Shown here: piece by piece, positions 1 through 64,000 of the stretch
Layout of the letters: each line of letters begins with the position of its first letter
How positions within the stretch are numbered: position 1 is the first letter of the stretch
From: Pirellulaceae bacterium
Lineage (GTDB): Bacteria; Planctomycetota; Planctomycetia; Pirellulales; Pirellulaceae
Direction: 5' to 3'
DNA: 64,000 bases
NCBI GenBank assembly: GCA_035998725.1
Contig: DASYHJ010000003.1
Coordinates: 53,087-117,086, forward strand
The notes under the pieces: model-generated
What the model was told of the DNA's origin: nothing
The model's database searches: none
Seen by the model: the letters and a program-made list of their open reading frames with translations, nothing else
Made by a program: the position numbers and the translations under genes

Positions 1-37
1 GCCGGCGGAGTAGGAAGCGCCTTGCTGGACACGAGTC

Positions 38-187
38 TGCACTGGGCGGGGCGTCTGCGCGCTGGGCGAGGCTCCCCACGCGCTGGGCGAGGCTCTCCAC
101 GCGCTGGGCGAGGGCCTCCTGACCCCGCCCCTGCTCGGGATTCACGCGCGCTGGGCGCGGGTCTCCTGACCCTGCCCTTGCCCGGGA
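38..187. repeat. Family-B tandem hairpin array (4 units) 3' of the WD40 gene
   Basis: GCGCTGGGCGAGG[C/G]TC[C/T]CC... repeated. The last two units are full hairpins GGGCG(C)GGGTCTCCTGACCCYGCCCYT. The track ORF 22-417 is just this repeat translated. Confidence 0.8.
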
Positions 188-199
188 GCAGGTCCGCGG

Positions 200-1207
200 T
201 CAGGCGGTCTTCCGCTTCCAGTATTCCACCCGCTCATGCGCGGCAAGGAAGAACGCTTCCTGCCCGCTGGCGAACTCCGCGTCATGGACGAGGCCGCCAA
301 CTTCCTCTTCGCGCAGACGCTCGCCTGACTCCGGATTCCAGAACGTCAGGAATCCGTTTCCGGGACCGCCCGCGGCGAAGAGCCAGGAAGCGTCATCGGC
401 CCAGACGAGCCGCGTGACGACGCCGTCCTTCTCGCCTTGAATCTCCCGCAGCCGGGATCCGCCGGCGACGTCGAAGATCTCGATCCGGGCTTTCCCGGCA
501 AGGTTGTCGACGTTCTCGATCTTGCCGATGCCGCCGACCGCGAGCTTGCCGCCGTCGGGCGAGAATGCCAGGGAACGGATGCCGCCGATAGAGTGGACGC
601 GGGCCTTGGGGTCCCACGTGTACATCCCGGGCGCCTCGAACTCCCCGACCTGCGAGAAGGAGTCGGCGTCCCACAGCGCCACATGGCCGACCTTGTCCGC
701 CGTCGCGATTCGCTTGCCGTCCTCAGAGACCGCTGCCGCGAAGAGCATCGACGGGTAGTGCGTCGGCGTCAGGGGTGCGTGGTCTGTGAACGTCGCGAGC
801 TTCTCCCCCGACGCGACGTCCCACACGGCGGCCTGCATGTCGTCCGCCACCGTCACGACGCGCGACCCGTCAGGGAAGGCGACGACGCCGCGGATCCAGT
901 TCGCATGGGCGCCCTCGATGGCCCGAAGCTGCTTGCCGTCCTTCGCGTCCCACACGATCAGGCGCTTGTCGTAGCCGACGCTGACGAGCGATTCGCCCGC
1001 GCGAGCGAGTCCCGTCACGTAGCTCGAATGGCCGGCGCCCTCCAGAGCGACGCGTTCCGCCTTCTCGTCGTTCAGGTCGAAGCGGTAAACCTTTCCGTCG
1101 GAGGCGCCGGCGAATCCCGCCGCGCCGTCGGAGGAGAGAGCAGCGCAGAAGAACATCTCCTTCGCGTGCTTCTCGAACGACCGTTCGTATCGTTTCGGAT
1201 CGGACAT
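200..1207 (-). CDS. WD40 / beta-propeller repeat protein
   Basis: 335-aa ORF with repeated 'VGYD/VWD/LWD' WD-like blades. Followed 3' (lower coordinates) by a GC-rich hairpin array. The overlapping + strand ORFs are GC artefacts. Confidence 0.65.
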   Translation of the reverse strand: MSDPKRYERSFEKHAKEMFFCAALSSDGAAGFAGASDGKVYRFDLNDEKAERVALEGAGHSSYVTGLARAGESLVSVGYDKRLIVWDAKDGKQLRAIEGAHANWIRGVVAFPDGSRVVTVADDMQAAVWDVASGEKLATFTDHAPLTPTHYPSMLFAAAVSEDGKRIATADKVGHVALWDADSFSQVGEFEAPGMYTWDPKARVHSIGGIRSLAFSPDGGKLAVGGIGKIENVDNLAGKARIEIFDVAGGSRLREIQGEKDGVVTRLVWADDASWLFAAGGPGNGFLTFWNPESGERLREEEVGGLVHDAEFASGQEAFFLAAHERVEYWKRKTA

Positions 1208-1222
1208 GCGCGGTCCCTCGGC

Positions 1223-2527
1223 TTACGCCAGAACGTCCTGGATCGCCTTCGCGCCGAAGTCGGCGATCGGGATGGGCCGGCTGCCGAGCATGTATTCCTT
1301 ATGCTCGTCGATGCCGAGGGCGGCGAAGATCGTGGCGAACAGGTCGCCCGGTTTGACTTCGCCTTCTGTGACTTCCGTGCCGTCCTCGCTGGTCTTGCCG
1401 TACACGCTTCCGCCGAGGACGCCGGCGCCCGACAGCGTGCAGCTCCAGGCGCTCGCGAAGTGGTCGCGCCCCAGGCTGCCGTTGATCTGCGGCGTGCGTC
1501 CGAACTCGCTGAGCGTCACGACGAGCGTATCGTCGAGCAGCCCGCGCTGTTCGAGGTCGGTCAGCAGGGCCCACATCACCTGGTCGAGATCGGCGCAGAG
1601 TTCGCGATGCGTCTCGAAGTTCTGACCGTGGCTATCCCACCAGCCGCGAGCGACCTTGACGAAAGGAACCCCCGCCTCGACCAGGCGCCGCGCGACGAGC
1701 GTCTGCTCGCCGAACTGCGTCGGGCCGTACAGGTCTCGCATCGCCTGCCGCTCTTCATTGACGTCGAACAGCGTATCGCTCGCCATCAACCCGCGGACGC
1801 GCTCGTACGCGGCGCCGTGACTGGCGACTCCGGCGCTGGAAACGCGTCGCGCGAAGCCTTCGGAGAGGAAGCTGCGAAGCGCCGCGCGGTCCTGATGATC
1901 GATGTCGGAAATGGTCTCCAGCCGCGCGAGGTTCCGCGGCATCGGGTCGTCTGTCAGGAACATCGGGTTGAAGCGTGCGCCCAGGAAACCGGCGCTTGTC
2001 TTCATCCGGCCTTCGGTAGCCGTATACATGGAGACGAAGTCGGGCACCTGGCTATCCGCCCGGGCCAGTTCCGCCGCGACGATCGAGCCGAGATCGGGAT
2101 ATTCGACGCCCGGTTCCGGCCGCCGGCCGATCGTCATTAGTTCGGCGCCCTGACCGTGATCGGCGATCTGGGTGTTCATGGAGCGGATGATCGCCGTGCG
2201 ATCGAGCTTGCCCGCCATCTTCGGAAGGAGCTCGCTGATCTGCACGCCCGGGATCGACGTGGGGATCCCCGCGTAGGGACCGCCCGTCGCCTGACCCGGC
2301 TTCGGATCCCACGTTTCGAACTGACTCGCTCCGCCGGCCAGCCAGAGCAGGATGACCCGCTTGCCGCGGCGCTTCAGCTCTTCGGCCATCGCCTTCTGCC
2401 GGAGCACGTTCAGCCCGGTCATATCGGCGGCCGCGCCCGCGGCGGCGACCGCGCCGAGCGTTCCCAGAAAGCGTCGGCGGGACAGCCCCAGGCCGGACAG
2501 CGGTCGCGAAGGATTCGCGTGGTTCAT
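1223..2527 (-). CDS. DUF1501 domain protein (sulfatase-like, Tat signal 'SRRRFLGTLGAVAAAGAA')
   Basis: The ORF was trimmed to the internal ATG at 2525-2527 (MNHANPSRPLSGLGLSRRRFLG...). Twin-arginine motif is present. Typical DUF1501 partner placed downstream of a DUF1549/DUF1553 gene. Confidence 0.8.
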   Translation of the reverse strand: MNHANPSRPLSGLGLSRRRFLGTLGAVAAAGAAADMTGLNVLRQKAMAEELKRRGKRVILLWLAGGASQFETWDPKPGQATGGPYAGIPTSIPGVQISELLPKMAGKLDRTAIIRSMNTQIADHGQGAELMTIGRRPEPGVEYPDLGSIVAAELARADSQVPDFVSMYTATEGRMKTSAGFLGARFNPMFLTDDPMPRNLARLETISDIDHQDRAALRSFLSEGFARRVSSAGVASHGAAYERVRGLMASDTLFDVNEERQAMRDLYGPTQFGEQTLVARRLVEAGVPFVKVARGWWDSHGQNFETHRELCADLDQVMWALLTDLEQRGLLDDTLVVTLSEFGRTPQINGSLGRDHFASAWSCTLSGAGVLGGSVYGKTSEDGTEVTEGEVKPGDLFATIFAALGIDEHKEYMLGSRPIPIADFGAKAIQDVLA

Positions 2528-2672
2528 CAGACATCCCTCCTGATCTGGATCGTCTTCCGGCGATGCGACGGCATCCGTCAGCCGAAAGGGCGTGAGGGGC
2601 GGCCGTCGGCGCTCGCCGAAGCGTCCCTCCTGTGAGCAGACGCGCAGTTGCGCGTCTGGCTTTTTGATGATC

Positions 2673-4373
2673 TCAATGGTTGAAACGGAACTCCGCGGTC
2701 GCGAGGAGCGCCCACGCCAGTTGACGCATGGCGTCGTCCCGCCGGTCGCTGCGGTCGGCGAGAAAGGCGGCTGCCGTCTCGCGTTCTTCGAGCGCCGGCC
2801 ATCGCGACAGGATCGCGAGGAACGCCTGCTCCACCGCTGCACGGTCGTCCGGAATCTGCTTCAGGCTGCCCAACAGACGGGCAGAATCGTCACGCAGCAG
2901 ATCCTGCTCGATCCGCGACCCGTTGCTGAACAGCAGCGACTCATCGACGCCGACCTGGAAGGCGGCATCCGGAATCGCGAACTGTTCCGACAGTTCCGTC
3001 GCGGCGTCGTCCATCGACCGGCGATCGTGCTCCCACGAGGGAGGCAGCGACATGCCGGGCAAGCGATCGGGCGCCATGGTCGCGACGTCGAGCGACGTCG
3101 CCATCTGTCGCGGCGTCAGCGCTCGCACGACGCCCACGGCGAAGAGTTCCGGCGCGGGCGGCTCCGTCCCCTCCGGAACCTCGCACGAGCGCGCATAGGG
3201 CTGCGAAAGCACGATGCCGCGGATCAGCGACTTCAAGTTGTAGCCGGAGGCGATGAACGTCGCCGTCAGGCCTTCCAATAGTTCCGGGTGCGACGGCGGG
3301 TTGTACGAGTGGAACTGATCCAGCGGTTCGACGATGCCACGACCGATCAGCCGCGCCCACGTGCGGTTGACGATGTTGCGGGCGAGCATCGGCTCGTCCG
3401 CGTCGGCCAGCGCAAGATCGACCAGCGCGGCCCGAGGGCTGAACTCCGGCGTCGGAGCGATGGCGCCGCTTTCGTGCTCCGCCTTTCGGATCGCCTCCGC
3501 GATTTGCTTCTTCTCTTCGTCGGACAGCGTCAGTTCCGGCTCGGCGGCTTCGGCGCCGGTGAGGAACATGAACTGCCCGACCTTCTCTTCGCCGTAGGTC
3601 GTCGTGAACTTCGGCATCCCTTCGAAGCGCTCGGCGACGCCGCCCTCGCTGGTGCGATAGGTCCGGCTGAAGAACGACGACAGGCCGTAGTAGTGGTCCT
3701 GCTGCCAGTCGAGGACCAGCGGATGGTCGTGGCACTTCGCGCAGGAGATGTTCACGCCGAACATCGTCGCGCTGACGTCGCTGGTCAGTTTGTCGATGTC
3801 CGCCGTTCGCTCCCGCAGGAAGGCCGCGGGCCCCTTTTGGCCCGGCCGGTTCTTCTCAGGCACGAGGATGTCGCGAACGATCTTGTCCCAGGAGCGATTC
3901 TCCGCGGTCGCCTCCAGAAGATAGTTGCGCCAGTCGTCGTCGCGGCGGACCTTCGCCAGCAGCAACAGGTCGAGCTCGTTCCGCAGATGGACCGCGTAGT
4001 CGGGCATCTGCAGCAGCCGATCGACGTAGGTCTCTCGGCGATGGGTCGTTTCGGAGGCGAGAAACTCTTCCGTCTCGCGAGCCGTGGGAATACGTCCGGC
4101 CAAGTCGAGCGTGACCCGGCGCACGAAGGCGACGTCATCGATCGTCGGCGCCGGCGTGACCTGCGCTTCGCCCAGCTTGGCCGCGATCTCGCGGTCGATA
4201 AGCTGCGCGACGGTAAGGTCGTCGAGCGACGCTTCTTCTGCGTGGAGCGCTGCCGCGGCTCCCGTCAGGAGGGCGAAGATCGCGGTCGCCACGAAGGCGA
4301 CGGAACGCGAACGAGTCGCACCGAAAAAGGACACGTTCGCGAATCCGTGCGAGGTTCCAGGCAGCTTCATCAT
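2673..4373 (-). CDS. DUF1549/DUF1553 (PSD1-like) protein
   Basis: 566 aa with a signal peptide and a 'CAKCHDHP' heme-like motif, then a long C-terminal DUF1553-like region. Sits upstream of and co-oriented with the DUF1501 gene, a canonical planctomycete pair. Confidence 0.8.
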   Translation of the reverse strand: MMKLPGTSHGFANVSFFGATRSRSVAFVATAIFALLTGAAAALHAEEASLDDLTVAQLIDREIAAKLGEAQVTPAPTIDDVAFVRRVTLDLAGRIPTARETEEFLASETTHRRETYVDRLLQMPDYAVHLRNELDLLLLAKVRRDDDWRNYLLEATAENRSWDKIVRDILVPEKNRPGQKGPAAFLRERTADIDKLTSDVSATMFGVNISCAKCHDHPLVLDWQQDHYYGLSSFFSRTYRTSEGGVAERFEGMPKFTTTYGEEKVGQFMFLTGAEAAEPELTLSDEEKKQIAEAIRKAEHESGAIAPTPEFSPRAALVDLALADADEPMLARNIVNRTWARLIGRGIVEPLDQFHSYNPPSHPELLEGLTATFIASGYNLKSLIRGIVLSQPYARSCEVPEGTEPPAPELFAVGVVRALTPRQMATSLDVATMAPDRLPGMSLPPSWEHDRRSMDDAATELSEQFAIPDAAFQVGVDESLLFSNGSRIEQDLLRDDSARLLGSLKQIPDDRAAVEQAFLAILSRWPALEERETAAAFLADRSDRRDDAMRQLAWALLATAEFRFNH

Positions 4374-4637
4374 GAGCGGCCTCAGCTAGTGGGAGGGTGT
4401 TTGCGCGACTGGGCAAAACAGTCTGCAGCCGCGCCGGCGGGAAGGGCACCCTTATACCAGGCTTAATGGATAATGGTGTCCCGCCGAGTAATTGTCCAGA
4501 TTCGGCTGCGCGGGTCAACCTTGAAAATGGCCGCAGGCGTGTACGGGCGAGCGCCAGCAGGGCGCAAGAAAGCGCTTGGAGAAGCGGTTTGACGCCTGTC
4601 CGGGCTGTGCTGAGGAGGACTATGCGTGGCGGTGCGG

Positions 4638-4657
4638 CGGGGCGAGATCTCCGCCCC
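4638..4657 (-). terminator. GC hairpin 3' of the GGDEF gene (weak, no U-tract)
   Basis: Near-perfect palindrome GGGGCGAGA|TCTCCGCCCC, 10 nt beyond the stop at 4667. Confidence 0.25.
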
Positions 4658-4666
4658 TGCCGACGA

Positions 4667-6088
4667 TCAGGTCGTTTCCGCGACCAGGTCAGCGGAGAGC
4701 TCCGCGTGATCGAGCGCTTCGCGACAGTTCGCGAAGATCGATTCCACCTCCAGCGCCGTGTCCAGTTCCGCAGCCGCGAACGAAGCGGTGATGCGGAGCG
4801 GCACCCCGTCAACGCTGGCGAAGGGTCGAGCGAGTTCGCCGCGAATTCGGGCGACGACGGAATCGGCGTCGCCGGCCGTCGCTTCGGGAAGCAGCGCGGC
4901 GAACATGTCTCTTCCGTAGCGAGCGATGTGATCGGTATCGCGAACCGAGATGCGCAGCGCCTGGCTCACGAACAGCAGCGCCTGTTCCGCCGCGCGGAAG
5001 CCTCGCTTCGCGATCATCTCGTCGTAGCCGTCGATTCGCAGCAGCGTCAGCGTCGCCTGTCCTGGCGTGCGTCGGAGCTGAGCGAGCCGACGCTTCACGT
5101 CGGCGGTGAACGAGGCACGATTCGACAGGCCGGTCACGGGATCCAGACCCGCCACCTCCGCGGTCGAAGTCCGCTGCGCCCGTCGATCGAAGATGGGGGC
5201 GCCCCCGTCTTCGCGTTCGCTCCCGGCATCGGCGAGAGGCAGCATGCCGTCGCCGCGACGCCAGATACCGATGTTTCGACCTCGAGCCTTCGCGTCGTAG
5301 AGCCCCTCGTCGACGCGGCGAATCCATGAAGCGAGGTCTTCTCCGGGCAGCGCCTCCGCCAGGCCGGCGCTCGCCGTCACGCGCAGTCGCTTGTCGTCGA
5401 TCGCGGTCGAAGTCTCGCCGACGCGGGCGCGAATCGCCTCGGCGACGTCGCGCGACTCGGAGGCTGTTCGGTTCGGAAGCACGATCGCGAACTCCTCGCC
5501 GCCGTACCGAGCGACGAAGGCATCCTTCGGCGCGGCATCGGTCAGCGCCTTGGCGACGGCGCGGAGGACGGCGTCGCCCGCGAGGTGGCCATGGGCGTCG
5601 TTGACTCGCTTGAAGTGATCGACGTCCAACAGCACCAGGGAGGTCGGTTCGCTCCGCTCGTTCGCCGCGTCGAGCCGTTCGTCGAGGTAGTCATCCAGCG
5701 CGCCGCGGTTCCGCAGCAGCGTCAACGCATCGGTACGCGCCGCGATGGCTTGCTCGCGCATCATCCGGGCCTGCTCCTCAAGCCTCGCTTCTGCCTCGCG
5801 AAGTTTGCGACGCATGCAGTCGCTGGCTTCGACGATCTGTCGCACGCAGGCCGCGACGTCCGATTCGTCAGGGGCGGGAAGCGCTTCCAGATCCTCCGTC
5901 AGGATTCGCACCTGCGTTTCGTGCTCCTGCACGTCGCGAGACAGTTTCGTCGCGATCTCGTGCAGGACCGCGAGCGATTCGCGATCGAGGTTCGGTTGCG
6001 CGCCGGAACGGGGGAGCAGGCGTCCGCACAGGACGCCGCCGGCGAATAGGGCCGCAGCGGCGAGAAGCGATAGGATCAGGATCGACAT
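4667..6088 (-). CDS. Tandem GGDEF diguanylate cyclase (membrane anchor + coiled coil; first GGDEF degenerate, second intact)
   Basis: Motifs 'RYGRDMFAALLP' (degenerate) and 'RYGGEEFAIVLP' (canonical GGEEF). N-terminal TM helix MSILILSLLAAAALFAGGVL. Confidence 0.8.
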   Translation of the reverse strand: MSILILSLLAAAALFAGGVLCGRLLPRSGAQPNLDRESLAVLHEIATKLSRDVQEHETQVRILTEDLEALPAPDESDVAACVRQIVEASDCMRRKLREAEARLEEQARMMREQAIAARTDALTLLRNRGALDDYLDERLDAANERSEPTSLVLLDVDHFKRVNDAHGHLAGDAVLRAVAKALTDAAPKDAFVARYGGEEFAIVLPNRTASESRDVAEAIRARVGETSTAIDDKRLRVTASAGLAEALPGEDLASWIRRVDEGLYDAKARGRNIGIWRRGDGMLPLADAGSEREDGGAPIFDRRAQRTSTAEVAGLDPVTGLSNRASFTADVKRRLAQLRRTPGQATLTLLRIDGYDEMIAKRGFRAAEQALLFVSQALRISVRDTDHIARYGRDMFAALLPEATAGDADSVVARIRGELARPFASVDGVPLRITASFAAAELDTALEVESIFANCREALDHAELSADLVAETT

Positions 6089-6288
6089 GGCGAGGCAACC
6101 GAGGGGGCAGACGACGGTTTGCCGAAACTTAGTTCGCCGTTAGCGGCCGCCCCGGCAATTGCGCAGAATTAAGGCGCTTTAAGCGCCCGTCGCGACCCAA
6201 GTAGAAGGACAACGGCTCGCCTCCTTTCGAACCGCCCGCATGACCCTCACCGCCTGACTTTTCCGACCTGCTCGGAAGGCGGCGACGG

Positions 6289-7317
6289 CTACCGCAGGCG
6301 AACCAACTCGTCCTTCGCCAGCCAGTAGATCTCGCCCGCCTCGACCAGCTCCGGCGGAAGGGCGTTGCGAAACGACGTCTGCTTCACCTGTTCGGGCGAC
6401 GCGAGCAGCGTCGCACGCCAGTCCGCCGGCAGCCGGGGTTCCGTCAGATCGAGCGCGTTCCCGATCCGATGCAGCAGATCGGGCCGAACCTTCGCCGCCA
6501 CGTGACGGTCGGCGTCGTTCATCTTGCTGCGAAGCTCGGCGTCGGCATCGGCGAATTGCAGGGCCGCGCGCCAGGCTTTCTGATCCCCCTCCAGGTAGAG
6601 CGCCACCTGAAAGCGTCCGCTCCCTGCCGAGAACGGCGCGGGTTCCTTCTCGAACGGCGCGGCAGGAAAGCCGCTGCTCTCCCGCAACGCCCTTGCCTCG
6701 CAGGCGACGTACAGGACATCGCCTCGCCAGCTCTTCGGCACGCGGACGATCGCCGACAGTTCATGCGATCCCTGAACGGTCGTCGCCGCCGTAGGACGGA
6801 GCTTGAAGTAGACGCCCTGGCCCCGGCGGAGGGTCCCCGCGGCGGTGACGATTTCCTTCGCCGGGATCTCCTGGTACTTCACCGTCTTCGCGTTTTTCTG
6901 CGCCGCCTCGGCGGACCCCGTCGCCTTCACGTTCGCTTCGGCGCCGCTGACGGTCAGTCCGGCTCCCCGCGACGACTCCGCGATCTGCTGAACCTCGACC
7001 GAGCCTGTATAGCGATCCGTCAGAGCCGTCTTCGGCGAGTAGTCGACGATCTGCGCGTGAGGCGTTTCCAGGTGCAACTCCGCCTGGATCTCCGTCAACT
7101 CGCTTTCGTTCCCGGTCAGAAAGACTGACAGCGGAAACCGCACCTCGATCCACCGCTCGTTCGGATTGGCGGCGGCGAACTCCTCCGGCGTTACGTCACG
7201 GCTGCTCGCCAGCGGCGGAAGGTCGAACGAAACCCGCGGCGGCGCTGCGACAGCGACCGCGGCGACAGCGCCAGAAAGCCCCAGAACCAGCGAAACCATC
7301 GCTCCCTGCCGACGCAT
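6289..7317 (-). CDS. hypothetical secreted protein
   Basis: Start set at the ATG giving MRRQGAMVSLVLGLSGAVAAVAVAAPP, a signal peptide. No recognisable domain. Confidence 0.45.
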   Translation of the reverse strand: MRRQGAMVSLVLGLSGAVAAVAVAAPPRVSFDLPPLASSRDVTPEEFAAANPNERWIEVRFPLSVFLTGNESELTEIQAELHLETPHAQIVDYSPKTALTDRYTGSVEVQQIAESSRGAGLTVSGAEANVKATGSAEAAQKNAKTVKYQEIPAKEIVTAAGTLRRGQGVYFKLRPTAATTVQGSHELSAIVRVPKSWRGDVLYVACEARALRESSGFPAAPFEKEPAPFSAGSGRFQVALYLEGDQKAWRAALQFADADAELRSKMNDADRHVAAKVRPDLLHRIGNALDLTEPRLPADWRATLLASPEQVKQTSFRNALPPELVEAGEIYWLAKDELVRLR

Positions 7318-7431
7318 CTTTCCGTCCTCCGTGTCGAAAGCCCTCGCGGTTCCCCGCGACGACTTCTGTACGAAGCGCCCGACCGGAACGTTCGGAAAGG
7401 TCGTCAAGCAGTTGTTCACGGCGACGAGGCC

Positions 7432-8487
7432 TCAGAATGTGGCCGCGTCGAAGAAGTTCGCCGGACGCTGGCCTTCGGCGCCATGTGTTTTCTCTACGAG
7501 AATCTGGTCGATCGGGCGGTCGTCGCCGTGCCTCGTCCAGCGTGCACCGGCGTGCAGCACGACCAGATCGTCGCGGCGGTAACGCGAGCGCTCCAGCGCC
7601 ATCCACGCCCGAACGCCGGGCGTAGAGTTCGACAGATCGAGCAGCCGCAGGTTCGTCAGACCGGGCCATTCCGCCAGACGCACGAGGGCGCTGTCGGAGA
7701 CGTCGGCGAAGGGGAAGCCCAGGCAGCGCAGGTCGGTCGGAAGCCAGTTCTCCAGCATTCCCGCGGATCCGTACAGCGGAACGAAGTTCGATGCGACGAT
7801 CAGCGACTGCAGCGAAGTTCGGCTCAGAAACCTGAACAGCGGCGCCCACTGATTCGACTCCGGGCCGTCGACGGCCAGCGCCGTCAGACCGGGAGCGAGC
7901 TCCGCGAAGCGCTCCGCCCGTTCGAGCTCGCGGAAGGGAGCGAAATCGGACTCCGGATCCGCCACGTGATGCGGAAGCACGAGCCGGTCGATCCCGCGCC
8001 ATGTCGCCTCTTCGTGTTCAAGCAGATCGAGTCCGCCCATCGACAACGGCATCTCCCCGGCCAGCACGCCGCGCAGCGGAATCGTCCGCCGAACCGCTTC
8101 GCTTTCCTCAAGCAGCTTTCGAGAGCTGATGCCGACGTTCTCGATGAAGCCGCCGGCGTAGCGATGGCGGCCGGTCGCCCGCCGCAGCGGTCCCGGCAGT
8201 TGACCGTGCGTCGGAAGCGCGGCCCGGCGGATGCGATTCATCGCCTCGCCCAGTTCCGGTCGCTCGCTGGCGTAGGGGAGAACGGCTCGCCAACTCGCGA
8301 AGGCGAATCCCCACCCCAGCCGACGGATCGCCTGCTCGATCAGGATCGAGTCTCGCAGGAACTCTGCGCGGGAGTCGCCCTGGTCGTCGAGCCAGTCGGC
8401 GAAGATGAGCCGCGGCTCCAGGTCCGCCGGCGCGGCGCAGACGGCTTCCACGAACGGACGCTCTTCGGCAGTCGGATCCTCGAACAT
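7432..8487 (-). CDS. TIGR02996 repeat-companion domain protein with C-terminal leucine-rich repeats
   Basis: N-terminal 'EPRLIFADWLDDQGDSRAEFLRDSILIE' matches the TIGR02996 signature. LRR-like LxxLxLxxN segments follow downstream. Confidence 0.7.
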   Translation of the reverse strand: MFEDPTAEERPFVEAVCAAPADLEPRLIFADWLDDQGDSRAEFLRDSILIEQAIRRLGWGFAFASWRAVLPYASERPELGEAMNRIRRAALPTHGQLPGPLRRATGRHRYAGGFIENVGISSRKLLEESEAVRRTIPLRGVLAGEMPLSMGGLDLLEHEEATWRGIDRLVLPHHVADPESDFAPFRELERAERFAELAPGLTALAVDGPESNQWAPLFRFLSRTSLQSLIVASNFVPLYGSAGMLENWLPTDLRCLGFPFADVSDSALVRLAEWPGLTNLRLLDLSNSTPGVRAWMALERSRYRRDDLVVLHAGARWTRHGDDRPIDQILVEKTHGAEGQRPANFFDAATF

Positions 8488-8531
8488 CGCCTTGCCACCG
8501 CAGTTTCATGGGGATGCAGCGGCTTCATTCT

Positions 8532-8736
8532 GTGTGCCAGTGCTGGCTTGCACAGCAGTGCAGCGCCCCGGGAGCGACTTCGCCAGTCCAGACCGTTCGT
8601 CACGACGTCTCGCAATCGTCGAGCGCGTCTTTCGTTGAATGCTCGGACTTCAGTGCCCTGCACTGCTGGGCAAGCCAGCAATGGCACAGCAGCGAGGTCC
8701 GGGCCGCACGGCTGGACAAGCCATTCCATGGCACAC
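8532..8736. repeat. Family-A inverted-repeat element (three arms: 8532-8564, 8658-8689, 8707-8736)
   Basis: Arms GTGTGCCAGTGCTGGCTTGCACAGCAGTGCAG and its reverse complement, plus a third half-site of the CCATGGCTGGCTTGTCCAGCCGTG variant. Intergenic, 3' of treZ. Confidence 0.8.
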
Positions 8737-8769
8737 GAACGTGCCGATGTTCTATGGTCCGTCTGGGAC

Positions 8770-10638
8770 CTACTCCGCTGATTCTACGACCGCGTGCAGC
8801 AGAATCGCGGCGTGACCCGGAAGCGTCCAGTCGAAAGCGTCCAGCATCGCCGAACCGGAGCCGCCGTACCGGGCGTCGTCGCTGGAGAAGAGAAGTTCCC
8901 ACCGCCGATTTCGCGGCGGCGCGAGCAACGGTTCCGCCGCAGGATGCCAGCGATAGTCCCGCGTCAGATTCACCAGCAGCAGGCGATCCTCCCCCGCTGG
9001 ATCGAGCCACCTCAGCAGGAAGCGGTCGTCGCTGATGACCGTTCCATGCAACTGCGTCTTGTCCTGCTGGCGAATCGTCACGTCTTCCCCGCGAAGCCGC
9101 AGCAGATCGCGATGCAGGGCGAGCGCCTCCCGATTCCGTTCGCGCTCGTTCCAGTCGATTCGGGAGGCGTGGAACGACGCACGCTCCGACGGATCGGGCA
9201 GCGAAAGCTGGGCCGCGGCGATTCCGCCGGCGACGCGCGGGAACATCCGCAAGTATTCCCACCGTCCGTCCCGGACGAGCTGCGCCAGATCGACCTCGTG
9301 ATCGGCGAAGTACAGGAACGGCGTCGACGCCCCGAACTCCTGCCCCATGAATAGCATCGGCGTGCCGGGCGCGAGGAGCAGCAACGTCGTCAGCGCCCGC
9401 CAGTTCCCCGGCGACATCATGCCCGAGACCCGTTCGCCACGCGCGGCGTTCGCGATCTGGTCGTGATTCATCAGGAAGTTGACCAGCCTCGCCGCCGGCG
9501 TATCGAGCGCGGGCGTCCCCCGACGATGCTTCATACGAGGAACGTGCTGCCCCTGATAGAGAAAGCCCCACTTCGTCGCCGCCAGGATCTCGCTCGCGGT
9601 CCCGGAGTAGTCGGCGTAGTAGAACTCGGCGTGACCGGTCGACGCGACGCGACAGGCGTGGTGGAAGTCGTCGTTCCACATGCCGTCGAGGCCGAAGCCT
9701 CCAGTTTTGACCGGCTCGATATGCCGCACGTCCTGCGCATGGTTCTCCGCGAAGATGAGGATCGACCGATCGCCTGCCGCCTTTCGCGCCGCGGTCGATA
9801 GATCGGCCAGCAGGTGCCGCGGCGAGTCGTCGAAAATCGCCTGCGTCGCGTCGAGCCGCAGCCCGTCGAGGTGGAACTCCTCGATCCAATAAGCCGCGTT
9901 GGCGACGGCGAACTCCCGCACGGCGGCCGCCTGCGGACCGTCGTAGTTGATCGCATCGCCCCACTCGGTCTTGTGCCGGTCGGAGACGAATTCGCCGGCG
10001 AACGACCCGGTGTAATTCCCGGCAGGTCCGAAGTGGTTGTAGACGACGTCCAGCAGCACGCCGAGGCCGAGGGCATGCGCGGCGTCGACGAAGGCGCGGA
10101 AGTCATCGGGCGAGCCGTAGAGCCTGGTCGGCGCGTACCAGAAGACGCCGTCATAGCCCCAGCCGAATTCGCCGGGGAACTCCGCGACCGGCATCACCTC
10201 CACCGCCGTGACGCCCACGTCGCGCAGCAGCGGCAGCTTCTCCGCCGCGGCCTTCCAGGTGCCCTCCGGCGTGAAGCACCCGATGTGGAGTTCGTACAGA
10301 ACCTGCCCCGGCAGTTCGAGGCCCTTCCAGCCGAAGTCGTTCCAGCGATAGTCGCTCGCGACGACCTGCGAAGGCCCGTGCACTCCTCGCGGCTGGAACC
10401 GCGACGACGGGTCGGGATAGCCGTATTCGACGCCGTCGAGCCGATAGTTGTAGAGCGCGCCGGCGTTCAAGCCGGTAACGAAGAGGCTGAAGTAGCCGCC
10501 CTCTTCCTGATCGAGCGGCAATCGATCGCCCAGCTCCGGAAGCGAGAGCGCGACCCTCTCTCGCTGCGGCGCCCAGACGCGGAAGGAGACCCCGTCGCCC
10601 CGCGCTTCGGCGCCGGTCGCGTACTTTCGATCCGTCAT
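8770..10638 (-). CDS. treZ: Malto-oligosyltrehalose trehalohydrolase-like GH13 enzyme
   Basis: N-terminal 'GVSFRVWAP' E-set domain, 'VVYNHFGPAGNY', and a GH13 catalytic core. Start trimmed to ATG 10636-10638 (MTDRKYATG...). It could instead be a GlgX-type debranching enzyme. Confidence 0.65.
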   Translation of the reverse strand: MTDRKYATGAEARGDGVSFRVWAPQRERVALSLPELGDRLPLDQEEGGYFSLFVTGLNAGALYNYRLDGVEYGYPDPSSRFQPRGVHGPSQVVASDYRWNDFGWKGLELPGQVLYELHIGCFTPEGTWKAAAEKLPLLRDVGVTAVEVMPVAEFPGEFGWGYDGVFWYAPTRLYGSPDDFRAFVDAAHALGLGVLLDVVYNHFGPAGNYTGSFAGEFVSDRHKTEWGDAINYDGPQAAAVREFAVANAAYWIEEFHLDGLRLDATQAIFDDSPRHLLADLSTAARKAAGDRSILIFAENHAQDVRHIEPVKTGGFGLDGMWNDDFHHACRVASTGHAEFYYADYSGTASEILAATKWGFLYQGQHVPRMKHRRGTPALDTPAARLVNFLMNHDQIANAARGERVSGMMSPGNWRALTTLLLLAPGTPMLFMGQEFGASTPFLYFADHEVDLAQLVRDGRWEYLRMFPRVAGGIAAAQLSLPDPSERASFHASRIDWNERERNREALALHRDLLRLRGEDVTIRQQDKTQLHGTVISDDRFLLRWLDPAGEDRLLLVNLTRDYRWHPAAEPLLAPPRNRRWELLFSSDDARYGGSGSAMLDAFDWTLPGHAAILLHAVVESAE

Positions 10639-10744
10639 GCGTTCCCGATCCGCTCCGTCGAACTGGTCCGTCAGCACGACGTTCTAGGGCGCTCGCAGTC
10701 CTTCCGACAGCGCCGACGCAGCCAGGCAAAGGAGCGGACCCGGA

Positions 10745-12646
10745 TCAAACACGACCGTCCAGCGTCGCGAACACGTGCATCACGTCCTTCAGACGCACCG
10801 GCTTCACGAGATGGAATTCGAATCCGGCCGCGCGGGAGCGTTCGCGGTCCTCCGGCTGGCCATAGCCCGTCACCGCGATCAGCGGGATGTTACGGGTCGT
10901 CGGCTGCTCGCGCAACCGCCGCGCGACCTCGAATCCGTCGAGTCCCGGCAAAGCGATGTCCAGCAGGACGACGTCGGGGCGGAACAGGTGGACCGCCTCC
11001 AGCGCGCGGAAGCCGCAGAGCGCCGTTTCCACTTCATGTCCTTCGGAGCGCAACGTCATCGCCAGCATCCTGGCCGCATCGGGATTGTCGTCGACGACGA
11101 GAACGCGTCGCGACGGGTTGGAATCGGCCTGCGAACCTTCGCCCCCTTCCGCGGGGACCATGCCGATCGAAGCGGGAAGCCGCACGATGAATTCGCTTCC
11201 CCGACCGATGCCGCCTGTTTGCGCCTCGACCGATCCGTCGTGCAGTTCGACAAGCGTCTTGACGATCGTCAGGCCGATGCCGAGCCCTCCCTGGGACCGG
11301 TCGATGCTGCGATCGGCCTGCGTGAAGAGATCGAAGATTCGGGGAAGCAGTTCGGGAGCGATCCCGACGCCGTTGTCGCGAACGCGGACGAGGGCAGTTC
11401 CCTCGTTTCGCTCCACGACGACATCGATTCGGCCGCCCGTCGGCGTGTATTTGCAGGCGTTCCGAACCAGGTTCTCGAAGACCTGCTCCAGCCGCGTCGG
11501 ATCGGCGGAGACGTACAGCGGGCAATCCGGGAACCGCGCGGCAAGTGCGTGCCGATGCTCGTCCACGGCAGGACGTGCCGCCGCGAGCGCGTTCTGCACG
11601 ATCTCGCACAGGTCGGTTCGCTGACGCTGAAGCTGCACCTTGCCGCGCGTGATGCGGCTGACGTCCATCAGGTCGTCGATCAGCCGGGCGAGCTTCTTGA
11701 CCTGTCGATCGGCGATGGCGACCGCTTCCCGATCGTCGGCGTCGAGAGTCTCGCTGAACTGCAACAACGAGATAGCCGAGGCGACCGGCGAGAGCGGATT
11801 GCGCAGCTCGTGCGCGAGCATCGCCAGGAACTCGTTCTTCGCACGGTCGGCGTCTTCCAGCGCGTCGGCTCGCTGGCGAAGCTCTTCCTCCAGCCGCTTT
11901 CGCTCCGTGTTGTCGGCGATCACCTTGGCGAAACCGCGCAGCGTTCCGTCCTGATCGCGAAGCGCGCTTAGAGCCCCGGTCGCCCAGAAGTGCGTGCCGT
12001 CCTTGCGGACGTGCCAGCGATCGTCGAACGCACGACCCTGCTCCGCCGCGGTGCGAAGCTCGCGTTCGGCGTCGCTGCCCAGCTTCCCGTCTTCGTGGGG
12101 CCAGAGCGCGGAGAAGGGAAGGCCGGTCGCTTCATGCGCGGAGTATCCGAGCAGCCGTTCCGCCGCGGCGCTCCAGTCGGTGACGCGTCCGCTGACGTCC
12201 ATCAGGAAGACGGCGTACTCCTGAAGGCCCGACATCAGCAGATCGAACTTCTGTCCGCTTCCGCGAGCGCTGTCTCCGGAGCGCTGCTGGTCGGTCAGGT
12301 CGCGTGCGAGCCCTACCATCCCGGTGACGTCGCCCTGCTCGTTGCGCAGAGGAGAGAGCGAAAAAGAGCCCCAGAACCGGCTGCCGTCCTTCCGCGCACG
12401 CCACCCGTCCTGCTGCAGGTTTTCACCCCGCGCGGCCGCATGTCGCAACGCCGGCAATTTGCCGTCGCGTTCTTCCGGCGGGTCGAGTTGCGAGATAGTC
12501 CGTCCGATGATTTCGTCGGCCGTATATCCTGTCATCCGCTCCGCAGCGGAGTTCCACGATTTCACGACCCCGGAGGCGTCGACTACGAAGATCGCGCAGT
12601 CGCTAACATCCGCCGCCCGCTCAGGTTGTACGTCAAGCTGGTCCAT
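10745..12646 (-). CDS. Hybrid sensor histidine kinase / response regulator (PAS-PAS-HisKA-HATPase-REC)
   Basis: Two PAS-like segments, 'HELRNPL' H-box, a GxGxG ATPase region, and a C-terminal receiver 'VLVVDDNPDAARML...D'. Confidence 0.85.
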   Translation of the reverse strand: MDQLDVQPERAADVSDCAIFVVDASGVVKSWNSAAERMTGYTADEIIGRTISQLDPPEERDGKLPALRHAAARGENLQQDGWRARKDGSRFWGSFSLSPLRNEQGDVTGMVGLARDLTDQQRSGDSARGSGQKFDLLMSGLQEYAVFLMDVSGRVTDWSAAAERLLGYSAHEATGLPFSALWPHEDGKLGSDAERELRTAAEQGRAFDDRWHVRKDGTHFWATGALSALRDQDGTLRGFAKVIADNTERKRLEEELRQRADALEDADRAKNEFLAMLAHELRNPLSPVASAISLLQFSETLDADDREAVAIADRQVKKLARLIDDLMDVSRITRGKVQLQRQRTDLCEIVQNALAAARPAVDEHRHALAARFPDCPLYVSADPTRLEQVFENLVRNACKYTPTGGRIDVVVERNEGTALVRVRDNGVGIAPELLPRIFDLFTQADRSIDRSQGGLGIGLTIVKTLVELHDGSVEAQTGGIGRGSEFIVRLPASIGMVPAEGGEGSQADSNPSRRVLVVDDNPDAARMLAMTLRSEGHEVETALCGFRALEAVHLFRPDVVLLDIALPGLDGFEVARRLREQPTTRNIPLIAVTGYGQPEDRERSRAAGFEFHLVKPVRLKDVMHVFATLDGRV

Positions 12647-12897
12647 AGCCTCGCCCTCCTAGCACGCGACTTCAGTCGCGTCTGGTTTCGAGCGAATGAC
12701 AGCAGATGCAAAGAGCGTACCGATTTCGAAAGCCCGTCTTTTCCGGGCTTGCCGGTCATTTAGGTGGCTGCGAAGAAGACAATCGGCCGTCTGCACGAGC
12801 GCGACGCCCCTCGCGCCCGAGTACCGTTAGTTGCCGCTGCTTTTCACCAGCCTGCCCGTCCATCTTTCCGGCTCGTCCTTCCGGGCCCGAGCAATCC

Positions 12898-13722
12898 TTG
12901 TCAAACCGGCGCCCGGCTCCTAATGCGAAGCAGCGACTCCGAACGTTCGTCGTCGCGATTCTCTTCATCGGCGCGGCGGCGGGCGGCTGCGCCTGGTCCA
13001 GTGCGGACGCGGGGAACGAGCGAGTCACGCTGCTCGTCGCGGCCAGCGCGAAGGAGGGGGCGGAAGAGATCGCGGCGGGCTTCGAGGCAGCATCCGACGC
13101 CGAGGTCGACGTGAGCATCGGCGGGTCGAACGCGCTGGCGCAGCAGATCATCGCGGGCGCTCCTGCAGACTTGTTCCTCTCTGCCAGCGAGGAGTGGGCG
13201 GACGCGATCGCCGAAGAAGATCTGATCGCCCGACGCGCCGACCTGCTGTCGAATCGGCTGGTCCTGGTCGTTCCCCGGAGCAATCCGGCAGACGTGCGAG
13301 AACCGTCGGACCTGCTGCGCGAGCAAGTCCAGCGGGTCGCGCTTGCCGAGGAGAACGTCCCGGCAGGTCGCTACGCCGAGCAGGCGCTGACGAAGCTCGA
13401 TCTTTTCCAGAAGCTCTCGGCCTCTCCGAAGATCGCACGAGGACACGACGTCAGAGCGACGCTGGCCTTCGTCGAACGGGGCGAAGCTGAAGCCGGCGTC
13501 GTCTATGCGACGGATGCGATCCTCGCGAACGACGTCGAGGTCGTTTACCATTTCGACCCCGCGATGCACGATCCCATCATCTATCCGCTCGCGCTGTTGA
13601 AGGCCGGCGCCGCGAACCCGGCGGCGGTGGAACTGTTCGAGCGCCTGCAGTCGGCGGACGCGAGGAAGGTCTTCCAAAAGCGAGGTTTCCAGCCGTTGAC
13701 TTCTCCGTCGGCTGCGAGGTAA
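12898..13722 (+). CDS. modA: Molybdate ABC transporter substrate-binding protein
   Basis: ModA-like periplasmic binding fold. There is no in-frame ATG, so a TTG start at 12898 was chosen because it gives a lipoprotein-like signal (LFIGAAAGGC). The exact start is uncertain. Confidence 0.75.
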   Translation: MSNRRPAPNAKQRLRTFVVAILFIGAAAGGCAWSSADAGNERVTLLVAASAKEGAEEIAAGFEAASDAEVDVSIGGSNALAQQIIAGAPADLFLSASEEWADAIAEEDLIARRADLLSNRLVLVVPRSNPADVREPSDLLREQVQRVALAEENVPAGRYAEQALTKLDLFQKLSASPKIARGHDVRATLAFVERGEAEAGVVYATDAILANDVEVVYHFDPAMHDPIIYPLALLKAGAANPAAVELFERLQSADARKVFQKRGFQPLTSPSAAR

Positions 13723-13725
13723 CGC

Positions 13726-14406
13726 GTGGCGGCGGATTCGTGGAACGCCATCGGCCTGAGCCTGCTCGTCGCGACCGTCGCCGTGCTCGCGAGTCTGCCG
13801 TTCGGCGTCGCCCTCGGCTGGCTTCTCGCCAGGCGGGAGTTCCCCGGCAAGAGTCTGCTGGAGACCGTCGTCAGCCTGCCGCTGGTTCTGCCGCCGGTCG
13901 TGACGGGATGGCTGCTTCTCGTCTCGTTCGGCCGTCGCGGCGCCGTGGGCGGGGCGCTGGAAGAGTGGCTCGGCGTGCGACTGATCTTCGACTGGAAGGG
14001 CGCGGCGCTCGCCGCGGCGGTGGTATCGTTTCCGCTGATGGTTCGCGCGATCCGCATCGCGTTCGACGGCGTCGACAGGGGACTGGAGCAGGCCGCCCGA
14101 ACGCTCGGCGCGGCGCCGCTCGACGCCTTCTTCACGATCTCGCTTCCCTGCGCCCGGCGCGGCATCGTCGCGGGGTGCGTCCTGGCCTTCGCGCGCAGCC
14201 TGGGCGAGTTCGGCGCCACGATCATGATCGCCGGCAACATCCCGGGCCGCACGCAGACGATCCCGCTGAAGATCTACAGCGAGCTCGAATCGCCGGGCGG
14301 TATGGAGCGCTCGCTGCCGCTGATCCTGTTCTCGATCGCGATCGCGGCGGCGGCGCTGGCGATCGGGAACTGGCTCGACCGGCGCGGCGGAGGAGGGATG
14401 CGATGA
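13726..14406 (+). CDS. modB: Molybdate ABC transporter permease
   Basis: 226-aa TM protein with the ABC permease EAA-like loop 'AARTLGAAPLDAFFTISLP'. Its stop overlaps the modC start (ATGA). Confidence 0.85.
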   Translation: MAADSWNAIGLSLLVATVAVLASLPFGVALGWLLARREFPGKSLLETVVSLPLVLPPVVTGWLLLVSFGRRGAVGGALEEWLGVRLIFDWKGAALAAAVVSFPLMVRAIRIAFDGVDRGLEQAARTLGAAPLDAFFTISLPCARRGIVAGCVLAFARSLGEFGATIMIAGNIPGRTQTIPLKIYSELESPGGMERSLPLILFSIAIAAAALAIGNWLDRRGGGGMR

Positions 14407-15056
14407 ACGATCTCCCCCTGCTGGAGTTCGCCTGCCGGCATCGCTACGCCGACGGCTTCGAACTCGACGCGCGGTTCGCGACCGACGCCTCGGTGACCGC
14501 GCTCTTCGGCACGTCAGGCAGCGGCAAGACGACGATTCTCTCGCTCATCGCGGGGCTGCTCCGCCCGACCGCCGGCATGATTCGTTTCCGCGATCAGGCG
14601 TTCGTGGATACCGCGCGGAATAGGTTTCTCCCGCCGGAGCGTCGCCGCGTGGGCGTTCTCTTTCAGGAGCGTCGCCTCTTTCCGCATCTGACCGTGCGGT
14701 CGAACATCGCCTACGGCGCTCGCCGACGGCAGGGCGGAACGCCGATCGACGCGACGATCGAGGCGCTCGAGATCGGCGACCTCCTCGATCGCTATCCGCG
14801 CACGCTCAGCGGCGGCCAGCAGCAACGCGTCGCCCTCGCGCGGGCGGTGGCGTCCGCGCCCGAGATCCTGCTGCTGGACGAACCGCTCACCGGGGTCGAG
14901 GCGCCGCTGCGCGATCGGATCGCCGACTATCTGCAGCAAGTCATCGCCCAGATCGCCGTGCCGACGCTGCTGGTGACGCACCATCGCGAGCTCGTCGACC
15001 GACTGGCGCAGCGGTCGGTCGCGATCGAGGCGGGACGCGTCGTCGCCGAGAATTGA
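14403..15056 (+). CDS. modC: Molybdate ABC transporter ATP-binding protein
   Basis: Walker A 'GTSGSGKTT', signature 'LSGGQQQRVALAR', Walker B 'LLLDEP'. Start is the ATG at 14403, overlapping the modB stop. Confidence 0.85.
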   Translation: MNDLPLLEFACRHRYADGFELDARFATDASVTALFGTSGSGKTTILSLIAGLLRPTAGMIRFRDQAFVDTARNRFLPPERRRVGVLFQERRLFPHLTVRSNIAYGARRRQGGTPIDATIEALEIGDLLDRYPRTLSGGQQQRVALARAVASAPEILLLDEPLTGVEAPLRDRIADYLQQVIAQIAVPTLLVTHHRELVDRLAQRSVAIEAGRVVAEN

Positions 15057-15134
15057 GCCTCCTGCTCAAGATTTAACAGGCATTCCTGGCCTCAGCATGC
15101 GAACCTTTCCGGGTTCACGCGGTCTACCGAAAAA

Positions 15135-17006
15135 ATGGAGGTAACGCGGAAGAGACTTCTGCGCTTAACGAAGCCTGTTCCAAGGGGAAGGTCGCAGTCG
15201 ACGAATTCCGCGGCAGGCCCTTCCCCCGTCCCATCGGAGAACAAGGTGTTACGTCTCTCAGTCAGGCCGGCGACGGTCATCGCCGGCACGCTCGTCGCCG
15301 GATCCGCCTTCGCCGCGACTTCCTTCGCGGGTGAACCGCCCCGGTCCGCAGAAGTCGCGGTCGCTTCCAAGGCCGAAGCCCGTTCGTCCGACGCAGCCGC
15401 GGCGAATCAGTATTCGGGCTTCGAGGGCTACGCCCGAAAGGTGACGACCGATTCGCCGGAAGCCCAGCGCTGGTTCGATCAGGGCATTCAGCTTCTGTAC
15501 GGCTACAACCACGACGAGGCGATCCGCTCGTTCGAGAAGGCTGCGGAGATCGACCCCTCCTGCGCGATGGCCTGGTGGGGGAGCGCCTACGCTCGCGGTT
15601 TGCACATCAACAAGCCGGAGATGGCCGAGGAGCAGAGCAAGCTGGCCTACGCCGCGGCGCAGAAAGCGGTCGCCGCGATTGATGACGAAACGCCCGCGGA
15701 GCAGTCGCTCGTCAAGGCGGTCGCGTCGCGGTATGCCATGCCCGTGCCGGCGGATCGGAAGCCCCTGGATCTCGCTTACGCCGACGCGATGGAGGCGGCC
15801 TGGCATGCTCATCCGGAGGACGCGGACATCGGCGCGCTCTTCGCCGAGTCGCTGATGAATCTTCAGCCCTGGGACTTGTGGACTTCCGCAGGCGCTCCGA
15901 AGGGCAGGGCCCTGGAGATCGTCGCCGTGCTCGAGCGGACGATGGCCCGGCATCCGAAGCATCCCGGCGCGAATCACTTCTACATCCACGCGGTCGAAGC
16001 GTCCTCCTGGCCCGAGCGTGCGACGCCGGCGGCGGACCGTCTGGTCGATCTGGTTCCGGGATCAGGGCATCTCGTTCACATGCCGTCGCACGTCTTTATC
16101 CGCACCGGACGCTACGCCGAAGCCGCCGACGCGAACGAACGGGCGATTGCGGCCGACGAGGCCTACTTCGCGACGTCGCCGGCGCCCGACTTCTACAGCA
16201 TCTACTTCCTGCACAACCTCCACTTCCTGGCGTACGCCGCGATGATGGAGGGGCGTTACGAAACGGCGCTAGCCGCGGCGGAGAAGATCGAACGGACCGT
16301 GCCGCCCGACTTTCTGAAGAAGTACGTCGCCGTCGCCGACGGCTTCATGCCGACGAAGACGTTGGTGATGATCCGGTTCGGCAAGTGGGACGAAGTCCTC
16401 GATCTGCCGGAACCGCCTGAGTGGCGACTGCTGAGCCGGGCCGAGCGACACTTCGCCCGATCAGTGGCGAACTCGGCCCTTGGACGCACGAAGGAGGCCC
16501 GGAAGGAGATCGACCTGCTCGACGAACTGACTCCGCAGCTGACCGACGAATGGAAGATGGGGAACAACCCCGCCCGCGACATCGTCGCCATCGCGCGAAC
16601 GATGGCCGAAGGCGAACTGGCCTTTCGCGAAGATCGTACCGAGGAGGCCTTCGAGCTGCTTCGCGAAGCCGTGCGTCTGGAAGAGAACCTCGCCTACGAC
16701 GAACCGCCTGGCTGGATGCAGCCCGTGCGCCATGCCCTGGGAGCGTTGCTCCTCGCTGACGGTCAGGCCGCCGAGGCGGAAGCCGTTTACCGCGCGGACC
16801 TCGTGCGGCATCCGAACAACGCCTGGGCCCTGCTCGGACTTCAGCAGTCGCTCGAAGCGCAGAAGCGGACGACCGACGCCGAAGCGCTGGCGGAGACGCT
16901 AGCGAAGGCCTGGTCGCGAGCGGACGTGAAGCCCGTCGCCAGTTGCTACTGCCACCCCGCGGCACGCGGCGATGGAACCTGCTGCGAAGAGAAGTCGGCG
17001 CCTTGA
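15135..17006 (+). CDS. TPR-repeat protein with signal peptide and Cys-rich C-terminal tail
   Basis: Multiple TPR-like helices. The C-terminus is 'CYCHPAARGDGTCCEEKSAP'. The true start may be a downstream GTG. Confidence 0.65.
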   Translation: MEVTRKRLLRLTKPVPRGRSQSTNSAAGPSPVPSENKVLRLSVRPATVIAGTLVAGSAFAATSFAGEPPRSAEVAVASKAEARSSDAAAANQYSGFEGYARKVTTDSPEAQRWFDQGIQLLYGYNHDEAIRSFEKAAEIDPSCAMAWWGSAYARGLHINKPEMAEEQSKLAYAAAQKAVAAIDDETPAEQSLVKAVASRYAMPVPADRKPLDLAYADAMEAAWHAHPEDADIGALFAESLMNLQPWDLWTSAGAPKGRALEIVAVLERTMARHPKHPGANHFYIHAVEASSWPERATPAADRLVDLVPGSGHLVHMPSHVFIRTGRYAEAADANERAIAADEAYFATSPAPDFYSIYFLHNLHFLAYAAMMEGRYETALAAAEKIERTVPPDFLKKYVAVADGFMPTKTLVMIRFGKWDEVLDLPEPPEWRLLSRAERHFARSVANSALGRTKEARKEIDLLDELTPQLTDEWKMGNNPARDIVAIARTMAEGELAFREDRTEEAFELLREAVRLEENLAYDEPPGWMQPVRHALGALLLADGQAAEAEAVYRADLVRHPNNAWALLGLQQSLEAQKRTTDAEALAETLAKAWSRADVKPVASCYCHPAARGDGTCCEEKSAP

Positions 17007-17033
17007 CGTTCGTTAAGAAGTCACAACGTCCCC

Positions 17034-17068
17034 AGGGGAAGCGGGCCACGGCTCGACTTCCCCTTTTT
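17034..17068 (+). terminator. Rho-independent terminator
   Basis: GGGGAAG...CTTCCCC stem followed by TTTTT, directly after the TPR gene stop. Confidence 0.6.
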
Positions 17069-17190
17069 GTTGCCTGACGGGCGGATTCTCGCGACACTGT
17101 CGCCGGATGGCGGGGTTCGCCCCTCGGGCGCATTCTGCGCCGCCGACGCCGAGCAGGCACGTTCGAAGACAGGCAGCAGAGGAGGGGGCG

Positions 17191-18633
17191 ATGAATCGTC
17201 AGTGGATGTGGTGTTCGGGCCTCGCGTGTTCGCTCGCGATGGCGAACGGCGCCTTTGCGCAGGACTGGCCGCAATGGCGGGGGCCGAATCGCGACGCCCG
17301 CGTGAGCGGATTCGAAGCTCCCGAGACATGGCCTGACCTGCTCAAGAAGGAATGGAGCGTGACGGTCGGCGATGGCGTCGCTTCTCCGGCGCTTGTCGGC
17401 GAGCGGCTGTACGTCAACTATCGCGAGGACGGCAAGGAGACCGCTCGCTGCCTCGACGCCGCGACGGGGAAAGAGATCTGGCGCTTCGACGTTCCGGCCG
17501 AAGCTCGCCGCGGCGCCGACGGCGGCTTCCCTGGTCCCCGCGCGACGCCCGCTGTGGCGGACGGCAAGATGGCGATCCTGGGCGTTCATGGGACGCTGCG
17601 GTGCCTCGACGCCGAGACCGGCAAGCTCCTGTGGGAGAACGCGGAATTCGAAGGCGATATCCCTCGCTTCGCCACGTCGAGTTCGCCGATCGTGGTGGAC
17701 GGACTCTGCGTCGCGCAGCTCGGCAGCGAAGAGCGCGGCGCGCTCGTCGCCTTCGATCTGAATACGGGCGAGGAACGCTGGCGCCTGGCGGGCGAAGCGC
17801 CGGCTTACGCCTCGCCGGCGCTCATCGCGCTGGACGGGAAGCAGGCGATCGTCACGCCGACCGACCGCAGCTTGATCGCCGTCGACGCGGCCTCCGGAAA
17901 GCTGCTCTGGAAGATCGACTATCTGCAGGGGCGCTACAACGCCGCCTCGCCGATCGTCGAGGGCGACGAGCTAGTTTACGCCGGTCCCACACGAGGCTTG
18001 ACGGCGGTTTCGCTCGTGTCGAAGGACGAAGCGATCGACGCGAAGGAACTCTGGAAGAGCCCGGAAGCTACGGTGCAGTTCAATACGCCGGTGAAACGAG
18101 AGAACCTGATCTTCGGCCTGTCGAACGCGGGGCAAGTCTTCTGCGTCGATGCTGAAACCGGAGAAATGAAATGGACGGCGCCGCTCTCGGAAGAGACGCC
18201 TTCCGCCGAAAGCGAGCGACCGGCAGGCGAGCGTCCTGAAGGAACGCCTCGCCGGGAGAATTCCGGCGAGCGAACGGAACAGCCGGGTCAACGCTCCGAG
18301 GGTCAGCGTCCTGAGGGACGACCAGACGGGCGGCCAGGCTTCGGCGATCGCGGTCCCGGCGGACCGGGAGGTCCTGGAGGCCGCTTCGGCGGAGGCGCTC
18401 GTCGGGGAGGCGGAGGCCGAGGCGGCTACGGCAGCATCGTCGACGCTGGCTCCGCTCTGTTCGCGCTGACGCCGAACGGCAAGCTGATCGCTTTCGAGCC
18501 TACCGCGGAAGCGTACAAGCCGCTCGCGACGTACCAGGTGGCTCAGGAAGGGACCTACGCCTACCCGATCGTGGCCGGCAAGCGGATCTACGTCAAAGAC
18601 CAGAACGATCTCACGCTCTGGACGTTGCCGTAA
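17191..18633 (+). CDS. PQQ-like beta-propeller repeat protein (BamB-like) with internal disordered Gly/Arg/Pro-rich insertion
   Basis: Signal peptide MNRQWMWCSGLACSLAMANGAFAQDW. Repeated 'G..LY....DG.L.ALDA.TGK..W' blades. Low-complexity insert from about 18187 to 18440. Confidence 0.75.
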   Translation: MNRQWMWCSGLACSLAMANGAFAQDWPQWRGPNRDARVSGFEAPETWPDLLKKEWSVTVGDGVASPALVGERLYVNYREDGKETARCLDAATGKEIWRFDVPAEARRGADGGFPGPRATPAVADGKMAILGVHGTLRCLDAETGKLLWENAEFEGDIPRFATSSSPIVVDGLCVAQLGSEERGALVAFDLNTGEERWRLAGEAPAYASPALIALDGKQAIVTPTDRSLIAVDAASGKLLWKIDYLQGRYNAASPIVEGDELVYAGPTRGLTAVSLVSKDEAIDAKELWKSPEATVQFNTPVKRENLIFGLSNAGQVFCVDAETGEMKWTAPLSEETPSAESERPAGERPEGTPRRENSGERTEQPGQRSEGQRPEGRPDGRPGFGDRGPGGPGGPGGRFGGGARRGGGGRGGYGSIVDAGSALFALTPNGKLIAFEPTAEAYKPLATYQVAQEGTYAYPIVAGKRIYVKDQNDLTLWTLP

Positions 18634-18669
18634 TCGGCGCTGGACGTTCCTAGCCCGTCGAATTCGTGA

Positions 18670-18706
18670 GGGAGGCGTCGCTCTGGGCGGCGCCTCCCTT
18701 CTTTCG
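18670..18706 (+). terminator. Hairpin terminator
   Basis: GGGAGGCG...CGCCTCCC stem followed by a T-rich tract, 3' of the PQQ gene. Confidence 0.5.
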
Positions 18707-18861
18707 TCTCAGGCTGCGATCCTGACATGGCGGATATTTTCCCGAGAAGAGTCGTAACGAATCGCGAGCCGTTCCGCTTCGACAGACAGAGACAGGAACG
18801 AGGCCTTCGAGGACGAAGGCCGCCTGTTCGAAATCCCTCTGCTGGAAAGCGAAACGATCCG

Positions 18862-19245
18862 ATGCTCGCCAACTTCAAGATTCTGACCTTCTCGCTCGTC
18901 GCCGCCTTCGCCCTGATCGCCTCGGCCAGCGCCTACGCCGGCAACGGTCATGGCGGTCACGGACACGGTCACGGTCACAACCATGGCGGTAACGGGCATG
19001 GCCACGGGCACGGGCACGGCCACGGCCACGGGCATGGTCACGGTCATGGACACGGCCATGGTCACAACCACGGCGGTCATGGGCACGGCCATCACCACCA
19101 CGGACATGGCCACTTCCATATCCAACCCTTCCCGTACCAGCAGTTCCCGCACTTTCACAACGGTCATTTTCACAACGGACACTTCCACAACGGCCACTTC
19201 CATGGCCGCAACGGGGGCGGCTTCCAGTTCCACTTCAGCAAGTAA
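18862..19245 (+). CDS. Secreted histidine/glycine-rich repeat protein (putative metal-binding)
   Basis: Signal peptide MLANFKILTFSLVAAFALIASASAYA, then a (HG)n run of about 35 dipeptides, HHHHGHGH, and four FHNGH repeats. The underlying DNA is a CACGGC-type microsatellite. Confidence 0.6.
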   Translation: MLANFKILTFSLVAAFALIASASAYAGNGHGGHGHGHGHNHGGNGHGHGHGHGHGHGHGHGHGHGHGHNHGGHGHGHHHHGHGHFHIQPFPYQQFPHFHNGHFHNGHFHNGHFHGRNGGGFQFHFSK

Positions 19246-19337
19246 CTTTCTGACTCGGCTCTTTCGAAGGCACGATCGGACGGACTTACGAACTCTAACC
19301 TGAGCCAGCCGCGGCCGACTTCTGCCGTCGAAACGAC

Positions 19338-19372
19338 GCGAGGGAGCGTTTCTATCAGGAACGCTCCCTCGC
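19338..19372. terminator. Bidirectional hairpin between convergent genes
   Basis: 13-bp perfect stem GCGAGGGAGCGTT / AACGCTCCCTCGC with a 9-nt loop. Confidence 0.5.
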
Positions 19373-19405
19373 TGCATTTGCCCGAAGCAGATGGATGACT
19401 GTCGC

Positions 19406-21127
19406 TTACTTCCCGCCCCACGCGGCTTCGGCGAAAGCTTCCAGGCCGCTGAAGTCGTTCTGCCAGGTGGTGTACATGGCGCCGTCGATCCCCTCGACGC
19501 CTTCGCCCTGCTCGAGCCAGCCGGCGATCGATCGGGCGTCGGAATCGTAATAGCCCGACAGAATCTGCCGGTGCCCGCGGTCTGCGAAGAAGGGCAGGCT
19601 CTGCTTCGCCGCGCCGTGGTTCCAGTTCACGATCGACATGCTCTCCGGAAGGCCCTTCCACGAACCGGCCAGGTCGCCGTTCACGAGGTAGAAGTCCTTC
19701 GTCGCGTTGTGGTGCGGGTCGAACATGTCCGACCAGACGCAGAGTTCCGCATCGGGCGAGACCTTCCGCACGATCTCCACGCAGCGACGCATGTTTTCCG
19801 CCAGCAGCTCGCCGGCGTCGCGGCCTTCCTTGCGACAGGAACCGCACCAGTTCGCGACGCGGATCTCGTCGTGTGAAAGGAAGAGCGCCTTCGCGTCGTA
19901 GATCTTCTGCACCCGCGCAATCTGATCCTCCAGGATTCCGAAGACCTTCGGGTGGGCGAGGCAGCAGATGACCTGGTTGTCGTACACCAGCGCCGTGTGC
20001 GAGAAGCTGACGCTCAGCCGTTCGCCGTCGCGGATGCGGGAGTCCTTCGTCAAAGTCAGCGTCGGCGGTTCGTGCCAGACTTCGTACGTTCCCGGGTACT
20101 CGACGTTCCCCATCTTCGGGTCGACCAGCCGCTCGAAATCCCGGCCTTCTTCGAAGGGGGCGCCGTTCTCGCCCGCCACGGTCAGCTCGCAGCCGTCGCG
20201 GCGGAGCAGGTTCACGAAAGCGGTCTCTTCCAATTGCAAATCGTCCATCCAGAGCTTGCCGCCGCGACCGCCCCACGTTCCGCAGTAAATGCGGATCTCT
20301 TCGTTCGCCAGGCTGTTGAAGACGACGTCGTGACGCGTCCAGTCCTGCGTGGGCTTCACGCCCAGGTTCGAATACGTGAGCGTCCGTCCGTCGGCCCCGA
20401 TCGCGGTCAGCCGCACCTCGTTCGCCGCCTTCCAATCCTCCGTCTTGATCCAGACTGAGGCATGGAACTGGCGCCAGGGCGCGACCTTCACGACGCGCGA
20501 GACGCGGTAGTTGCCGCCCGCGCCGTCCGTTTCCGGCGCCTCCCAACGCAGCGAGCTCTGGCCCCCATGCTTCACGTCGGAATCGACGAAGCTCGACTCG
20601 CCCGGTCCGTCCTGAAAGCTCCATCCCGGAACGAGATGATTCTTATGCGTCTCGAAACCGCCGCCGGGCAGCGCCGTGACGAGGTCGCTTGCCAGCTTCG
20701 CCTGTCCGTTCGTCGCGACGAAGGGCGCCTCGCGAACGGGAATGCCTTCTGCCAGATCGAGATCGTGAACGAGCAGCCCGTCGCTGTAACCGATCGACGC
20801 GACGGTCGGGATGATCTCGATCTCGAGCTCGCCCGCCAGCTTCTTGAACTGGCTGGCGTGGTCGAAGTACCAGTCGGGCACGCGGTCCAGGACGTTGTGC
20901 TTGAAGTCGGAAATCACGACGCCGTTGTATCCGGCGGCCTTCGCCCGCTTGAGCAGATCTTCCGCCTTGACCAGGTTCTCTTTCACCTGCAGGTTCGTCT
21001 GCAAGTAGACCCAGCGCCGGGCGAGCTTCTCCTCCGCGGCGGCGTCGGTCGCGGCGCACACGAAAATCGCCGAAGCGAGCACTGCGACGCAGCGTAGCGA
21101 TCGCGACGAATCAAGGAAAACGCCCAT
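19406..21127 (-). CDS. Secreted glycoside-hydrolase-like protein with inserted carbohydrate-binding-like beta-sandwich
   Basis: Signal peptide. TIM-barrel-like N-terminal segments (GYNGVVISDFK). Central 'GWSFQDG...RWEAPE...' CBM-like module. The family cannot be assigned from sequence alone. Confidence 0.4.
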   Translation of the reverse strand: MGVFLDSSRSLRCVAVLASAIFVCAATDAAAEEKLARRWVYLQTNLQVKENLVKAEDLLKRAKAAGYNGVVISDFKHNVLDRVPDWYFDHASQFKKLAGELEIEIIPTVASIGYSDGLLVHDLDLAEGIPVREAPFVATNGQAKLASDLVTALPGGGFETHKNHLVPGWSFQDGPGESSFVDSDVKHGGQSSLRWEAPETDGAGGNYRVSRVVKVAPWRQFHASVWIKTEDWKAANEVRLTAIGADGRTLTYSNLGVKPTQDWTRHDVVFNSLANEEIRIYCGTWGGRGGKLWMDDLQLEETAFVNLLRRDGCELTVAGENGAPFEEGRDFERLVDPKMGNVEYPGTYEVWHEPPTLTLTKDSRIRDGERLSVSFSHTALVYDNQVICCLAHPKVFGILEDQIARVQKIYDAKALFLSHDEIRVANWCGSCRKEGRDAGELLAENMRRCVEIVRKVSPDAELCVWSDMFDPHHNATKDFYLVNGDLAGSWKGLPESMSIVNWNHGAAKQSLPFFADRGHRQILSGYYDSDARSIAGWLEQGEGVEGIDGAMYTTWQNDFSGLEAFAEAAWGGK

Positions 21128-21239
21128 GGCGAGAACTCGCGGCAGGAGGAGAGGGAAGACCTCTCATCGTAGCCGAGACGATAGTCGACCGAGGACGATC
21201 GCGTCAGCGTTTAGATTGCCTACCATCCGACTTCGATCG

Positions 21240-22115
21240 TTAGCGTGTCGGCGACAGCCCCGGGGGTTCGACCGGGACGGCATCGCCTCCGATTTTACGG
21301 GATGCGGCATAAGGGTCGACGCTTGGACCCACTTCGTAGAGCGGCGGCGTGGGGAGCTGCGTCACGGGTTCGACCGGAGGCAGACGACGAACTAGCTCGG
21401 ACAGATAGACACTGCTGTCGCAAGCGTTTACGACACGCACTGCGGTGTTGTATTCAGCTTCCAGACGCGCGATCGTCTGCCGGTCGACTTCGAACTGGTT
21501 CCAGGCAACATTGGCCGCCCTTTCCATGTCGTCGTCAGGATTGACTCGATCCGTCACCTTCTTCCTGCGTGCCTTTTGAGCCGCGAGGCGCTCCTGATCA
21601 AGCTGCTTCGCTAGAAACGGATTTCCTGCTTCGGCGGCTGCCAAGATCTTGTCTTCGTAGGCTTCTTGTTCCGCTTCCGACAATACGGCGCTTGGAAACC
21701 GTTTGGCGAAATCGGCGATCCGTGCCACAGATTCCGTCCTTGCCCGGCCAAGTTCCCGCGCCGCGACTTCGAGCCGCGCTCGGCGATGAGCCCGATCGAC
21801 CGTCAGCTTTTCTAAGGCCATCTGGATGACCTCGCTGCCATCTTTGCCGTTAAGGGCAGTCCGTCGCGCCTCGGACGTCACGTCGGGGTCGGCCACCGTT
21901 ACTTCGGTCTCCTTCACCGTCGAGAAAAACACGTCCATAGCATTGCGGAACGCTTCCTGATCGCTGCCATGAAGCGACAGTTCCACGACGTGACGAGATT
22001 CAGCAAATTTTTCTTCCGAGGAGCCATCCAGGCGCGGAGGCGCTTGCACCTGAGGCTCGCTCACGCAACCTCCCAATATCGCCGCCAAGGCGAAGGCCGC
22101 GACCGAACGTTGCAT
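21240..22115 (-). CDS. hypothetical lipoprotein
   Basis: Lipobox 'AAILGGC'. Coiled-coil-rich, no known domain. Confidence 0.45.
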   Translation of the reverse strand: MQRSVAAFALAAILGGCVSEPQVQAPPRLDGSSEEKFAESRHVVELSLHGSDQEAFRNAMDVFFSTVKETEVTVADPDVTSEARRTALNGKDGSEVIQMALEKLTVDRAHRRARLEVAARELGRARTESVARIADFAKRFPSAVLSEAEQEAYEDKILAAAEAGNPFLAKQLDQERLAAQKARRKKVTDRVNPDDDMERAANVAWNQFEVDRQTIARLEAEYNTAVRVVNACDSSVYLSELVRRLPPVEPVTQLPTPPLYEVGPSVDPYAASRKIGGDAVPVEPPGLSPTR

Positions 22116-22208
22116 AGATTGACCTCGCGATAGGAGAATGGCGGCTCCATTATGCCGTTGCCTCCTTACCCTGTCACGCTGCGGCGACAGGAGATGCGAA
22201 CGTGGCGA

Positions 22209-23657
22209 CTAGAACGCGACGTTCGCCCGGACGCCTGTTACGATCGACGGATCGACGGCGGAGGCCGCCGGCATGACCACCTGAAAATCAGGCGTAATCT
22301 GCATCCAGGGAGCGACCTGGACGTTGTAGAAAAGCTCCACCGCCTGGGCGTCGCCGACAGGTCCGATCGCCGACGCCAGAGCCGGAGACAATTCCGAACT
22401 GGCGCCCGCGTAGAACCATCCCGCGCCGAACGTGTCGGCCTCGCGGCGGTGGATCGGGCTGTTGCCGCCGATGCCTCCGCTCACGAACCACGCGACCGGG
22501 TTCGCCTGTTCGTCGGCCAGGCCCGCGCGGCCGAACACGCCCCAGCCGCGCGATCCGTTCTCATCGTACGTCACCAGGTGTTGGTCGCAATTCCAATAGA
22601 GCGACCACGATCCCGACTGCTGATTGATCGGCGTCCCCGGAAGGACGATCCGCGGATCGTTGTCGAGGGCGACGAAGTCCCGGCTGCTCCAGGTTCCGCC
22701 CAGAAGCTGATGCCCCGGCATGTCGAACAGGTGCGTCGGCAAACGGCCTTCCGCGACGACGACGGCGCCTTCCGTGAAGAGCTTGCCGAAGCCGGTCGAG
22801 CGCGTCGTGTCGAGCGCGTTGAGCACGCCCACGCGTCCGATCGATTCGCCTTCGTGAAGAAAGATCGCGCCGGCGCCGAGGGTCGAATACGGAACCGTAC
22901 GAAGCGTCACCGGATTGACGACGAAACCTATGTTCGAAAACTGCGTCTTGCCGCGACCGCTGGCGAAGGCGTTCTGGTCGCCGTCCATCGTGTCCAGTTT
23001 TCCGCCGTAGATCGCGACGTTCTCCGACACCGCCTGAGTGAGGAGTACGTTCGTCAGGTAAACGTTCTCTCCCACGCGCGTCGGAAGATCCGCCAGCACG
23101 TTCGAGGGGAGCAGCGCGCCCGTCGCCCCCGCGAGCGACTCTCCCCAGCGATGCTCCGCGCGGAGTTGGATTCCGAATCCCTGCCAGCCGAGAAGTCGCT
23201 CCCCGTCGAGGAGCGCCACGTAGTCGCCATGCCCGGCGTAGCGATACTCCCGGTCGCGACCGCCCGAGGAGACGCCGTAATAGAACTGTGTCAGGTCGGT
23301 CCTGAGCGTCACGCCGGTGTCGGCGAGCGCGGGCCGGACGCCGCACCACTCGCCGCCGAGGGTCGAGCGCTCCCAGATTCCGTCGCCGGGCGGAGCGACC
23401 GCGGAACGGCAATAGCCGAAGCAATCGCGGCGGCCGCAGAATTCGCAGGCCGAGGCGCCGAGCCGGGAAGCGTTCGGAACCGATGGCGGAACGGGGGGAA
23501 CCGCGACAGGCGCCGGTTCCGGCGCGAAAACGGGGTTCGCCTCGGCCTCCGCCCGGACGAACGCGCCGCCGATCTCGGCGCCTCGCACGACGGCGCTCGA
23601 ACCGGCAAGCGCCGGAAGCGAAGCGGCGAGGAGCAGGATGCGAATGGTGCGCGACAT
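22209..23657 (-). CDS. Outer-membrane porin, carbohydrate-selective OprB-like
   Basis: Signal peptide, Cys-containing N-terminal region, alternating beta-strand pattern, C-terminal aromatic (…RANVAF). Confidence 0.45.
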   Translation of the reverse strand: MSRTIRILLLAASLPALAGSSAVVRGAEIGGAFVRAEAEANPVFAPEPAPVAVPPVPPSVPNASRLGASACEFCGRRDCFGYCRSAVAPPGDGIWERSTLGGEWCGVRPALADTGVTLRTDLTQFYYGVSSGGRDREYRYAGHGDYVALLDGERLLGWQGFGIQLRAEHRWGESLAGATGALLPSNVLADLPTRVGENVYLTNVLLTQAVSENVAIYGGKLDTMDGDQNAFASGRGKTQFSNIGFVVNPVTLRTVPYSTLGAGAIFLHEGESIGRVGVLNALDTTRSTGFGKLFTEGAVVVAEGRLPTHLFDMPGHQLLGGTWSSRDFVALDNDPRIVLPGTPINQQSGSWSLYWNCDQHLVTYDENGSRGWGVFGRAGLADEQANPVAWFVSGGIGGNSPIHRREADTFGAGWFYAGASSELSPALASAIGPVGDAQAVELFYNVQVAPWMQITPDFQVVMPAASAVDPSIVTGVRANVAF

Positions 23658-23948
23658 AACGGTTCCGAATCAGCGGGCTCAGGCCGTTTCATCGGCTCGT
23701 CCGGTTCCCCCGGAAAAACCTGGTGAGGTTGCGCGTCCTATCTTCCCAGTCGAACCTGCGACCTTGCCGGTCAGGCAACATCGAATGCCTGAACGCGACA
23801 TCGATCGGCGTCGCGGCTGCTCCGGTCGTGACGGTCGCATTCGCGAAGGCAGCCCCGGTCACGCGACGTCGGCAGCCGGTCGATGTAGCCGGAAGGCGAC
23901 GCTCGCGTCACGACAGCCGTCCTCTCCGCCTTTCCGATCGACGACTGA

Positions 23949-25610
23949 ATGGCAGTGCAGGTTGGCCGGCTCTTCTCGCTCTTGTCCGCTGCCCGCAGTC
24001 AGGCGCCGGCATACGCGCTTTCGGCGAAGCAGGCCGCGGCGATCGCGACGCTTTCGCTCCTCTTCATCGTGCAGTGCGCGTTGCCGTTGCGGCCCAGCGG
24101 CATCTTCCGCGACCTGATCCACGCGGAGGCGATCGTCGCCGAAGGGGGCCTGCCCGCCGCCGATCCGACGCTGCCGTACGCGGACCACGCTCGCTTCGTC
24201 GTGCTGAATCCGGGCGGCGCGCTGATCGAACGGGCGGCGTGGAAGCTGTTCGGCGTCTCCGGACTGCTCGTGTTATCTGCCGCCCTCGCGACGGCGGCCA
24301 CCGGGCTCTGGTGCGCCTGGGCCGTGCGGCGGGGCGGCGACTTATCAGGCGCAGGACCCACGCTTCTCTGGACGGTCGCCGTCGGCTGGGGCTTCTACGA
24401 CGCGGCAGGAACCGCCCGCTTCGGCTTCGTCCTCCTGCCGGCTCTGTTTCTATTGCTCGACGGCGCCGGCCTGTGGAGTCGGGGCGCGGGGCTGCTTCGT
24501 TCTCCGTCCCCGTCGCGTTTCAGCGCCCGCGTCTGCCTCGCCGCGATGCCGGTCCTGTTCGCTCTCTGGGTCAACCTGGACGCGAGTTGGATCCTGGGCC
24601 TGGCCGCGCTCTGGCTGGTGATCGCGGGACGAACGACGGAGATCCTTCAGGATCGTCGGGCGAGTCGCGCCAGCGGCCGGGCGAGCATTTGCGTCGGGCT
24701 CTCGACCGGGCTCGCTTCGACGCTCGCGACGCTGGCGAATCCCTACGGCTGGAAGCTGTGGGGCCTGCTCACCCTTCCGCTCGCGAACGATCCCTTCGTC
24801 GCGACGCTGGGGCCGTTCGTCACGCTGGCGGCGTGGAGCTTCACCGGAGTTCTCTCGGCGATCGTTCTCGCAGCTACCGTGCGGGCGCTCGCGAAGGGCT
24901 CGCTTCGAATCCGTTACGTCGAGGCGCTGCTTTTCACGGGCGGTCTGGCGTTCGCCTTCGCTGCCGAGGAGGGCCGTCTCTGGACGCTGCCGCTTCTGGG
25001 GGCGATGGTTCTGCCGCCGGTCTGGCGAGAAGCGCTCGACCGGCTCGATCGCTACCGCGGCGGTCGCACGACTCTGCCGGAAGGCCGTGACGCTGACTTC
25101 GACGAAGCGACGGCTGCCCGGCAGTCGCTTTCGCAATGGGCGCCGAGCGGCTTCGCCTGCCTTTCGCTCGCCGGGGCCTTCCTGCTCACGCCGGCAAGCG
25201 ATTCGCTGCTGGGACGCGAGAGCGAAACGCTGCGGTCCGTAGTCATCGACGCGCCGCTCGCCGACGTTCCGCCGGACGCCTTCGACGCCGGGCTCGCCTT
25301 CGCGCCCCCGTGGTGGAGCGAAGCCTTCGCCTTTCAGCGCCTCGTCGACGATCCGAAGTCGCCCGCGCGGTTGCTTACGGACTCTCGGCAGGCGACGTTG
25401 CCCCCTTCGATGCGCGACGACGTCGCACGCGTCCTCGCCGGCGAGGAAGGCTGGGCGGCCATTCTCGATCGGTACGAAACGAAGACGTTGCTGCTCGACG
25501 CACTGCGTCAAATAGAACTGGTCGAACTGGCCCGTGCGGAGCCGCGGTGGCGCGAGGTCGCGGCGACCGACTCGCTCGTCGTCTTTCGCCGGGAGGATCG
25601 CAGACGATGA
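23949..25610 (+). CDS. Polytopic integral membrane protein (10+ TM), function unknown
   Basis: 553 aa dominated by hydrophobic helices. Its stop overlaps the next gene's start (ATGA). Confidence 0.5.
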   Translation: MAVQVGRLFSLLSAARSQAPAYALSAKQAAAIATLSLLFIVQCALPLRPSGIFRDLIHAEAIVAEGGLPAADPTLPYADHARFVVLNPGGALIERAAWKLFGVSGLLVLSAALATAATGLWCAWAVRRGGDLSGAGPTLLWTVAVGWGFYDAAGTARFGFVLLPALFLLLDGAGLWSRGAGLLRSPSPSRFSARVCLAAMPVLFALWVNLDASWILGLAALWLVIAGRTTEILQDRRASRASGRASICVGLSTGLASTLATLANPYGWKLWGLLTLPLANDPFVATLGPFVTLAAWSFTGVLSAIVLAATVRALAKGSLRIRYVEALLFTGGLAFAFAAEEGRLWTLPLLGAMVLPPVWREALDRLDRYRGGRTTLPEGRDADFDEATAARQSLSQWAPSGFACLSLAGAFLLTPASDSLLGRESETLRSVVIDAPLADVPPDAFDAGLAFAPPWWSEAFAFQRLVDDPKSPARLLTDSRQATLPPSMRDDVARVLAGEEGWAAILDRYETKTLLLDALRQIELVELARAEPRWREVAATDSLVVFRREDRRR

Positions 25611-26869
25611 AGGGTCTGAGAAATACGCTGGCGCCGATCGCCGTCGCGTCGATGGCGCTGGCGGTGGTCGCAGCCGCGTCGCTCGGCTATCGCGAAGTTG
25701 GTTCCGAGGGGGGACCGCCGCTCTGGCGCGAACAGCCGCGTCGGCTGACGACGACGGCGAACCTGCCGGAGGCGTTGAACGACGAGCAACTCGCCGGCGT
25801 CCTGGTCAAGCTCCGCCCTCGCTTTCGGCGCGGCGAGATCAAGATCAACTACGTCGATCACGCCCTGCGGTGCTGGGGGTTGCCCGCCGAATTCGACGAC
25901 CGGCAGTCGCTGTCGGGCGACGCGATGCGGCAGTTGCTGATCGACCACCGGGCGTTCGTGGACGTTTACGGAGCCGCGACGCCTCCCTTGATGCGGCATT
26001 CCGGCCCGGGGCTGCTCGTTCGCGTGCAGAAGGGCCCCTCCACGTCGAGCCACGTCGATCACACGCTGGCTACGCTGGCCGAGATCGGAACGCCTGCGAG
26101 CTTTCCCGTCGCGACGGCTGACGGCCCGGCGACGGTCCGCGACCTGCTCGACGGCGCCTTCGCGAATTTCGCGTTCGCTCAGCCGGAGTACGAATGGACC
26201 GCGCTGGCGCACTTTCTGTTCGCGGAAGATCCCTCGCGATCCTTCGTCGCTGCCGACGGTCAGGTCGTCACGCTCGACGATCTGGCGGAACGCCTGATGC
26301 GGCAGACGCTCGATCAGGGGTGTTGCTACGGCAACCACCGGCTGTACGCGCTTGCTGTACTGGAGCGCCTCGACCGCGAAGCGGAAGCGAACCGTCACGG
26401 CTGGTTGAAGGCGCCTTCCCGCCTGCGGCTTCGCGACCATCTATCGCAGGCGACGGCGACGCTGATCGTGACGCAGACTCCTGCCGGTTGCTGGGAAGTC
26501 AACGGTCTCGCGCCGCAGCGCGTTCCGGACGAGGAAATGTCGCCCCGTGCGCGCCGGATCCTGATGACCGGTCATGCCCTGGAGTTCTGGGCGATGGCGT
26601 CGCCGGAATATCACCCGCCCCGCGAGACGGTCATCCGGGCGTCGCAGTGGCTCGTCCGCCAGATCGACGCGATGTCCGATAAGGACGTCCGGGAGGAGTA
26701 CACCTACCTCTCGCACGCCTGCCGGGCCCTATGTCTGTGGCGGGGCGAGGAGCCGCACGAGAGCTGGCGACGGCTCGACCCGCTGGCGAGCGAGAGCAAT
26801 CCTGAGCCGCGTCGGGAGTTGGAAGCGCGGGCTCAGCAGGCGATCAGCCGCGTCTTTCCCGCGTCCTGA
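25607..26869 (+). CDS. hypothetical secreted protein
   Basis: Start taken at the ATG at 25607 (MKGLRNTLAPIAVASMALAVVAAASLG, a signal peptide). The longer track ORF starting at 25136 is an upstream artefact. Confidence 0.45.
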   Translation: MKGLRNTLAPIAVASMALAVVAAASLGYREVGSEGGPPLWREQPRRLTTTANLPEALNDEQLAGVLVKLRPRFRRGEIKINYVDHALRCWGLPAEFDDRQSLSGDAMRQLLIDHRAFVDVYGAATPPLMRHSGPGLLVRVQKGPSTSSHVDHTLATLAEIGTPASFPVATADGPATVRDLLDGAFANFAFAQPEYEWTALAHFLFAEDPSRSFVAADGQVVTLDDLAERLMRQTLDQGCCYGNHRLYALAVLERLDREAEANRHGWLKAPSRLRLRDHLSQATATLIVTQTPAGCWEVNGLAPQRVPDEEMSPRARRILMTGHALEFWAMASPEYHPPRETVIRASQWLVRQIDAMSDKDVREEYTYLSHACRALCLWRGEEPHESWRRLDPLASESNPEPRRELEARAQQAISRVFPAS

Positions 26870-27681
26870 TAACAGGCGCCGCTGGCGTAGACCGACAGGT
26901 TCGGCAGCGGGCGAAATAGTCCGGCATGGTGGCAGTGGCCGCAGTACGTCTCGATCCGCCGATCAGGCCGCGCGAGCGCCGCCTCGGTCAGCGCCTCGCC
27001 GACCGAGCCGCAGACGAAGTGGGGCGCCCAGCAGTCGTCGGCGATGTAGCCCTTGTACCGGCAGGCCTCCCGGTAAGGCGGAACGTGCGTCGCGACCAGA
27101 ACGGTCCGCGCCGAAGCGAACGCCGCCTCCAGCTTCGGACGAAGCCGCTCCGCCGAACCTCGGCCCAGGCGTTCCAGTCGCTCCGCGCGTGACGCGGCGT
27201 CGATGTCGGACAGTTCGGGAATCCGCTCGTAGTCCCGCATCGTCACGTCGGAACCCAGGAAGCTTCCGACGCGACCGTCCGACCAGCCGTCGTCGCCGAC
27301 CAGCGCCGTGCGAGCGTTCAAGAAGGCTGGATCCTCCGCGGTCAGGTAGTTCAATCTCCGACTGCCTCGGGCCAGCGCGGCGACCTCCCGCCTGATCGCC
27401 TCGATCGAACCGTCGTAGAAATCATGGTTGCCCAGGACGAAGTACAGCGGCTTCGTCAGGTATTTATCGATATGGGCGAGCGTCGGCAGCAGCAGCGCTC
27501 CCTCGGCGATGTCGCCCGTGCAGACGACGGCGTCGGCGGCGCTCCGGTTCCACGCGTCGACGATCGCCTCGACGGCGTCCGGCGCTTCCGCGTTTTCGAA
27601 ATGCAGGTCCGAAACCCAGGCAAGCAGCATGACGAGATTGCGATCGGAAACGGCGAGACGCAGCGCCCTTCGGCGGACCAT
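26833..27681 (-). CDS. Metallophosphoesterase (calcineurin-like)
   Basis: Motifs 'DLHF', 'GNHD', 'GHCHH'. Trimmed to the ATG at 27679-27681 (MVRRRALRLAVSDRN...). Confidence 0.7.
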   Translation of the reverse strand: MVRRRALRLAVSDRNLVMLLAWVSDLHFENAEAPDAVEAIVDAWNRSAADAVVCTGDIAEGALLLPTLAHIDKYLTKPLYFVLGNHDFYDGSIEAIRREVAALARGSRRLNYLTAEDPAFLNARTALVGDDGWSDGRVGSFLGSDVTMRDYERIPELSDIDAASRAERLERLGRGSAERLRPKLEAAFASARTVLVATHVPPYREACRYKGYIADDCWAPHFVCGSVGEALTEAALARPDRRIETYCGHCHHAGLFRPLPNLSVYASGACYQDAGKTRLIAC

Positions 27682-27742
27682 ACTATAGGCCCTCTCGGAA
27701 TCGGGGATCTCCCCTCTTTTCGCTTCTCGACGGCTTGCCTCT

Positions 27743-29119
27743 ATGTACGACCCGTTGAGATTCGGTTTGGCGGTCGGGGCTCTGGCCCTGTTCGCTGTGT
27801 TGTCGTCCTCCGCGGCCGACGCTGACCAGGCGAAGGGCCGACGCCCCAACGTCGTGATCTTCCTGGCCGACGACATGCGTCCCGATTCCATCGCGGCGCT
27901 GGGCAACGTGGACGTCAAGACGCCGCACCTCGACGCGCTCGCCCGGCGCAGCCTGGTCTTTCGCCGCGCATACTGCATGGGAGGGAACAGCGGAGCCGTC
28001 TGCAGGCCCAGCCGGAATATGCTCCTCAGCGGCGACGCCTTCTTTCGCTTCGGCGCCTCGCCCGACGCGTCGCCCGAGCCGCCGAACCTGCCCTGGTCGT
28101 TCGGGGAGGCGGGTTACGTCACCTACTCGCACAGCAAGAAGGGCAACGTCGCCAAGGGCATTCAAGCCCAGTTCGACGTCGACCGCTACCTGAAGAACGA
28201 CGAAGTCGCCCGGACGGACGGAGAACCGACGAAGGAGACCGTCGACGACGCGCTCGCGTTCCTTCAGGAGCGCGCGAATGCAGAGGACGACAAGCCCTTC
28301 CTGATGTTCCTGGCGCCGGCGAACCCGCATGATCCGCGGGTGGCGGACGAGCGTTGGTACGAAGGCTACGACGCCGATCAGTTCACGCTCCCTCCGAACG
28401 TCATGCCGCAGCATCCCTTCGACAACGGAGAGATGCTCGTCCGCGACGAGCGTCTCCTGCCGTGGCCGCGGACCGAGGCCGACGTACGGCAGACGCTGCT
28501 CGATTACTACGCTGTCGTCACCGCCATGGACCACCAGATCGGGCGCCTGACGCAGGCGCTCGAAGAACACGGCTTCGCCGACGACACGATCTTCGTCTTT
28601 ACTGCCGACCAGGGAATCGCGCTGGGCAGTCACGGGCTGCTCGGCAAGCAGAACCTGTACGAGCACTCGATGGGCGTGCCGTTGCTCATCGCCGGGCCCG
28701 GCGTGAAGAGCGGCGATTCGCAGGCGCTTGTTTACCTCATCGACGTCTACCCCACGCTCTGCGAACTCGCCGGCCTCTCCGCTCCCGAAGGCATCGACGG
28801 CAGGTCCTTCGCGAACGTCGTCTCGGCGCCGGAGTCGGACGCCCGCGACGAACTGGTCCTGGGTTATCGTGACGTCCAGCGGGCCCTCGTCACCGACCGC
28901 TGGAAGCTGATCCGTTACCCGCAGGTCGACGTGACGCAGCTATTCGACCTGAAGAGCGATTCGCACGAACTGCGCGACCTGAGCCAGTCGCCCGAGCATC
29001 GGGAAACGGCGCGCCGGCTGCTCAGCCGGCTCGAGACGGCGAAGTCCGCTCTCGGCGACGAAGCGCGGCTCTCCGTGAAGCCCTATCGACCTGCTGCCTG
29101 GTCGCCGCCGGCGGAATGA
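27743..29119 (+). CDS. Cys-type sulfatase
   Basis: Signal peptide. 'VCRPSRNMLLSG' CxPxR FGE-target motif. 'FLADDMRPD'. Confidence 0.85.
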   Translation: MYDPLRFGLAVGALALFAVLSSSAADADQAKGRRPNVVIFLADDMRPDSIAALGNVDVKTPHLDALARRSLVFRRAYCMGGNSGAVCRPSRNMLLSGDAFFRFGASPDASPEPPNLPWSFGEAGYVTYSHSKKGNVAKGIQAQFDVDRYLKNDEVARTDGEPTKETVDDALAFLQERANAEDDKPFLMFLAPANPHDPRVADERWYEGYDADQFTLPPNVMPQHPFDNGEMLVRDERLLPWPRTEADVRQTLLDYYAVVTAMDHQIGRLTQALEEHGFADDTIFVFTADQGIALGSHGLLGKQNLYEHSMGVPLLIAGPGVKSGDSQALVYLIDVYPTLCELAGLSAPEGIDGRSFANVVSAPESDARDELVLGYRDVQRALVTDRWKLIRYPQVDVTQLFDLKSDSHELRDLSQSPEHRETARRLLSRLETAKSALGDEARLSVKPYRPAAWSPPAE

Positions 29120-29143
29120 CGCGTGGCACTCAGCTTCCCAGAC

Positions 29144-29221
29144 GAGCGGGGGACGTGAGTCCCCCGAGGTTTCTGGCGCTCGCACGGTTCGGCCCCGGGG
29201 GGATTAACATCCCCCGCTCGC
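29144..29221. repeat. Family-C hairpin pair (GCGAGCGGGGGAYGTKAGTCCCCCG and inverted copy)
   Basis: Copies at 29144-29168 and inverted at 29197-29221. The same motif recurs at 52041-52187. Confidence 0.7.
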
Positions 29222-29464
29222 AGGAAATCCGTCCTTCGCCGCCCGCGTCTCTCGCATCGCCGAACCAGGCGAACGGCGATACAATTCGCGAGCTGAGCGG
29301 ATGAAACGGTACAGGCGGCGAGCGAACGGAGTCCAGGCGATGACGGGCAGACGACGAAGCGGGCGATTTTATTAGCGGCGTGAACCGCAGAGGGGCATAC
29401 GCCCCCCGCGCGAGGCTCCGTCCGTAACTTCGTCCTTACCCGATCCGCCTGAAAGATCCGCCCG

Positions 29465-30541
29465 ATGCGGGAGATGCTCGAACAGAAGCTCGCTCGATTC
29501 GAGGAGCTCGAACACCTGGTCTCCGATCCCTCCGCTCTCCCGCCGACGATCACCATCGCCGACGCGATGCGGGAGCATGGCTCGCTCGCCAAGCTGGCGA
29601 CGAAGTACCGACGGTACAAGCAGCTCAATCGCGAACTTGCCGAGCTGAAGGAGCTGTTGGATTCGGACGACGCCGACGCCCGGGAGATGGCCGAGGAAGA
29701 ACAGGGCGACCTGCGCGTCGAACGGGAGAAGATCTGGGACGAGATCCTCGGCCTGACGATCGGCGGCGAAGACGCGATGCGGACGCGGATTGTCATGGAA
29801 ATCCGCGCCGGCGCGGGCGGCGACGAAGCGGCCCTCTTCGCGGGCGACCTGTACGAAATGTACAAGCGGTTCGGCGACACGAAAGGGTGGAAGATCGAAC
29901 TGCTCGAGGCGAGCCCCACCGAACTGGGCGGCTTCAAGAGCATCACCCTCGGCGTCGAGGGGGACGGCGTCTTCCGCGAGCTGCAGTACGAATCGGGCGG
30001 CCATCGCGTGCAGCGAGTTCCGGCGACCGAGGCGAAGGGCCGTATCCATACGTCGGCGGCGACCGTCGCGGTGCTGCCTGAACCGGAAGACGTCGAAGTC
30101 GATCTCAAACCGGACGACTACCGCAAGGATCTCTACACGGCCAGCGGCCCGGGCGGTCAGCACGTCAACAAGACCGAGTCCGCCGTCCGCCTGACGCACC
30201 TCGAAACGAACATCGTGGTCGCGATCCAGGACGAGAAGAGCCAGCACAAGAATCTGGCGAAGGCGCTCCGCATTCTGAAGTCGCGGGTCTACGAACACTA
30301 CCGGATGATCGAGGATCAGAAGCGCTCGGCGGAACGCAAGACGCTCGTCGGGTCGGGCGACCGGAGCCAGCGGATCAGGACGTACAACTACCCCGAAAAT
30401 CGCGTCACGCACCACTCGATCGGCTTCAAGATGAATCTCGACCAGGTAATGGTCGGGAATCTTCAGCCGATCATCGACGCCCTGATCGACGCCAGCCGGG
30501 CCGAGCTTCGCGGATCGTTCGAAGATGCCGAGGCGAGGTAG
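29465..30541 (+). CDS. prfA: Peptide chain release factor 1
   Basis: 'PAT' tripeptide motif, GGQ motif '[15 protein letters not shown]'. Confidence 0.9.
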
Positions 30542-30660
30542 AACGAAGAGGGGCGGGGTCGGGAGACTCGCATCCAGAGCAGATAGATGGAGGCCTGCGT
30601 CCCTCGCGGAGAGATATCGGCAACGGCTTTCGCAGCCGGCCCTTCAAGGAGGAGAATCGC

Positions 30661-31563
30661 TTGTCGCAGACCGAAGGCGACGTTTGGACGGTCGGCCGAC
30701 TCCTGCAGTGGACGACTGACTTTCTGAAGCAGAAGAACGCGGACTCGCCCCGGCTGGATGCGGAGGTGCTGCTTGCGCACGCGCTCTCGCGGCCGCGGAT
30801 CATGCTCTACGCCTCGTTCGGCGAAGCGGTGCCGGACGAGGCCCGAAGCAAGTTCCGCGACCTCGTGAAGCGCCGCGGCGCCGGCACGCCGGTCGCGTAC
30901 CTGCTGGGGGAGAAGGAGTTCTTCTCGCTTCCCTTCGAGGTCACGCCCGCCACGCTGATCCCTCGACCGGAGACGGAGGCCATCGTCGTCCAGGCGGCGG
31001 AGGCGATCGCCGCGATGCAGAAGACGGGCCAGATCGAGGCGGGCTCGACCGTTCGCGTCGCCGACGTCGGCACGGGAAGCGGTTGCCTGGCCGTCACGAT
31101 CGCGAAGCAGATTGCCGTGGCGACCGTAACGGCGACCGATATCTCGCCCGACGCGCTCGCCGTCGCGAAGCGAAATGCCGAACGCCACGGAGTCTCCGAC
31201 CGCGTCACGTTCCTCGAAGGCGACCTCCTCGCCCCGACGCGGGCGGAACTGCCTTTCCACGTGATCGTCAGCAATCCGCCCTACGTCTCGGAGGCGGAGT
31301 ACAAGGCGCTCGCGCGGGAAGTGCGCGAACAGGAGCCCAGGACGGCGCTCGTCGGCGGACCGACCGGCGTGGAGACGATCGCGCGGCTGGTTCCGCAGGC
31401 TTACGATTGCCTGGCGCCGGACGGTCGCCTGATCATCGAAATCAGCCCCATGCTCGCCGAGGCGACGCTCAAGCTGTTCGACGGCGTGCAGTGGATGGAC
31501 GCGACGATTAAGAAAGATCTCGCGGGACTGGCTCGTATCGCCATGGCGAGAAAGCGGGCGTAG
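30661..31563 (+). CDS. prmC: Release factor glutamine N5-methyltransferase
   Basis: 'VIVSNPPYV' NPPY motif, SAM-binding 'VADVGTGSG'. Immediately downstream of prfA. TTG start. Confidence 0.85.
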   Translation: MSQTEGDVWTVGRLLQWTTDFLKQKNADSPRLDAEVLLAHALSRPRIMLYASFGEAVPDEARSKFRDLVKRRGAGTPVAYLLGEKEFFSLPFEVTPATLIPRPETEAIVVQAAEAIAAMQKTGQIEAGSTVRVADVGTGSGCLAVTIAKQIAVATVTATDISPDALAVAKRNAERHGVSDRVTFLEGDLLAPTRAELPFHVIVSNPPYVSEAEYKALAREVREQEPRTALVGGPTGVETIARLVPQAYDCLAPDGRLIIEISPMLAEATLKLFDGVQWMDATIKKDLAGLARIAMARKRA

Positions 31564-31636
31564 GGTCCGGTCGATAGGCTTCCAATCTGCTTAAATCGTT
31601 AGGAGTCATCATCCGACGCTTCGCCGAACTGCTGCC

Positions 31637-32506
31637 ATGTCCGAGGAATCGCCGCTGCACGTCGTCACATCCGTCGCCCAGTTGCGTGCGGCGGTCGCCG
31701 AACTCCGTCGAGCGGGTCGGACGATCGGGCTCGTCCCTACGATGGGGGCTCTGCACGAAGGCCACCTGAGCCTCGTCCGGGCGTCGAACGAGGAAGGGCA
31801 CGCCACGATCGCGACGATCTTCGTCAACCCGACGCAGTTCGGGCCGCGGGAGGATCTGGCGAAGTATCCCAGGACGCTGGAGCGCGATCTCGACCTGCTC
31901 GGCGCTGCCGGAGTCGCCGTCGCGTTCGTGCCGACCGTGGACGAGGTCTATCCGCAGGGGTTCGCCACCTACGTCGAACCGCCCGAGGCCGCCGGCCCCC
32001 TGGAAGGCGAACGGCGACCCGGGCATTTTCGCGGCGTCTGCACGATCGTCCTGAAGCTGTTCCTGATGACGACCGCCGACGTCGCCTTCTTCGGAAGAAA
32101 GGATTTCCAGCAGGCGCTCGTCATCGGACGGATGACCCGCGACCTGGACGTGCCGGTCGAGGTCCGCGTCCAGCCGACCCTCCGCGAGCCGGACGGCCTG
32201 GCGATGAGTTCGCGGAACGCCTATCTCTCGCCCGAGGAGCGGACGCGGGCGCTCACGCTATCGCGAGCGCTCCGCGCGACGGTCGACGCCTATCGTGCCG
32301 GGGAACGGTCGATCGCCCGACTGGAAGAGATTCTTCGCCGTGATCTGACGGCTGCCGTCGATTCCATCGACTACGCCGTGCTCGTCGAGCCGGAGACGCT
32401 CGCGCCCGGCGAGGAGGCGCACGATCGAACCGTCGCACTGCTCGCCGTTCGCGTCGGCTCGACGCGGCTCATCGACAACGCCGTGCTGGGCGAAGACTTC
32501 GCATGA
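31637..32506 (+). CDS. panC: Pantoate--beta-alanine ligase
   Basis: 'GLVPTMGALHEGHLSLV' HIGH-type motif. Confidence 0.9.
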   Translation: MSEESPLHVVTSVAQLRAAVAELRRAGRTIGLVPTMGALHEGHLSLVRASNEEGHATIATIFVNPTQFGPREDLAKYPRTLERDLDLLGAAGVAVAFVPTVDEVYPQGFATYVEPPEAAGPLEGERRPGHFRGVCTIVLKLFLMTTADVAFFGRKDFQQALVIGRMTRDLDVPVEVRVQPTLREPDGLAMSSRNAYLSPEERTRALTLSRALRATVDAYRAGERSIARLEEILRRDLTAAVDSIDYAVLVEPETLAPGEEAHDRTVALLAVRVGSTRLIDNAVLGEDFA

Positions 32507-32527
32507 CGCACAGCGAGCGATAGGCGA

Positions 32528-33454
32528 TCAGGCTTTCGTCGCCTTCTTCACCCGTTCGAACGTCGCGAGCGACTGTTCACTGGCTGTTCGGGCGAAGGCG
32601 CGCACGAAGGGCGTCTTCGCGTCCGATTCGCGCACGGCGGCGTAGAGCGTTTTCCAAAGCCCTTTCTTGCAGATCGGGACCGTCGCGACCGAGGCGCCGG
32701 CGGGCAGCGTCTCAAGGATCCAGGTCGGGATCGCCGCGACGCCCCGACCGTGCGCGACCAGTTGCAGCATGACGGACGTCATCTCCACCTTGCGATGCGC
32801 CTGCGGCGCGACGCCCGCGGGCCAGAGCAGGGCGGTGAATAGATCGAGCCGCGAGGGATCGACCGGGTACGTGATCACCGTCTGATCGGCTAGATCCTCC
32901 GCGACGACGAACGACTTCGACGCCAGCGGGCTCTCCGCCGGAACCGCCAGCACGACCTCGTAGCGAAACAGCGGGGCGAGCCCGACGCCCCGATGAGCCA
33001 CCGGGTCGCAGGCGATGACGAGGTCCAGTTCGCCCGCGATCAGCGCCGGAAGCGCGGCGAACTTATGCTCCGCGGCGATGTCGACCTCGACGCTCGGCCA
33101 GTCGCGGCGGTAGGCGTCCATGATCTGCAGCAGCCACTCGTAACAGGTGTGGCATTCCACGCCGATCCGCAGCCGGCCTGAACGTCCTTCGCCGAGTTCC
33201 CGAATCCGCTGTTCGAGCGCGTGAAACTCCGGCAGCGTGCGGGCGGCGAAGTCCGCGAGTAGATCGCCCGCCTCCGCGAGCGTCACGGGCCGGGCCTCCC
33301 TTCTCAACAACTTCGTGCCGAGCGCCTGCTCCAGGCTCTTGACTTGGTGCGACACCGCGGACTGCGTCAGGCCCAGCTCTTCCGCCGCGCGCTGCATCGA
33401 GCCGGTCTGGCGAATCGCCAGGAGAGTCTCCAGATGTCGCCGCTCGATGGTCAT
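32528..33454 (-). CDS. metR: LysR-family transcriptional regulator (MetR-like, divergent from metE)
   Basis: N-terminal HTH 'LETLLAIRQTGSMQRAAEELGLTQSAVSHQVKSLE'. Divergent arrangement with metE. Confidence 0.7.
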   Translation of the reverse strand: MTIERRHLETLLAIRQTGSMQRAAEELGLTQSAVSHQVKSLEQALGTKLLRREARPVTLAEAGDLLADFAARTLPEFHALEQRIRELGEGRSGRLRIGVECHTCYEWLLQIMDAYRRDWPSVEVDIAAEHKFAALPALIAGELDLVIACDPVAHRGVGLAPLFRYEVVLAVPAESPLASKSFVVAEDLADQTVITYPVDPSRLDLFTALLWPAGVAPQAHRKVEMTSVMLQLVAHGRGVAAIPTWILETLPAGASVATVPICKKGLWKTLYAAVRESDAKTPFVRAFARTASEQSLATFERVKKATKA

Positions 33455-33555
33455 GAAGCGTTTTCAACTTGTCTGCTGATCTATTCGTTATCGCTCAAGG
33501 TAGCCGCCGCGTAAGCTTGCCGAATCCTGACGCCTTACGCAAGGAGCGCACACGA
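33455..33555. promoter_or_regulatory. Divergent metR/metE promoter region (probable MetR operator)
   Basis: 101-bp intergenic region between divergent metR and metE. RBS AAGGAG 8 nt before the metE ATG. Too short for a B12 riboswitch. Confidence 0.4.
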
Positions 33556-35844
33556 ATGATCTCGACCCACGTCCTCGGTTTTCCCCGCATCGGAGCCTTC
33601 CGCGAACACAAGCGGGCGCTCGAACGCTACTGGAAGGGAGAGTCTTCGCTCGCCGAACTCGCCGACGTCCAGCGACAGATCCGCGCCTTCGGTTGGCAGG
33701 CGCAGAAGGATGCGGGCCTCGACCTTCTCACGGTCGGCGATTTCGCCGCCTACGATCACGTCCTCACGCTCGCCCGGCGGCTGGGCGCCGTCCCCCGCCG
33801 ATTCCGGACGACGGACGTGACCGAGGACGTCGAGTTCCTGATGGCGCGGGGAAAGGCGCCGACGGGTCAGCCGACGCACGCGCTTGAGATGACCAAGTGG
33901 TTCGACACGAACTACCACTATCTGCGCCCCGAGTTCGACCGCTCGACCACGTTCTCCGCCCTCGACCGCTCGCTCGACTCGGAGGTTCTCGAAGCGAAGG
34001 CGTTCGACCGATCGCTGAAGGTCGTGCTGGTCGGGCCGGTGACGCTCCTCGCGCTCGGGCGCTGGCTCGAGAGCGAAGGCAGCCCGCTGGAGCTGCTCCC
34101 CGCTCTGCTGGAGGCGTATGCCGCCACGCTCGCCCGGCTGAAGTCGCTCGGCGTCGCCTGCGTGCAACTCGACGAGCCGATCCTGGCGACGGACCTGAGC
34201 GACGAATGGATCGACGCCGTCCGCACGGCGTATGGCCGCCTCGGCGACGCCGGTCCGCCGATTCTGCTGGCGACTTACTTCGCCCGTACGAACGATCGCA
34301 GACTGCTCTTCCGCGAACTGCCTGTGGCGGGGATCCATCTCGATCTCTGTCGCGACGCGGAGGCTTGGGAATGGGCGGCAGAGGCGATCCGCGACGACCA
34401 GTACCTTTCTGCCGGCGTCGTCGATGGGCGTTCGATCTGGCGAACCGCGCTGGACGAGACGCATCGTCGGCTGAAGCCGCTGTACGCGAAGCTCGGGGAT
34501 CGGCTGAAGTTGGCGACGTCATGCTCGCTCTTGCATGTCCCGTACGACGCCGCGGTGGAGACGGAAGGTCCTCCGGCGCTGCGAGGGCGGCTGGCGTTCG
34601 CCCTGCAGAAGCTGGACGAGCTTCGCCTGCTCAAGCGGTCGCTTGAGCTCGGCGAAGCCGCCGTGCGTACGGAGCTCTCCGAAGAACGCGAATCGCGAGC
34701 CGCCTGGCAGCGCGAACCGGGCGTTCTGACCGCTTCCGTGCGGCGTCGTGCGGCGGCGGTCGATCGGGCGATGACGGAACGGGCAGAACCGTATCCTTCT
34801 CGCGCAGAGCAGCAGGCGGGGCGATTGAACCTGCCGCCGCTGCCGACGACGACGATCGGGTCCTTTCCGCAGACGGACGCTATTCGCGCCGCGAGAAAGC
34901 GATTCATCGACGGGCAGCTTTCGCCGGAGGGTTACGAGCGGGCGATCGAGTCCGAAATCGCCTTCGCCATCCGCAAGCAGGAAGAGTACGGTCTGGACGT
35001 GCTCGTGCATGGCGAGCCGGAACGCAACGACATGGTCGAGTACTTCGCCGAAGGCCTCGGCGGATTCGCCTTCACCCGGTTCGGCTGGGTCCAGTCGTAC
35101 GGCAGCCGCTGCGTGAAGCCGCCGATCATCTGGGGCGACGTCGACCGCCCGCAGGATCTGACCGTTCGCTGGGCGAAGTACGCACAGTCGCTGACGAACG
35201 CTCCGGTGAAGGGGATGCTGACCGGCCCCGTCACGATCCTGCAATGGTCGTTCGTGCGGGACGATCTTTCGCGAGCGGACGTCGCGAGGCAGATCGCGCT
35301 GGCTCTGCGTGACGAGGTCGTTGCCCTGGAAGCCGCCGGCATCGCGATCGTGCAGGTCGACGAGCCGGCGTTTCGCGAGGGGCTGCCCCTGCGGCAGGAG
35401 GATCGAGCCAGCTACTTGGCCTGGGCGGCGGAAAGCTTCCGCCTGGCGACGGCGGGCGTGCGATCCGAAACGCAGATTCACACCCACATGTGCTACAGCG
35501 ACTTCGGCGACATCCGCGACGGGATCGTGGCGCTCGACGCCGACGTGATCACGCTCGAAGCGGCTCGATCGCATGACGAGTTGGCCTGCGAGTTCGGCTC
35601 CGCCGGAGGATATCCGCGCGAGATCGGACCAGGCATGTACGACATTCATTCGCCGAACGCTCCGACGCTGGAAGAGGTCGAGCAACGGATCGACAGCGCC
35701 CTCTCCGCGTTTCCAATCGAGCGGCTCTGGATCAACCCCGACTGTGGCCTGAAGACCCGCACCTGGAGCGAGGTCGACGCGGCCCTGCCCGTTCTGACAC
35801 TAGCGGCGAAGCAGGCGAGAGAGCGGCTTGCCACGACAGCGTGA
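33556..35844 (+). CDS. metE: Cobalamin-independent methionine synthase
   Basis: MISTHVLGFPRIG start, duplicated UroD-like halves, C-terminal 'HTHMCYSDF...WINPDCGLKTR' Zn site. Confidence 0.95.
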   Translation: MISTHVLGFPRIGAFREHKRALERYWKGESSLAELADVQRQIRAFGWQAQKDAGLDLLTVGDFAAYDHVLTLARRLGAVPRRFRTTDVTEDVEFLMARGKAPTGQPTHALEMTKWFDTNYHYLRPEFDRSTTFSALDRSLDSEVLEAKAFDRSLKVVLVGPVTLLALGRWLESEGSPLELLPALLEAYAATLARLKSLGVACVQLDEPILATDLSDEWIDAVRTAYGRLGDAGPPILLATYFARTNDRRLLFRELPVAGIHLDLCRDAEAWEWAAEAIRDDQYLSAGVVDGRSIWRTALDETHRRLKPLYAKLGDRLKLATSCSLLHVPYDAAVETEGPPALRGRLAFALQKLDELRLLKRSLELGEAAVRTELSEERESRAAWQREPGVLTASVRRRAAAVDRAMTERAEPYPSRAEQQAGRLNLPPLPTTTIGSFPQTDAIRAARKRFIDGQLSPEGYERAIESEIAFAIRKQEEYGLDVLVHGEPERNDMVEYFAEGLGGFAFTRFGWVQSYGSRCVKPPIIWGDVDRPQDLTVRWAKYAQSLTNAPVKGMLTGPVTILQWSFVRDDLSRADVARQIALALRDEVVALEAAGIAIVQVDEPAFREGLPLRQEDRASYLAWAAESFRLATAGVRSETQIHTHMCYSDFGDIRDGIVALDADVITLEAARSHDELACEFGSAGGYPREIGPGMYDIHSPNAPTLEEVEQRIDSALSAFPIERLWINPDCGLKTRTWSEVDAALPVLTLAAKQARERLATTA

Positions 35845-35868
35845 AAGCTTGCCTGTCCGTGTGCCATG

Positions 35869-36010
35869 GCTGGCTTGTCCAGCCGTGCAGGACCCAGGTA
35901 CCGGGGACGCCAGTCGGTTCGACTCGGTCGGTTCGAGATCGGTTGAGAGACGGCCGGTAGAGGAGCGTGTCCCCGTATTCCGCACGGCTGGACAAGCCAG
36001 CCATGGCACA
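35869..36010. repeat. Family-A inverted-repeat element
   Basis: Arms GTGTGCCATGGCTGGCTTGTCCAGCCGTGCAG (35869-35900) and reverse complement (35982-36010), with an 81-nt spacer. Starts 25 nt after the metE stop. Confidence 0.85.
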
Positions 36011-36272
36011 CGGGGATGATTCTGATGCGCCGCGATCGTACGGTGCGGCGGGTCGTCGCAGGCGGGCGATCAGGCATTAAGCGGGACGCGCCGGGAACGG
36101 TTGAAATAGCGGCGATCGATGGGCACGCCCTCCACAGGCGCCGTCCGTCGTCGCCTTGGGTTGCGTGACCTCGACGTGCGGGCGTCGGAGCCTGAAGACC
36201 TGGCTTCGACGCTTCCGCCCGTCGAGGTTAGAATCACTTGGCGATCTGCCGCTTTCGCCGCGAGCTGTTCCG

Positions 36273-37100
36273 ATGACCGCCGACAAGCTTCGCCCGATCC
36301 GGGTCGGAGCCGTTTCCTATCTCAACAGCAAGCCGCTGCTCTACGGACTGCGGGAAGAGGCGCCGTTCGCGACGCTGACGCTCGATCTGCCGAGCCGGCT
36401 GGCGACGGGGCTGGCGGAAGAGCGTTACGACGTGGCGCTCATTCCGGCGATCGAATACTTCCGCCAGCCCGGGTGCGAGATCGTCTCGGACGCCTGCATC
36501 GCCGCCCACGGGCCGGTCTGGAGCGTGAAGCTCTTGTTCCGGACGGAGCCGGAGAAGGTTCGGACGCTGGCGCTCGACGAGGGCTCGCGGACCAGCGCGA
36601 CGCTCGCGCGGATCCTGCTCCATCGCCGCTGCGGCATCGAGCCGAGCATGCGACCGCTGCCGATCGACGCCGATTTCGGCGCCGCCGACGCCGACGCGGT
36701 CCTGGTGATCGGCGATCGGGCGATGCACGTTCGCGACGAGGATTATGCCTGCGTCTGGGATCTGGCCCAGGCGTGGGGCGAAGAGCGGAATCTGCCGTTC
36801 GTGTTCGCGATGTGGGTCGCTCGCCCCGGCGTCGATCGCGAAGCGCTGGCCGAACTCGAAGCCGCGCTCGGACGCTGTCGCGACGCGGGCCTTTCGCAAG
36901 CCGAGCAGATCGCCGCCGAGGAAGGTCCCCCGCTCGGCCTGTCGCCGCAGGCGGCGCTCGATTACTTTCGCAAGCATCTGCATTTCCGCCTTGGTCGCCC
37001 GGAACGTGCGGGGCTGGCCGCTTTCTACGAGCAGGCCGTCGCCCTGAACCTGGCGCCGGCGGGACGAGAGGTCCGGTTTCATGATTGCCTGCAGCGTTGA
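36273..37100 (+). CDS. mqnA: Chorismate dehydratase / futalosine-pathway MqnA-MqnD family protein
   Basis: 'IRVGAVSYLNSKPL' signature of the VitK2_biosynth family. Trimmed to the ATG at 36273. Confidence 0.7.
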   Translation: MTADKLRPIRVGAVSYLNSKPLLYGLREEAPFATLTLDLPSRLATGLAEERYDVALIPAIEYFRQPGCEIVSDACIAAHGPVWSVKLLFRTEPEKVRTLALDEGSRTSATLARILLHRRCGIEPSMRPLPIDADFGAADADAVLVIGDRAMHVRDEDYACVWDLAQAWGEERNLPFVFAMWVARPGVDREALAELEAALGRCRDAGLSQAEQIAAEEGPPLGLSPQAALDYFRKHLHFRLGRPERAGLAAFYEQAVALNLAPAGREVRFHDCLQR

Positions 37101-38247
37101 CGCCATTCTCGACAAAGCCGTCGCCGGCGAGCGCCTGACGCCCGCGGAGGGGGTCGCGCTTCTGGAGTCGCACGATCTGGCGAAGATCGGGCGCGCGGCC
37201 GACGCCGTGACGCGGCGCCTCCATCCGGAGGACTACCGCACCTACAACATCGACCGGAACGTCAACTACACGAACGTCTGCACGGCGGTCTGCGACTTCT
37301 GCGCTTTCTATCGCACGCCGAAGTCGGAGGAGGGGTACGTCCTCCCGCGCGAGGTCCTGCTCAAGAAGGTGGAAGAGACCGTCGCGCTCGGCGGCGATCA
37401 AATCCTGATGCAGGGGGGCCTCCACCCCAAGTACAAGCTCGACTGGTACGAGGAACTGCTGCGCGACATCAAGCAGGCCTTCCCGCAGGTCAACGTCCAC
37501 GGCTTCAGCCCGCCCGAGATCTACCACTTCACGAAGGTCAACAGGCTCCCGCTGCGGGAGATCCTGACTCGCCTGAAGGAGGCGGGCCTGGGCAGTCTGC
37601 CGGGCGGCGGGGCGGAGATCCTGGTCGATCGGGTGCGCGCGGCGATCACCCGCGGCAAGGTGATGACCGACGACTGGCTCGACGTGATGCGGGTCTGGCA
37701 CGAACTGGGCGGGAAGAGCAGCGCCACGATGATGTTCGGCCACGTCGAAACGCTGGCCGAGCGGATCGAGCACCTCGATCGCGTGCGACAGCTTCAGGAC
37801 GAGACGGGCGGCTTCACCGCGTTCATCTGCTGGACGTTCCAGCCGGACCACACGGAGATGGCCCACATCGCGGCCGCCGGCAGCTTCGAATACCTGAAGA
37901 CGCAGGCGGTCAGCCGGCTCTACCTGGACAACGTGCCGAACATCCAGTCGAGCTGGGTCACGCAGGGTCAGAAGATCGGCCAGCTCGCGATGCAGTTCGG
38001 CGCCAACGACATGGGCTCGCTGATGATCGAGGAGAACGTCGTCGCCGAAGCGGGCACGGTGCATCTTCTCACGCTGGAGCAGATCCGCGGCGCGATCGAG
38101 GAACTCGGCTACGTGCCGCGGCAGCGCAACGTCTTCTACGAACTGCTCTCCCTGGAGCGGGAGCGCTTCGCGATCGAGGCGAACCGCGATCGGGCCGCGA
38201 CGCTCAACCGGACCAAGGGCGCCGACCTGGTCGACCTGCAGGCGTAG
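37081..38247 (+). CDS. Radical-SAM menaquinone biosynthesis enzyme (MqnE/MqnC family)
   Basis: 'CTAVCDFC' CxxxCxxC cluster. Overlaps mqnA by 20 nt. MqnC and MqnE cannot be distinguished without alignment. Confidence 0.7.
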   Translation: MIACSVDAILDKAVAGERLTPAEGVALLESHDLAKIGRAADAVTRRLHPEDYRTYNIDRNVNYTNVCTAVCDFCAFYRTPKSEEGYVLPREVLLKKVEETVALGGDQILMQGGLHPKYKLDWYEELLRDIKQAFPQVNVHGFSPPEIYHFTKVNRLPLREILTRLKEAGLGSLPGGGAEILVDRVRAAITRGKVMTDDWLDVMRVWHELGGKSSATMMFGHVETLAERIEHLDRVRQLQDETGGFTAFICWTFQPDHTEMAHIAAAGSFEYLKTQAVSRLYLDNVPNIQSSWVTQGQKIGQLAMQFGANDMGSLMIEENVVAEAGTVHLLTLEQIRGAIEELGYVPRQRNVFYELLSLERERFAIEANRDRAATLNRTKGADLVDLQA

Positions 38248-38257
38248 AACCGCTCCG

Positions 38258-38416
38258 GTGTGCCACGGATGGCTTGTCCATCCGTGCCGTCAGCGGAGTC
38301 CGAAGACCTGGTTCGTCCAGTCGAGACGAAGTGAAGTTCCGCTTCGTGATGAAGCCCTCGGCCATCGACGCGACCAACGGGACTCTGCACGGCTGGGCAA
38401 GCCAGCCGTGGCACAC
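38258..38416. repeat. Family-A inverted-repeat element
   Basis: Arms at 38258-38288 and 38385-38416 with an inner small hairpin (ACGAAG...CTTCGT). Lies between the convergent mqnE/C and fliM genes. Confidence 0.85.
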
Positions 38417-38448
38417 GAGGAATACTCCGCGGACGGAAGAATCGAGGG

Positions 38449-39474
38449 TCAGCCTTTCTTCGGCGCCTCGACGGGGCTCACGACCTTCTCGATCTGGATC
38501 GCCTTCTTCCCCTTGAGCTGGCCGGGACTGGCGAGGAACTTCGGGGCATCGGAGATCGAGACGGTCAGCGGCTGACGGACGTCGTGCTCCGTCAGGATGA
38601 CGTCCCCGACGCGAAGGCCGATCAGTTCCTCGACGCTGATCTTTCCCGGGGCGAAGCGGACGACCAGTTCCAGCTCCGAGCGGTCGAGACTCCGCGAGAC
38701 GGTTTCTTTCGTCTTGTCGGTGACGTTGGTGCGGCCGTAGCCGGCCCAGGTCTTCTCGGCCAGGTTGGAGCCGATGCGCTCGATCGAGTTGTACGGGATG
38801 CAGAGGTTGATCATCCCGCGAACGTCGTTCACGCAGGCTTCGAACGTCACGAGGATGACGACTTCGCTCGGCGGAACGACCTGCACCAGTTGCGGGTTCG
38901 ACTCGATCTTCTCGACGGCCAGTTCCAGCGAGACGAGCGTTTCCCACGCCCGCTTCAGCTCGCGCAGGAAGAGCTGCACGATTCGCTCGACGATCTTCAG
39001 TTCGATCTCGGTCAACGCCCGCCTTTGAATCATGCCCGATTCCTTGCCGCCGCCCAGCAGGCGGTCGATCATCGGAAAGAGCACGACCGGATCGAGGTCG
39101 AGAATCAGATTCCCCGGCAGCGGGTCCGCCTTGAGCAGAACGAAGCAGGTCGGGTTCTCGAGACTGAAGACGAACTCGCCGTAGGTGAGCTGGTCGACGC
39201 TGACGAGTTTCAGATCGACGACGCTGCGCAGCACGTTCGACAGGGAGACGCTGAAGTTGCGTCCGAGCCCGTCGTGCAGCGTCTGGAGCGCCCGCATCTG
39301 CTCTTTGCCGACGCGTTCCGGGCGTTTGAAGTCGTACGGAACGATCTTCTCGCGCCCGCGACGCTCTTCGTTGGCGACGTGCTTCACGGCAGGGCGCTGC
39401 GCATCGTCCGCGTTCGGATCGAGCGAGCTGAGCAGGTTCTCGACTTCGTCGTGCGAAAGCACTTCGTCGCTCAT
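38449..39474 (-). CDS. fliM: Flagellar motor switch protein FliM
   Basis: N-terminal 'MSDEVLSHDEVENLL' CheY-P-binding motif, 'YDFKRPERVGKEQ', and a C-terminal FliN-like SpoA domain. Trimmed to the ATG at 39472-39474. Confidence 0.85.
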   Translation of the reverse strand: MSDEVLSHDEVENLLSSLDPNADDAQRPAVKHVANEERRGREKIVPYDFKRPERVGKEQMRALQTLHDGLGRNFSVSLSNVLRSVVDLKLVSVDQLTYGEFVFSLENPTCFVLLKADPLPGNLILDLDPVVLFPMIDRLLGGGKESGMIQRRALTEIELKIVERIVQLFLRELKRAWETLVSLELAVEKIESNPQLVQVVPPSEVVILVTFEACVNDVRGMINLCIPYNSIERIGSNLAEKTWAGYGRTNVTDKTKETVSRSLDRSELELVVRFAPGKISVEELIGLRVGDVILTEHDVRQPLTVSISDAPKFLASPGQLKGKKAIQIEKVVSPVEAPKKG

Positions 39475-39540
39475 CGGTCCCTCCCTGGACGTCAAGAGCT
39501 TCTGGCCCGCGTCAAAATGAACGGCGGTCGTAAGCTTCAC

Positions 39541-39695
39541 GTGTGCCATGCCCACATCTCCCAAGGAAGAGTGGGCATGCGAGCCGGAGTCAGATGTCAG
39601 CTTCCGATTTCACCCCTGACGTCGTGAATGCCGATCGCCGTAGCCGAGTCAGTCCCGCATGCCCAAGCTGCTGACGCGACGTGGGCATGGCACAC
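39541..39695. repeat. Variant inverted-repeat element (GTGTGCCATGCCCAC arms with nested TGGGCATGCG/CGCATGCCCA repeats)
   Basis: Arms at 39541-39555 and 39681-39695, sharing the GTGTGCCATG terminus with Family A. Nested second IR. Lies between proA and fliM. Confidence 0.65.
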
Positions 39696-39715
39696 AATCG
39701 AGTGCCTTCGCGGTT

Positions 39716-40987
39716 CTACTGTCGGATCTGGCCGTCTCCGACGACCACGTACTTGTAGCTGGTCAGTTCCTCGAGGCCGCAGGGGCCGCGAGCGTGGAAC
39801 TTGTCGGTGCTGATCCCGATCTCCGCGCCCATGCCGAACTCGCCGCCGTCGTGGAATCGCGTGCTGGCGTTGATCATGACTGCCGCGGAGTCGACGCCTG
39901 CCGCGAACTTCTGCGACGCCGTCAGGTCGCGCGTGACGATGGCGTCCGTGTGGTGCGAACCGTAGCGTTCGATCCAGTCGATCGCCTGCTCGAGCGAATC
40001 GACTACCTTGCAGGAGATCGCTGGCCCGAGGTACTCCGTCGACCAGTCTTCCTCGGTCGCCGCGATGGCGTCCCTGATTGCCGCACGCGTCGCTTCGTCG
40101 CCGCGGATCTGGATGCCGCGCTCGATTAGCTCCTTGCCGATCTTCGGCAGGAACGTCTTTGCGACGTCGCGGTGAATCAGAATCGACTCGCACGCGTTGC
40201 AGACGCCCATGCGACTGCACTTGGAGTTCACCACGATCTTCGCCGCCAGTTCGAGATCGGCGGCGGAGTCGACGTAGACGTGGCAGTTGCCGTCGAAGTG
40301 CTTGATGACGGGCATCGTCGCTTCGTCGGCGACGCGACGGATCAGGCCGGCGCCGCCGCGAGGAATGGCGACGTCGATGCAGTCGTTCATCCTCAGCAGA
40401 TGGCCCACGATGTCGCGGTCGGACGACTCCACGATCTGGACGGCGTCGGTCGGCAGATCGTGCCGAACGAGTTCCTCCCGCAGGACGGCGACGATCGCGG
40501 CGCTGCTGTTCGCCGCTTCCTTTCCGCCGCGAAGGATCACGGCGTTGCCGCTCTTCACGCAGATCGCCGCGGCGTCGGCGGTGACATTCGGGCGCGACTC
40601 GTAGATGAAGAAGACCGTGCCGAGCGGCACCCGGATCTTCGAGATCGACAGTCCGTTGGGACGCCGCGTATGGTCGATAACGCGGCCGATGGGATCGGGG
40701 AGCGAGGCGATCTGCTCCAGGCCCGCCGCGATGGCGTCGACTCGCTTCCTGTCGAGCCGCAGGCGATCCTTCTCCGCGTCGGTCAAACCGAACCCGTCGG
40801 CGTTGTCCAGATCCCGGGCATTGGCTTCCAGAATCGAGGCGGTCGCTTCGCGAAGCGCGGCAGCCGAGGATCTGAGCCAGGCGTCGCGAAGTTCGCCCGA
40901 CGCCGTGGCCAGACCCTTCGACGCGGCACGGGCTCGCTCGGCGAGTCGTCGGCTGTAGGTTTTCGTGTCGGTTTCGACGACGGCCAT
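39716..40987 (-). CDS. proA: Gamma-glutamyl phosphate reductase
   Basis: Aldehyde dehydrogenase fold with the ProA catalytic Cys region 'MGVCNACESILIH'. An alternative TTG start lies at 41006-41008. Confidence 0.9.
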   Translation of the reverse strand: MAVVETDTKTYSRRLAERARAASKGLATASGELRDAWLRSSAAALREATASILEANARDLDNADGFGLTDAEKDRLRLDRKRVDAIAAGLEQIASLPDPIGRVIDHTRRPNGLSISKIRVPLGTVFFIYESRPNVTADAAAICVKSGNAVILRGGKEAANSSAAIVAVLREELVRHDLPTDAVQIVESSDRDIVGHLLRMNDCIDVAIPRGGAGLIRRVADEATMPVIKHFDGNCHVYVDSAADLELAAKIVVNSKCSRMGVCNACESILIHRDVAKTFLPKIGKELIERGIQIRGDEATRAAIRDAIAATEEDWSTEYLGPAISCKVVDSLEQAIDWIERYGSHHTDAIVTRDLTASQKFAAGVDSAAVMINASTRFHDGGEFGMGAEIGISTDKFHARGPCGLEELTSYKYVVVGDGQIRQ

Positions 40988-41107
40988 GCGAGCAGAACTT
41001 TCGGTCAACGTGCGGCAGGCACGGAACTTCCGCGCTTTCGCAGTATGGAAAAGGAGGCAAAGCGGGTCAATGCCGTTCAGCCGGCAGCCCCTTCCTCCCT
41101 CAGCGCC

Positions 41108-41980
41108 TTAAGTAGCTTGACCGCCGAAGGTTACAGCGCCCAATCCGCCGCAGGCCGCGAACACGGCCAGTGCGTCGCGCGTGGCCTGGACATCATGCAC
41201 GCGAAGAATCGGAATGCCCGCCGCCGCCAGGGCCAGGGACGCTCCGAGCGTGCCGGCGGTTCGGTCGCGTTCCTTGCTTGCCATCGCCTTCGCGATGAAG
41301 CCCTTCCGGGAATGGCCCACCAGAATCGGCGCCGGAAGGTCGAGAAATCGCCGGGCCGAGCGGACCAGTTCGAAATTGTGCTCGTGCGTCTTGCCGAACC
41401 CGATGCCGGGGTCGAGGCAGATCGTCTCCGCCGGCACGCCTGCCGCGACGAGCGAGGCGAACCGGGCCTGCAGATAGCCGTGGATCTCCGCGACTACGTC
41501 GTGGTACCGCGGGTCGTCCTGCATCGTCTGGGGCGTGCCGCGCATGTGCATCGCGCAGACGCCGGGGCGGTACTCGCGGACGACGTCCAGCATCTGCGGA
41601 TCGCCTTCGAGCCCCGTAACGTCGTTCACGATCTCCGCGCCTGCGTCGAGAGCCGCCCTCGCGACGCAGGACTTATAGGTATCGATAGAGACAGGAACGG
41701 TGGTCCTTCGGCAGACCTCGGCGACGACGCGTCCGACACGCCTCCACTCTTCCGCCTGCTCGACCGGCGTAGCGTAGGGGCGGGTGCTCTCGCCGCCGAT
41801 ATCGAGGATGTCCGCCCCCTCGTCCGCCAGCCGAAGCGCCTGCTCGATCGCCCGCTCCGCGTCGAAGAACGCGTTCCCGTCGGAGAACGAATCGGGCGTG
41901 ACGTTCACGATTCCCATCAGCCGCGGAAGGCCGACAAGATCGAGCTTCCTTGTTCGCAGCGTCCAGGATCGGGAGGGCAT
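41108..41980 (-). CDS. folP: Dihydropteroate synthase
   Basis: 'MGIVNVTPDSFSDGN' pterin-binding signature. Confidence 0.9.
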   Translation of the reverse strand: MPSRSWTLRTRKLDLVGLPRLMGIVNVTPDSFSDGNAFFDAERAIEQALRLADEGADILDIGGESTRPYATPVEQAEEWRRVGRVVAEVCRRTTVPVSIDTYKSCVARAALDAGAEIVNDVTGLEGDPQMLDVVREYRPGVCAMHMRGTPQTMQDDPRYHDVVAEIHGYLQARFASLVAAGVPAETICLDPGIGFGKTHEHNFELVRSARRFLDLPAPILVGHSRKGFIAKAMASKERDRTAGTLGASLALAAAGIPILRVHDVQATRDALAVFAACGGLGAVTFGGQAT

Positions 41981-42002
41981 AAGGACGTGCGGCTAGACGC
42001 GG

Positions 42003-42161
42003 GTGTGCCACTGCTGGCTTGCCCAGCAGTGCAGCGGGCGGAGTTCGACTTTCTATCTCGTCAGGTCGTCACGAAGGTTCGCTCTACTTCGTGAGGGACC
42101 GCCTCGAATGGGACGCGATCTCAGGGGCTCTGCACTGCTGGGCACGCCAGCAGTGGCACAC
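42003..42161. repeat. Family-A inverted-repeat element
   Basis: Arms GTGTGCCACTGCTGGCTTGCCCAGCAGTGCAG (42003-42034) and reverse complement (42130-42161), with inner hairpin CACGAAG...CTTCGTG. Confidence 0.85.
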
Positions 42162-42179
42162 AGAGATAAAACGATCGAC

Positions 42180-44021
42180 CTACCGCTTCAGATCGTACTC
42201 TTCCAGCTTGCGATAGAGCGTCGCGCGGCTGATGCCGAGCAGCTTGGCGGCCTGGGGAACTCCGCCGCCGGTGCGAGAGAGCGCCCGCTCGATGAGCTTC
42301 TTCTCCCAGCGATCGATGCGGAGATCGTCCGCCGACTCCTCGGTCGACGCGTCGCGCAGGCCCAGATCCTCCGGGTCGATCGTGCTGCTGTCGGCCATGA
42401 CGACCGCGCTGTCGATCACGTTGCGAAGCTGCCGAACGTTGCCTGGCCAGGAGTAGGCGATCAATCGGTCCCGCGCGGCCGGGGCCAGCTTCAACTGCAG
42501 GCGACCGTGCTGGAGTTTGAAGTGCTCGAAGAAGTGATCGACGAGCAGGCCCACGTCGGTCCCGCGATCTCGCAGCGGCGGAATCTGCAGTTCGAAAACG
42601 CTCAGGCGATAGTAGAGATCCTCGCGGAACTTCTTCTCGCGAACGAACTCCCGCAAATCGCGATTCGTTGCGGCCAGCACGCGCACGTCGACGGAGACCT
42701 CCTTTACGCCGCCGACTGGAAGGAAGGCGTGCCCTTCCAGGATGCGAAGGAGCTTGGCCTGACCCTCGAGCGTCAGTTCGCCGACCTCATCCAGGAAGAG
42801 CGTCCCGGAGTCGGCCTGGCGGAAGTAACCGGGATGGTCGGCGTCGGCGCTGGTGAAAGAGCCTTTCTTATGGCCGAAGAGCTGGCTCTCCATCAGCTCC
42901 GCCGGAATAGCGGCGCAGTTGACCGAGAGCATCGGTCGATCGGCCCGCGGACTCATTCGGTGGAGCGCCCGGGCGACCAGTTCCTTCCCGGAGCCGCTTT
43001 CGCCGCGGATCAGGACGCAGCCGCTCGCCCTCGCGATTCGTTTGATCTTGTCGCGAAGCTCGATCATCGGCTTGCTTTCGCCGATCAGTTCGCCCTGGTC
43101 GGCGTTCTTCGCCACCAGCCGCGCGTTCTCTTCCCGCAGTCGGGCCTGTTCCCGTGCGCGAACCAGCGCGATCACGAGCGCGTTGGCGACGAGGATCGCG
43201 TAATCGAAGTCGGCGTCTTCGAAGCGACCGCCCGCTCGGTAGAGATGGATCGCGCCGAGCGTTTCGTCGGAGTAGATCAGCGGAACGCAGATCGCCTCGT
43301 CGAACGCCGCCAGATCGCGCCCCGCGGAACTGGAGTCCCGGCAGTCGATGCGGATGGCATTCTGTTCCCGAATGACTTTCTGAGTCAACTCCTTCGACAG
43401 AACCGCGCGGTGGGCGTCCTGCTCCGGAATAGCCAGCTTCGGCTTCAGGCGCCCTTCGTCGACCCACAGAAAGCCGATCACCGTCGCCTTCGTGCGTTCC
43501 TTCAAATCTTCCAGCGAGACCCGAACGACGTCGTCGGGGTTGGAATTGCCGAGCAGGCGGACGCTGAGATCGCTGAAGCGGATAAAGTCCGTGTCGGGAC
43601 CGCGGCCCTTCACGCCGACCGGCTTTCGCAGCGAGCCGGCGCCGCGTTTGACGTCGACCTTCGCTCCGAAGTTGAGGGTCTGCGTGCCGGAAAGATCGTC
43701 GTCATCGTCCAGCGAACGAACGCTCTGGCCCGCTCCGTTGAAGCGCATCGTGGTCGAGCCGATGCGGATCTTTCCCCCTTCGCGGAGCGGCGCCTGCTCG
43801 ATCTTTCGCCCGTCCAGAAACGTGCCGTTGCGACTGCTGGAGTCGCGCACGAACCACTCGTCGCCGGCACGGTAGATCGCGGCGTGGACGCGCGAGGCGA
43901 GCGGATCGGTCAGCACGATCCGGCACTCCGTGCCGCGTCCGATGAGGTTTTCGGACTCTTCGTTGAGCGGGATCGGCCGACCGGCGCGGTCCCCGTCCAG
44001 GATGCTCAGAATGGCGTTCAA
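42180..44021 (-). CDS. Sigma-54-dependent transcriptional activator with two N-terminal FHA domains and a GAF domain
   Basis: FHA motifs 'IGRGTECRIVLTDPLASRVHAAIY' and 'RNGTFLDGRKI'. AAA+ 'GESGSGKELVARALH', 'GAFT'-like ESQLFGH. C-terminal Fis-type HTH. Apparent TTG start. Confidence 0.85.
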   Translation of the reverse strand: MNAILSILDGDRAGRPIPLNEESENLIGRGTECRIVLTDPLASRVHAAIYRAGDEWFVRDSSSRNGTFLDGRKIEQAPLREGGKIRIGSTTMRFNGAGQSVRSLDDDDDLSGTQTLNFGAKVDVKRGAGSLRKPVGVKGRGPDTDFIRFSDLSVRLLGNSNPDDVVRVSLEDLKERTKATVIGFLWVDEGRLKPKLAIPEQDAHRAVLSKELTQKVIREQNAIRIDCRDSSSAGRDLAAFDEAICVPLIYSDETLGAIHLYRAGGRFEDADFDYAILVANALVIALVRAREQARLREENARLVAKNADQGELIGESKPMIELRDKIKRIARASGCVLIRGESGSGKELVARALHRMSPRADRPMLSVNCAAIPAELMESQLFGHKKGSFTSADADHPGYFRQADSGTLFLDEVGELTLEGQAKLLRILEGHAFLPVGGVKEVSVDVRVLAATNRDLREFVREKKFREDLYYRLSVFELQIPPLRDRGTDVGLLVDHFFEHFKLQHGRLQLKLAPAARDRLIAYSWPGNVRQLRNVIDSAVVMADSSTIDPEDLGLRDASTEESADDLRIDRWEKKLIERALSRTGGGVPQAAKLLGISRATLYRKLEEYDLKR

Positions 44022-44262
44022 GCGGCGTCCGTCATGCGCGGGCGACGAGACAGGAAGATGACCTGCACGTAGTGTACCGCATGCCGCCGATCGTCAGCAG
44101 GCATGCCGGGGGGTCTCGTCCGACTCCCGCGTCGCTCGTTTCGCCGCTCTCGCCGGGGGAAAAGCTAGGCTAGTCGGCATTGCCGGCCCTACCGGCGCCC
44201 GCGACAATCCAGACCTTCTCCGCCCGCTCCGCCGCGCCCGCTCCGCTCATCGCCATCACCGA

Positions 44263-45321
44263 GTGCCCATGCGCATCCGCCGAATCCGAATCCTGCATCC
44301 TGAGAACGCCAGCAGGACGCCCGCGTGGAAACGCTCCAAGGGCCACGTCGTGGTGGGCCTCTGGACGGACGAGGGGCACATCGCGCTCGGCGAAGGGGGC
44401 GGAGGGGAAAAGGGGATCAACTTCCTCGTCGAGGAGATCTTCCCCGATCTGCTCCGTCGGGAGTTCGCCGACATCGACGCCGGATTCGCCCGCGTCGGCG
44501 AGCTTCAGAAACAGCATCGGGAACCGCATCAGATCATGGCGCTCAGCGCGCTCGATCTCGCGCTGTGGGATCTTCGCGGCAAGACGCTGGGTCAGCCCGT
44601 CGCGCGACTGCTCGACCCGAAGGTCGATCTGTCGGTCCCTCTGCCGGTCTATCGCGTCGCAGCGTCCCGCGACGACGCGCTGGTCGCGCTCGACGCTGGT
44701 TTCGCCGGCGTCAAGGTCCGCCAGATCGAGGCCGATCGCCAGCCTCGGCCGGAGAAGATCACGCGGCTCTTTTCGCAGGTGCGGGAGGTCGTCGGGCCGG
44801 ACTATCCGCTGATGCTCGACGCGTTCGGCTACTGGACCGTGGAGCAGGCGATGGACGTCGCGCTGGCGTCGTCGGATCTCCGCCCCTACTGGCTGGAAGA
44901 GCCCTTTCCGAACTACGACTTCGACAGCTATCGCCGCCTGGTCAACGTCTGTCCGATCCCGATCGCGGGAGGCGAGCACGAAACGAGCGTGGAGCAGTTC
45001 GACAAGATCATCGACGAGCGGATTCACAGCATCCTTCAGCCGGACGTCTCGTGGTGCGGCGGGATGACCGCGCTGCAGGCTCTGTACGCCAAGGCGAGCG
45101 ATCGTTACCTGCGAGTCTGCCCCCATCGCGGCGGCGAGCCCTACGCTCTTCATGCGATCGCCGCGTTCGACGGAATGCCGCTGGTCGACGAGCCGCGATA
45201 CTGGACCGACTGCTACGGCGACGCGCCTCAGCCTCAGAACGGCGTCCTCCGTCTCTCCGATGCGCCCGGCTTCGGCATCTCCGTGCCCGAGGAACGCTGG
45301 GAGCGAGAGTTCGTCGCGTAA
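44263..45321 (+). CDS. Enolase-superfamily enzyme (mandelate racemase / muconate lactonizing family)
   Basis: MR/MLE N- and C-terminal barrel motifs, 'LDLALWDLRGK', metal ligands D...E...E/D. Confidence 0.65.
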   Translation: MPMRIRRIRILHPENASRTPAWKRSKGHVVVGLWTDEGHIALGEGGGGEKGINFLVEEIFPDLLRREFADIDAGFARVGELQKQHREPHQIMALSALDLALWDLRGKTLGQPVARLLDPKVDLSVPLPVYRVAASRDDALVALDAGFAGVKVRQIEADRQPRPEKITRLFSQVREVVGPDYPLMLDAFGYWTVEQAMDVALASSDLRPYWLEEPFPNYDFDSYRRLVNVCPIPIAGGEHETSVEQFDKIIDERIHSILQPDVSWCGGMTALQALYAKASDRYLRVCPHRGGEPYALHAIAAFDGMPLVDEPRYWTDCYGDAPQPQNGVLRLSDAPGFGISVPEERWEREFVA

Positions 45322-45385
45322 GCCTTTCGCCTTCCCGCCGCTCGACGCGATCGGGATCGAATGCTTGCGAAGCGAACAGGCGCTG

Positions 45386-45535
45386 GTGTGCCATGGCTGG
45401 CTTGTCCAGCCGTGCGGACTCGCGGAGTCGGCCGCAAGTTACGCATACGCTCCCCGTCAGACAACGATCGCGGGGGGACCATCTCATCGGATGCAGACGG
45501 GAGAGGCACGGCCGGGCAGGCCGGCCAGGGCACAC
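45386..45535. repeat. Family-A inverted-repeat element (right arm degenerate)
   Basis: Left arm at 45386-45416, exact. Right arm at 45507-45535, CACGGCCGGGCAGGCCGGCCAGGGCACAC, degenerate. Confidence 0.7.
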
Positions 45536-45635
45536 GGAGACCCTTCGCGATCGTCTGCCAGGGGGTTCAGGCTGAACGCGACGGGGCTAGACTGCCGGAG
45601 ACTTCCGACCGTCTCCTTTTGTTCGCCGTCTCGTC

Positions 45636-47717
<2,082 letters not shown>

Positions 47718-47757
47718 CCCGCTTCGTGTGTCACGGCTGTCGGCGACTCGCGCCGAA

Positions 47758-48906
47758 CTACGGGCGGTTCGCCGCGTCGATCAACGTCACCGGCCCTACC
47801 AGGCCTTTGCCTCTACGCCAGATGGTGAGCGTGATCGTGTCGCCGGGGCGACGGAGTTCGAGGAGCGCCTGCAAGTCCCGCGGATTGAGCGCCGGTCGGC
47901 CGTCGAACGACATGAGGATATCGTCCGCCTCGAGCCCCAGATTAGCGGCGGGACCGCCCGGCGTAACGCTGGTGACCAGCGCGCCCTGTACGTTGGTGGC
48001 GCCGAGTCGCTGCGCATCGGCAGCGGTCAACTCCGTCACGAACAGTCCCAGGTAGGCTCGCCCGCCGGTCGCAGGCGTTCCCCCGCCTCCGCCGACGCCG
48101 GTTCCCGACGCCTGGAGCAGCGATCGGAGAATGGTTCGTGACTCAGTGACGGGATAGGCGAACGAGGCGGCGCTGCCGCGGGGCGCCATCGTCGGCGCGA
48201 GGTTGAACCCGACCACTTCGCCGGTCAGACTCACCAGCGGTCCGCCGGCTTTGGACCAGTCGACGTCGGCGTCATGCTGCAGGGCGTAGACGCCGCCGAG
48301 ATCGGGGTTGCGGGCGGACTTCGTTCCGATCACGCCTGCCGAGAAGCTCGCCACGTCGCCCGTGCCGCCGCCGACGGCGAGGACCCAGTCACCGCGCTGC
48401 AGCGTCTGGGAATTGCCGAAAGGAGCGAAGGGGAGTCGAGTCGTGGGGTCGATGCGAATGATGGCCAGATCGCTTACGGCGTCCGTCTTCAGGGAGTGTG
48501 CGTTGTAGACGCGTCCATCGGCGGTACGTACGCGCGCCGAGGCGGCGTACTGGAAAAGCCGAGCGCTCGTGACGATGTGCCCCTGTTCGGTAATGATGAC
48601 CCCGGCGCCGACGCGCGGGCGGTCGTCTGCCCCGACGACGCCGGTCGGAACGGCGCCGACGGGATCGCCGGCGGCGCCGATCAAGATCGTCACGACCGTC
48701 GGCTCGATGCGCTGGATCGCCTGACGGAACGACGGGGAGAGCGTTGCGGGATCCGCGTATTGACCGTGAGCGACCGAAAGGTCCGAACCGAAGACAATGC
48801 AAATCCACGCCGCACAGACCGCCGCACCGCGCAAGAGGTTCCGACGCGGGATCCGCAGGGATCCTTCGATTCGACGGGTTTTTTCTCGGCGGGGGAGCGA
48901 CGTCAT
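47758..48906 (-). CDS. HtrA/DegP-family serine protease with C-terminal PDZ domain
   Basis: Signal/TM, trypsin-like 'GGPLVSLTGEVVGFN', then a PDZ domain. Confidence 0.8.
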   Translation of the reverse strand: MTSLPRREKTRRIEGSLRIPRRNLLRGAAVCAAWICIVFGSDLSVAHGQYADPATLSPSFRQAIQRIEPTVVTILIGAAGDPVGAVPTGVVGADDRPRVGAGVIITEQGHIVTSARLFQYAASARVRTADGRVYNAHSLKTDAVSDLAIIRIDPTTRLPFAPFGNSQTLQRGDWVLAVGGGTGDVASFSAGVIGTKSARNPDLGGVYALQHDADVDWSKAGGPLVSLTGEVVGFNLAPTMAPRGSAASFAYPVTESRTILRSLLQASGTGVGGGGGTPATGGRAYLGLFVTELTAADAQRLGATNVQGALVTSVTPGGPAANLGLEADDILMSFDGRPALNPRDLQALLELRRPGDTITLTIWRRGKGLVGPVTLIDAANRP

Positions 48907-49184
48907 AGTTTCAGCAGGCGGGCGGCGTCCTTGCGAAGAGCCGATCGGCGTGCGAACGACGCTCGACGTGTCTGAGCGGCGAACGCGGATTCGTCGTTAC
49001 AGTCTAGTTGCGGAATAGCGCCGTTCTGAAACAGGAGTTCCCCGGCAGCGGACGAAGGCGTTCGACCGGCCCGGCGGCGCCGGTTGTGCCGAACGTGCCG
49101 CCGCCGCTACGATGACCGCGGAGCGTTTAGGCCGCCAGGACCGCTGAATCTCGTTCAGAAACCGCATCGTCAGAGACCGGAAGC

Positions 49185-49661
49185 ATGGAACGCTGGGTCG
49201 AAATCGAGTTCGATTGCCTCCCCCTCCGGTCGATCCACCGGTTCGATATTCCCATCGACGCCTCGCCCCGGTATCGGAGGTTCCTGGAGGACGTCTTCGC
49301 CGCCCTCGAGAAGCACGGCAGCCTGAATTCCTATTACCTCTACCGGGCGACCTGCACCTACCGCCTGCTGAACGATCCGACGGCGGGAATGATCCAGTTC
49401 GGCTTCGAGGGAACCCTCCTGACCGAGGCGGACGATCGCGTCGGCCGACACGCCGATCTACGGGTCGAACTGGTCCGGGAGACGTGCGACTGGCTGACCG
49501 AGCCGGTCGTCCAGTGGTTCGCGGAAACGGTGCCGCGGAGCGTCCTGACGGAGTTCAACCGCTACATCCAGGCCGGCGATCTGGCCAAGACCGAGGAGCG
49601 GCTGGCGAAGCTCAGGGAAGAGACCGACTCCTCCGAGGGCTACATGGGGATGTACCTGTAG
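49185..49661 (+). CDS. hypothetical protein (158 aa)
   Basis: ATG start with high-GC third-position codon usage. No recognisable domain. Upstream of ftsH. Confidence 0.45.
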   Translation: MERWVEIEFDCLPLRSIHRFDIPIDASPRYRRFLEDVFAALEKHGSLNSYYLYRATCTYRLLNDPTAGMIQFGFEGTLLTEADDRVGRHADLRVELVRETCDWLTEPVVQWFAETVPRSVLTEFNRYIQAGDLAKTEERLAKLREETDSSEGYMGMYL

Positions 49662-49939
49662 CGAGCGGTTGGGCGCGGGGTCGGGAGATCCGCCACCCAG
49701 CGCAGGGGGCGGCGGAGATCTGCAGCGGCGTTGCGAACGGCTTGAAAAGAACTACGCTCGGTTTCCCCCTTTCAGGCGGCGGCGTAAACTTACTCGCGGC
49801 CCGCAGATTCTGCCGGGGATCGGCATCGGTCATGCTGCGAAAGCCGCGCGATAAGTCCGCGCGACAGTTCGCGGGTAGGAAGCGGGGCACGACGGCGATT
49901 CCGCCGCGTCCGTTCGAGAGGATTCGTTAAGGAATCGAG

Positions 49940-51976
49940 ATGGAGAGGCGCAACGACGAATCGCAGAAGCCGAATGAACAGGGCCAGTTCCTGCGAAGCC
50001 CGCAGTTCTGGCTCGTGGCGGCTCTGCTGACGCTGATCGGCGTTTACGCCCTCGTCACGAACATCTCGACCGCCGACTCGATCAGCCTCGACGTCTTTCG
50101 GCAGCAACTGGCCGAAGGGAACATCGCCGCAGCCGAGATCGGCACGACCGAGATCCGGGGCGAGTTCCGCGTTCCGCCCAAGGCTCCCGTCGTCGATGAA
50201 AGCGGCGACCCCAAGGCGAAGCAGACGCTCAGCAAGAAGTTCCGCGTCACGATTTCCGGCGGCAGCCAGGTCCAGTCGGACTTCGACAAGGAATTCAAAG
50301 CCATCAACGCCCGCTTCCGCGAAGCGGGCGAGCCGGAGAAGGTCGTCGACTACGTCTTCGCCGAGCCGACCGAGCATGTGCTGACGATCATCTGGATGAT
50401 CGCCATCCTGCTGCCTCTGGCGTTCGTGCTCTGGATCTTTCTCCAGTACCGACGCACCCGCAACGACATCATGGGGGGCGGATTCCTCGGCGGCTTCAGT
50501 CGTAGCCCGGCCAAGCGGTACGAAGCGTCGCGCAACGCCGTCACGTTCAAGGACGTGGCGGGTCTGGAAAGCGTGAAGGAGGACCTGCAGGAGATCGTCG
50601 ACTTCCTCAGGTCGCCCGAGAAGTTCCGCAAGCTGGGCGGTCGCATCCCCAAGGGCGTTTTGCTGTTCGGCCCTCCGGGGACGGGCAAGACGCTGCTCGC
50701 TCGCGCCGTCGCGGGCGAAGCGGGCGTACCGTTCTTCTCCGTGAACGGATCCGAGTTCATTCAGATGTTCGTCGGCGTCGGGGCCAGTCGCGTTCGCGAC
50801 CTGTTCCGCACCGCCCGCGAACAGAGCCCGGCGATCATCTTCATCGACGAAATCGACGCCGTCGGGCGCCAGCGCGGCGCCGGCCTGGGCGGCGGTCATG
50901 ACGAACGCGAGCAGACGCTGAACCAGATCCTTAGCGAGATGGACGGCTTCGGCGGGCAGGACTCCGTCATCGTGGTCGCCGCGACCAACCGGCCCGACGT
51001 GCTCGATCCGGCGCTCCTGCGCCCGGGCCGATTCGACCGGCACGTCACCGTCGACCGCCCGAACGTCAAGGCGCGAAAGCAGATCTTCAAGGTTCACGTT
51101 CGCAGCGTCCCCCTGTCGGACGACGTCAACATCGGAGCCCTGGCCGCGAACAGCGCCGGCATGACGGGCGCCGACATCCGCAACGTCGTGAACGAAGCGG
51201 CCCTCTGGGCGGCTCGTCAGAACAAGAACTTCGTCGAAAGCGCCGACTTCGAGCACGCCTACGACAAGGTGACGCTGGGCGCCAAGCGAGACGACCTGCT
51301 CAATCCTCGCGAACGCAAGAAGGCGGCCTACCACGAAGCCGGCCACGCCATCGCCGGCTGGAAGCTGCCCCACGTGGACCCGATTCACAAGGCGACGATC
51401 ATCGCCCGCGGTCGGACCGGCGGTCGCGTGCAGTTCCGCCGCGAGGACGATCAATCCAACATGAGCGAGGCGGAGATCAACGACTGGCTCGTGATGGCGC
51501 TCGCTGGTCGGGCCGCGGAGAAGCTCGTTTTCGACGACGTCAACACCGGCGCCTCGAACGACCTGGAACGGGCGACGCAGCTCGCCCGGAACATGGTCAC
51601 GCAGTGGGGGATGAGCGAGCGGCTCGGCCCCGTCAGCTACAAGCTCTCCGACGAGGATCCCTTTCTCGGACGAGAGATGCATCAGCAGCGTCAGTTCAGC
51701 GAACACACGATGGAGCTGATCGACGAGGAAGTCTCCCGCGTGCTGAACGATTCCTCGCGCAGGGCGACGGATCTGCTTATCGAGCATCGGGCGGAATTCG
51801 AAAAGCTCGCGCAGACGCTGCTCGAACGCGAGGAGTTGACCGAGGCCCAGATCGAAGAGCTGCTCGGTCCCCCGGTCCGGAATCGCCACCGGGAGAAGAA
51901 CGAGGATCCCGCGCACCTCGATCATCCCGACAACTCGTACCTCAACGTCCCGACCGGCGGCGCGCCTGATCGGTAA
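49940..51976 (+). CDS. ftsH: ATP-dependent zinc metalloprotease FtsH
   Basis: TM helices, AAA+ '[11 protein letters not shown]', SRH, and 'HEAGHA' zinc motif. Confidence 0.95.
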
Positions 51977-52040
51977 GCGTTCGAAGCTGTCTTTAGGCTG
52001 TCACGTCAGCCGGTGGACTTCGGCATTTCATCGATTGCAT

Positions 52041-52187
52041 GGCGAGCGGGGGATGTTAGTCCCCCGGGTTCGTCGATCGAGCCAAGCGAAGATCGAGGAT
52101 CGACGAGGAAAGTTCGCTCTCGACGCTCGTCGCGTTCGCGACCGAAGTTCGCGAACCGGACTCGGGGGCTCACACCTCCCGCTCGCC
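52041..52187. repeat. Family-C element (inverted GCGAGCGGGGGATGTTAGTCCCCCGGG arms about 90 nt apart)
   Basis: Copy at 52041-52068 and degenerate inverted copy at 52159-52187. Intergenic between ftsH and rsgA. Confidence 0.7.
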
Positions 52188-52233
52188 TCGAGAATCGCCT
52201 TCGAAGAGACCGCCCCTTAGGATCGCTCTCCCT

Positions 52234-53364
52234 ATGGCCAAGAAGCGGGCGAGCAAGGTCCGGGCGGAGTTCCGTAAACACCACGACGCCCGGACGCGGA
52301 AGAAAGACTTCACCAGCCAGGCCTCGCAGCTCGACGGTCTCGACGTCGAAACGGCGGGCGAGCGGATGTCGGGCAAGGGATCGCTCACCCGGCGACGCAC
52401 GCTGATCGGCGCCCAGACGGCGGACGAGGCCTCCGGCGTCTCGATCCTGCGCGAGGTCGATCCCGAGAAGTGCCGGCCGGGACGCGTGCTCAGCGTCCAT
52501 GGGCTGTCCTGCCGGGTCGCGGACGACTCGGGCATCGTCTTTCGCTGCGCGACCCGCGGCATCCTGAAGTCGATCAGCACCGATCAGCGACAGCTCGTCG
52601 CCGCCGGCGACCGGGTGCAGTTCCAGCCGATCGCCGAGCGCGAGGGGGTCATCGAGCGGGTCGAGCCGCGAACGCAGGTGCTCAGTCGCACCAGCCGCAA
52701 CAAGCGCCACGTCATCGCCGCGAACGTCGATCAGCTCCTGATCGTCGGAAGCGCGGCGGAGCCGTATCTCAAGCCGAACCTGATCGACCGGTTCCTCGTC
52801 TCCGCCGAAGCCTCCGGCATCCGTCCGATCATCTGCATCAACAAGATCGACCTGATCGATCCAGCGGAACTGGTCCCGCTGGTCGGCGTCTACTCGCAGA
52901 TGGGCTATCCGACGTTTCTCGTTTCGGTCCATCGCCGGATCAACCTCGACTCGTTGCGAAAACTCTTCCGCGGCAGGCAAACCGCGGTCGCCGGTCAGTC
53001 GGGCGTCGGCAAGTCGAGTCTGCTCAACGCGATCGACGACTCGCTGAAGCTCCGCGTCGCCGAAGTCAGCGCCGAGAATCAGAAGGGGCGCCACACCACG
53101 ACCGCGGCGTCGCTGATTCCGTTCGGCGACGGCTGGCTGGTCGATACGCCGGGAATCCGGCAGTTCCAGCTCTGGGACGTGGCGCCGGAGGAAGTGGAGG
53201 GATACTTCCGCGACCTGCGGCCCTACGTCAGCCTCTGCCGGTACCCGGACTGCACCCACATCGACGAAGAGGACTGCGCCGTGAAGGGCGCCGTCGCCGA
53301 CGGACGCCTCGACCTCCGACGGTACGAGAGCTACGTCCACCTGTTCCAGGGCGACATGGTCTGA
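52234..53364 (+). CDS. rsgA: Ribosome small-subunit-dependent GTPase A
   Basis: Circularly permuted GTPase: 'NVDQLLIV', 'GQSGVGKSSLLNA', 'DTPG', C-terminal zinc finger 'CRYPDCTHIDEEDC'. Confidence 0.85.
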   Translation: MAKKRASKVRAEFRKHHDARTRKKDFTSQASQLDGLDVETAGERMSGKGSLTRRRTLIGAQTADEASGVSILREVDPEKCRPGRVLSVHGLSCRVADDSGIVFRCATRGILKSISTDQRQLVAAGDRVQFQPIAEREGVIERVEPRTQVLSRTSRNKRHVIAANVDQLLIVGSAAEPYLKPNLIDRFLVSAEASGIRPIICINKIDLIDPAELVPLVGVYSQMGYPTFLVSVHRRINLDSLRKLFRGRQTAVAGQSGVGKSSLLNAIDDSLKLRVAEVSAENQKGRHTTTAASLIPFGDGWLVDTPGIRQFQLWDVAPEEVEGYFRDLRPYVSLCRYPDCTHIDEEDCAVKGAVADGRLDLRRYESYVHLFQGDMV

Positions 53365-53722
53365 ATGGGCGTCCGGCGCCGCTCTCCGCGGACGCCGCCG
53401 GTGGACACTTCGGTTGGTCGGCCGGGCCCGCAAGAAATTTTTTCTCGCCGGCGGCTGACGCTCGCTGCGCTCGACGTTTCGCCTCCGTGCTGACCGATGC
53501 CACGTCGATCGCACGGCGCAACCGCTGACGGCGCGAGAGAGTTAGCGGCACGCTCGTTGGAGGCAAGTTTGCCGGAGGCGACCTGCTTTCCCGTCGCCGC
53601 TCGCTTCCCCGTCGCCCCCCTTCGTGAAGCTGCACGTCGCCGCGACAAGCGAACGTGCGTATCGTTTGATAGAACAGAACGAGAGCCCGCCGACGTCTGC
53701 CTCCTCGCCGCAAAGGGATTGG

Positions 53723-55072
53723 ACGATGGTCGAAACCGCATCCGGCTACGAGGAGTTCGACGAACCGGTCTCGTTCGAGTCGGGTCTCGACACGCTGTTG
53801 CTCGGGGCCCATCGCGAGAGCAATAAGGGCCTCGGCTTTCATTCCAAGGCCGCCGGTCGGACCGAAACCAGGGCCGCTCTCTACGACGGCGACGCCCATC
53901 TCTGCACCGTCGCGCCGACGCGTTCCGGCAAAGGGGTCGGCGTCATCGCGCCGAATCTCCTTACCTACCGCGGCCCCGTCGTCGTCTTCGATCCGAAGGG
54001 CGAGAACTACGAAATCACCGCGCGGCGGCGCCGGGAGATGGGGCATCAGGTCGTACGGCTCGACCCGTTCGGCGTCTGCGGCGAAGGGGGCGACTCCTTC
54101 AATCCGCTCGAACTGTTCCAACTCAAGGGGATCGACGTCGAGTGCGATTCGCAGTCGATGGCCTCGCTCCTCTCGCGCGGCATCACCGGGTCGAAGGAAC
54201 CCTTCTGGGACATCAACGGCAGCGGCCTCTCCGCCGGCCTGATCGCCTGCGCGCTGACGCAGGGAGACGAGACCAAGAAGAGCCTGAACTACGTGGTCGA
54301 CGCGCTGACGCGGGATGACGTCGTTTACAACCTCGCCGTCGTGCTCGACACGGTCGGGAAGGAGATCAGCAAGTACGCCCATCGCGAGATCGCCAGCATG
54401 CTCCAGATGCCGGACATCACGCGCGGCGGCGTCCTGGCGACGGCGCAGACCTACTTCAAGCCGTTCATGTCCGACCTGATCGGACGGACGCTGGGCGAGT
54501 CGAGCTTCTCGCTGCAGGACTTCGCCGACGGCAAGCCGATCTCGATTTATCTCGTGCTCCCCCCCAGCCGGCTGCACAGCCATCGCGGGCTGCTCAAGCT
54601 CTGGATGGGAACGCTCCTCGCCGCGATCCTGACGCGGAAGCGGATCCCGCGCCTCCGCACGCTCTTCCTGATCGACGAGGCGGCGCAGCTCGAAAGCTTT
54701 CCGCTGCTCGAGCCGATGATCACCCTCGCGGCAGGCTACGGCGTCTGGGTCCACACCTTCTGGCAGGACCTGTCGCAGCTCAAAACCTGCTATCCGGAAT
54801 CGTGGAAGACCATCCTGAACAACTGCGGCGTGATCCAGACGTTCGGCATCTACAACCGTGACATGGCCGTGCAGTGGGGCGAGTACTTCGACGCCGGCCC
54901 GGCGGAACTTCGCAGCCTGACGCCGGAAGAACAGATCATCGCCATTCACGGACGCGGCGAACTCCGCTGCCGGCGGCTGAACTATCTCACCGACCGCCGC
55001 TTCTCCGGCATGTTCGACAAGAACAGCTTCTACGCGAACCGCCCGACGCCCGGCCAGCCGATGGGGAAGTAA
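53723..55072 (+). CDS. Type IV coupling-protein-like ATPase (TraG/TraD/VirD4 family), soluble, orphan
   Basis: 'APTRSGKGVGVIAPNLL' Walker A, 'VVFDPKGE', C-terminal all-alpha domain. No N-terminal TM helices. The start is uncertain; an alternative TTG/ATG lies at 53624. Confidence 0.55.
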   Translation, partial: TMVETASGYEEFDEPVSFESGLDTLLLGAHRESNKGLGFHSKAAGRTETRAALYDGDAHLCTVAPTRSGKGVGVIAPNLLTYRGPVVVFDPKGENYEITARRRREMGHQVVRLDPFGVCGEGGDSFNPLELFQLKGIDVECDSQSMASLLSRGITGSKEPFWDINGSGLSAGLIACALTQGDETKKSLNYVVDALTRDDVVYNLAVVLDTVGKEISKYAHREIASMLQMPDITRGGVLATAQTYFKPFMSDLIGRTLGESSFSLQDFADGKPISIYLVLPPSRLHSHRGLLKLWMGTLLAAILTRKRIPRLRTLFLIDEAAQLESFPLLEPMITLAAGYGVWVHTFWQDLSQLKTCYPESWKTILNNCGVIQTFGIYNRDMAVQWGEYFDAGPAELRSLTPEEQIIAIHGRGELRCRRLNYLTDRRFSGMFDKNSFYANRPTPGQPMGK

Positions 55073-55100
55073 TCGGAGGCTCGTCCTTCCCCCTACATTT

Positions 55101-55137
55101 GCGCTGGGCGAGGGTCTCCTGATCCCGCCCGTTTTCG
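55101..55137 (+). terminator. Family-B hairpin followed by T-tract (intrinsic terminator)
   Basis: GCGCTGGGCGAGGGTCTCCTGATCCCGCCCGTTTTCGG, 29 nt after the T4CP stop. Confidence 0.6.
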
Positions 55138-55149
55138 GACCGCGGCTGG

Positions 55150-55347
55150 TCAGGGAGGATCGATCCCGAGCAGCTTGAGAAGGAAAACGAGAATCGCGAG
55201 CAGCGGAAGACCGACCGCCGCCCAGACGATCGGCAGCCGCCGCCCGCAGTTAGGGCAGCGCAGCAGCCTCGTCCGAAAGTACGTGCCGCAGCCCTTGCAG
55301 TAACTCGTCATTTCGCCTCTCCCTTCGCGGCAGAATTCTATCGCCAT
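55150..55347 (-). CDS. Small zinc-ribbon membrane protein (65 aa)
   Basis: CKGC...CPNC zinc ribbon plus a C-terminal TM helix. Acceptable codon usage. Unverified. Confidence 0.35.
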   Translation of the reverse strand: MAIEFCREGRGEMTSYCKGCGTYFRTRLLRCPNCGRRLPIVWAAVGLPLLAILVFLLKLLGIDPP

Positions 55348-55421
55348 TTGACCCCGCCGCCGCGGATGACGAGAATGCGGAGCCGCCCCCGGCGCCTCCT
55401 TCCTCGTCTTGCGACGCGATC

Positions 55422-57290
55422 ATGCCCTGTTCTCTGCGCGCAACTCTCCGAACGTTCGCACGCTTCGCGGCGCTCGCCTGCCTTGTCTTCTTCGCAGCTT
55501 CGTCCCTCGCGGCAGCCGACCGGCCGAACATTCTCTGGCTCACCAGCGAAGACAACGGTCCGCACCTGGGGGTCTATGGCGACGAGTACGCCACGACGCC
55601 GAATCTCGACTCGCTCGCGGCGCGGGGGTCGATCTATCTCGCCTGCTGGTCGAACGCCCCCGTCTGCGCACCGGCGCGGACGACGATCATCTCCGGCATG
55701 TATCCCCCCTCGACCGGCGCGGAGCACATGCGGAGCCAGGTCAGTCTGCCGGAAGGATTCCAGACCTATCCGACGCTGCTGCGCGAGGCAGGGTACTACT
55801 GCACGAACAACAGCAAGACGGACTACAACCTGGAACTTGGCAGGATCTGGGATGATTCGAGCGGCAAGGCCCACTGGAAAAATCGCCCGGCAGATTCTCC
55901 CTTCTTCGCCGTCTTCAACGTTACCACGACGCACGAAAGCCAGATCCGCATGCGACCGCATCAGGCGGTGCACGACCCGGCGGGCGTCCGCGTCCCGGCG
56001 TACCATCCCGACATCCCAGAGGTCCGCCAGGACTGGGCGCAGTACTACGACAAGATTACGGAGATGGACGCCGAGATGGGGCGGCGTCTGGCGGAACTCG
56101 AAGAGGCCGGCCTCGCCGACGACACGATCGTCTTCTACTACGGCGACCACGGACCGGGCCTACCGCGCGGCAAGCGTTCGCCCCTCGACTCGGGCCTGCG
56201 GGTGCCGTTGATCGTGCATGTGCCGCAGAAGTACCGCGATCTCGCCCCGGCGGACTGGCAGATCGGCGGCAAGCGGCGGGAGCTTGTCGCCTTCGTCGAC
56301 TTCGCGCCGACGGTCCTCTCGCTCGCGGGAGCCCGGATCCCGCGATACATGCAGGGCAGGGCGTTCCTCGGCACGGAAATCGCGCCGCCGTCGGATTACC
56401 TGTTCGGCTTCCGCGGTCGAATGGACGAACGCTACGACCTCGCGCGGTCGCTGCGCGACGAGCGATACGTCTACGTGCGGAACTTCATGCCCCATCTCCC
56501 CTGGGGGCAGCACAACGAATACATGTTCATCACCCCCACCACGCAGGCCTGGCATCGCCTGCATGAACAGGGAAAGCTGACTCCGGAGCAGGATCTGTTC
56601 TGGCAGCCGAAGCAGACGGAAGAGCTTTACGACCTGCACGCCGACCCGGACGAGGTTCGCAATCTCGCCGGCTCGCCCGCCCATCGCGAGATCCTGGAGC
56701 GGATGCGTTCGGCGCTCTTCGACAAGCTGCTCGCCATGCGGGACGTCGGCTTTCTGCCCGAGCAGGAGATGCTCGACCGCTCGCAGGGGAGCACGCCTTA
56801 CCAGATGGGACATGACGAGGCGAAGTATCCGCTCGAGAAGATTCTTCGGACCGCAGATCTCGCCTCCCAGCGCGATCCGAAGAATTCTGTTGCGCTGCAC
56901 GATGCGCTGGAGGACGAGGACTCCGGCGTGCGCTACTGGGGAACGATGGGGCTTCTGATGCTTGAGAGCGACGCCGTCGCCGAAGCGGAGAGCGCACTCA
57001 TGAAACGGCTCGGCGACGAAAGCCCGTCGGTCCGCGTTCCCGCGGCAGAAGCGCTCGTGCGATTCGGAGCGGCGCCGGCGCGCGAGGCCGGACTCGCCGC
57101 GCTGCAGGAAGTCGCCGAGCGAGGAAGCGCCTATTACGCGTCGGTGCTGGCCCTCGACGCGATCGATCGTCTCGGCCCGCTCGCCGAGCCGATCCTCGAA
57201 GAGGTCCGGGCGATCAAGCCGCCGAAGAATCCGCCCGCCCGCAGCGGCGAATACGTCGAACGCCTGCTGGCGAAGCTGCGAAGCAACTAG
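55422..57290 (+). CDS. Cys-type sulfatase fused to C-terminal HEAT/ARM repeats
   Basis: Signal peptide, 'VCAPARTTIISGMYP' CxPxR, 'LTSEDNGPH'. C-terminal 'EDSGVRYWGTMGLL...SPSVRVPAAEALVRFG' HEAT-like repeats. Confidence 0.8.
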   Translation: MPCSLRATLRTFARFAALACLVFFAASSLAAADRPNILWLTSEDNGPHLGVYGDEYATTPNLDSLAARGSIYLACWSNAPVCAPARTTIISGMYPPSTGAEHMRSQVSLPEGFQTYPTLLREAGYYCTNNSKTDYNLELGRIWDDSSGKAHWKNRPADSPFFAVFNVTTTHESQIRMRPHQAVHDPAGVRVPAYHPDIPEVRQDWAQYYDKITEMDAEMGRRLAELEEAGLADDTIVFYYGDHGPGLPRGKRSPLDSGLRVPLIVHVPQKYRDLAPADWQIGGKRRELVAFVDFAPTVLSLAGARIPRYMQGRAFLGTEIAPPSDYLFGFRGRMDERYDLARSLRDERYVYVRNFMPHLPWGQHNEYMFITPTTQAWHRLHEQGKLTPEQDLFWQPKQTEELYDLHADPDEVRNLAGSPAHREILERMRSALFDKLLAMRDVGFLPEQEMLDRSQGSTPYQMGHDEAKYPLEKILRTADLASQRDPKNSVALHDALEDEDSGVRYWGTMGLLMLESDAVAEAESALMKRLGDESPSVRVPAAEALVRFGAAPAREAGLAALQEVAERGSAYYASVLALDAIDRLGPLAEPILEEVRAIKPPKNPPARSGEYVERLLAKLRSN

Positions 57291-57313
57291 TCGTTCGGCC
57301 GGCTTTGATCGTC

Positions 57314-57419
57314 TCCTTCGGGTGGCACTGGCTCCGCCAGCGCTGTCCCCGCGTCACATTCGATCGAATAGTCGACTCTCTCCTGCTTCGACACTGGCGG
57401 AGCCAGTGCAACCCGAAGG
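57314..57419. repeat. Inverted repeat CCTTCGGGTGGCACTGGCTCCGCCAGCG / reverse complement, with a 48-nt spacer
   Basis: Arms at 57314-57342 and 57391-57419. Weak resemblance to the Family-A arm core (GCCACTG..GCT). Confidence 0.6.
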
Positions 57420-57606
57420 AGAGGATGATCGCGAGCGACGCATCGACGGTCTGCTCCCATCGCGTTTCTCTTCTCTTTCTAGCGAACCGGCGGGTCGACC
57501 GGCTGTCCATGTGACGTCGGCGTCGCGGGCCAGCGGCGTGCGTCGCTCGCGAGAGCGATCCGCGAACGCACGTTCCGGACATGGGTTCTGACGAAGCGGC
57601 GTCGAC

Positions 57607-57683
57607 GCTCGGTTAGCTCAACTGGTTAGAGCGCCAGATGAAGACTCTGGTTGTTGCGGGTTCGATTCCCGTACCGACGACCC
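57607..57683 (+). tRNA. tRNA-like sequence with irregular acceptor stem and anticodon loop (possibly Phe-GAA-like pseudo-tRNA)
   Basis: Canonical D-arm TAGCTCAACTGGTTAGAGC and T-arm GCGGGTTCGATTCCCGT. The acceptor halves GCTCGGT/ACCGACG mispair at positions 1-2. The anticodon loop TGAAGAC has G at position 33. Confidence 0.35.
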
Positions 57684-58382
57684 GGATAGGTTGAACGCCT
57701 GCCCGCCCCGCGACGCTGAAAGGCGTCGCTCCATCGGCCTGACGGAGACGAACGACGCACGATCCGCCTGTCCGTCCAACTTCGCAAGCGTCTCGGCGCC
57801 TGCGAAGGCTGGACGGAACCGGCAACGTGACGGGACGCCCTGCAGCGAGCCGGCGATCGTCGCCGCGACTCGTCGAACGACCGTCGCCGACGCGAACGCA
57901 CTTCGCCGCCGATGTGCAGGCGAGGAACGTTTCGCCGACGCGACGGGTCATCGACGAAGAAGGCGAAGATCCTGCTCGCTCCGCGATCCCTTCGCGCGAT
58001 CGAACGACCGTTCGTCTTCGGAAGGCTTTTTGAGGTTGATCAGAACCTCGAACTGTTGTCCGAATCGCGATTGATCCACCTCGTTGATCGACTTCGACGG
58101 AGCGTGAAATTCTGATCGCGTCGCGACTCCTGCCGAACGACTCGGCAGAGAGATCTTCGCGCCGCCCGACATAGAACGACCGAGATGCTACCGACCGACG
58201 AACCGAGTTGCGGCAGATCGCCCCTCATCGGCTTCGTCGGGCTCGACCCGTTCGTCCTGCCGCATCCGCTCTTTTCGCGGATCGGCGACCAACCGACTTA
58301 CTTCGCGAACCAGGCGTCGCATCGCGCGGCGCCCCGTTCGCATTCTTTCCGTTCGCCCCCTCGAGAAAGGAGGGAGGCCCTG

Positions 58383-59486
58383 ATGTTCCTGCAGCGTCTA
58401 CATATCCGCGAGTTCGAACTCGGCCTGAAGTTCCGGGACGACCAGTTCATCGGCCTGATCGAAACCGGCGTCCGTTGGTTCTTCGACCCGCGCGGTCGCA
58501 CGCGCATCGAGATCGCCAACCTCCGCGCGACGCAGTTCGTGCACCCGCGGCTGGACGAGATCGTGAAGAGCGGTTCCCTGAAGGGTCGTGCGACGATCGT
58601 CGACCTGAAGGACCGCCAGCGCGCGCTCGTCTGGATCGACGGTCGTTTCCACGCGGCGCTGACGCCGGGTCTGTACGTCTACTGGACCGGTCGGAACGAA
58701 GTCCGCGTCGAGACCTTCGACGCCTCTGTCGCGCGTCTGGAGCATCCCGAACTGAAGGCGATCGCGAGAGCGCCGACGGCCCGGCTCGCGCTGGACGTCT
58801 GCACCGTCGACCGCGATCGGGCGGGCGTGCTCTACCTGGACGGTCGCTTCGTCGAGACGCTTCCGCCGGGGCAGTACGCGTTCTGGAAGGGCGCCGAAGA
58901 CGCTCGCGTGGTCGAGGTCGACCTCCGCGAGACGACGGTCGAGATCCTGGGTCAGGAGATCATGACCGCCGACAAGGTGACGCTGCGGCTGAACGCCCTG
59001 GCGACGTACCGCATCGTCGATCCCCGAAAGGCGGTCAGCGAGTCGGACGACGTTCGCCAGGCGATCTACCGCGAGGCGCAACTTGCCCTTCGTGCGGCGA
59101 TCGGTGCGCGGGAACTGGACCAGATCCTGGCGGACAAGGAGTCCGTGTCGGTCGAGGCCTTCGCCGCGCTGCAGGAGCGTGCCGCGCGACTAGGTCTCGC
59201 CGTCACGACGGTCGGCGTACGCGATCTGATCCTGCCGGGCGACATGAAGGAGCTGATGAACAAGGTCATGGAGGCCCGCAAGGCCGCCGAGGCCAACCTC
59301 ATCGTCCGCCGGGAAGAGACCGCGGCCATCCGCAGCCAGGCCAACACGGCCAAGCTGCTGACGGACAACCCGGGCCTGATGCGCATGCGGGAACTGGAGA
59401 TCCTCGAGCGCATCGCCACGAGCGGCAAGCTCCAGATCGTCGCCGGCAAGAAGGGCCTCGCCGACCGGATCGTGAACCTGATCTGA
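58383..59486 (+). CDS. SPFH/Band-7 domain protein with N-terminal duplicated beta-rich module
   Basis: RBS GGAGGGAGG followed by ATG. Internal repeats 'VWIDGRFHAALTPGLYVYWTG' and 'LYLDGRFVETLPPGQYAFWKG'. C-terminal SPFH core with coiled-coil 'KVMEARKAAEANLI'. Confidence 0.65.
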   Translation: MFLQRLHIREFELGLKFRDDQFIGLIETGVRWFFDPRGRTRIEIANLRATQFVHPRLDEIVKSGSLKGRATIVDLKDRQRALVWIDGRFHAALTPGLYVYWTGRNEVRVETFDASVARLEHPELKAIARAPTARLALDVCTVDRDRAGVLYLDGRFVETLPPGQYAFWKGAEDARVVEVDLRETTVEILGQEIMTADKVTLRLNALATYRIVDPRKAVSESDDVRQAIYREAQLALRAAIGARELDQILADKESVSVEAFAALQERAARLGLAVTTVGVRDLILPGDMKELMNKVMEARKAAEANLIVRREETAAIRSQANTAKLLTDNPGLMRMRELEILERIATSGKLQIVAGKKGLADRIVNLI

Positions 59487-59501
59487 GTTGATAAGATCCG
59501 A

Positions 59502-59622
59502 GGGGCGCTGGGGCGCGGGTCTCCTGACCCCGCCCCTTCTCGAATCCCCTCCGCGCGGGGCGCAGGTCTCCTGACCTCGCCCCTCAGTGGCAGGCGCGTG
59601 CGGGTCTCCTGACCCGCCCCTC
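59502..59622. repeat. Family-B tandem hairpin array (3 units of GGGCGCGGGTCTCCTGACCCCGCCCCT)
   Basis: Units at 59502-59537, 59551-59584, and 59590-59622. The same unit occurs at 38-187 (4 units) and 55101-55131. Confidence 0.8.
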
Positions 59623-59656
59623 TTCGCCTCGGCAAAGCTCAGCTACCGCCCCGAAT

Positions 59657-59845
59657 TCAGGAGCGCTCCTCGGCCGTTCCGGCCTTCGCTTCGGCGGCCG
59701 CCAGGCACCTCTCGCAGTACCAGGGCGCCGGCGTGATCACCGGCTGCGGGCTTCGCTTGCGGCACTTCGCGCACAGGTAACGCTTGCCTCGAACGGCCGT
59801 TCGAGGGCGAAGTCGTCGTCCGGAAGTATCGCTTTTCTCGCCCAT
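59657..59845 (-). CDS. Small zinc-ribbon protein (62 aa), tentative
   Basis: CAKC...CERC motif. Lies 19 nt downstream of the PQQ propeller gene. Confidence 0.3.
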   Translation of the reverse strand: MGEKSDTSGRRLRPRTAVRGKRYLCAKCRKRSPQPVITPAPWYCERCLAAAEAKAGTAEERS

Positions 59846-59863
59846 GGCTCTGTTCCGATTCGC

Positions 59864-61108
59864 TTACGTCTTTTCGCCCGGCAGGCAGAGAAGCTTGGAA
59901 TCCGTGCGGAAGAAAATCATCCCGTTCGCGACGGCCGGCGTCGCACGCGTCTGCTGGCCCAGCGAGGTCTTTCCGAGCAGTTCGAATTCCCGTCCCGCCT
60001 TCAGGACAAGCGCCTCGCCCGCGTCGTTCACCATCAGGATGCGGTTACCGATCAGAATGGGCGAGCCGGAGAATTCGCCGCCGATCCGCTCCTGCCAGAC
60101 GATCTCTCCCGTCGCCAGCTCCATCGCGCTGACGATCCCCTTGTCGTTGAACAGATACATCAGTTCGTCGTCGGCCACGCTGGTGGGGACGTACGGCACG
60201 AGACCCTTCACGCGATAGGCTTCTTCCGGCGAATCGCCCGGCTTGATCGCGACTAAATAGTTGCCGCCCCCGCCCGAGCCGGTCGATCCGAACAGCATCC
60301 CGCCCGCGGCGATGGGGGAGGAGACCGTCCTCTGCTCGAAAACGTCGAGGTTCCACGTCATCTCGCCCGTCTTCGGATCGACGGCGAACATCCCCTCGGA
60401 CGTGCTCGTGCAGACGAGTTCCTTCTCGCCGCCTCGGTTCGTGACGACGCACGGCACGCTGTAGGAAAGCTTGCTGCTTTCGCAGGGCAGGCGCCACAGT
60501 TCGGTCCCCTTCGCCGCGTCGAAGGCGTAGAGAAAGCTCTGCCCCGGCTCGACGCCCGCGGGAAGTTGCTCCCCTTCCTGATTGGCGTTGAGGTAGACGA
60601 TCCCGTCGTACACGGCGGGGCTCGTGCCGAAGCCGTGCTGGCTGACCCAGGGACCGAGCGACTTCTCCCAGACCTGCTGGCCCGAATGATCGAGGGCGAC
60701 CAGCGTCGTCTCGTCGTCGCTCGACCACGCGAAGTAGACCCGCTCCGCGTCGCAGGCCGGCGTGCAGGAAGCGTACGAGTTTCGGTTGTGAAGATGGTGC
60801 GGTCGCGACTCGTGGCTCTTCCGCCAAAGTTCCTTGCCGCTATCGGCGTCGTAACAGAGGAGGTACCGCGTCGCGTCGTCCGGGTTGGCCGACATCACGA
60901 ACAGCAGATTGCCCCACAGCGTCGGCGACGAGTTGCCGATCCCCGGCAGATCCGTCGTCCAGGCGTAATTGCCGGCGGACCACGTCGCCGGAACGGTTAC
61001 CCCCTCCACGCGGCCCTGGCCGTTCGGCCCATGAAAGCGGGTCCACTCCTGCCCCACGGCGACGGAAGAGAGACCGCAGGCGAGCAGGATCGCGAGAAAG
61101 AGACGCAT
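59864..61108 (-). CDS. PQQ-like beta-propeller repeat protein (BamB-like), secreted
   Basis: Trimmed to the ATG at 61106-61108 (MRLFLAILLACGLSSVAVGQEW, a signal peptide). Repeated 'G.ELW' blades. Confidence 0.75.
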   Translation of the reverse strand: MRLFLAILLACGLSSVAVGQEWTRFHGPNGQGRVEGVTVPATWSAGNYAWTTDLPGIGNSSPTLWGNLLFVMSANPDDATRYLLCYDADSGKELWRKSHESRPHHLHNRNSYASCTPACDAERVYFAWSSDDETTLVALDHSGQQVWEKSLGPWVSQHGFGTSPAVYDGIVYLNANQEGEQLPAGVEPGQSFLYAFDAAKGTELWRLPCESSKLSYSVPCVVTNRGGEKELVCTSTSEGMFAVDPKTGEMTWNLDVFEQRTVSSPIAAGGMLFGSTGSGGGGNYLVAIKPGDSPEEAYRVKGLVPYVPTSVADDELMYLFNDKGIVSAMELATGEIVWQERIGGEFSGSPILIGNRILMVNDAGEALVLKAGREFELLGKTSLGQQTRATPAVANGMIFFRTDSKLLCLPGEKT

Positions 61109-61356
61109 CGGGGCAGGCTTTCGGAGAAGCGGCGAACGGAGGCAGGCAGGCAAGCAGAGGGCACGTACAGAAGGATTCTGCCCCGCCGACCGCGCCAATG
61201 CAACGTGCGGAGGGGCGCCGAGGATTCGACAGGTCTTCACCGCCCGCCATTTGACGGCGGCGTGTCGCGCAGGCTAGCGTAGGCAGATGGCCGTCCGTTT
61301 CGATCGTCGAAACGAACGAAGCCCGTCGAACGCCTTAATCGTCGAGAAGGCAAATC

Positions 61357-61764
61357 ATGTTGACGAGTCGCCGCTGGTTCGGGGCGGGTGGGATCGCGCT
61401 TGTGGCTATAGGCGTCGGCCTGCTGGCATTCGGCGCCGTTCAGGCATTCCAGCCGGAACCGGTACCGATCATCCCGACGGTCGTCGAACTGGGCGAGTTG
61501 CCCGCAGGCGAAGGGACGACGACGCTGACGATCGAAAACCCGACCGCGGAGCCCTTCCGCGTTCTCGGCGCCCGGATCTGCTGCGGACTGGAAAGCGTCG
61601 AGCCGCTGCCCCTGACGGTGCCCCCTTACGAATCCCGCGAGTTGACTCTTCGCTTTCGCTGCATCGGCGAACCAGGCGCCGAGCGAAAGATGCTGTACGA
61701 CCTGTTCGTCGAGCGTGACGACGATATGACGTTTCGCGGCGAAATTCACTACCGCATCAAGTGA
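61357..61764 (+). CDS. DUF1573-like beta-sandwich protein with N-terminal TM anchor
   Basis: TM helix, then 'TVVELGELPAGEGTTTLTIENPTAEPFRVLGARICCGLE...', the same architecture as the C-terminus of the next gene. Domain assignment is from memory. Confidence 0.5.
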   Translation: MLTSRRWFGAGGIALVAIGVGLLAFGAVQAFQPEPVPIIPTVVELGELPAGEGTTTLTIENPTAEPFRVLGARICCGLESVEPLPLTVPPYESRELTLRFRCIGEPGAERKMLYDLFVERDDDMTFRGEIHYRIK

Positions 61765-61840
61765 AGTAGCCCTTTCGCCCGCGTCCGCGCTTCGAGGCAT
61801 TCGCGGATTTGGTAGGTTTTTCTACGGCGCCGAGTCAGCC

Positions 61841-61862
61841 AGAGAGAGAGAGAGAGAGAGAG
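61841..61862. repeat. (AG)11 dinucleotide microsatellite
   Basis: agagagagagagagagagagag, in the intergenic region 195 bp upstream of the MauE-DUF1573 gene. Confidence 0.9.
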
Positions 61863-62056
61863 CAGCACGAAAACGCCGAATCTTCGGGAGATTGCGGGGA
61901 GCGCTCGCATCGGCAGGCTGATCGCCTCAACGGGCTCAGCGGCAATCGTGACGCCGTAGCGATTTGAACGGATCGACCTAGTGAACGAATTTCCTTGAAG
62001 CGTAGCGAAAGCGTGGTAGCCTCTGGAGCGTTGCGTTGACCTAAGGGAGTACCCCG

Positions 62057-62914
62057 ATGCGTCGCGTCGCTCTTGTCTGCATAGGTCTGGTTCTTCTCGC
62101 TGCCGGGATCGCGAAGATCGCGGCGCTCTCCGGCCCGGTCGATACGCTGGGCTGGCCCCGCGAGATGATCGTCGCGGGCTCGGCGGTCGAACTGCTGCTC
62201 GGCGCCTGGCTTCTCTCAGGCGCGGCGATTCGCCTGGCCCATCTGGCCGCGATCGGCATCTTCCTGCTCTTCGCCCTGCTGTCGGCGTATCAGGTCATCC
62301 GCGGCGTCCCAAGTTGCGGTTGTCTCGGCAAGCTCTACGTCCATCCGGCGTGGATGCTGACCTTCGATCTCGTCACTCTCGCGACGCTGACCGGTCTCTG
62401 GTTCTTCGATCGGCGAGAGAGAAGCCCCGCCGATACGAAGAACGCTGCCCCCACCGATCGGGGCGTCCGCTCCTACCTCGCTTACGGCTCGGCCTTCGTG
62501 TCCGTCGCCGCCGTCGGCTTGTTCGTCGCCGGCTGGACCTTCGCAGGATCGCTCGGCGGCGCGGTCGCTGTGGCGGGTGGAAGCGAACTCGTCGTTTCCC
62601 CCGCAGTCGTCGATTTGGGTAGCGGTACGGTCGGCGAAACCAAGCAGGCGGCTGTTCGTCTGGTCAACGCCTCGACGTCCCCGGTGCGCATCGTCGGCGG
62701 GAAGAACAGCTGCGGCTGCATGGTGACCAGCGAACTCCCCGTCACGATCCCCGCCCGAGGCAGCGCCGCGTTTCCGATCGAAGTGACGATCACGAGCGAA
62801 GGTTACCGCGAGGTGTTCTTCACGCTCTACACCGATCACGATCAGGCCCGCAGCGTCGCAGGCCGCGTGAGGATGCGAGGGGCGGCACCCCTCGCGGTCG
62901 CTTCGGATCGCTAG
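62057..62914 (+). CDS. MauE/DoxX-like membrane protein fused to C-terminal DUF1573-like domain
   Basis: Four TM helices with 'SCGCLGKL' (MauE family motif). C-terminal 'VVSPAVVDLGSGTVGETKQAAVRLVNASTSPVRIVGGKNSCGCMV' beta-sandwich. Confidence 0.6.
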   Translation: MRRVALVCIGLVLLAAGIAKIAALSGPVDTLGWPREMIVAGSAVELLLGAWLLSGAAIRLAHLAAIGIFLLFALLSAYQVIRGVPSCGCLGKLYVHPAWMLTFDLVTLATLTGLWFFDRRERSPADTKNAAPTDRGVRSYLAYGSAFVSVAAVGLFVAGWTFAGSLGGAVAVAGGSELVVSPAVVDLGSGTVGETKQAAVRLVNASTSPVRIVGGKNSCGCMVTSELPVTIPARGSAAFPIEVTITSEGYREVFFTLYTDHDQARSVAGRVRMRGAAPLAVASDR

Positions 62915-62985
62915 CCGTTTGACTGTCGAAAGATCTGCGGCGGTCGCAGATCGAAGGTCATAGGTCGTCTGGAAGGAGTCGCGAA

Positions 62986-63507
62986 ATGGCACGCCTCAAG
63001 AGATTCTCTCGGCGCTACGGCAAGATCACGCTCGCCTCGCTCGGCGGAGCGCTGATGACGACCGGCATGTTCCTGATCGTGCTCTCCGCGGCGACCGTGT
63101 CGCAGGTGGCGAGCGCCAGCACGACAGGATGCCAAGCATACTCGTCGCCCCAGCCTTTTCACCGCTGCACGCCAGTATACTTCCAGGGCTCGATCTATTA
63201 CTATGACTGTTGCCATGAGTGCGACACGAAGGACTATTCGTATAATACCAATCCAGACTACGACTGCACCAACTGCAGGGACGAGACGGGCGACGGAATT
63301 CCGGATGTATGCGACTGCTGCACTGCGCAAGCTGCTCCGCAATGCACGAACGGCACTTGCGAGAACCAAGGAAGTTTGTGCAAGAGTCCACAATATGAAG
63401 CCACCAACGGCTACTGCGAAGCCCACTGGGGCTCCGATTGTAGAGTTCACTCGGGATGCCCGTGTACTTGCGACGCCAACCTGCTTGCGCCATGTGGGTG
63501 CCAGTAG
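62986..63507 (+). CDS. Secreted cysteine-rich protein (about 29 Cys in 173 aa), codon-atypical
   Basis: RBS GGAAGGAG. Signal/anchor MARLKRFSRRYGKITLASLGGALMTTGMFLIVLSAATVSQVASAS, then CC/CxC/CxxC-dense mature region. A/T-ending codons (TAT, AAT, CAA, AGT), unlike the rest of the window. Confidence 0.6.
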   Translation: MARLKRFSRRYGKITLASLGGALMTTGMFLIVLSAATVSQVASASTTGCQAYSSPQPFHRCTPVYFQGSIYYYDCCHECDTKDYSYNTNPDYDCTNCRDETGDGIPDVCDCCTAQAAPQCTNGTCENQGSLCKSPQYEATNGYCEAHWGSDCRVHSGCPCTCDANLLAPCGCQ

Positions 63508-63636
63508 GCGTCTCAGGTGTCGAAAGCGTGAATCGCATGGCGGCCCGCTTGCGAAGGCTGGACGTTCGATCGCACGGATATTTGTTTCCGTCGGTCTCGC
63601 TAGGGCGAAATCCCCTTCTCTTCGTTTCAGTCGCCC

Positions 63637-63870
63637 ATGTCTCAAACACGCCCAGTCATACTCGCCGCAACAGTCGCATGCCTTCTATGCCCATCCTGCG
63701 CACATGCACTACCGCCTGAAATCTCGCAGGGATGGGAGCGTTTACGGAAAGTATGTGACGAGCAATCGCACCTCGCCGTCACGTCTACCATTCATGCCGT
63801 CGTGAGAGGTGGACCCACTCCAAGCGAAGGACGCTTGGTGGTAATTGAGCAGTTCGCTCATCTAGTGTAG
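63637..63870 (+). CDS. Small signal-peptide protein (77 aa), codon-atypical
   Basis: MSQTRPVILAATVACLLCPSCAHA signal. A/T-ending codons like the upstream gene. Confidence 0.35.
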   Translation: MSQTRPVILAATVACLLCPSCAHALPPEISQGWERLRKVCDEQSHLAVTSTIHAVVRGGPTPSEGRLVVIEQFAHLV

Positions 63871-63941
63871 CGACATGAAATAGCGCGACGTTTGTTCGGG
63901 TGCGGGGTTTCAGGAGCGTCTTTCGTCGGAAAGGAGACGCT

Positions 63942-64000
63942 CATGCGGTCAGCGCCGGTCGTGGTTTTGTCGGAGGAGACGCGGGTTCGATTGACGAAGC
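63942..64000 (+). mobile_element. Partial ORF at window edge, possible IS630-family transposase N-terminus
   Basis: MRSAPVVVLSEETRVRLTK resembles the IS630 HTH N-terminus (…LSEEER..L…). Only 19 codons are visible. Confidence 0.2.

What the first reader, a model, noticed from the sequence alone, without database searches (positions are those of the whole stretch)
61357..62914. MauE/DoxX-DUF1573 fusion paired with a stand-alone DUF1573 protein, directly upstream of the Cys-rich secreted protein
The product of 62057-62914 has four TM helices with the 'SCGCLG' motif typical of MauE. In methylamine dehydrogenase systems MauE is implicated in maturation of a small subunit with six disulfides. Here it is fused to a beta-sandwich tail that itself carries 'SCGC'. 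The preceding gene (61357-61764) is a TM-anchored copy of the same tail with 'ICCG'. Putting a membrane thiol-redox module 71 nt upstream of a 29-Cys exported protein suggests a dedicated oxidative-folding or maturation partnership. This would be a new functional association for MauE and DUF1573 if real.
Basis: partly seen in the sequence, partly recalled or inferred. Interest (0 to 1): 0.65.

Follow-up and report, generated by a model that had tools for sequence, protein, structure and literature searches.

The report
Private disulfide-forming enzyme for hypervariable cysteine-rich proteins
A planctomycete membrane enzyme of the MauE disulfide-forming family, fused to an unusual cysteine-bearing beta-sandwich domain, always sits directly upstream of a fast-evolving, cysteine-rich secreted protein, which suggests a dedicated protein-folding module that uses a carrier domain not previously linked to disulfide chemistry.

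Summary
Gene B (62057-62914) is a MauE domain above Pfam's cut-off. It has the CGC active-site loop and the conserved Lys and Glu, then a fifth TM helix and a periplasmic Ig-like DUF1573-type beta-sandwich with a second CGC. Gene A (61357-61764) is a TM-anchored paralogue of that tail with a Cys-Cys motif. Gene C (62986-63507) lies 71 nt downstream and is a signal-peptide protein with 20 Cys, not 29.

- In 18 of 18 loci (Pirellulaceae, Gemmataceae and unassigned metagenome contigs; fusion identity down to about 30%) a secreted 10-18% Cys protein directly follows the fusion.
- The DUF1573 assignment passes at family level.
- Predicted topology puts every Cys motif in the periplasm.

The mature Cys-rich parts are hypervariable, but their signal peptides are conserved. 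Related cassettes carry an A-like gene with an in-frame TGA, probably selenocysteine, in the redox motif.

The best reading is a dedicated oxidative-folding cassette. It resembles DsbB-DsbA or Erv1-Mia40, with a non-thioredoxin carrier. MauE's oxidase role and its pairing with Cys-rich substrates have precedents. The DUF1573 carrier and the wider cassette appear undescribed. All function is inferred; nothing was tested experimentally.

The parts
61357..61764 (+). Gene A: a 135-aa protein with an N-in single TM anchor (about residues 13-31) and a periplasmic DUF1573-like beta-sandwich. It is a paralogue of B's tail.
   Evidence: ORF. BLASTP against B's tail gives 25% identity over 109 residues, E 5e-11. 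The Pfam DUF1573 hit is weak (15.1 bits). Orthologues occur in L004 and L005. A-like genes occur in L006 and L015-L018.
61579..61584 (+). Vicinal Cys75-Cys76 of gene A, the putative redox motif.
   Evidence: Coordinates. The second Cys falls in the column that holds a Cys in all eight A-like proteins aligned and in B's tail (C219). In related A-like proteins the partner residue is a Cys (L006) or an in-frame TGA (L015-L018) 4-5 residues upstream.
62057..62914 (+). Gene B: a 285-aa fusion of a MauE domain, a fifth TM helix and a DUF1573-type beta-sandwich.
   Evidence: AF2 gives mean pLDDT 81, with helices at 2-25, 32-54, 58-82, 97-121 and 133-163, and a beta-sandwich at 178-276.
62057..62431 (+). 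MauE four-helix membrane domain (residues 1-125), including Lys20 (62114-62116) and Glu45 (62189-62191).
   Evidence: Pfam MauE 33.2 bits, above the cut-off of 27. In 157 family members, K20 is present in 152 and E45 in 154. The preprint describes a conserved Lys on TM1 and Glu on TM2 next to the docked quinone.
62315..62323 (+). The MauE active-site motif Cys87-Gly-Cys89, in the periplasmic loop between TM3 and TM4.
   Evidence: C87 and C89 are present in 157 of 157 members, and G91 in 157 of 157. In two MauE proteins, mutation of either Cys of the CXC abolishes DsbB replacement (preprint).
62453..62545 (+). The fifth TM helix (residues 133-163), which carries the tail across the membrane.
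   Evidence: AF2 helix 133-163. The preceding loop, residues 118-140, has 6 Lys/Arg and is therefore predicted cytoplasmic.
62588..62884 (+). Periplasmic Ig-like (PapD/ASH/HYDIN-type, DUF1573) beta-sandwich, residues 178-276.
   Evidence: pLDDT is above 90. Foldseek finds the HYDIN PapD-like domain 2e6j with target TM-score 0.79 and rmsd 1.9. DUF1573 scores 23.4 bits here and 54.7 bits in the L014 homologue.
62711..62719 (+). The tail motif Cys219-Gly-Cys221, the putative disulfide-carrier site.
   Evidence: C219 is present in 152 of 157 members and C221 in 149 of 157. DUF1573 selenoproteins carry UGC at this motif (PMC9312934 and PMC13188914).
62986..63117 (+). Signal peptide of gene C (residues 1-44). 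It has a basic n-region, a long h-region and V-A-S-A before the predicted cleavage site.
   Evidence: It is 59-66% identical to L005 and L003, where the mature part is only 19% identical. The twin arginine is not conserved, so export is predicted to be Sec-type rather than Tat-type.
63118..63507 (+). Mature gene C product: 129 aa, 20 Cys (15.5%), net charge -11, ending in C-G-C-Q. It is the putative substrate.
   Evidence: It matches no Pfam or NCBIfam family. The protein database holds only an identical copy and one relative. dN/dS against L004 is 0.14, so it is a real coding gene under purifying selection.
63637..63870 (+). A short ORF (77 codons) with a signal peptide, in the position of the cassette's fourth gene, D. 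D is a 333-383-aa family with a signal peptide, an FGLPEP motif and a C-terminal TM helix. Here the ORF is truncated by a stop close to the contig end.
   Evidence: Full-length D genes are in L003, L005, L007, L008, L014 and L016-L019. The assignment in the window rests on position and on the N-terminal signal peptide only.

Best explanation
This is a dedicated oxidative-folding cassette.

Gene B is a MauE-type, quinone-linked membrane disulfide generator, the functional counterpart of DsbB or VKOR. Its periplasmic CGC loop (C87/C89) is re-oxidised through the quinone pool. A fifth TM helix tethers an Ig-like DUF1573 beta-sandwich on the periplasmic side. That domain's own CGC (C219/C221) takes the disulfide and passes it to the client. 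It would play the role that thioredoxin-fold DsbA or MauD plays elsewhere, or the CPC protein Mia40 in mitochondria.

The client is gene C. It is exported by a Sec-type signal peptide and its mature part has 20 cysteines, enough for ten disulfides.

Gene A is a second, membrane-anchored copy of the same beta-sandwich with a vicinal Cys-Cys. Relatives have a Cys or selenocysteine partner instead. It is most likely a second thiol-disulfide exchange catalyst, for example for reshuffling wrong disulfides.

What is shown: the domain architecture, the conserved active-site residues, the predicted topology, and strictly conserved gene order with a hypervariable Cys-rich client.

What is inferred: the direction of electron flow, that the tail is the carrier, that C is the substrate, and the role of A.
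For: 1. B is a bona fide MauE.
- The Pfam score is above the cut-off.
- There is a four-helix core with a CXC loop between TM3 and TM4.
- K20, E45, C87, C89 and G91 are invariant or nearly so in 157 family representatives.
- These are the features the preprint 10.64898/2026.03.05.709764 links to activity. MauE from two phyla restores motility and PhoA activity in E. coli lacking dsbB. Both Cys of the CXC are required. A conserved Lys and Glu lie next to the docked ubiquinone.

2. The tail's CxC is conserved in about 95% of 157 members. DUF1573 has selenoprotein members with UGC at this motif. Such Sec/Cys substitution is typical of a redox-active site.

3. Related cassettes carry A-like genes with an in-frame TGA in the motif and an open frame that completes the domain (L015-L018). 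The homologue in L006 has Cys in the corresponding motif position (C-x4-C there, against U-x3/4-C).

4. The topology is coherent. The N-terminus is inside, the CGC loop outside, the Lys/Arg-rich loop 118-140 inside, and the tail outside. The domain of A and the mature part of C are also outside.

5. In 18 of 18 loci a secreted protein of 59-136 mature residues and 10-18% Cys lies immediately downstream of the fusion.

6. Predicted mature forms have an even number of Cys in 10 of 11 cases. Under random parity that has probability of about 0.006.

7. At least two paralogous fusions appear to share one 279-kb contig (P0005 and P0009). L017 carries two client genes. Both fit private modules rather than housekeeping enzymes.

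8. There are precedents for MauE acting with Cys-rich clients: MauA and the Streptomyces candidate RiPP clusters.
Against: - There is no experimental evidence for this fusion family.
- The window's own DUF1573 scores are below Pfam's cut-off (23.4 and 15.1 bits against 26.1).
- I know of no Ig-like beta-sandwich shown to act as a disulfide carrier.
- According to the preprint, an earlier study suggested that MauE may act as a reductase, so the direction of electron flow is open.
- One of 11 clients (L005) has an odd number of Cys in the predicted mature part. Cleavage sites were assigned by eye.
- The AF2 model of C was uninformative (pLDDT 44), so no disulfide pattern could be checked.
- The cassette also holds two conserved genes that this model does not explain, D and a DUF1559 pseudopilin.
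- All sampled loci were found by similarity to B. They appear confined to Planctomycetota, judging by the named taxa and the DUF1559 neighbours.
Confidence: 0.6

Rival explanations
1. Reductive or isomerase pathway. The MauE-DUF1573 module delivers electrons to the periplasm, as DsbD-DsbC does. It would keep the client's cysteines reduced or only reshuffle disulfides that another system introduces.
For: The preprint notes that an earlier study suggested MauE is a reductase. A CxC or Sec-containing beta-sandwich would also suit isomerisation. A and B's tail could split the roles of oxidation and isomerisation.
Against: MauE lacks the features of the DsbD type. Two MauE proteins functionally replaced the oxidase DsbB. 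The K/E quinone-site residues are invariant here. No cytoplasmic thioredoxin-interacting cysteines exist in B. Its only other Cys, C8, lies in TM1.
Confidence: 0.15
2. Metal handling. The Cys-rich acidic protein is a periplasmic metallothionein-like metal buffer or a metallophore-like protein. The CxC beta-sandwiches would be metallochaperones, with MauE keeping the thiols reduced or reducing the metal.
For: The client is 12-18% Cys and has terminal CxC motifs. A beta-sandwich Cu(I) chaperone (3zja) is among the Foldseek hits for the tail. One A-like protein gives a trivial weak hit to the MymT metallothionein.
Against: Cys parity is even in 10 of 11 clients. The Cys spacing is hypervariable, with no recurring CxxC or CxC metal-cluster pattern. 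No metal transporter, metal sensor or efflux gene is conserved in the cassettes. The structural match to 3zja is one of hundreds of Ig-like hits.
Confidence: 0.1
3. Housekeeping oxidase. B is simply the cell's general DsbB substitute, and the Cys-rich neighbour is a passenger with no special dependence on it.
For: The preprint argues that MauE is a generalist. The fusion family is large, with 1,065 representatives at E<=1e-30.
Against: Adjacency held in 18 of 18 loci, even though the client has diverged to about 19% identity. Two paralogous fusions appear to lie on one contig. A different MauE-like protein with a CHRC domain has no Cys-rich neighbour and may fill the general role.
Confidence: 0.1
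4. RiPP-like maturation. C is a precursor whose cysteines receive modifications other than disulfides, such as thioether or quinone-type cross-links as in MauA. The conserved N-terminus would act as a leader peptide.
For: The N-terminus is conserved while the core is hypervariable. Streptomyces candidate RiPP clusters contain mauE.
Against: The N-terminus has the full anatomy of a Sec signal peptide, with an A-x-A cleavage site. No radical SAM enzyme, cyclase, leader peptidase-transporter, or MauG- or MauD-like gene is conserved in the cassettes. The mature products (59-136 aa) are protein-sized.
Confidence: 0.05

Closest known systems
MauE as a DsbB-like disulfide-forming enzyme, including MauE-thioredoxin fusions (Gonzalez et al., bioRxiv 2026, 10.64898/2026.03.05.709764)
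   Same: Both have a four-helix membrane core, a periplasmic CXC loop between TM3 and TM4 followed by [F/L]-G, and a conserved Lys on TM1 and Glu on TM2. Both include members fused to a periplasmic redox partner.
   Different: The fused partner here is an Ig-like DUF1573 beta-sandwich with its own CxC, not a thioredoxin-fold domain. An extra TM helix links the two parts. The gene sits in a fixed operon with one Cys-rich client, rather than acting as a generalist.
MauE/MauD/MauA of the methylamine dehydrogenase (mau) cluster
   Same: In both, a MauE membrane protein and a periplasmic membrane-anchored Cys-motif partner are encoded next to a small exported subunit rich in disulfides. MauA has six.
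   Different: No mauA, mauB, mauD or mauG gene lies in the neighbourhood. The partner is DUF1573-type rather than the thioredoxin-like MauD. The client is hypervariable and matches no Pfam or NCBIfam model.
DsbB-DsbA and bacterial VKOR-thioredoxin fusions
   Same: The proposed logic is the same: quinone, then a membrane enzyme, then a soluble or tethered disulfide carrier, then the secreted client. Fusing generator and carrier in one polypeptide is known for VKOR.
   Different: There is no sequence or family relationship to DsbB or VKOR. The carrier is not a thioredoxin fold and uses CxC rather than CxxC.
Mia40-Erv1 disulfide relay of the mitochondrial intermembrane space (from my own knowledge)
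   Same: Both use a non-thioredoxin carrier with a CxC-type (CPC) active site that oxidises small Cys-rich clients, and an upstream dedicated oxidase re-oxidises it.
   Different: The folds and the cellular compartment are unrelated. The oxidase there is a flavoenzyme, not a quinone-linked membrane protein. This is an analogy only.
Streptomyces candidate RiPP families with mauE next to precursors of at least 8 Cys (decRiPPter, PMC7794033)
   Same: A mauE homologue outside any mau cluster is encoded next to a small Cys-rich product.
   Different: The phylum differs. That study reports no DUF1573 fusion, no D gene and no DUF1559 gene. Those products were classed as possible RiPPs and were not characterised.
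Conotoxin-type gene superfamilies (from my own knowledge)
   Same: The signal sequence is conserved, here even at synonymous sites, while the disulfide-rich mature part is hypervariable.
   Different: Those are animal venom genes. The resemblance is only in the evolutionary pattern. dN/dS between the two closest copies here is 0.14, so no positive selection was detected.

Membership tests
MauE (PF07291; MauE-type disulfide-forming membrane protein) | Profile HMM match above the curated cut-off | tested here: met
   33.2 bits against a gathering score of 27, residues 5-115.
MauE (PF07291; MauE-type disulfide-forming membrane protein) | Four-TM helix bundle with a CXC motif in the periplasmic loop between TM3 and TM4, followed by a hydrophobic residue and Gly | tested here: met
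   AF2 helices at 2-25, 32-54, 58-82 and 97-121, with C87-G-C89-L-G in loop 83-96. The positive-inside rule puts this loop outside. C87, C89 and G91 are present in 157 of 157 members. Position 90 is F in 108 and L in 46.
MauE (PF07291; MauE-type disulfide-forming membrane protein) | Conserved Lys on TM1 and Glu on TM2 at the proposed quinone site | tested here: met
   K20 is present in 152 of 157 members and E45 in 154 of 157. The feature is described in the preprint.
MauE (PF07291; MauE-type disulfide-forming membrane protein) | Replaces DsbB in vivo, or reduces quinone | not testable with these tools
   This needs complementation of E. coli lacking dsbB.
mau (methylamine utilisation) gene cluster | Neighbouring mauA, mauB, mauD and mauG genes | tested here: not met
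   None appear among the called genes and Pfam hits within about 10 kb upstream of B or in the related loci. The contig ends about 1 kb downstream.
DUF1573 (PF07610) | Profile HMM match above the curated cut-off | tested here: inconclusive
   The window's B tail scores 23.4 bits and A scores 15.1 bits, against a cut-off of 26.1. The family passes: L014 scores 54.7 bits, and most homologues carry PF07610.
DUF1573 (PF07610) | Ig-like beta-sandwich with a conserved C-G-C (U-G-C in selenoprotein members) | tested here: met
   The tail's pLDDT is above 90 and the fold is PapD/ASH/HYDIN-like. CGC is at residues 219-221 and conserved in about 95% of members. The UGC motif is reported. Gene A has CC instead of CxC.
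OS_HP2 family (seleno)protein (NF041425) | Profile HMM match above the curated cut-off | tested here: not met
   Scores are 14.3 bits for the B tail and 12.7-20.3 bits for A-like proteins, against a cut-off of 100. This is a remote relationship only.
DsbB/VKOR-thioredoxin type fusions | Thioredoxin-fold partner domain with CxxC | tested here: not met
   There is no thioredoxin-family hit in A, B or C. The partner is a beta-sandwich.
RiPP precursor with leader peptide | A leader recognised by dedicated modifying enzymes or a peptidase-transporter in the cluster | tested here: not met
   The N-terminus has signal-peptide anatomy with A-x-A. No RiPP-type enzymes are conserved in the cassettes.
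Bacterial selenoprotein (applies to the A-like genes of L015-L018, not to the window's gene A) | An in-frame UGA aligned with Cys in homologues, plus a SECIS hairpin downstream | tested here: inconclusive
   An in-frame TGA with a continuing ORF occurs in four loci, and L006 has Cys at the corresponding motif position. A conserved hairpin with GU in the apical loop starts about 12-17 nt after the TGA. Its folding energy is no better than shuffled sequence, it overlaps conserved codons, and there is no Rfam hit. The Sec machinery could not be checked.

The most novel reading that the evidence does not exclude
DUF1573 would be a new, non-thioredoxin class of periplasmic disulfide carrier or isomerase, with natural selenocysteine forms.

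The planctomycete cassette (fusion, Cys-rich protein, D, DUF1559 pseudopilin, A) would be a diversifying effector system. Each hypervariable disulfide-rich mini-protein would be made by its own private oxidase. It would work together with the co-varying membrane-anchored D protein, as receptor, immunity factor or anchor, and with a pilin-like protein. That would be a bacterial counterpart of conotoxin or defensin-like arsenals.
Probability: 0.25. Interest if true: 0.8.

Novelty: new variant of a known kind. Interest (0 to 1): 0.62.

Why it matters
If correct, this has four consequences.

- It gives a first function to DUF1573. This is a widespread domain of unknown function in Planctomycetota and Bacteroidota, and it appears in only four papers of the searchable library. 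The proposed function is a disulfide carrier that is not a thioredoxin fold.
- It extends the newly proposed MauE oxidative-folding pathway from a generalist enzyme to private, operon-encoded enzyme-client pairs.
- It uncovers a large, unannotated family of hypervariable disulfide-rich secreted proteins in planctomycetes whose role is unknown. Candidate roles are effectors, toxins or adhesins.
- It points to probable selenoproteins that gene callers truncate at the TGA.

The proposal is directly testable with existing dsbB and dsbA complementation assays. A compact oxidase-carrier fusion could also help in producing disulfide-rich peptides.

Tried and rejected
- The homologue search for the Cys-rich protein found only an identical copy and one 72% relative. 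The family cannot be traced by sequence, so I traced it through synteny instead.
I repeated it with 8 sequences.
- The look-up of P0009's contig failed. The second paralogue on the 279-kb contig could therefore not be inspected.
- AF2 of the Cys-rich protein gave pLDDT 44 and is unusable. No fold search was run on it.
- The afdb50 fold library was unavailable.
- The PDB sequence profile of the fusion hit only HYDIN and FAP Ig repeats. Foldseek matched only the tail; no match to the membrane domain appeared among the 50 best hits.
- The D family (333-383 aa) matches nothing meaningful in Pfam, NCBIfam or PDB.
- Rfam has no match for the putative SECIS regions, and their folding energies are not better than shuffles.
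- Tat export of C was considered because of 'SRRYGK'. I rejected it because the twin arginine is not conserved in L003 or L005.
- The promoter and terminator scan of 61000-64000 gave nothing above the shuffle expectation.
- Positive selection on C was considered. dN/dS is 0.14 for the window against L004 and 0.52 for the L017 duplicates, so it is not shown. Instead, dS is strongly mosaic.
Full report
**What is in the window**

The window is high-GC (about 66%). The stretch matches a 117-kb contig of a Pirellulaceae MAG (JGI 3300035016, Ga0370534_00145). That contig ends about 14 bases before the end of the window.

Three same-strand genes make up the finding:
- A, 61357-61764, 135 aa
- B, 62057-62914, 285 aa
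- C, 62986-63507, 173 aa

The gaps between them are 292 nt and 71 nt.

B hits Pfam MauE at 33.2 bits (cut-off 27) over residues 5-115. Its tail hits DUF1573 at 23.4 bits (cut-off 26.1), along with the related HYDIN, ASH and PapD Ig models. NCBIfam adds weak hits to choice-of-anchor D and to the OS_HP2 (seleno)protein family over the tail.

A has one TM helix and a domain that aligns with B's tail at 25% identity over 109 residues, E 5e-11.

C matches no known family.

**Structure and topology of B**

AF2 with 17 homologues gives mean pLDDT 81. The model has five TM helices (2-25, 32-54, 58-82, 97-121, 133-163) and a beta-sandwich at 178-276 with pLDDT above 90.

Foldseek matches the tail to PapD-like, ASH and HYDIN Ig domains. 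The best is 2e6j, with target TM-score 0.79 and rmsd 1.9.

By the positive-inside rule the N-terminus (MRR) and the loop 118-140 (6 Lys/Arg) are cytoplasmic. The C87-G-C89 loop and the whole tail with C219-G-C221 are then periplasmic. The domain of A and the mature part of C are predicted on the same side. The fifth helix is what makes the fusion topologically possible.

**The fusion is a large, well-conserved family**

An exhaustive profile search found 1,065 representatives (clusters at 50% identity) at E<=1e-30. Of the best 150, the large majority are 220-360-aa proteins matched end to end.

Conservation in 157 members is as follows:

| Position | Conserved in |
|---|---|
| K20 | 152 of 157 |
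| E45 | 154 of 157 |
| C87, C89, G91 | 157 of 157 |
| C219 | 152 of 157 |
| C221 | 149 of 157 |

Most homologues carry both PF07291 and PF07610 as precomputed hits. The L014 homologue scores 54.7 bits on DUF1573. The DUF1573 assignment therefore holds for the family, even though the window's copy is marginal.

**What the literature says**

A 2026 preprint (10.64898/2026.03.05.709764) reports four relevant points:
- MauE from two phyla restores motility and PhoA activity in E. coli lacking dsbB.
- Both cysteines of the periplasmic CXC between TM3 and TM4 are required.
- A conserved Lys (TM1) and Glu (TM2) lie next to the docked ubiquinone.
- 8.2% of MauE entries are fused to a thioredoxin-superfamily domain.

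B has every one of these sequence features.

Two selenoproteome reviews list DUF1573 proteins with a UGC motif. That marks the first Cys of the tail's CGC as a redox residue.

DUF1573 appears in only four papers of the searchable library, and none concerns this arrangement.

Precedents for MauE next to Cys-rich products exist. MauA has six disulfides. Three Streptomyces candidate RiPP families pair mauE with precursors of at least 8 Cys.

**Gene-neighbourhood test**

I collected every locus I could reach:
- close relatives L003-L005
- four Gemmataceae or Fimbriiglobus MAG contigs, L006-L009
- four metagenome contigs, L011-L014
- six more contigs, L015-L020, chosen from a profile search

In all 18 loci, counting the window, an ORF with a signal peptide and 10-18% Cys starts within about 0-150 nt of the fusion's stop codon. 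This includes L015, where the gene caller missed the ORF. One database entry (P0020) merges the two genes. Fusion identity to the window's B falls to about 30% across this set.

A MauE-like protein with a different C-terminal domain (a CHRC motif, L010) has no such neighbour.

In the 64-kb window, C is the only ORF that meets the Cys criterion. Chance adjacency is therefore excluded.

**Properties of the clients**

Predicted mature forms are 59-136 aa, acidic, and usually end in C-x-C within the last few residues. They have an even number of Cys in 10 of 11 cases.

They evolve very differently from their partner, as the identity figures show:

| Comparison | B | C signal peptide | C mature part | D |
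|---|---|---|---|---|
| Window vs L005 / L003 | 64-67% | 59-66% | 19% | - |
| L017 tandem copies | - | 92% | 34% | 63% |

Between the window and L004, dS is mosaic:

| Region | dS |
|---|---|
| B | 0.27 |
| C signal peptide | 0.19 |
| C mature part | 1.64 |
| A | 1.43 |

dN/dS for the mature part of C is 0.14. The gene is real and constrained. The mosaic points to exchange of the mature-coding segment, or to homogenisation of the signal-peptide and oxidase segments, rather than to demonstrated positive selection.

**The rest of the cassette**

Downstream of the client, most loci with enough sequence encode D and then a DUF1559/N_methyl pseudopilin.
- D is 333-383 aa, with a signal peptide, an FGLPEP-type motif and a C-terminal TM helix. 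It matches nothing meaningful in Pfam, NCBIfam or PDB.
- In the window only a 77-codon ORF with a signal peptide occupies the D position before the contig ends.
- An A-like gene lies either upstream (window, L004, L005, L015) or after the pseudopilin or D gene (L006, L016-L018).

**Probable selenocysteine in A-like genes**

In L015-L018 the A-like gene has an in-frame TGA 4-5 residues before the invariant Cys. The reading frame then continues for 65-70 codons and completes the beta-sandwich. L006 has Cys at the corresponding motif position. Gene callers truncated all four.

A conserved hairpin with GU in its apical loop follows the TGA at a spacing compatible with a bacterial SECIS. It overlaps conserved codons, is no more stable than shuffled sequence, and has no Rfam match.

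The window's A is an all-Cys form with a vicinal Cys75-Cys76.

**Interpretation**

The best-supported model is a private oxidative-folding module:
1. The quinone pool re-oxidises the MauE CGC loop.
2. The MauE loop oxidises the tethered DUF1573 CGC carrier.
3. The carrier oxidises the Cys-rich client.
4. A acts as a second exchange catalyst.

Confidence is about 0.6. The model works like DsbB-DsbA, VKOR-thioredoxin fusions or Erv1-Mia40, but with a carrier fold not known for this chemistry.

The rivals are less well supported, for the reasons listed under each. They are a reductive or isomerase pathway, metal handling, a housekeeping oxidase and RiPP-type modification.

B passes every testable MauE criterion. 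It is not part of a mau cluster and is not a thioredoxin-type fusion.

**Verdict**

Novelty is that of a new variant of a known kind. MauE-based disulfide formation and MauE paired with Cys-rich products are known or foreshadowed. I found no description of the DUF1573 carrier, of the strictly conserved operon with a hypervariable client, or of the D, pseudopilin and Sec-type A components. Everything about function is inference from sequence, structure prediction, synteny and literature.

Noticed in passing
L015 4321-4740; L016 7679-8128; L017 9253-9672; L018 5846-6271: A-like TM-anchored beta-sandwich genes carry an in-frame TGA inside the Cys motif (for example ..GLATC-TGA-GVRCRFG..). The frame continues and completes the domain, and L006 has Cys at the corresponding motif position. 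These are probably unannotated selenoproteins. Gene callers truncated them to 70-83 aa. A conserved hairpin follows the TGA, but it is not statistically supported and has no Rfam match.
   Followed up: partly
window 63637-63870; full-length in L005 3956-4966, L003 7682-8725, L007 6259-7260, L014 6957-8108, L016 6602-7645, L017 5587-6639 and 7274-8320, L018 3852-4904, L019 3252-4379: A fourth conserved cassette gene, D, is 333-383 aa with a signal peptide, an FGLPEP-type motif and a C-terminal TM helix. It matches nothing meaningful in Pfam, NCBIfam or PDB. In the window, only a 77-codon ORF ending in a stop lies at this position, close to the contig end.
   Followed up: partly
L003 8722-9618; L006 7580-8515; L007 7674-8627; L009 3726-4649; L014 8139-9050; L017 8357-9250; L018 4923-5816; L019 4401-5303; L016 10087-10810: A DUF1559/N_methyl (prepilin-type) pseudopilin gene closes the cassette in most loci that have enough downstream sequence. 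L005 4873-5250 looks like a degenerate remnant. DUF1559 genes are very numerous in planctomycetes, so I did not quantify how significant this is.
   Followed up: partly
L017 4958-8320: The client-plus-D pair is tandemly duplicated. The signal peptides are 92% identical, the mature Cys-rich parts 34% and the D proteins 63%. The pair seems to diversify as a unit.
   Followed up: partly
window 61357-63507 compared with L004: Synonymous divergence is mosaic. B has dS 0.27 and the signal peptide of C 0.19. The mature part of C has 1.64 and gene A 1.43. This suggests segment exchange or gene conversion within the cassette.
   Followed up: partly
window 61842-61861: A (GA)10 microsatellite lies in the 292-nt spacer between genes A and B.
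   Followed up: no
window 59864-61240 (minus strand); L005 460-1716; L004 2-586; L014 2036-3589: A PQQ_2/BamB-like beta-propeller gene lies just upstream of the cassette in the Pirellulaceae loci and also nearby in L014. This could be lineage synteny or a functional link.
   Followed up: no
L010 4896-5735: A MauE-like protein has GVASCGCLG (Pfam MauE 19 bits, below the cut-off) and a different C-terminal domain with a CHRC (CxxC) motif. It has no Cys-rich neighbour. It may be a generalist MauE fusion in the same phylum.
   Followed up: partly
P0192; P0026-P0029, P0043, P0111, P0143: Other architectures exist. One is a Ser/Thr protein kinase domain fused to MauE (498 aa). Others are giant proteins of 1,200-3,800 aa with 10-21 tandem DUF1573-like domains.
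   Followed up: no
window about 53726-55072 (L002 1670-3016): A TraG/TrwB-type type IV secretion coupling protein gene lies about 7 kb upstream, next to an RsgA-like GTPase gene. It may be a remnant of a mobile element.
   Followed up: no

Follow-up and report, generated by a model that had tools for sequence, protein, structure and literature searches.

Near the end of a stretch of 64,000 nucleotides from a Pirellulaceae genome, which in its full length we call the window, lies a gene whose product appears to be exported and is crowded with cysteines. Is this gene a foreign arrival, and what could its product do? The original prediction took it, together with the next reading frame, for an islet acquired horizontally, and its product for either a disulfide-dense or a metal-thiolate protein. 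We present evidence that the locus is native, and hold with moderate confidence that the product is an exported substrate, with about ten disulfides, of a dedicated oxidase cassette, possibly a polymorphic effector. All coordinates below are those of the window, on the + strand.

A rare family of cysteine-rich proteins

Both predicted reading frames are present: 62986-63507, with a product of 173 amino acids, and 63637-63870, with a product of 77, hereafter ORF77. The start of the first at 62986 is fixed by residues 1-23, which are conserved across homologues; the JGI call began at Met24. That this frame is truly coding follows from three observations: a Shine-Dalgarno-like GGAAGGAG, read directly from the sequence at 62971-62978, 7 nt before the ATG; a dN/dS of 0.09-0.11 over codons 1-113, computed against one relative; and a cysteine framework conserved across homologues. 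A scan of the segment 61200-64000 for promoters and terminators gave nothing above chance. No NCBI record of the frame turned up, a hint that it is missing from this MAG's NCBI annotation.

The protein begins, as anticipated, with a signal or anchor. Its leader, codons 1-44 (62986-63117), consists of the n-region MARLKRFSRRYGK, a hydrophobic core of about 24 amino acids and a predicted signal-peptidase site between VASA and S. The 24-residue core is long, and could be an uncleaved anchor. The mature part, codons 45-173, has 129 amino acids; it is acidic (net charge -11), rich in Pro, Thr and Tyr, includes 13 aromatic residues (Tyr/Phe/Trp) and 4 His, and ends with the family tail CPCTCDANLLAPCGCQ. 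About 29 cysteines had been announced, but the protein has 20, all within residues 49-172; they make up 15.5% of the mature part, against approximately 0.9% in the other genes of the window. The motifs quoted with that count, DCCHECD, DVCDCCTAQAAPQC and GCPCTCDANLLAPCGCQ, are all there.

Some readings of such a protein can be set aside. As a lipoprotein it would have a poor lipobox, TTGC being far from the hydrophobic core; as a Tat substrate it offers only a partial match, SRRYGK, and a long hydrophobic core. As for a RiPP precursor, radical SAM, YcaO, LanM/LanB and similar domains are absent among the neighbours in the fetched locus types, and the leader has the n-h-c layout of a classical signal, including an A-x-A site.

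That the protein belongs to no described family is borne out by our searches. The window protein has no Pfam or NCBIfam match at E <= 1, nothing meaningful in PADLOC or PHROGs, and no tblastn match in plasmids; 13 family members scanned singly against Pfam at E <= 10 gave only weak unrelated matches, and a family profile run against PDB sequences gave none at E <= 10. AlphaFold2 models the full protein with a pLDDT of 59.5, and the mature part alone with 63.5: the prediction is confident only at residues ~46-118 (pLDDT 75-95), its C-terminal half is poor, and the structure matches no known fold.

The family is also very rare. About 16 homologue clusters were found among 5.8 billion clusters and 1.84 billion representatives, all of them in Pirellulaceae MAGs or metagenomes. 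Two pattern scans of one genome each from 185,579 species found no member, nor did a metagenome scan with the family alignment, and all relatives therefore came from protein databases. A degenerate DNA pattern for the leader matched only L010, by chance, in an unrelated 341-aa membrane protein.

All members share the same build: a conserved leader, 53-96% identical, a hypervariable cysteine framework, and a C-terminal CxC...CxC tail. The mature parts, of 88-136 amino acids and net charge -5 to -25, are only 21-39% identical, with the exception of the closest relative at 68%, and invariant cysteine columns stand out within a region that is otherwise roughly 30% identical. The number of mature cysteines is even in 15 of the 17 members (20, 18, 16, 14 or 10), the odd ones being P0013 with 17 and L012 with 13; cysteines are gained in pairs across members. 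A conserved signal sequence, a hypervariable mature part, invariant cysteine columns and pairwise gains recall conotoxin and defensin-type families. The likeness is one of evolutionary pattern only: our proteins are bacterial, larger, acidic and non-homologous.

The cassette and its proposed membrane oxidase

The gene located upstream, at 62057-62914, ends 71 nt before the cysteine-rich gene. By Pfam and topology, its product of 285 amino acids is a MauE-DUF1573 fusion, which we propose as a dedicated oxidase: four MauE transmembrane helices are followed by a charged linker, a fifth transmembrane helix and an Ig-like DUF1573 domain. The MauE domain (PF07291) scores 33.2 bits, above the gathering cut-off of 27, which places the protein in that family. 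The DUF1573 domain (PF07610) scores 23.4 bits, just under its cut-off of 26.1; it is reported in the precomputed Pfam annotation of the homologues P0019, P0022, P0028-30, P0032, P0034 and P0035. An identical protein is named MauE/DoxX family redox-associated membrane protein at NCBI.

Two CxC motifs are of interest. [quoted passage not shown] The second, CGC at Cys219/Cys221 (62711-62719), is in the DUF1573 domain. Both are predicted to be periplasmic, and neither varies among 11 homologues, the most distant of which is 26% identical. [quoted passage not shown] DUF1573 has selenoprotein forms, with UGC at the site of its CxC motif (PMC9312934, PMC13188914), which marks the site as redox-active. 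The window protein may thus be a DsbB-like membrane enzyme that forms disulfides, judging from its sequence.

It is then natural to conjecture a pathway. The cysteine-rich precursor would be exported through Sec by its family-specific leader, probably cleaved after A-x-A, and its 20 cysteines would be oxidised in the periplasm to about ten disulfides by the MauE-DUF1573 protein. Disulfides would pass from the periplasmic CGC loop of MauE to the CGC of the fused Ig-like DUF1573 domain, which would take the role of DsbA or MauD and hand them on to the substrate. The product would be a compact acidic knot, whose scaffold is the conserved cysteine framework with its CxC...CxC tail, and whose surface evolves very fast. 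However, the adjacency of the two genes does not, by itself, prove that one encodes the enzyme and the other its substrate.

This pathway bears on the choice, left open by the original prediction, between disulfides and metal thiolates. A periplasmic protein of the metallothionein or copper-storage type, binding Cu, Zn or Cd through CC, CxC and CxxC motifs, could draw on the density of CxC and CC motifs, and the C-terminal CxC...CxC could make a tetrathiolate site. We consider it very improbable: once exported, the protein would have its thiols closed by the neighbouring oxidase, metal-resistance and metal-transport genes are found in none of the loci, the 4 His and 13 aromatic residues of the mature part are atypical of metallothioneins, and no metallothionein or Csp family matches in Pfam or in the PDB-sequence profile search, so that the likeness to bacterial metallothioneins is one of cysteine content. 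The disulfide half of the alternative fits better: cysteine counts are even in nearly all members, the mature part follows a signal peptide and contains aromatic residues, and the gene of the DsbB-like candidate oxidase lies just upstream.

The comparison of loci reveals that the two genes belong to a larger unit. The gene order in relatives is a small DUF1573-like gene, the MauE-DUF1573 gene, the cysteine-rich gene and a gene for 319-350 amino acids; at every locus with flanking DNA, the cysteine-rich gene directly follows MauE-DUF1573 and precedes the third gene. The cassette would therefore comprise a membrane-bound DUF1573 protein, the MauE-DUF1573 oxidase, the cysteine-rich cargo and a membrane-anchored partner of about 330 amino acids. 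Pirellulaceae genomes carry it in several copies each, and this MAG has at least three MauE-DUF1573 paralogues. In the window, the small accessory gene of this clade is at 61357-61764: its product of 135 amino acids has one transmembrane helix, a DUF1573-like Ig domain and the pair Cys-Cys 75-76 (61579-61584), and is 46% identical to that of a close relative, with a dS of 1.4. In distant cassettes its equivalent has an in-frame TGA at the aligned position; an Rfam search of L012 and L014 found neither a SECIS element nor any other RNA. None of the cassettes in the fetched loci includes a gene for a thioredoxin-fold protein.

In relatives, the third gene encodes a protein with a signal peptide at its start and a transmembrane anchor at its C-terminus; the ectodomain is variable, and a (Y/F)G(L/F)PEP motif is also present. 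This family has no match in Pfam, NCBIfam, PADLOC or PHROG, with 7 members scanned singly at E <= 10, and its profile found nothing among PDB sequences.

In more distant relatives, the middle slot changes hands. Where the MauE-DUF1573 protein is only about 33% identical to ours, an unrelated small cysteine-rich secreted reading frame sits in the same slot in nine of ten locus types. In L011, L012, L014 and L016, where MauE-DUF1573 identity is 26-35%, this frame is non-homologous, has 10-15 cysteines, and carries an A-x-A signal site in all four cases; a pattern search finds that it ends with a CxC...CxC tail in three of them, and L012 ends with CLC...CNC. In L018, the slot is held by a secreted protein of 112 amino acids that is free of cysteines, so that the invariant pair may be MauE-DUF1573 and the anchored protein, the middle gene being exchangeable cargo.

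The neighbourhood of the cassette differs from one clade to another. In the window, it stands among genes for a PQQ_2/BamB-like propeller, a Band_7 protein and a sulfatase, with a VirD4/TraG-like gene about 8 kb upstream; in the clade of L004 and L006, it is flanked by genes for an OEP-domain protein and for MFP, ABC and MacB/FtsX exporter components, which the window and L005 both lack.

A native locus with mosaic divergence

ORF77 (63637-63870, 77 codons) is, by homology, the 5' remnant of the third cassette gene, of which it retains the first ~73 codons, and is no independent small gene. In a tblastn comparison, the 329-aa protein of L002 is 48% identical to codons 1-~73 of ORF77 (E 2e-22), and the homology stops at about 63854. 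The segment 63855-64000 is unrelated to the third gene of the relatives, and presumably represents the left-hand end of an insertion, a repeated or mobile element that cut the gene near 63855. As predicted, a reading frame starts at 63943 and leaves the window after 19 codons, reading MRSAPVVVLSEETRVRLTK, which is transposase-like. The start of an IS630 element there is plausible, considering the interruption of the host gene and the end of the JGI copy of the contig at about 63986, 14 nt short of the window end. Apart from L003, which is the window's own contig, none of the fetched loci repeats the terminal 150 nt, nor does the rest of the window; the 24-residue translation at the window end matched nothing in Pfam, nor in plasmids by tblastn.

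Both reading frames were said to be atypical in their codons. Over 42 genes of the window, the mean GC3 is 0.83, with a standard deviation of 0.046; the whole cysteine-rich gene is at 0.71, and ORF77 at 0.50. When the expected value is computed from the amino-acid composition of a segment and the codon usage of the window, ORF77 has 0.49 against 0.85 (z -9), and codons 46-173 of the cysteine-rich gene have 0.64 against 0.84 (z -6.5), less than each of 372 control windows of 128 codons. Codons 1-45, on the other hand, have a typical 0.91: the atypical stretch thus starts inside the gene, not at its start. The claim holds for ORF77 and the mature part but fails for the leader. Likewise, GC3 is indeed lowered, but the alleged preference for A/T-ending codons is overstated, since the cysteine-rich gene uses mostly G/C-ending ones, for instance TGC over TGT by 16 to 4.

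Does this point to horizontal acquisition? A recently imported islet, brought in by or along with the neighbouring insertion element, would account for the lowered GC3 of ORF77 and of the mature region, for the insertion with its transposase-like start 350 nt downstream, and, further upstream, for the VirD4/TraG-like gene. But the leader and the MauE gene have native codon usage, and they are 92-97% and 86-97% identical in nucleotides to those of a relative with the same gene order; the cassette adjoins the same PQQ-propeller gene in L001 and L005; and the insertion breaks into the cassette rather than flanking it. Moreover, the mature region and the downstream gene have low GC3 in every relative, which makes it a trait of the family and not the sign of a recent import. 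The conserved synteny contradicts the horizontal reading, which we judge highly improbable.

What the native locus carries inside is a mosaic, allele-like divergence. Among loci, the MauE proteins are 62-87% identical, while the mature cysteine-rich proteins and the third-gene products fall to 21-39% and 20-35%. The identity profile across the locus is mosaic. The leader and N-terminal half of the cysteine-rich gene are under purifying selection, with a dN/dS of about 0.1, synonymous sites are saturated in its C-terminal half and in the downstream gene, and the flanks have a dS of 0.2-0.45. For the cysteine-rich protein, the most likely role is that of an effector, secreted or displayed at the surface, on which diversifying or allelic selection would act; the downstream protein is possibly its receptor or immunity factor.

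A sharper version of this reading, compatible with the oxidase-substrate explanation that it refines, is a polymorphic bacteriocin-like toxin paired with an immunity protein or receptor, whose variable halves would be swapped as a pair through recombination between two conserved arms, formed by the leader and by the C-terminal anchor. The joint hypervariability of the two genes beside a stable MauE, their saturated synonymous sites between milder flanks, their shared low GC3 at every locus, the paralogues in the MAG and the exporter genes of the L004/L006 clade all agree with it, as does the sublancin operon, a known analogue that encodes a DsbB-type oxidase, BdbB, together with the immunity protein SunI (PMC6391423). 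We nevertheless regard it as tentative. Neither protein is homologous to toxin, bacteriocin, immunity or defence families in Pfam, NCBIfam, PADLOC or PHROG; the mature proteins are acidic, unlike most membrane-active peptides; and the exporter genes are missing from the window and L005. In L006-9 the cysteine-rich gene itself is frameshifted, and in the window the putative immunity gene is truncated beside an intact putative toxin gene, which would harm the cell itself unless another paralogue protects it.

The product could also be a structural protein of the envelope, a part of the planctomycetal proteinaceous wall or surface cross-linked by disulfides that MauE would form. Planctomycetal wall preparations are rich in YTV proteins, which are planctomycete-specific and rich in cysteines (PMC8567305); the long hydrophobic leader could serve as anchor, and the acidic composition rich in Pro, Thr and Tyr would suit such a role. 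The family shares a high cysteine content with YTV proteins, but 13 members scanned at E <= 10 match neither these nor any other relevant Pfam family. The extreme rarity of the family, absent from both scans of the species collection, also counts against this role, and structural proteins are seldom hypervariable, frameshifted, or replaced by a protein without cysteines. This makes the structural role unlikely.

Known systems and significance

[quoted passage not shown] In both systems, a gene of the MauE family lies beside one for a small exported disulfide-rich protein, of about 130 mature amino acids. However, mauB, mauD and mauG are absent from the window locus, MauE being the only Mau gene there, and the cysteine-rich substrate is hypervariable; its family profile matched nothing among PDB sequences, which we take to include methylamine dehydrogenase light chains. 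The family has no conserved Trp pair, which makes a TTQ cofactor unlikely. The carrier would also differ, MauD being of the thioredoxin fold.

Sublancin, a glycocin, offers a second parallel: a dedicated membrane disulfide oxidase in the operon of a secreted disulfide peptide, with a membrane-anchored protective partner nearby (PMC6391423). There, the oxidase is of the DsbB family, the peptide has 2 disulfides, and processing and export rely on the transporter SunT (PMC6391423); here, the oxidase would be MauE, the disulfides would number ten, the leader is of the Sec type, and no glycosyltransferase is present. Any antimicrobial activity of our protein is conjectural.

[quoted passage not shown] In the present case, the fused domain is the Ig/ASH-like DUF1573, with CxC and known Sec variants, instead of a thioredoxin fold with CxxC; we infer that DUF1573 could itself be a disulfide carrier.

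Three parts make the locus interesting: a MauE whose fused Ig-like CxC domain may stand in for a thioredoxin-fold carrier, a probable substrate with 20 cysteines, and an anchored partner that varies with it. A broader conjecture, which we offer as no better than possible, is that of a redox cassette restricted to Planctomycetota, in which MauE-DUF1573 and the small membrane DUF1573 protein, a selenoprotein in some lineages, make a hypervariable protein of about ten disulfides whose variable half is exchanged with the ectodomain of its partner. If these readings are true, the locus would reveal a new route of oxidative folding in Planctomycetota, a function for the large orphan family of DUF1573 domains, some members of which are selenoproteins, and the first natural dedicated substrate of MauE outside methylamine dehydrogenase. 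It would also add a family of fast-evolving disulfide-knotted bacterial proteins, potential effectors or useful scaffolds, and a new class of polymorphic effector/immunity or self-recognition system. For genome annotation, ORF77 is a gene fragment.

The cysteine-rich gene and its family

The two open reading frames of the original prediction were recovered at 62986-63507 (+, 173 aa) and 63637-63870 (+, 77 aa). The product of the first contains the three cysteine motifs quoted for it, and its cysteines number 20, not about 29, all of them within residues 49-172. The frame is genuinely coding: a Shine-Dalgarno-like sequence, GGAAGGAG, lies 7 nt 5' of its ATG, residues 1-23 are kept in all homologues, and codons 1-113 give a dN/dS of about 0.1 in comparison with the closest relative. 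Because residues 1-23 are conserved, the start is placed at 62986. The gene is apparently absent from the NCBI annotation of this MAG, in which the neighbouring MauE is HEV7278775.1; the only calls for it are those of JGI, beginning at Met24 (150 aa), and of Logan (173 aa), proteins P0001 and P0040.

Both frames had been described as codon-atypical. In a window of 65.9% GC, in which 42 likely genes have a mean GC3 of 0.83 (sd 0.046), the cysteine-rich frame has the lowest composition-corrected GC3 of the 42, the expectation being conditioned on each gene's amino acids and on the window's own codon usage. The GC3 of its mature part (codons 46-173) is 0.64 for an expected 0.84 (z = -6.5), below every one of 372 control windows of 128 codons each, and that of the 77-aa frame is 0.49 for an expected 0.85 (z = -9.0). 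The anomaly is thus real, but in the cysteine-rich gene it begins only after the signal sequence: the leader (codons 1-45) is typical, with 0.91 observed and 0.88 expected (z = +0.7).

No described family had been recognised, and this holds in Pfam, NCBIfam, PADLOC and the PDB sequences, none of which gives a match; PHROGs gives a single weak one (E = 0.063), whose family has no known function. Among 5.8 billion protein clusters, a word-indexed search detected a single relative, 72% identical, besides the protein itself. An exhaustive HMMER search of 1.84 billion representatives, together with a profile search, raises the total to about 16 clusters, all metagenomic, the named ones all belonging to MAGs labelled 'Pirellulaceae bacterium'; no member turned up when one genome per species (185,579 species) was scanned twice by pattern.

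The leader of the family is well conserved (consensus MARMKRxxNRYGKITLASLGGxLVxIGxFLIVLSxxTVxxVARA|DE), with a basic n-region, a hydrophobic core of about 24 residues and an A-x-A cleavage motif. The mature domain is acidic, 87-136 aa long, and its conservation is almost limited to cysteines: C49, C61, C75-C76, C94, C132, C152, C158, C160, C170 and C172 in window numbering, with a tail C-x(0-2)-C-x-C-x(7-14)-C-x-C at the C-terminus or at most 11 residues from it. Asp/Gly-rich stretches occur at residues 96-112 (CRDETGDGIPDVCD, window 63270-63320) and at residues 63-71 of protein P0016 (DWDNDGTVN); we take them to resemble calcium-binding loops of the DxDxDG type, as in dockerins or thrombospondin type 3 repeats.

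The mature cysteine counts are 20, 20, 20, 20, 18, 17, 16, 16, 14 (five members), 14, 13, 10 and 10. The number is even in 15 of 17 members, and cysteines have therefore been gained in pairs, as is expected for disulfides and is not required for metal-thiolate clusters. A metal-thiolate protein, which we judge very unlikely, and a structural envelope protein, which is unlikely, both fit the data less well than an exported protein matured by an oxidase.

A cassette with its own proposed oxidase

At 62057-62914, 71 nt upstream of the cysteine-rich gene, lies the gene of a fusion in which a MauE domain (PF07291, 33.2 bits for a cut-off of 27) is joined through a fifth transmembrane (TM) helix to an Ig-like DUF1573 domain. 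All family members with flanking DNA stand directly downstream of such a fusion, and each is followed on its 3' side by a 329-350-aa protein that has a signal peptide, an ectodomain of variable sequence and, at the C-terminus, a TM anchor, and that keeps the motif (Y/F)GLPEP...PGSYR...WLYYF. In the window's clade (loci L001 and L005), the fusion is preceded by a 133-137-aa TM-DUF1573-like gene and, 5' of it, by a divergent PQQ_2 beta-propeller gene, in the order of the window.

The clade of loci L004 and L006 has other surroundings (L004 3501-15300, L006 3503-13432). There the cassette lies 3' of a gene whose 1113-1136-aa product has a TolC-like OEP domain, and a DUF1559/N-methyl pseudopilin-like gene comes after it, 3' of which L004 has MFP, ABC ATPase and MacB/FtsX permease genes; these neighbours could make up a dedicated route for export. 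Downstream of the cassette, a DUF1559 gene is present as well in L014 and in the JGI contig that carries protein P0009. About 8 kb upstream of the window's cassette, 53624-55072 (+) encodes a VirD4/TraG-type coupling protein (T4SS-DNA_transf, TrwB_AAD_bind, TraG-D_C), near which no further conjugation genes were noticed in the gene list of L003, the window's own contig.

Distant MauE-DUF1573 fusions (26-35% identity) were compared in five locus types. In four of them, the slot of the cysteine-rich gene holds a small secreted cysteine-containing frame, unrelated to the family by HMMER, and then comes a 319-349-aa (F/Y)G(L/F)PEP-plus-TM protein. The slot frames are 84 aa with 10 cysteines in total and the tail CAICQC...CNCQ (L011), 123 aa with 15 and CLC...CNCPK (L012), 130 aa with 15 and CKACVC...CEC (L014), and 93 aa with 11 and CKCKC...CGCF (L016). 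Since the arrangement is shared, the cassette is conserved well beyond the family. The middle slot is not always cysteine-rich, since in L018 (2443-5389, fusion 33% identical) it encodes a 112-aa secreted protein with zero cysteines; the third protein there continues past the end of the contig and so has at least 434 aa, and a SAYGFPEP motif stands near its end. Of the 10 locus types examined, 9 have a cysteine-rich 'cargo' gene in the slot.

According to a 2026 preprint (bioRxiv 10.64898/2026.03.05.709764), E. coli delta-dsbB regains disulfide formation with MauE proteins, whose active site, a CXC (CGC) motif, lies in the periplasmic loop between TM3 and TM4; a thioredoxin-like partner probably receives their disulfides, and 8.2% of MauE entries are fused to such a partner. 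The window's fusion has S86-C-G-C-L-G91 in this loop, invariant in 11 homologues, and a second invariant motif, C219-x-C221, in its DUF1573 domain; hydropathy and the positive-inside rule predict both to be periplasmic. Exchange of Sec and Cys is a classical mark of a redox-active cysteine. Two reviews (PMC9312934, PMC13188914) count DUF1573 among the selenoprotein families, giving its motif as 'UGC'. No thioredoxin-fold gene occurs in any cassette examined. From the CxC motifs, their placement, the Sec forms and the lack of such a gene, we infer that DUF1573 would be the built-in disulfide carrier of the fused MauE, and the adjacent 20-cysteine protein its main client. The best supported reading, which we hold to be rather likely, is thus that the protein is exported and matures, with about 10 disulfides, through the adjacent MauE-DUF1573 oxidase, as part of a conserved cassette.

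The small TM-DUF1573-like gene carries an in-frame TGA in two of the distant cassettes (L012 5729-6170; L014 3029-3430, the same locus as L015 from 3003), after 74 and 72 codons respectively, and the frame beyond remains open across a whole Ig-like domain. In an ungapped alignment, the TGA falls on the second cysteine of a 'CC' in the window's 135-aa protein (61579-61584), and also on the first cysteine of the CGC in the fused DUF1573 domain. A hairpin with GU in its apical loop lies 13-16 nt 3' of both TGAs; Rfam has no match for the two loci. The codon probably encodes selenocysteine, matching the published 'UGC' DUF1573 selenoproteins.

Functionally, the gene and its fusion come closest to MauE/MauD with MauA, to the sublancin operon, which has a DsbB-type oxidase of its own, and to VKOR-thioredoxin or MauE-thioredoxin fusions; the likeness to conotoxin- and defensin-like families is one of evolutionary pattern. 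The family belongs to none of these systems, every testable membership feature being negative. New are the family itself, its obligate pairing with MauE-DUF1573, the cassette architecture and, as a candidate disulfide carrier, the Ig-like CxC (or Sec) domain. In principle, an oxidase dedicated to a secreted, disulfide-rich product is known: the cassette, itself undescribed, is in that sense unsurprising, and it opens the natural partners and substrates of MauE to direct testing.

Divergence and recombination along the locus

Nucleotide identity between the window and its closest relative (L001/L002) is 87-92% in the PQQ-propeller gene (dS 0.46), 56-69% in the small DUF1573-like gene (dS 1.43), 86-97% in MauE-DUF1573 (dS 0.27), 92% in the leader of the cysteine-rich gene (dS 0.19) and 80-86% in its codons 46-113 (dS 0.99). 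From codon 114 onwards and downstream it is about 60%, the baseline of this alignment, and dS is saturated in both the C-terminal half and the downstream gene. Since saturation extends to the synonymous sites, these segments are old alleles that have been exchanged, rather than sequence that simply evolves fast. In amino acids, the small gene of L001 is 68% identical to that of L005 and 46% to that of the window; for its MauE the relation is inverted, with 87% to the window and 62% to L005.

The original prediction saw in the codon anomaly a sign of horizontal acquisition. However, GC3 is also low in relatives, in the mature region (0.60-0.76) and in the downstream gene (0.59-0.75), below the neighbouring genes (0.71-0.95) in most loci, and accession numbers indicate at least three MauE-DUF1573 paralogues in one MAG (HEV7278775, HEV7281552, HEV7281604). 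Together with the mosaic of identity and dS, these features mark the locus as native, multi-copy, recombining and hypervariable; a foreign islet fits the data less well than the oxidase-matured protein and is hardly credible. The two extra fusions of the window's MAG are on a 279-kb contig: HEV7281552.1, and HEV7281604.1 beside the cysteine-rich HEV7281605.1.

A refinement, which we offer tentatively, is that the cysteine-rich protein and its anchored partner may be a polymorphic effector/immunity or ligand/receptor pair. The joint hypervariability of the two proteins, allele exchange, several cassette copies, MacB-type exporter genes close by in one of the clades, and sublancin, with BdbB and SunI, as a precedent speak for such a pair, but the protein is acidic and has no toxin homology of any kind, the window has an intact 'effector' next to a broken 'partner', and the effector is frameshifted in L006-L009.

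In L006 (8001-8520; also L007-L009, protein P0006), the rest of the cysteine-rich domain continues after 87 codons in another frame, ending with the family tail ...NCSCR and a stop. The 87-aa product is recorded on 15 contigs, and the frameshift could mark a pseudogene, be programmed, or come from a systematic error of assembly.

The end of the window

By tblastn (E = 2e-22), the 77-aa frame at 63637-63870 is 48% identical to approximately the first 73 residues of L002's downstream protein, which has 329 aa. The homology stops near 63854, with unrelated sequence beyond, and the JGI copy of the contig stops near 63986. An assembly break inside a repeated element that splits the third gene of the cassette would explain the short frame, the unrelated sequence and the JGI contig end. 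A new frame begins at 63943, MRSAPVVVLSEETRVRLTK; its 19 residues presumably resemble the N-terminal HTH region of IS630-type transposases.
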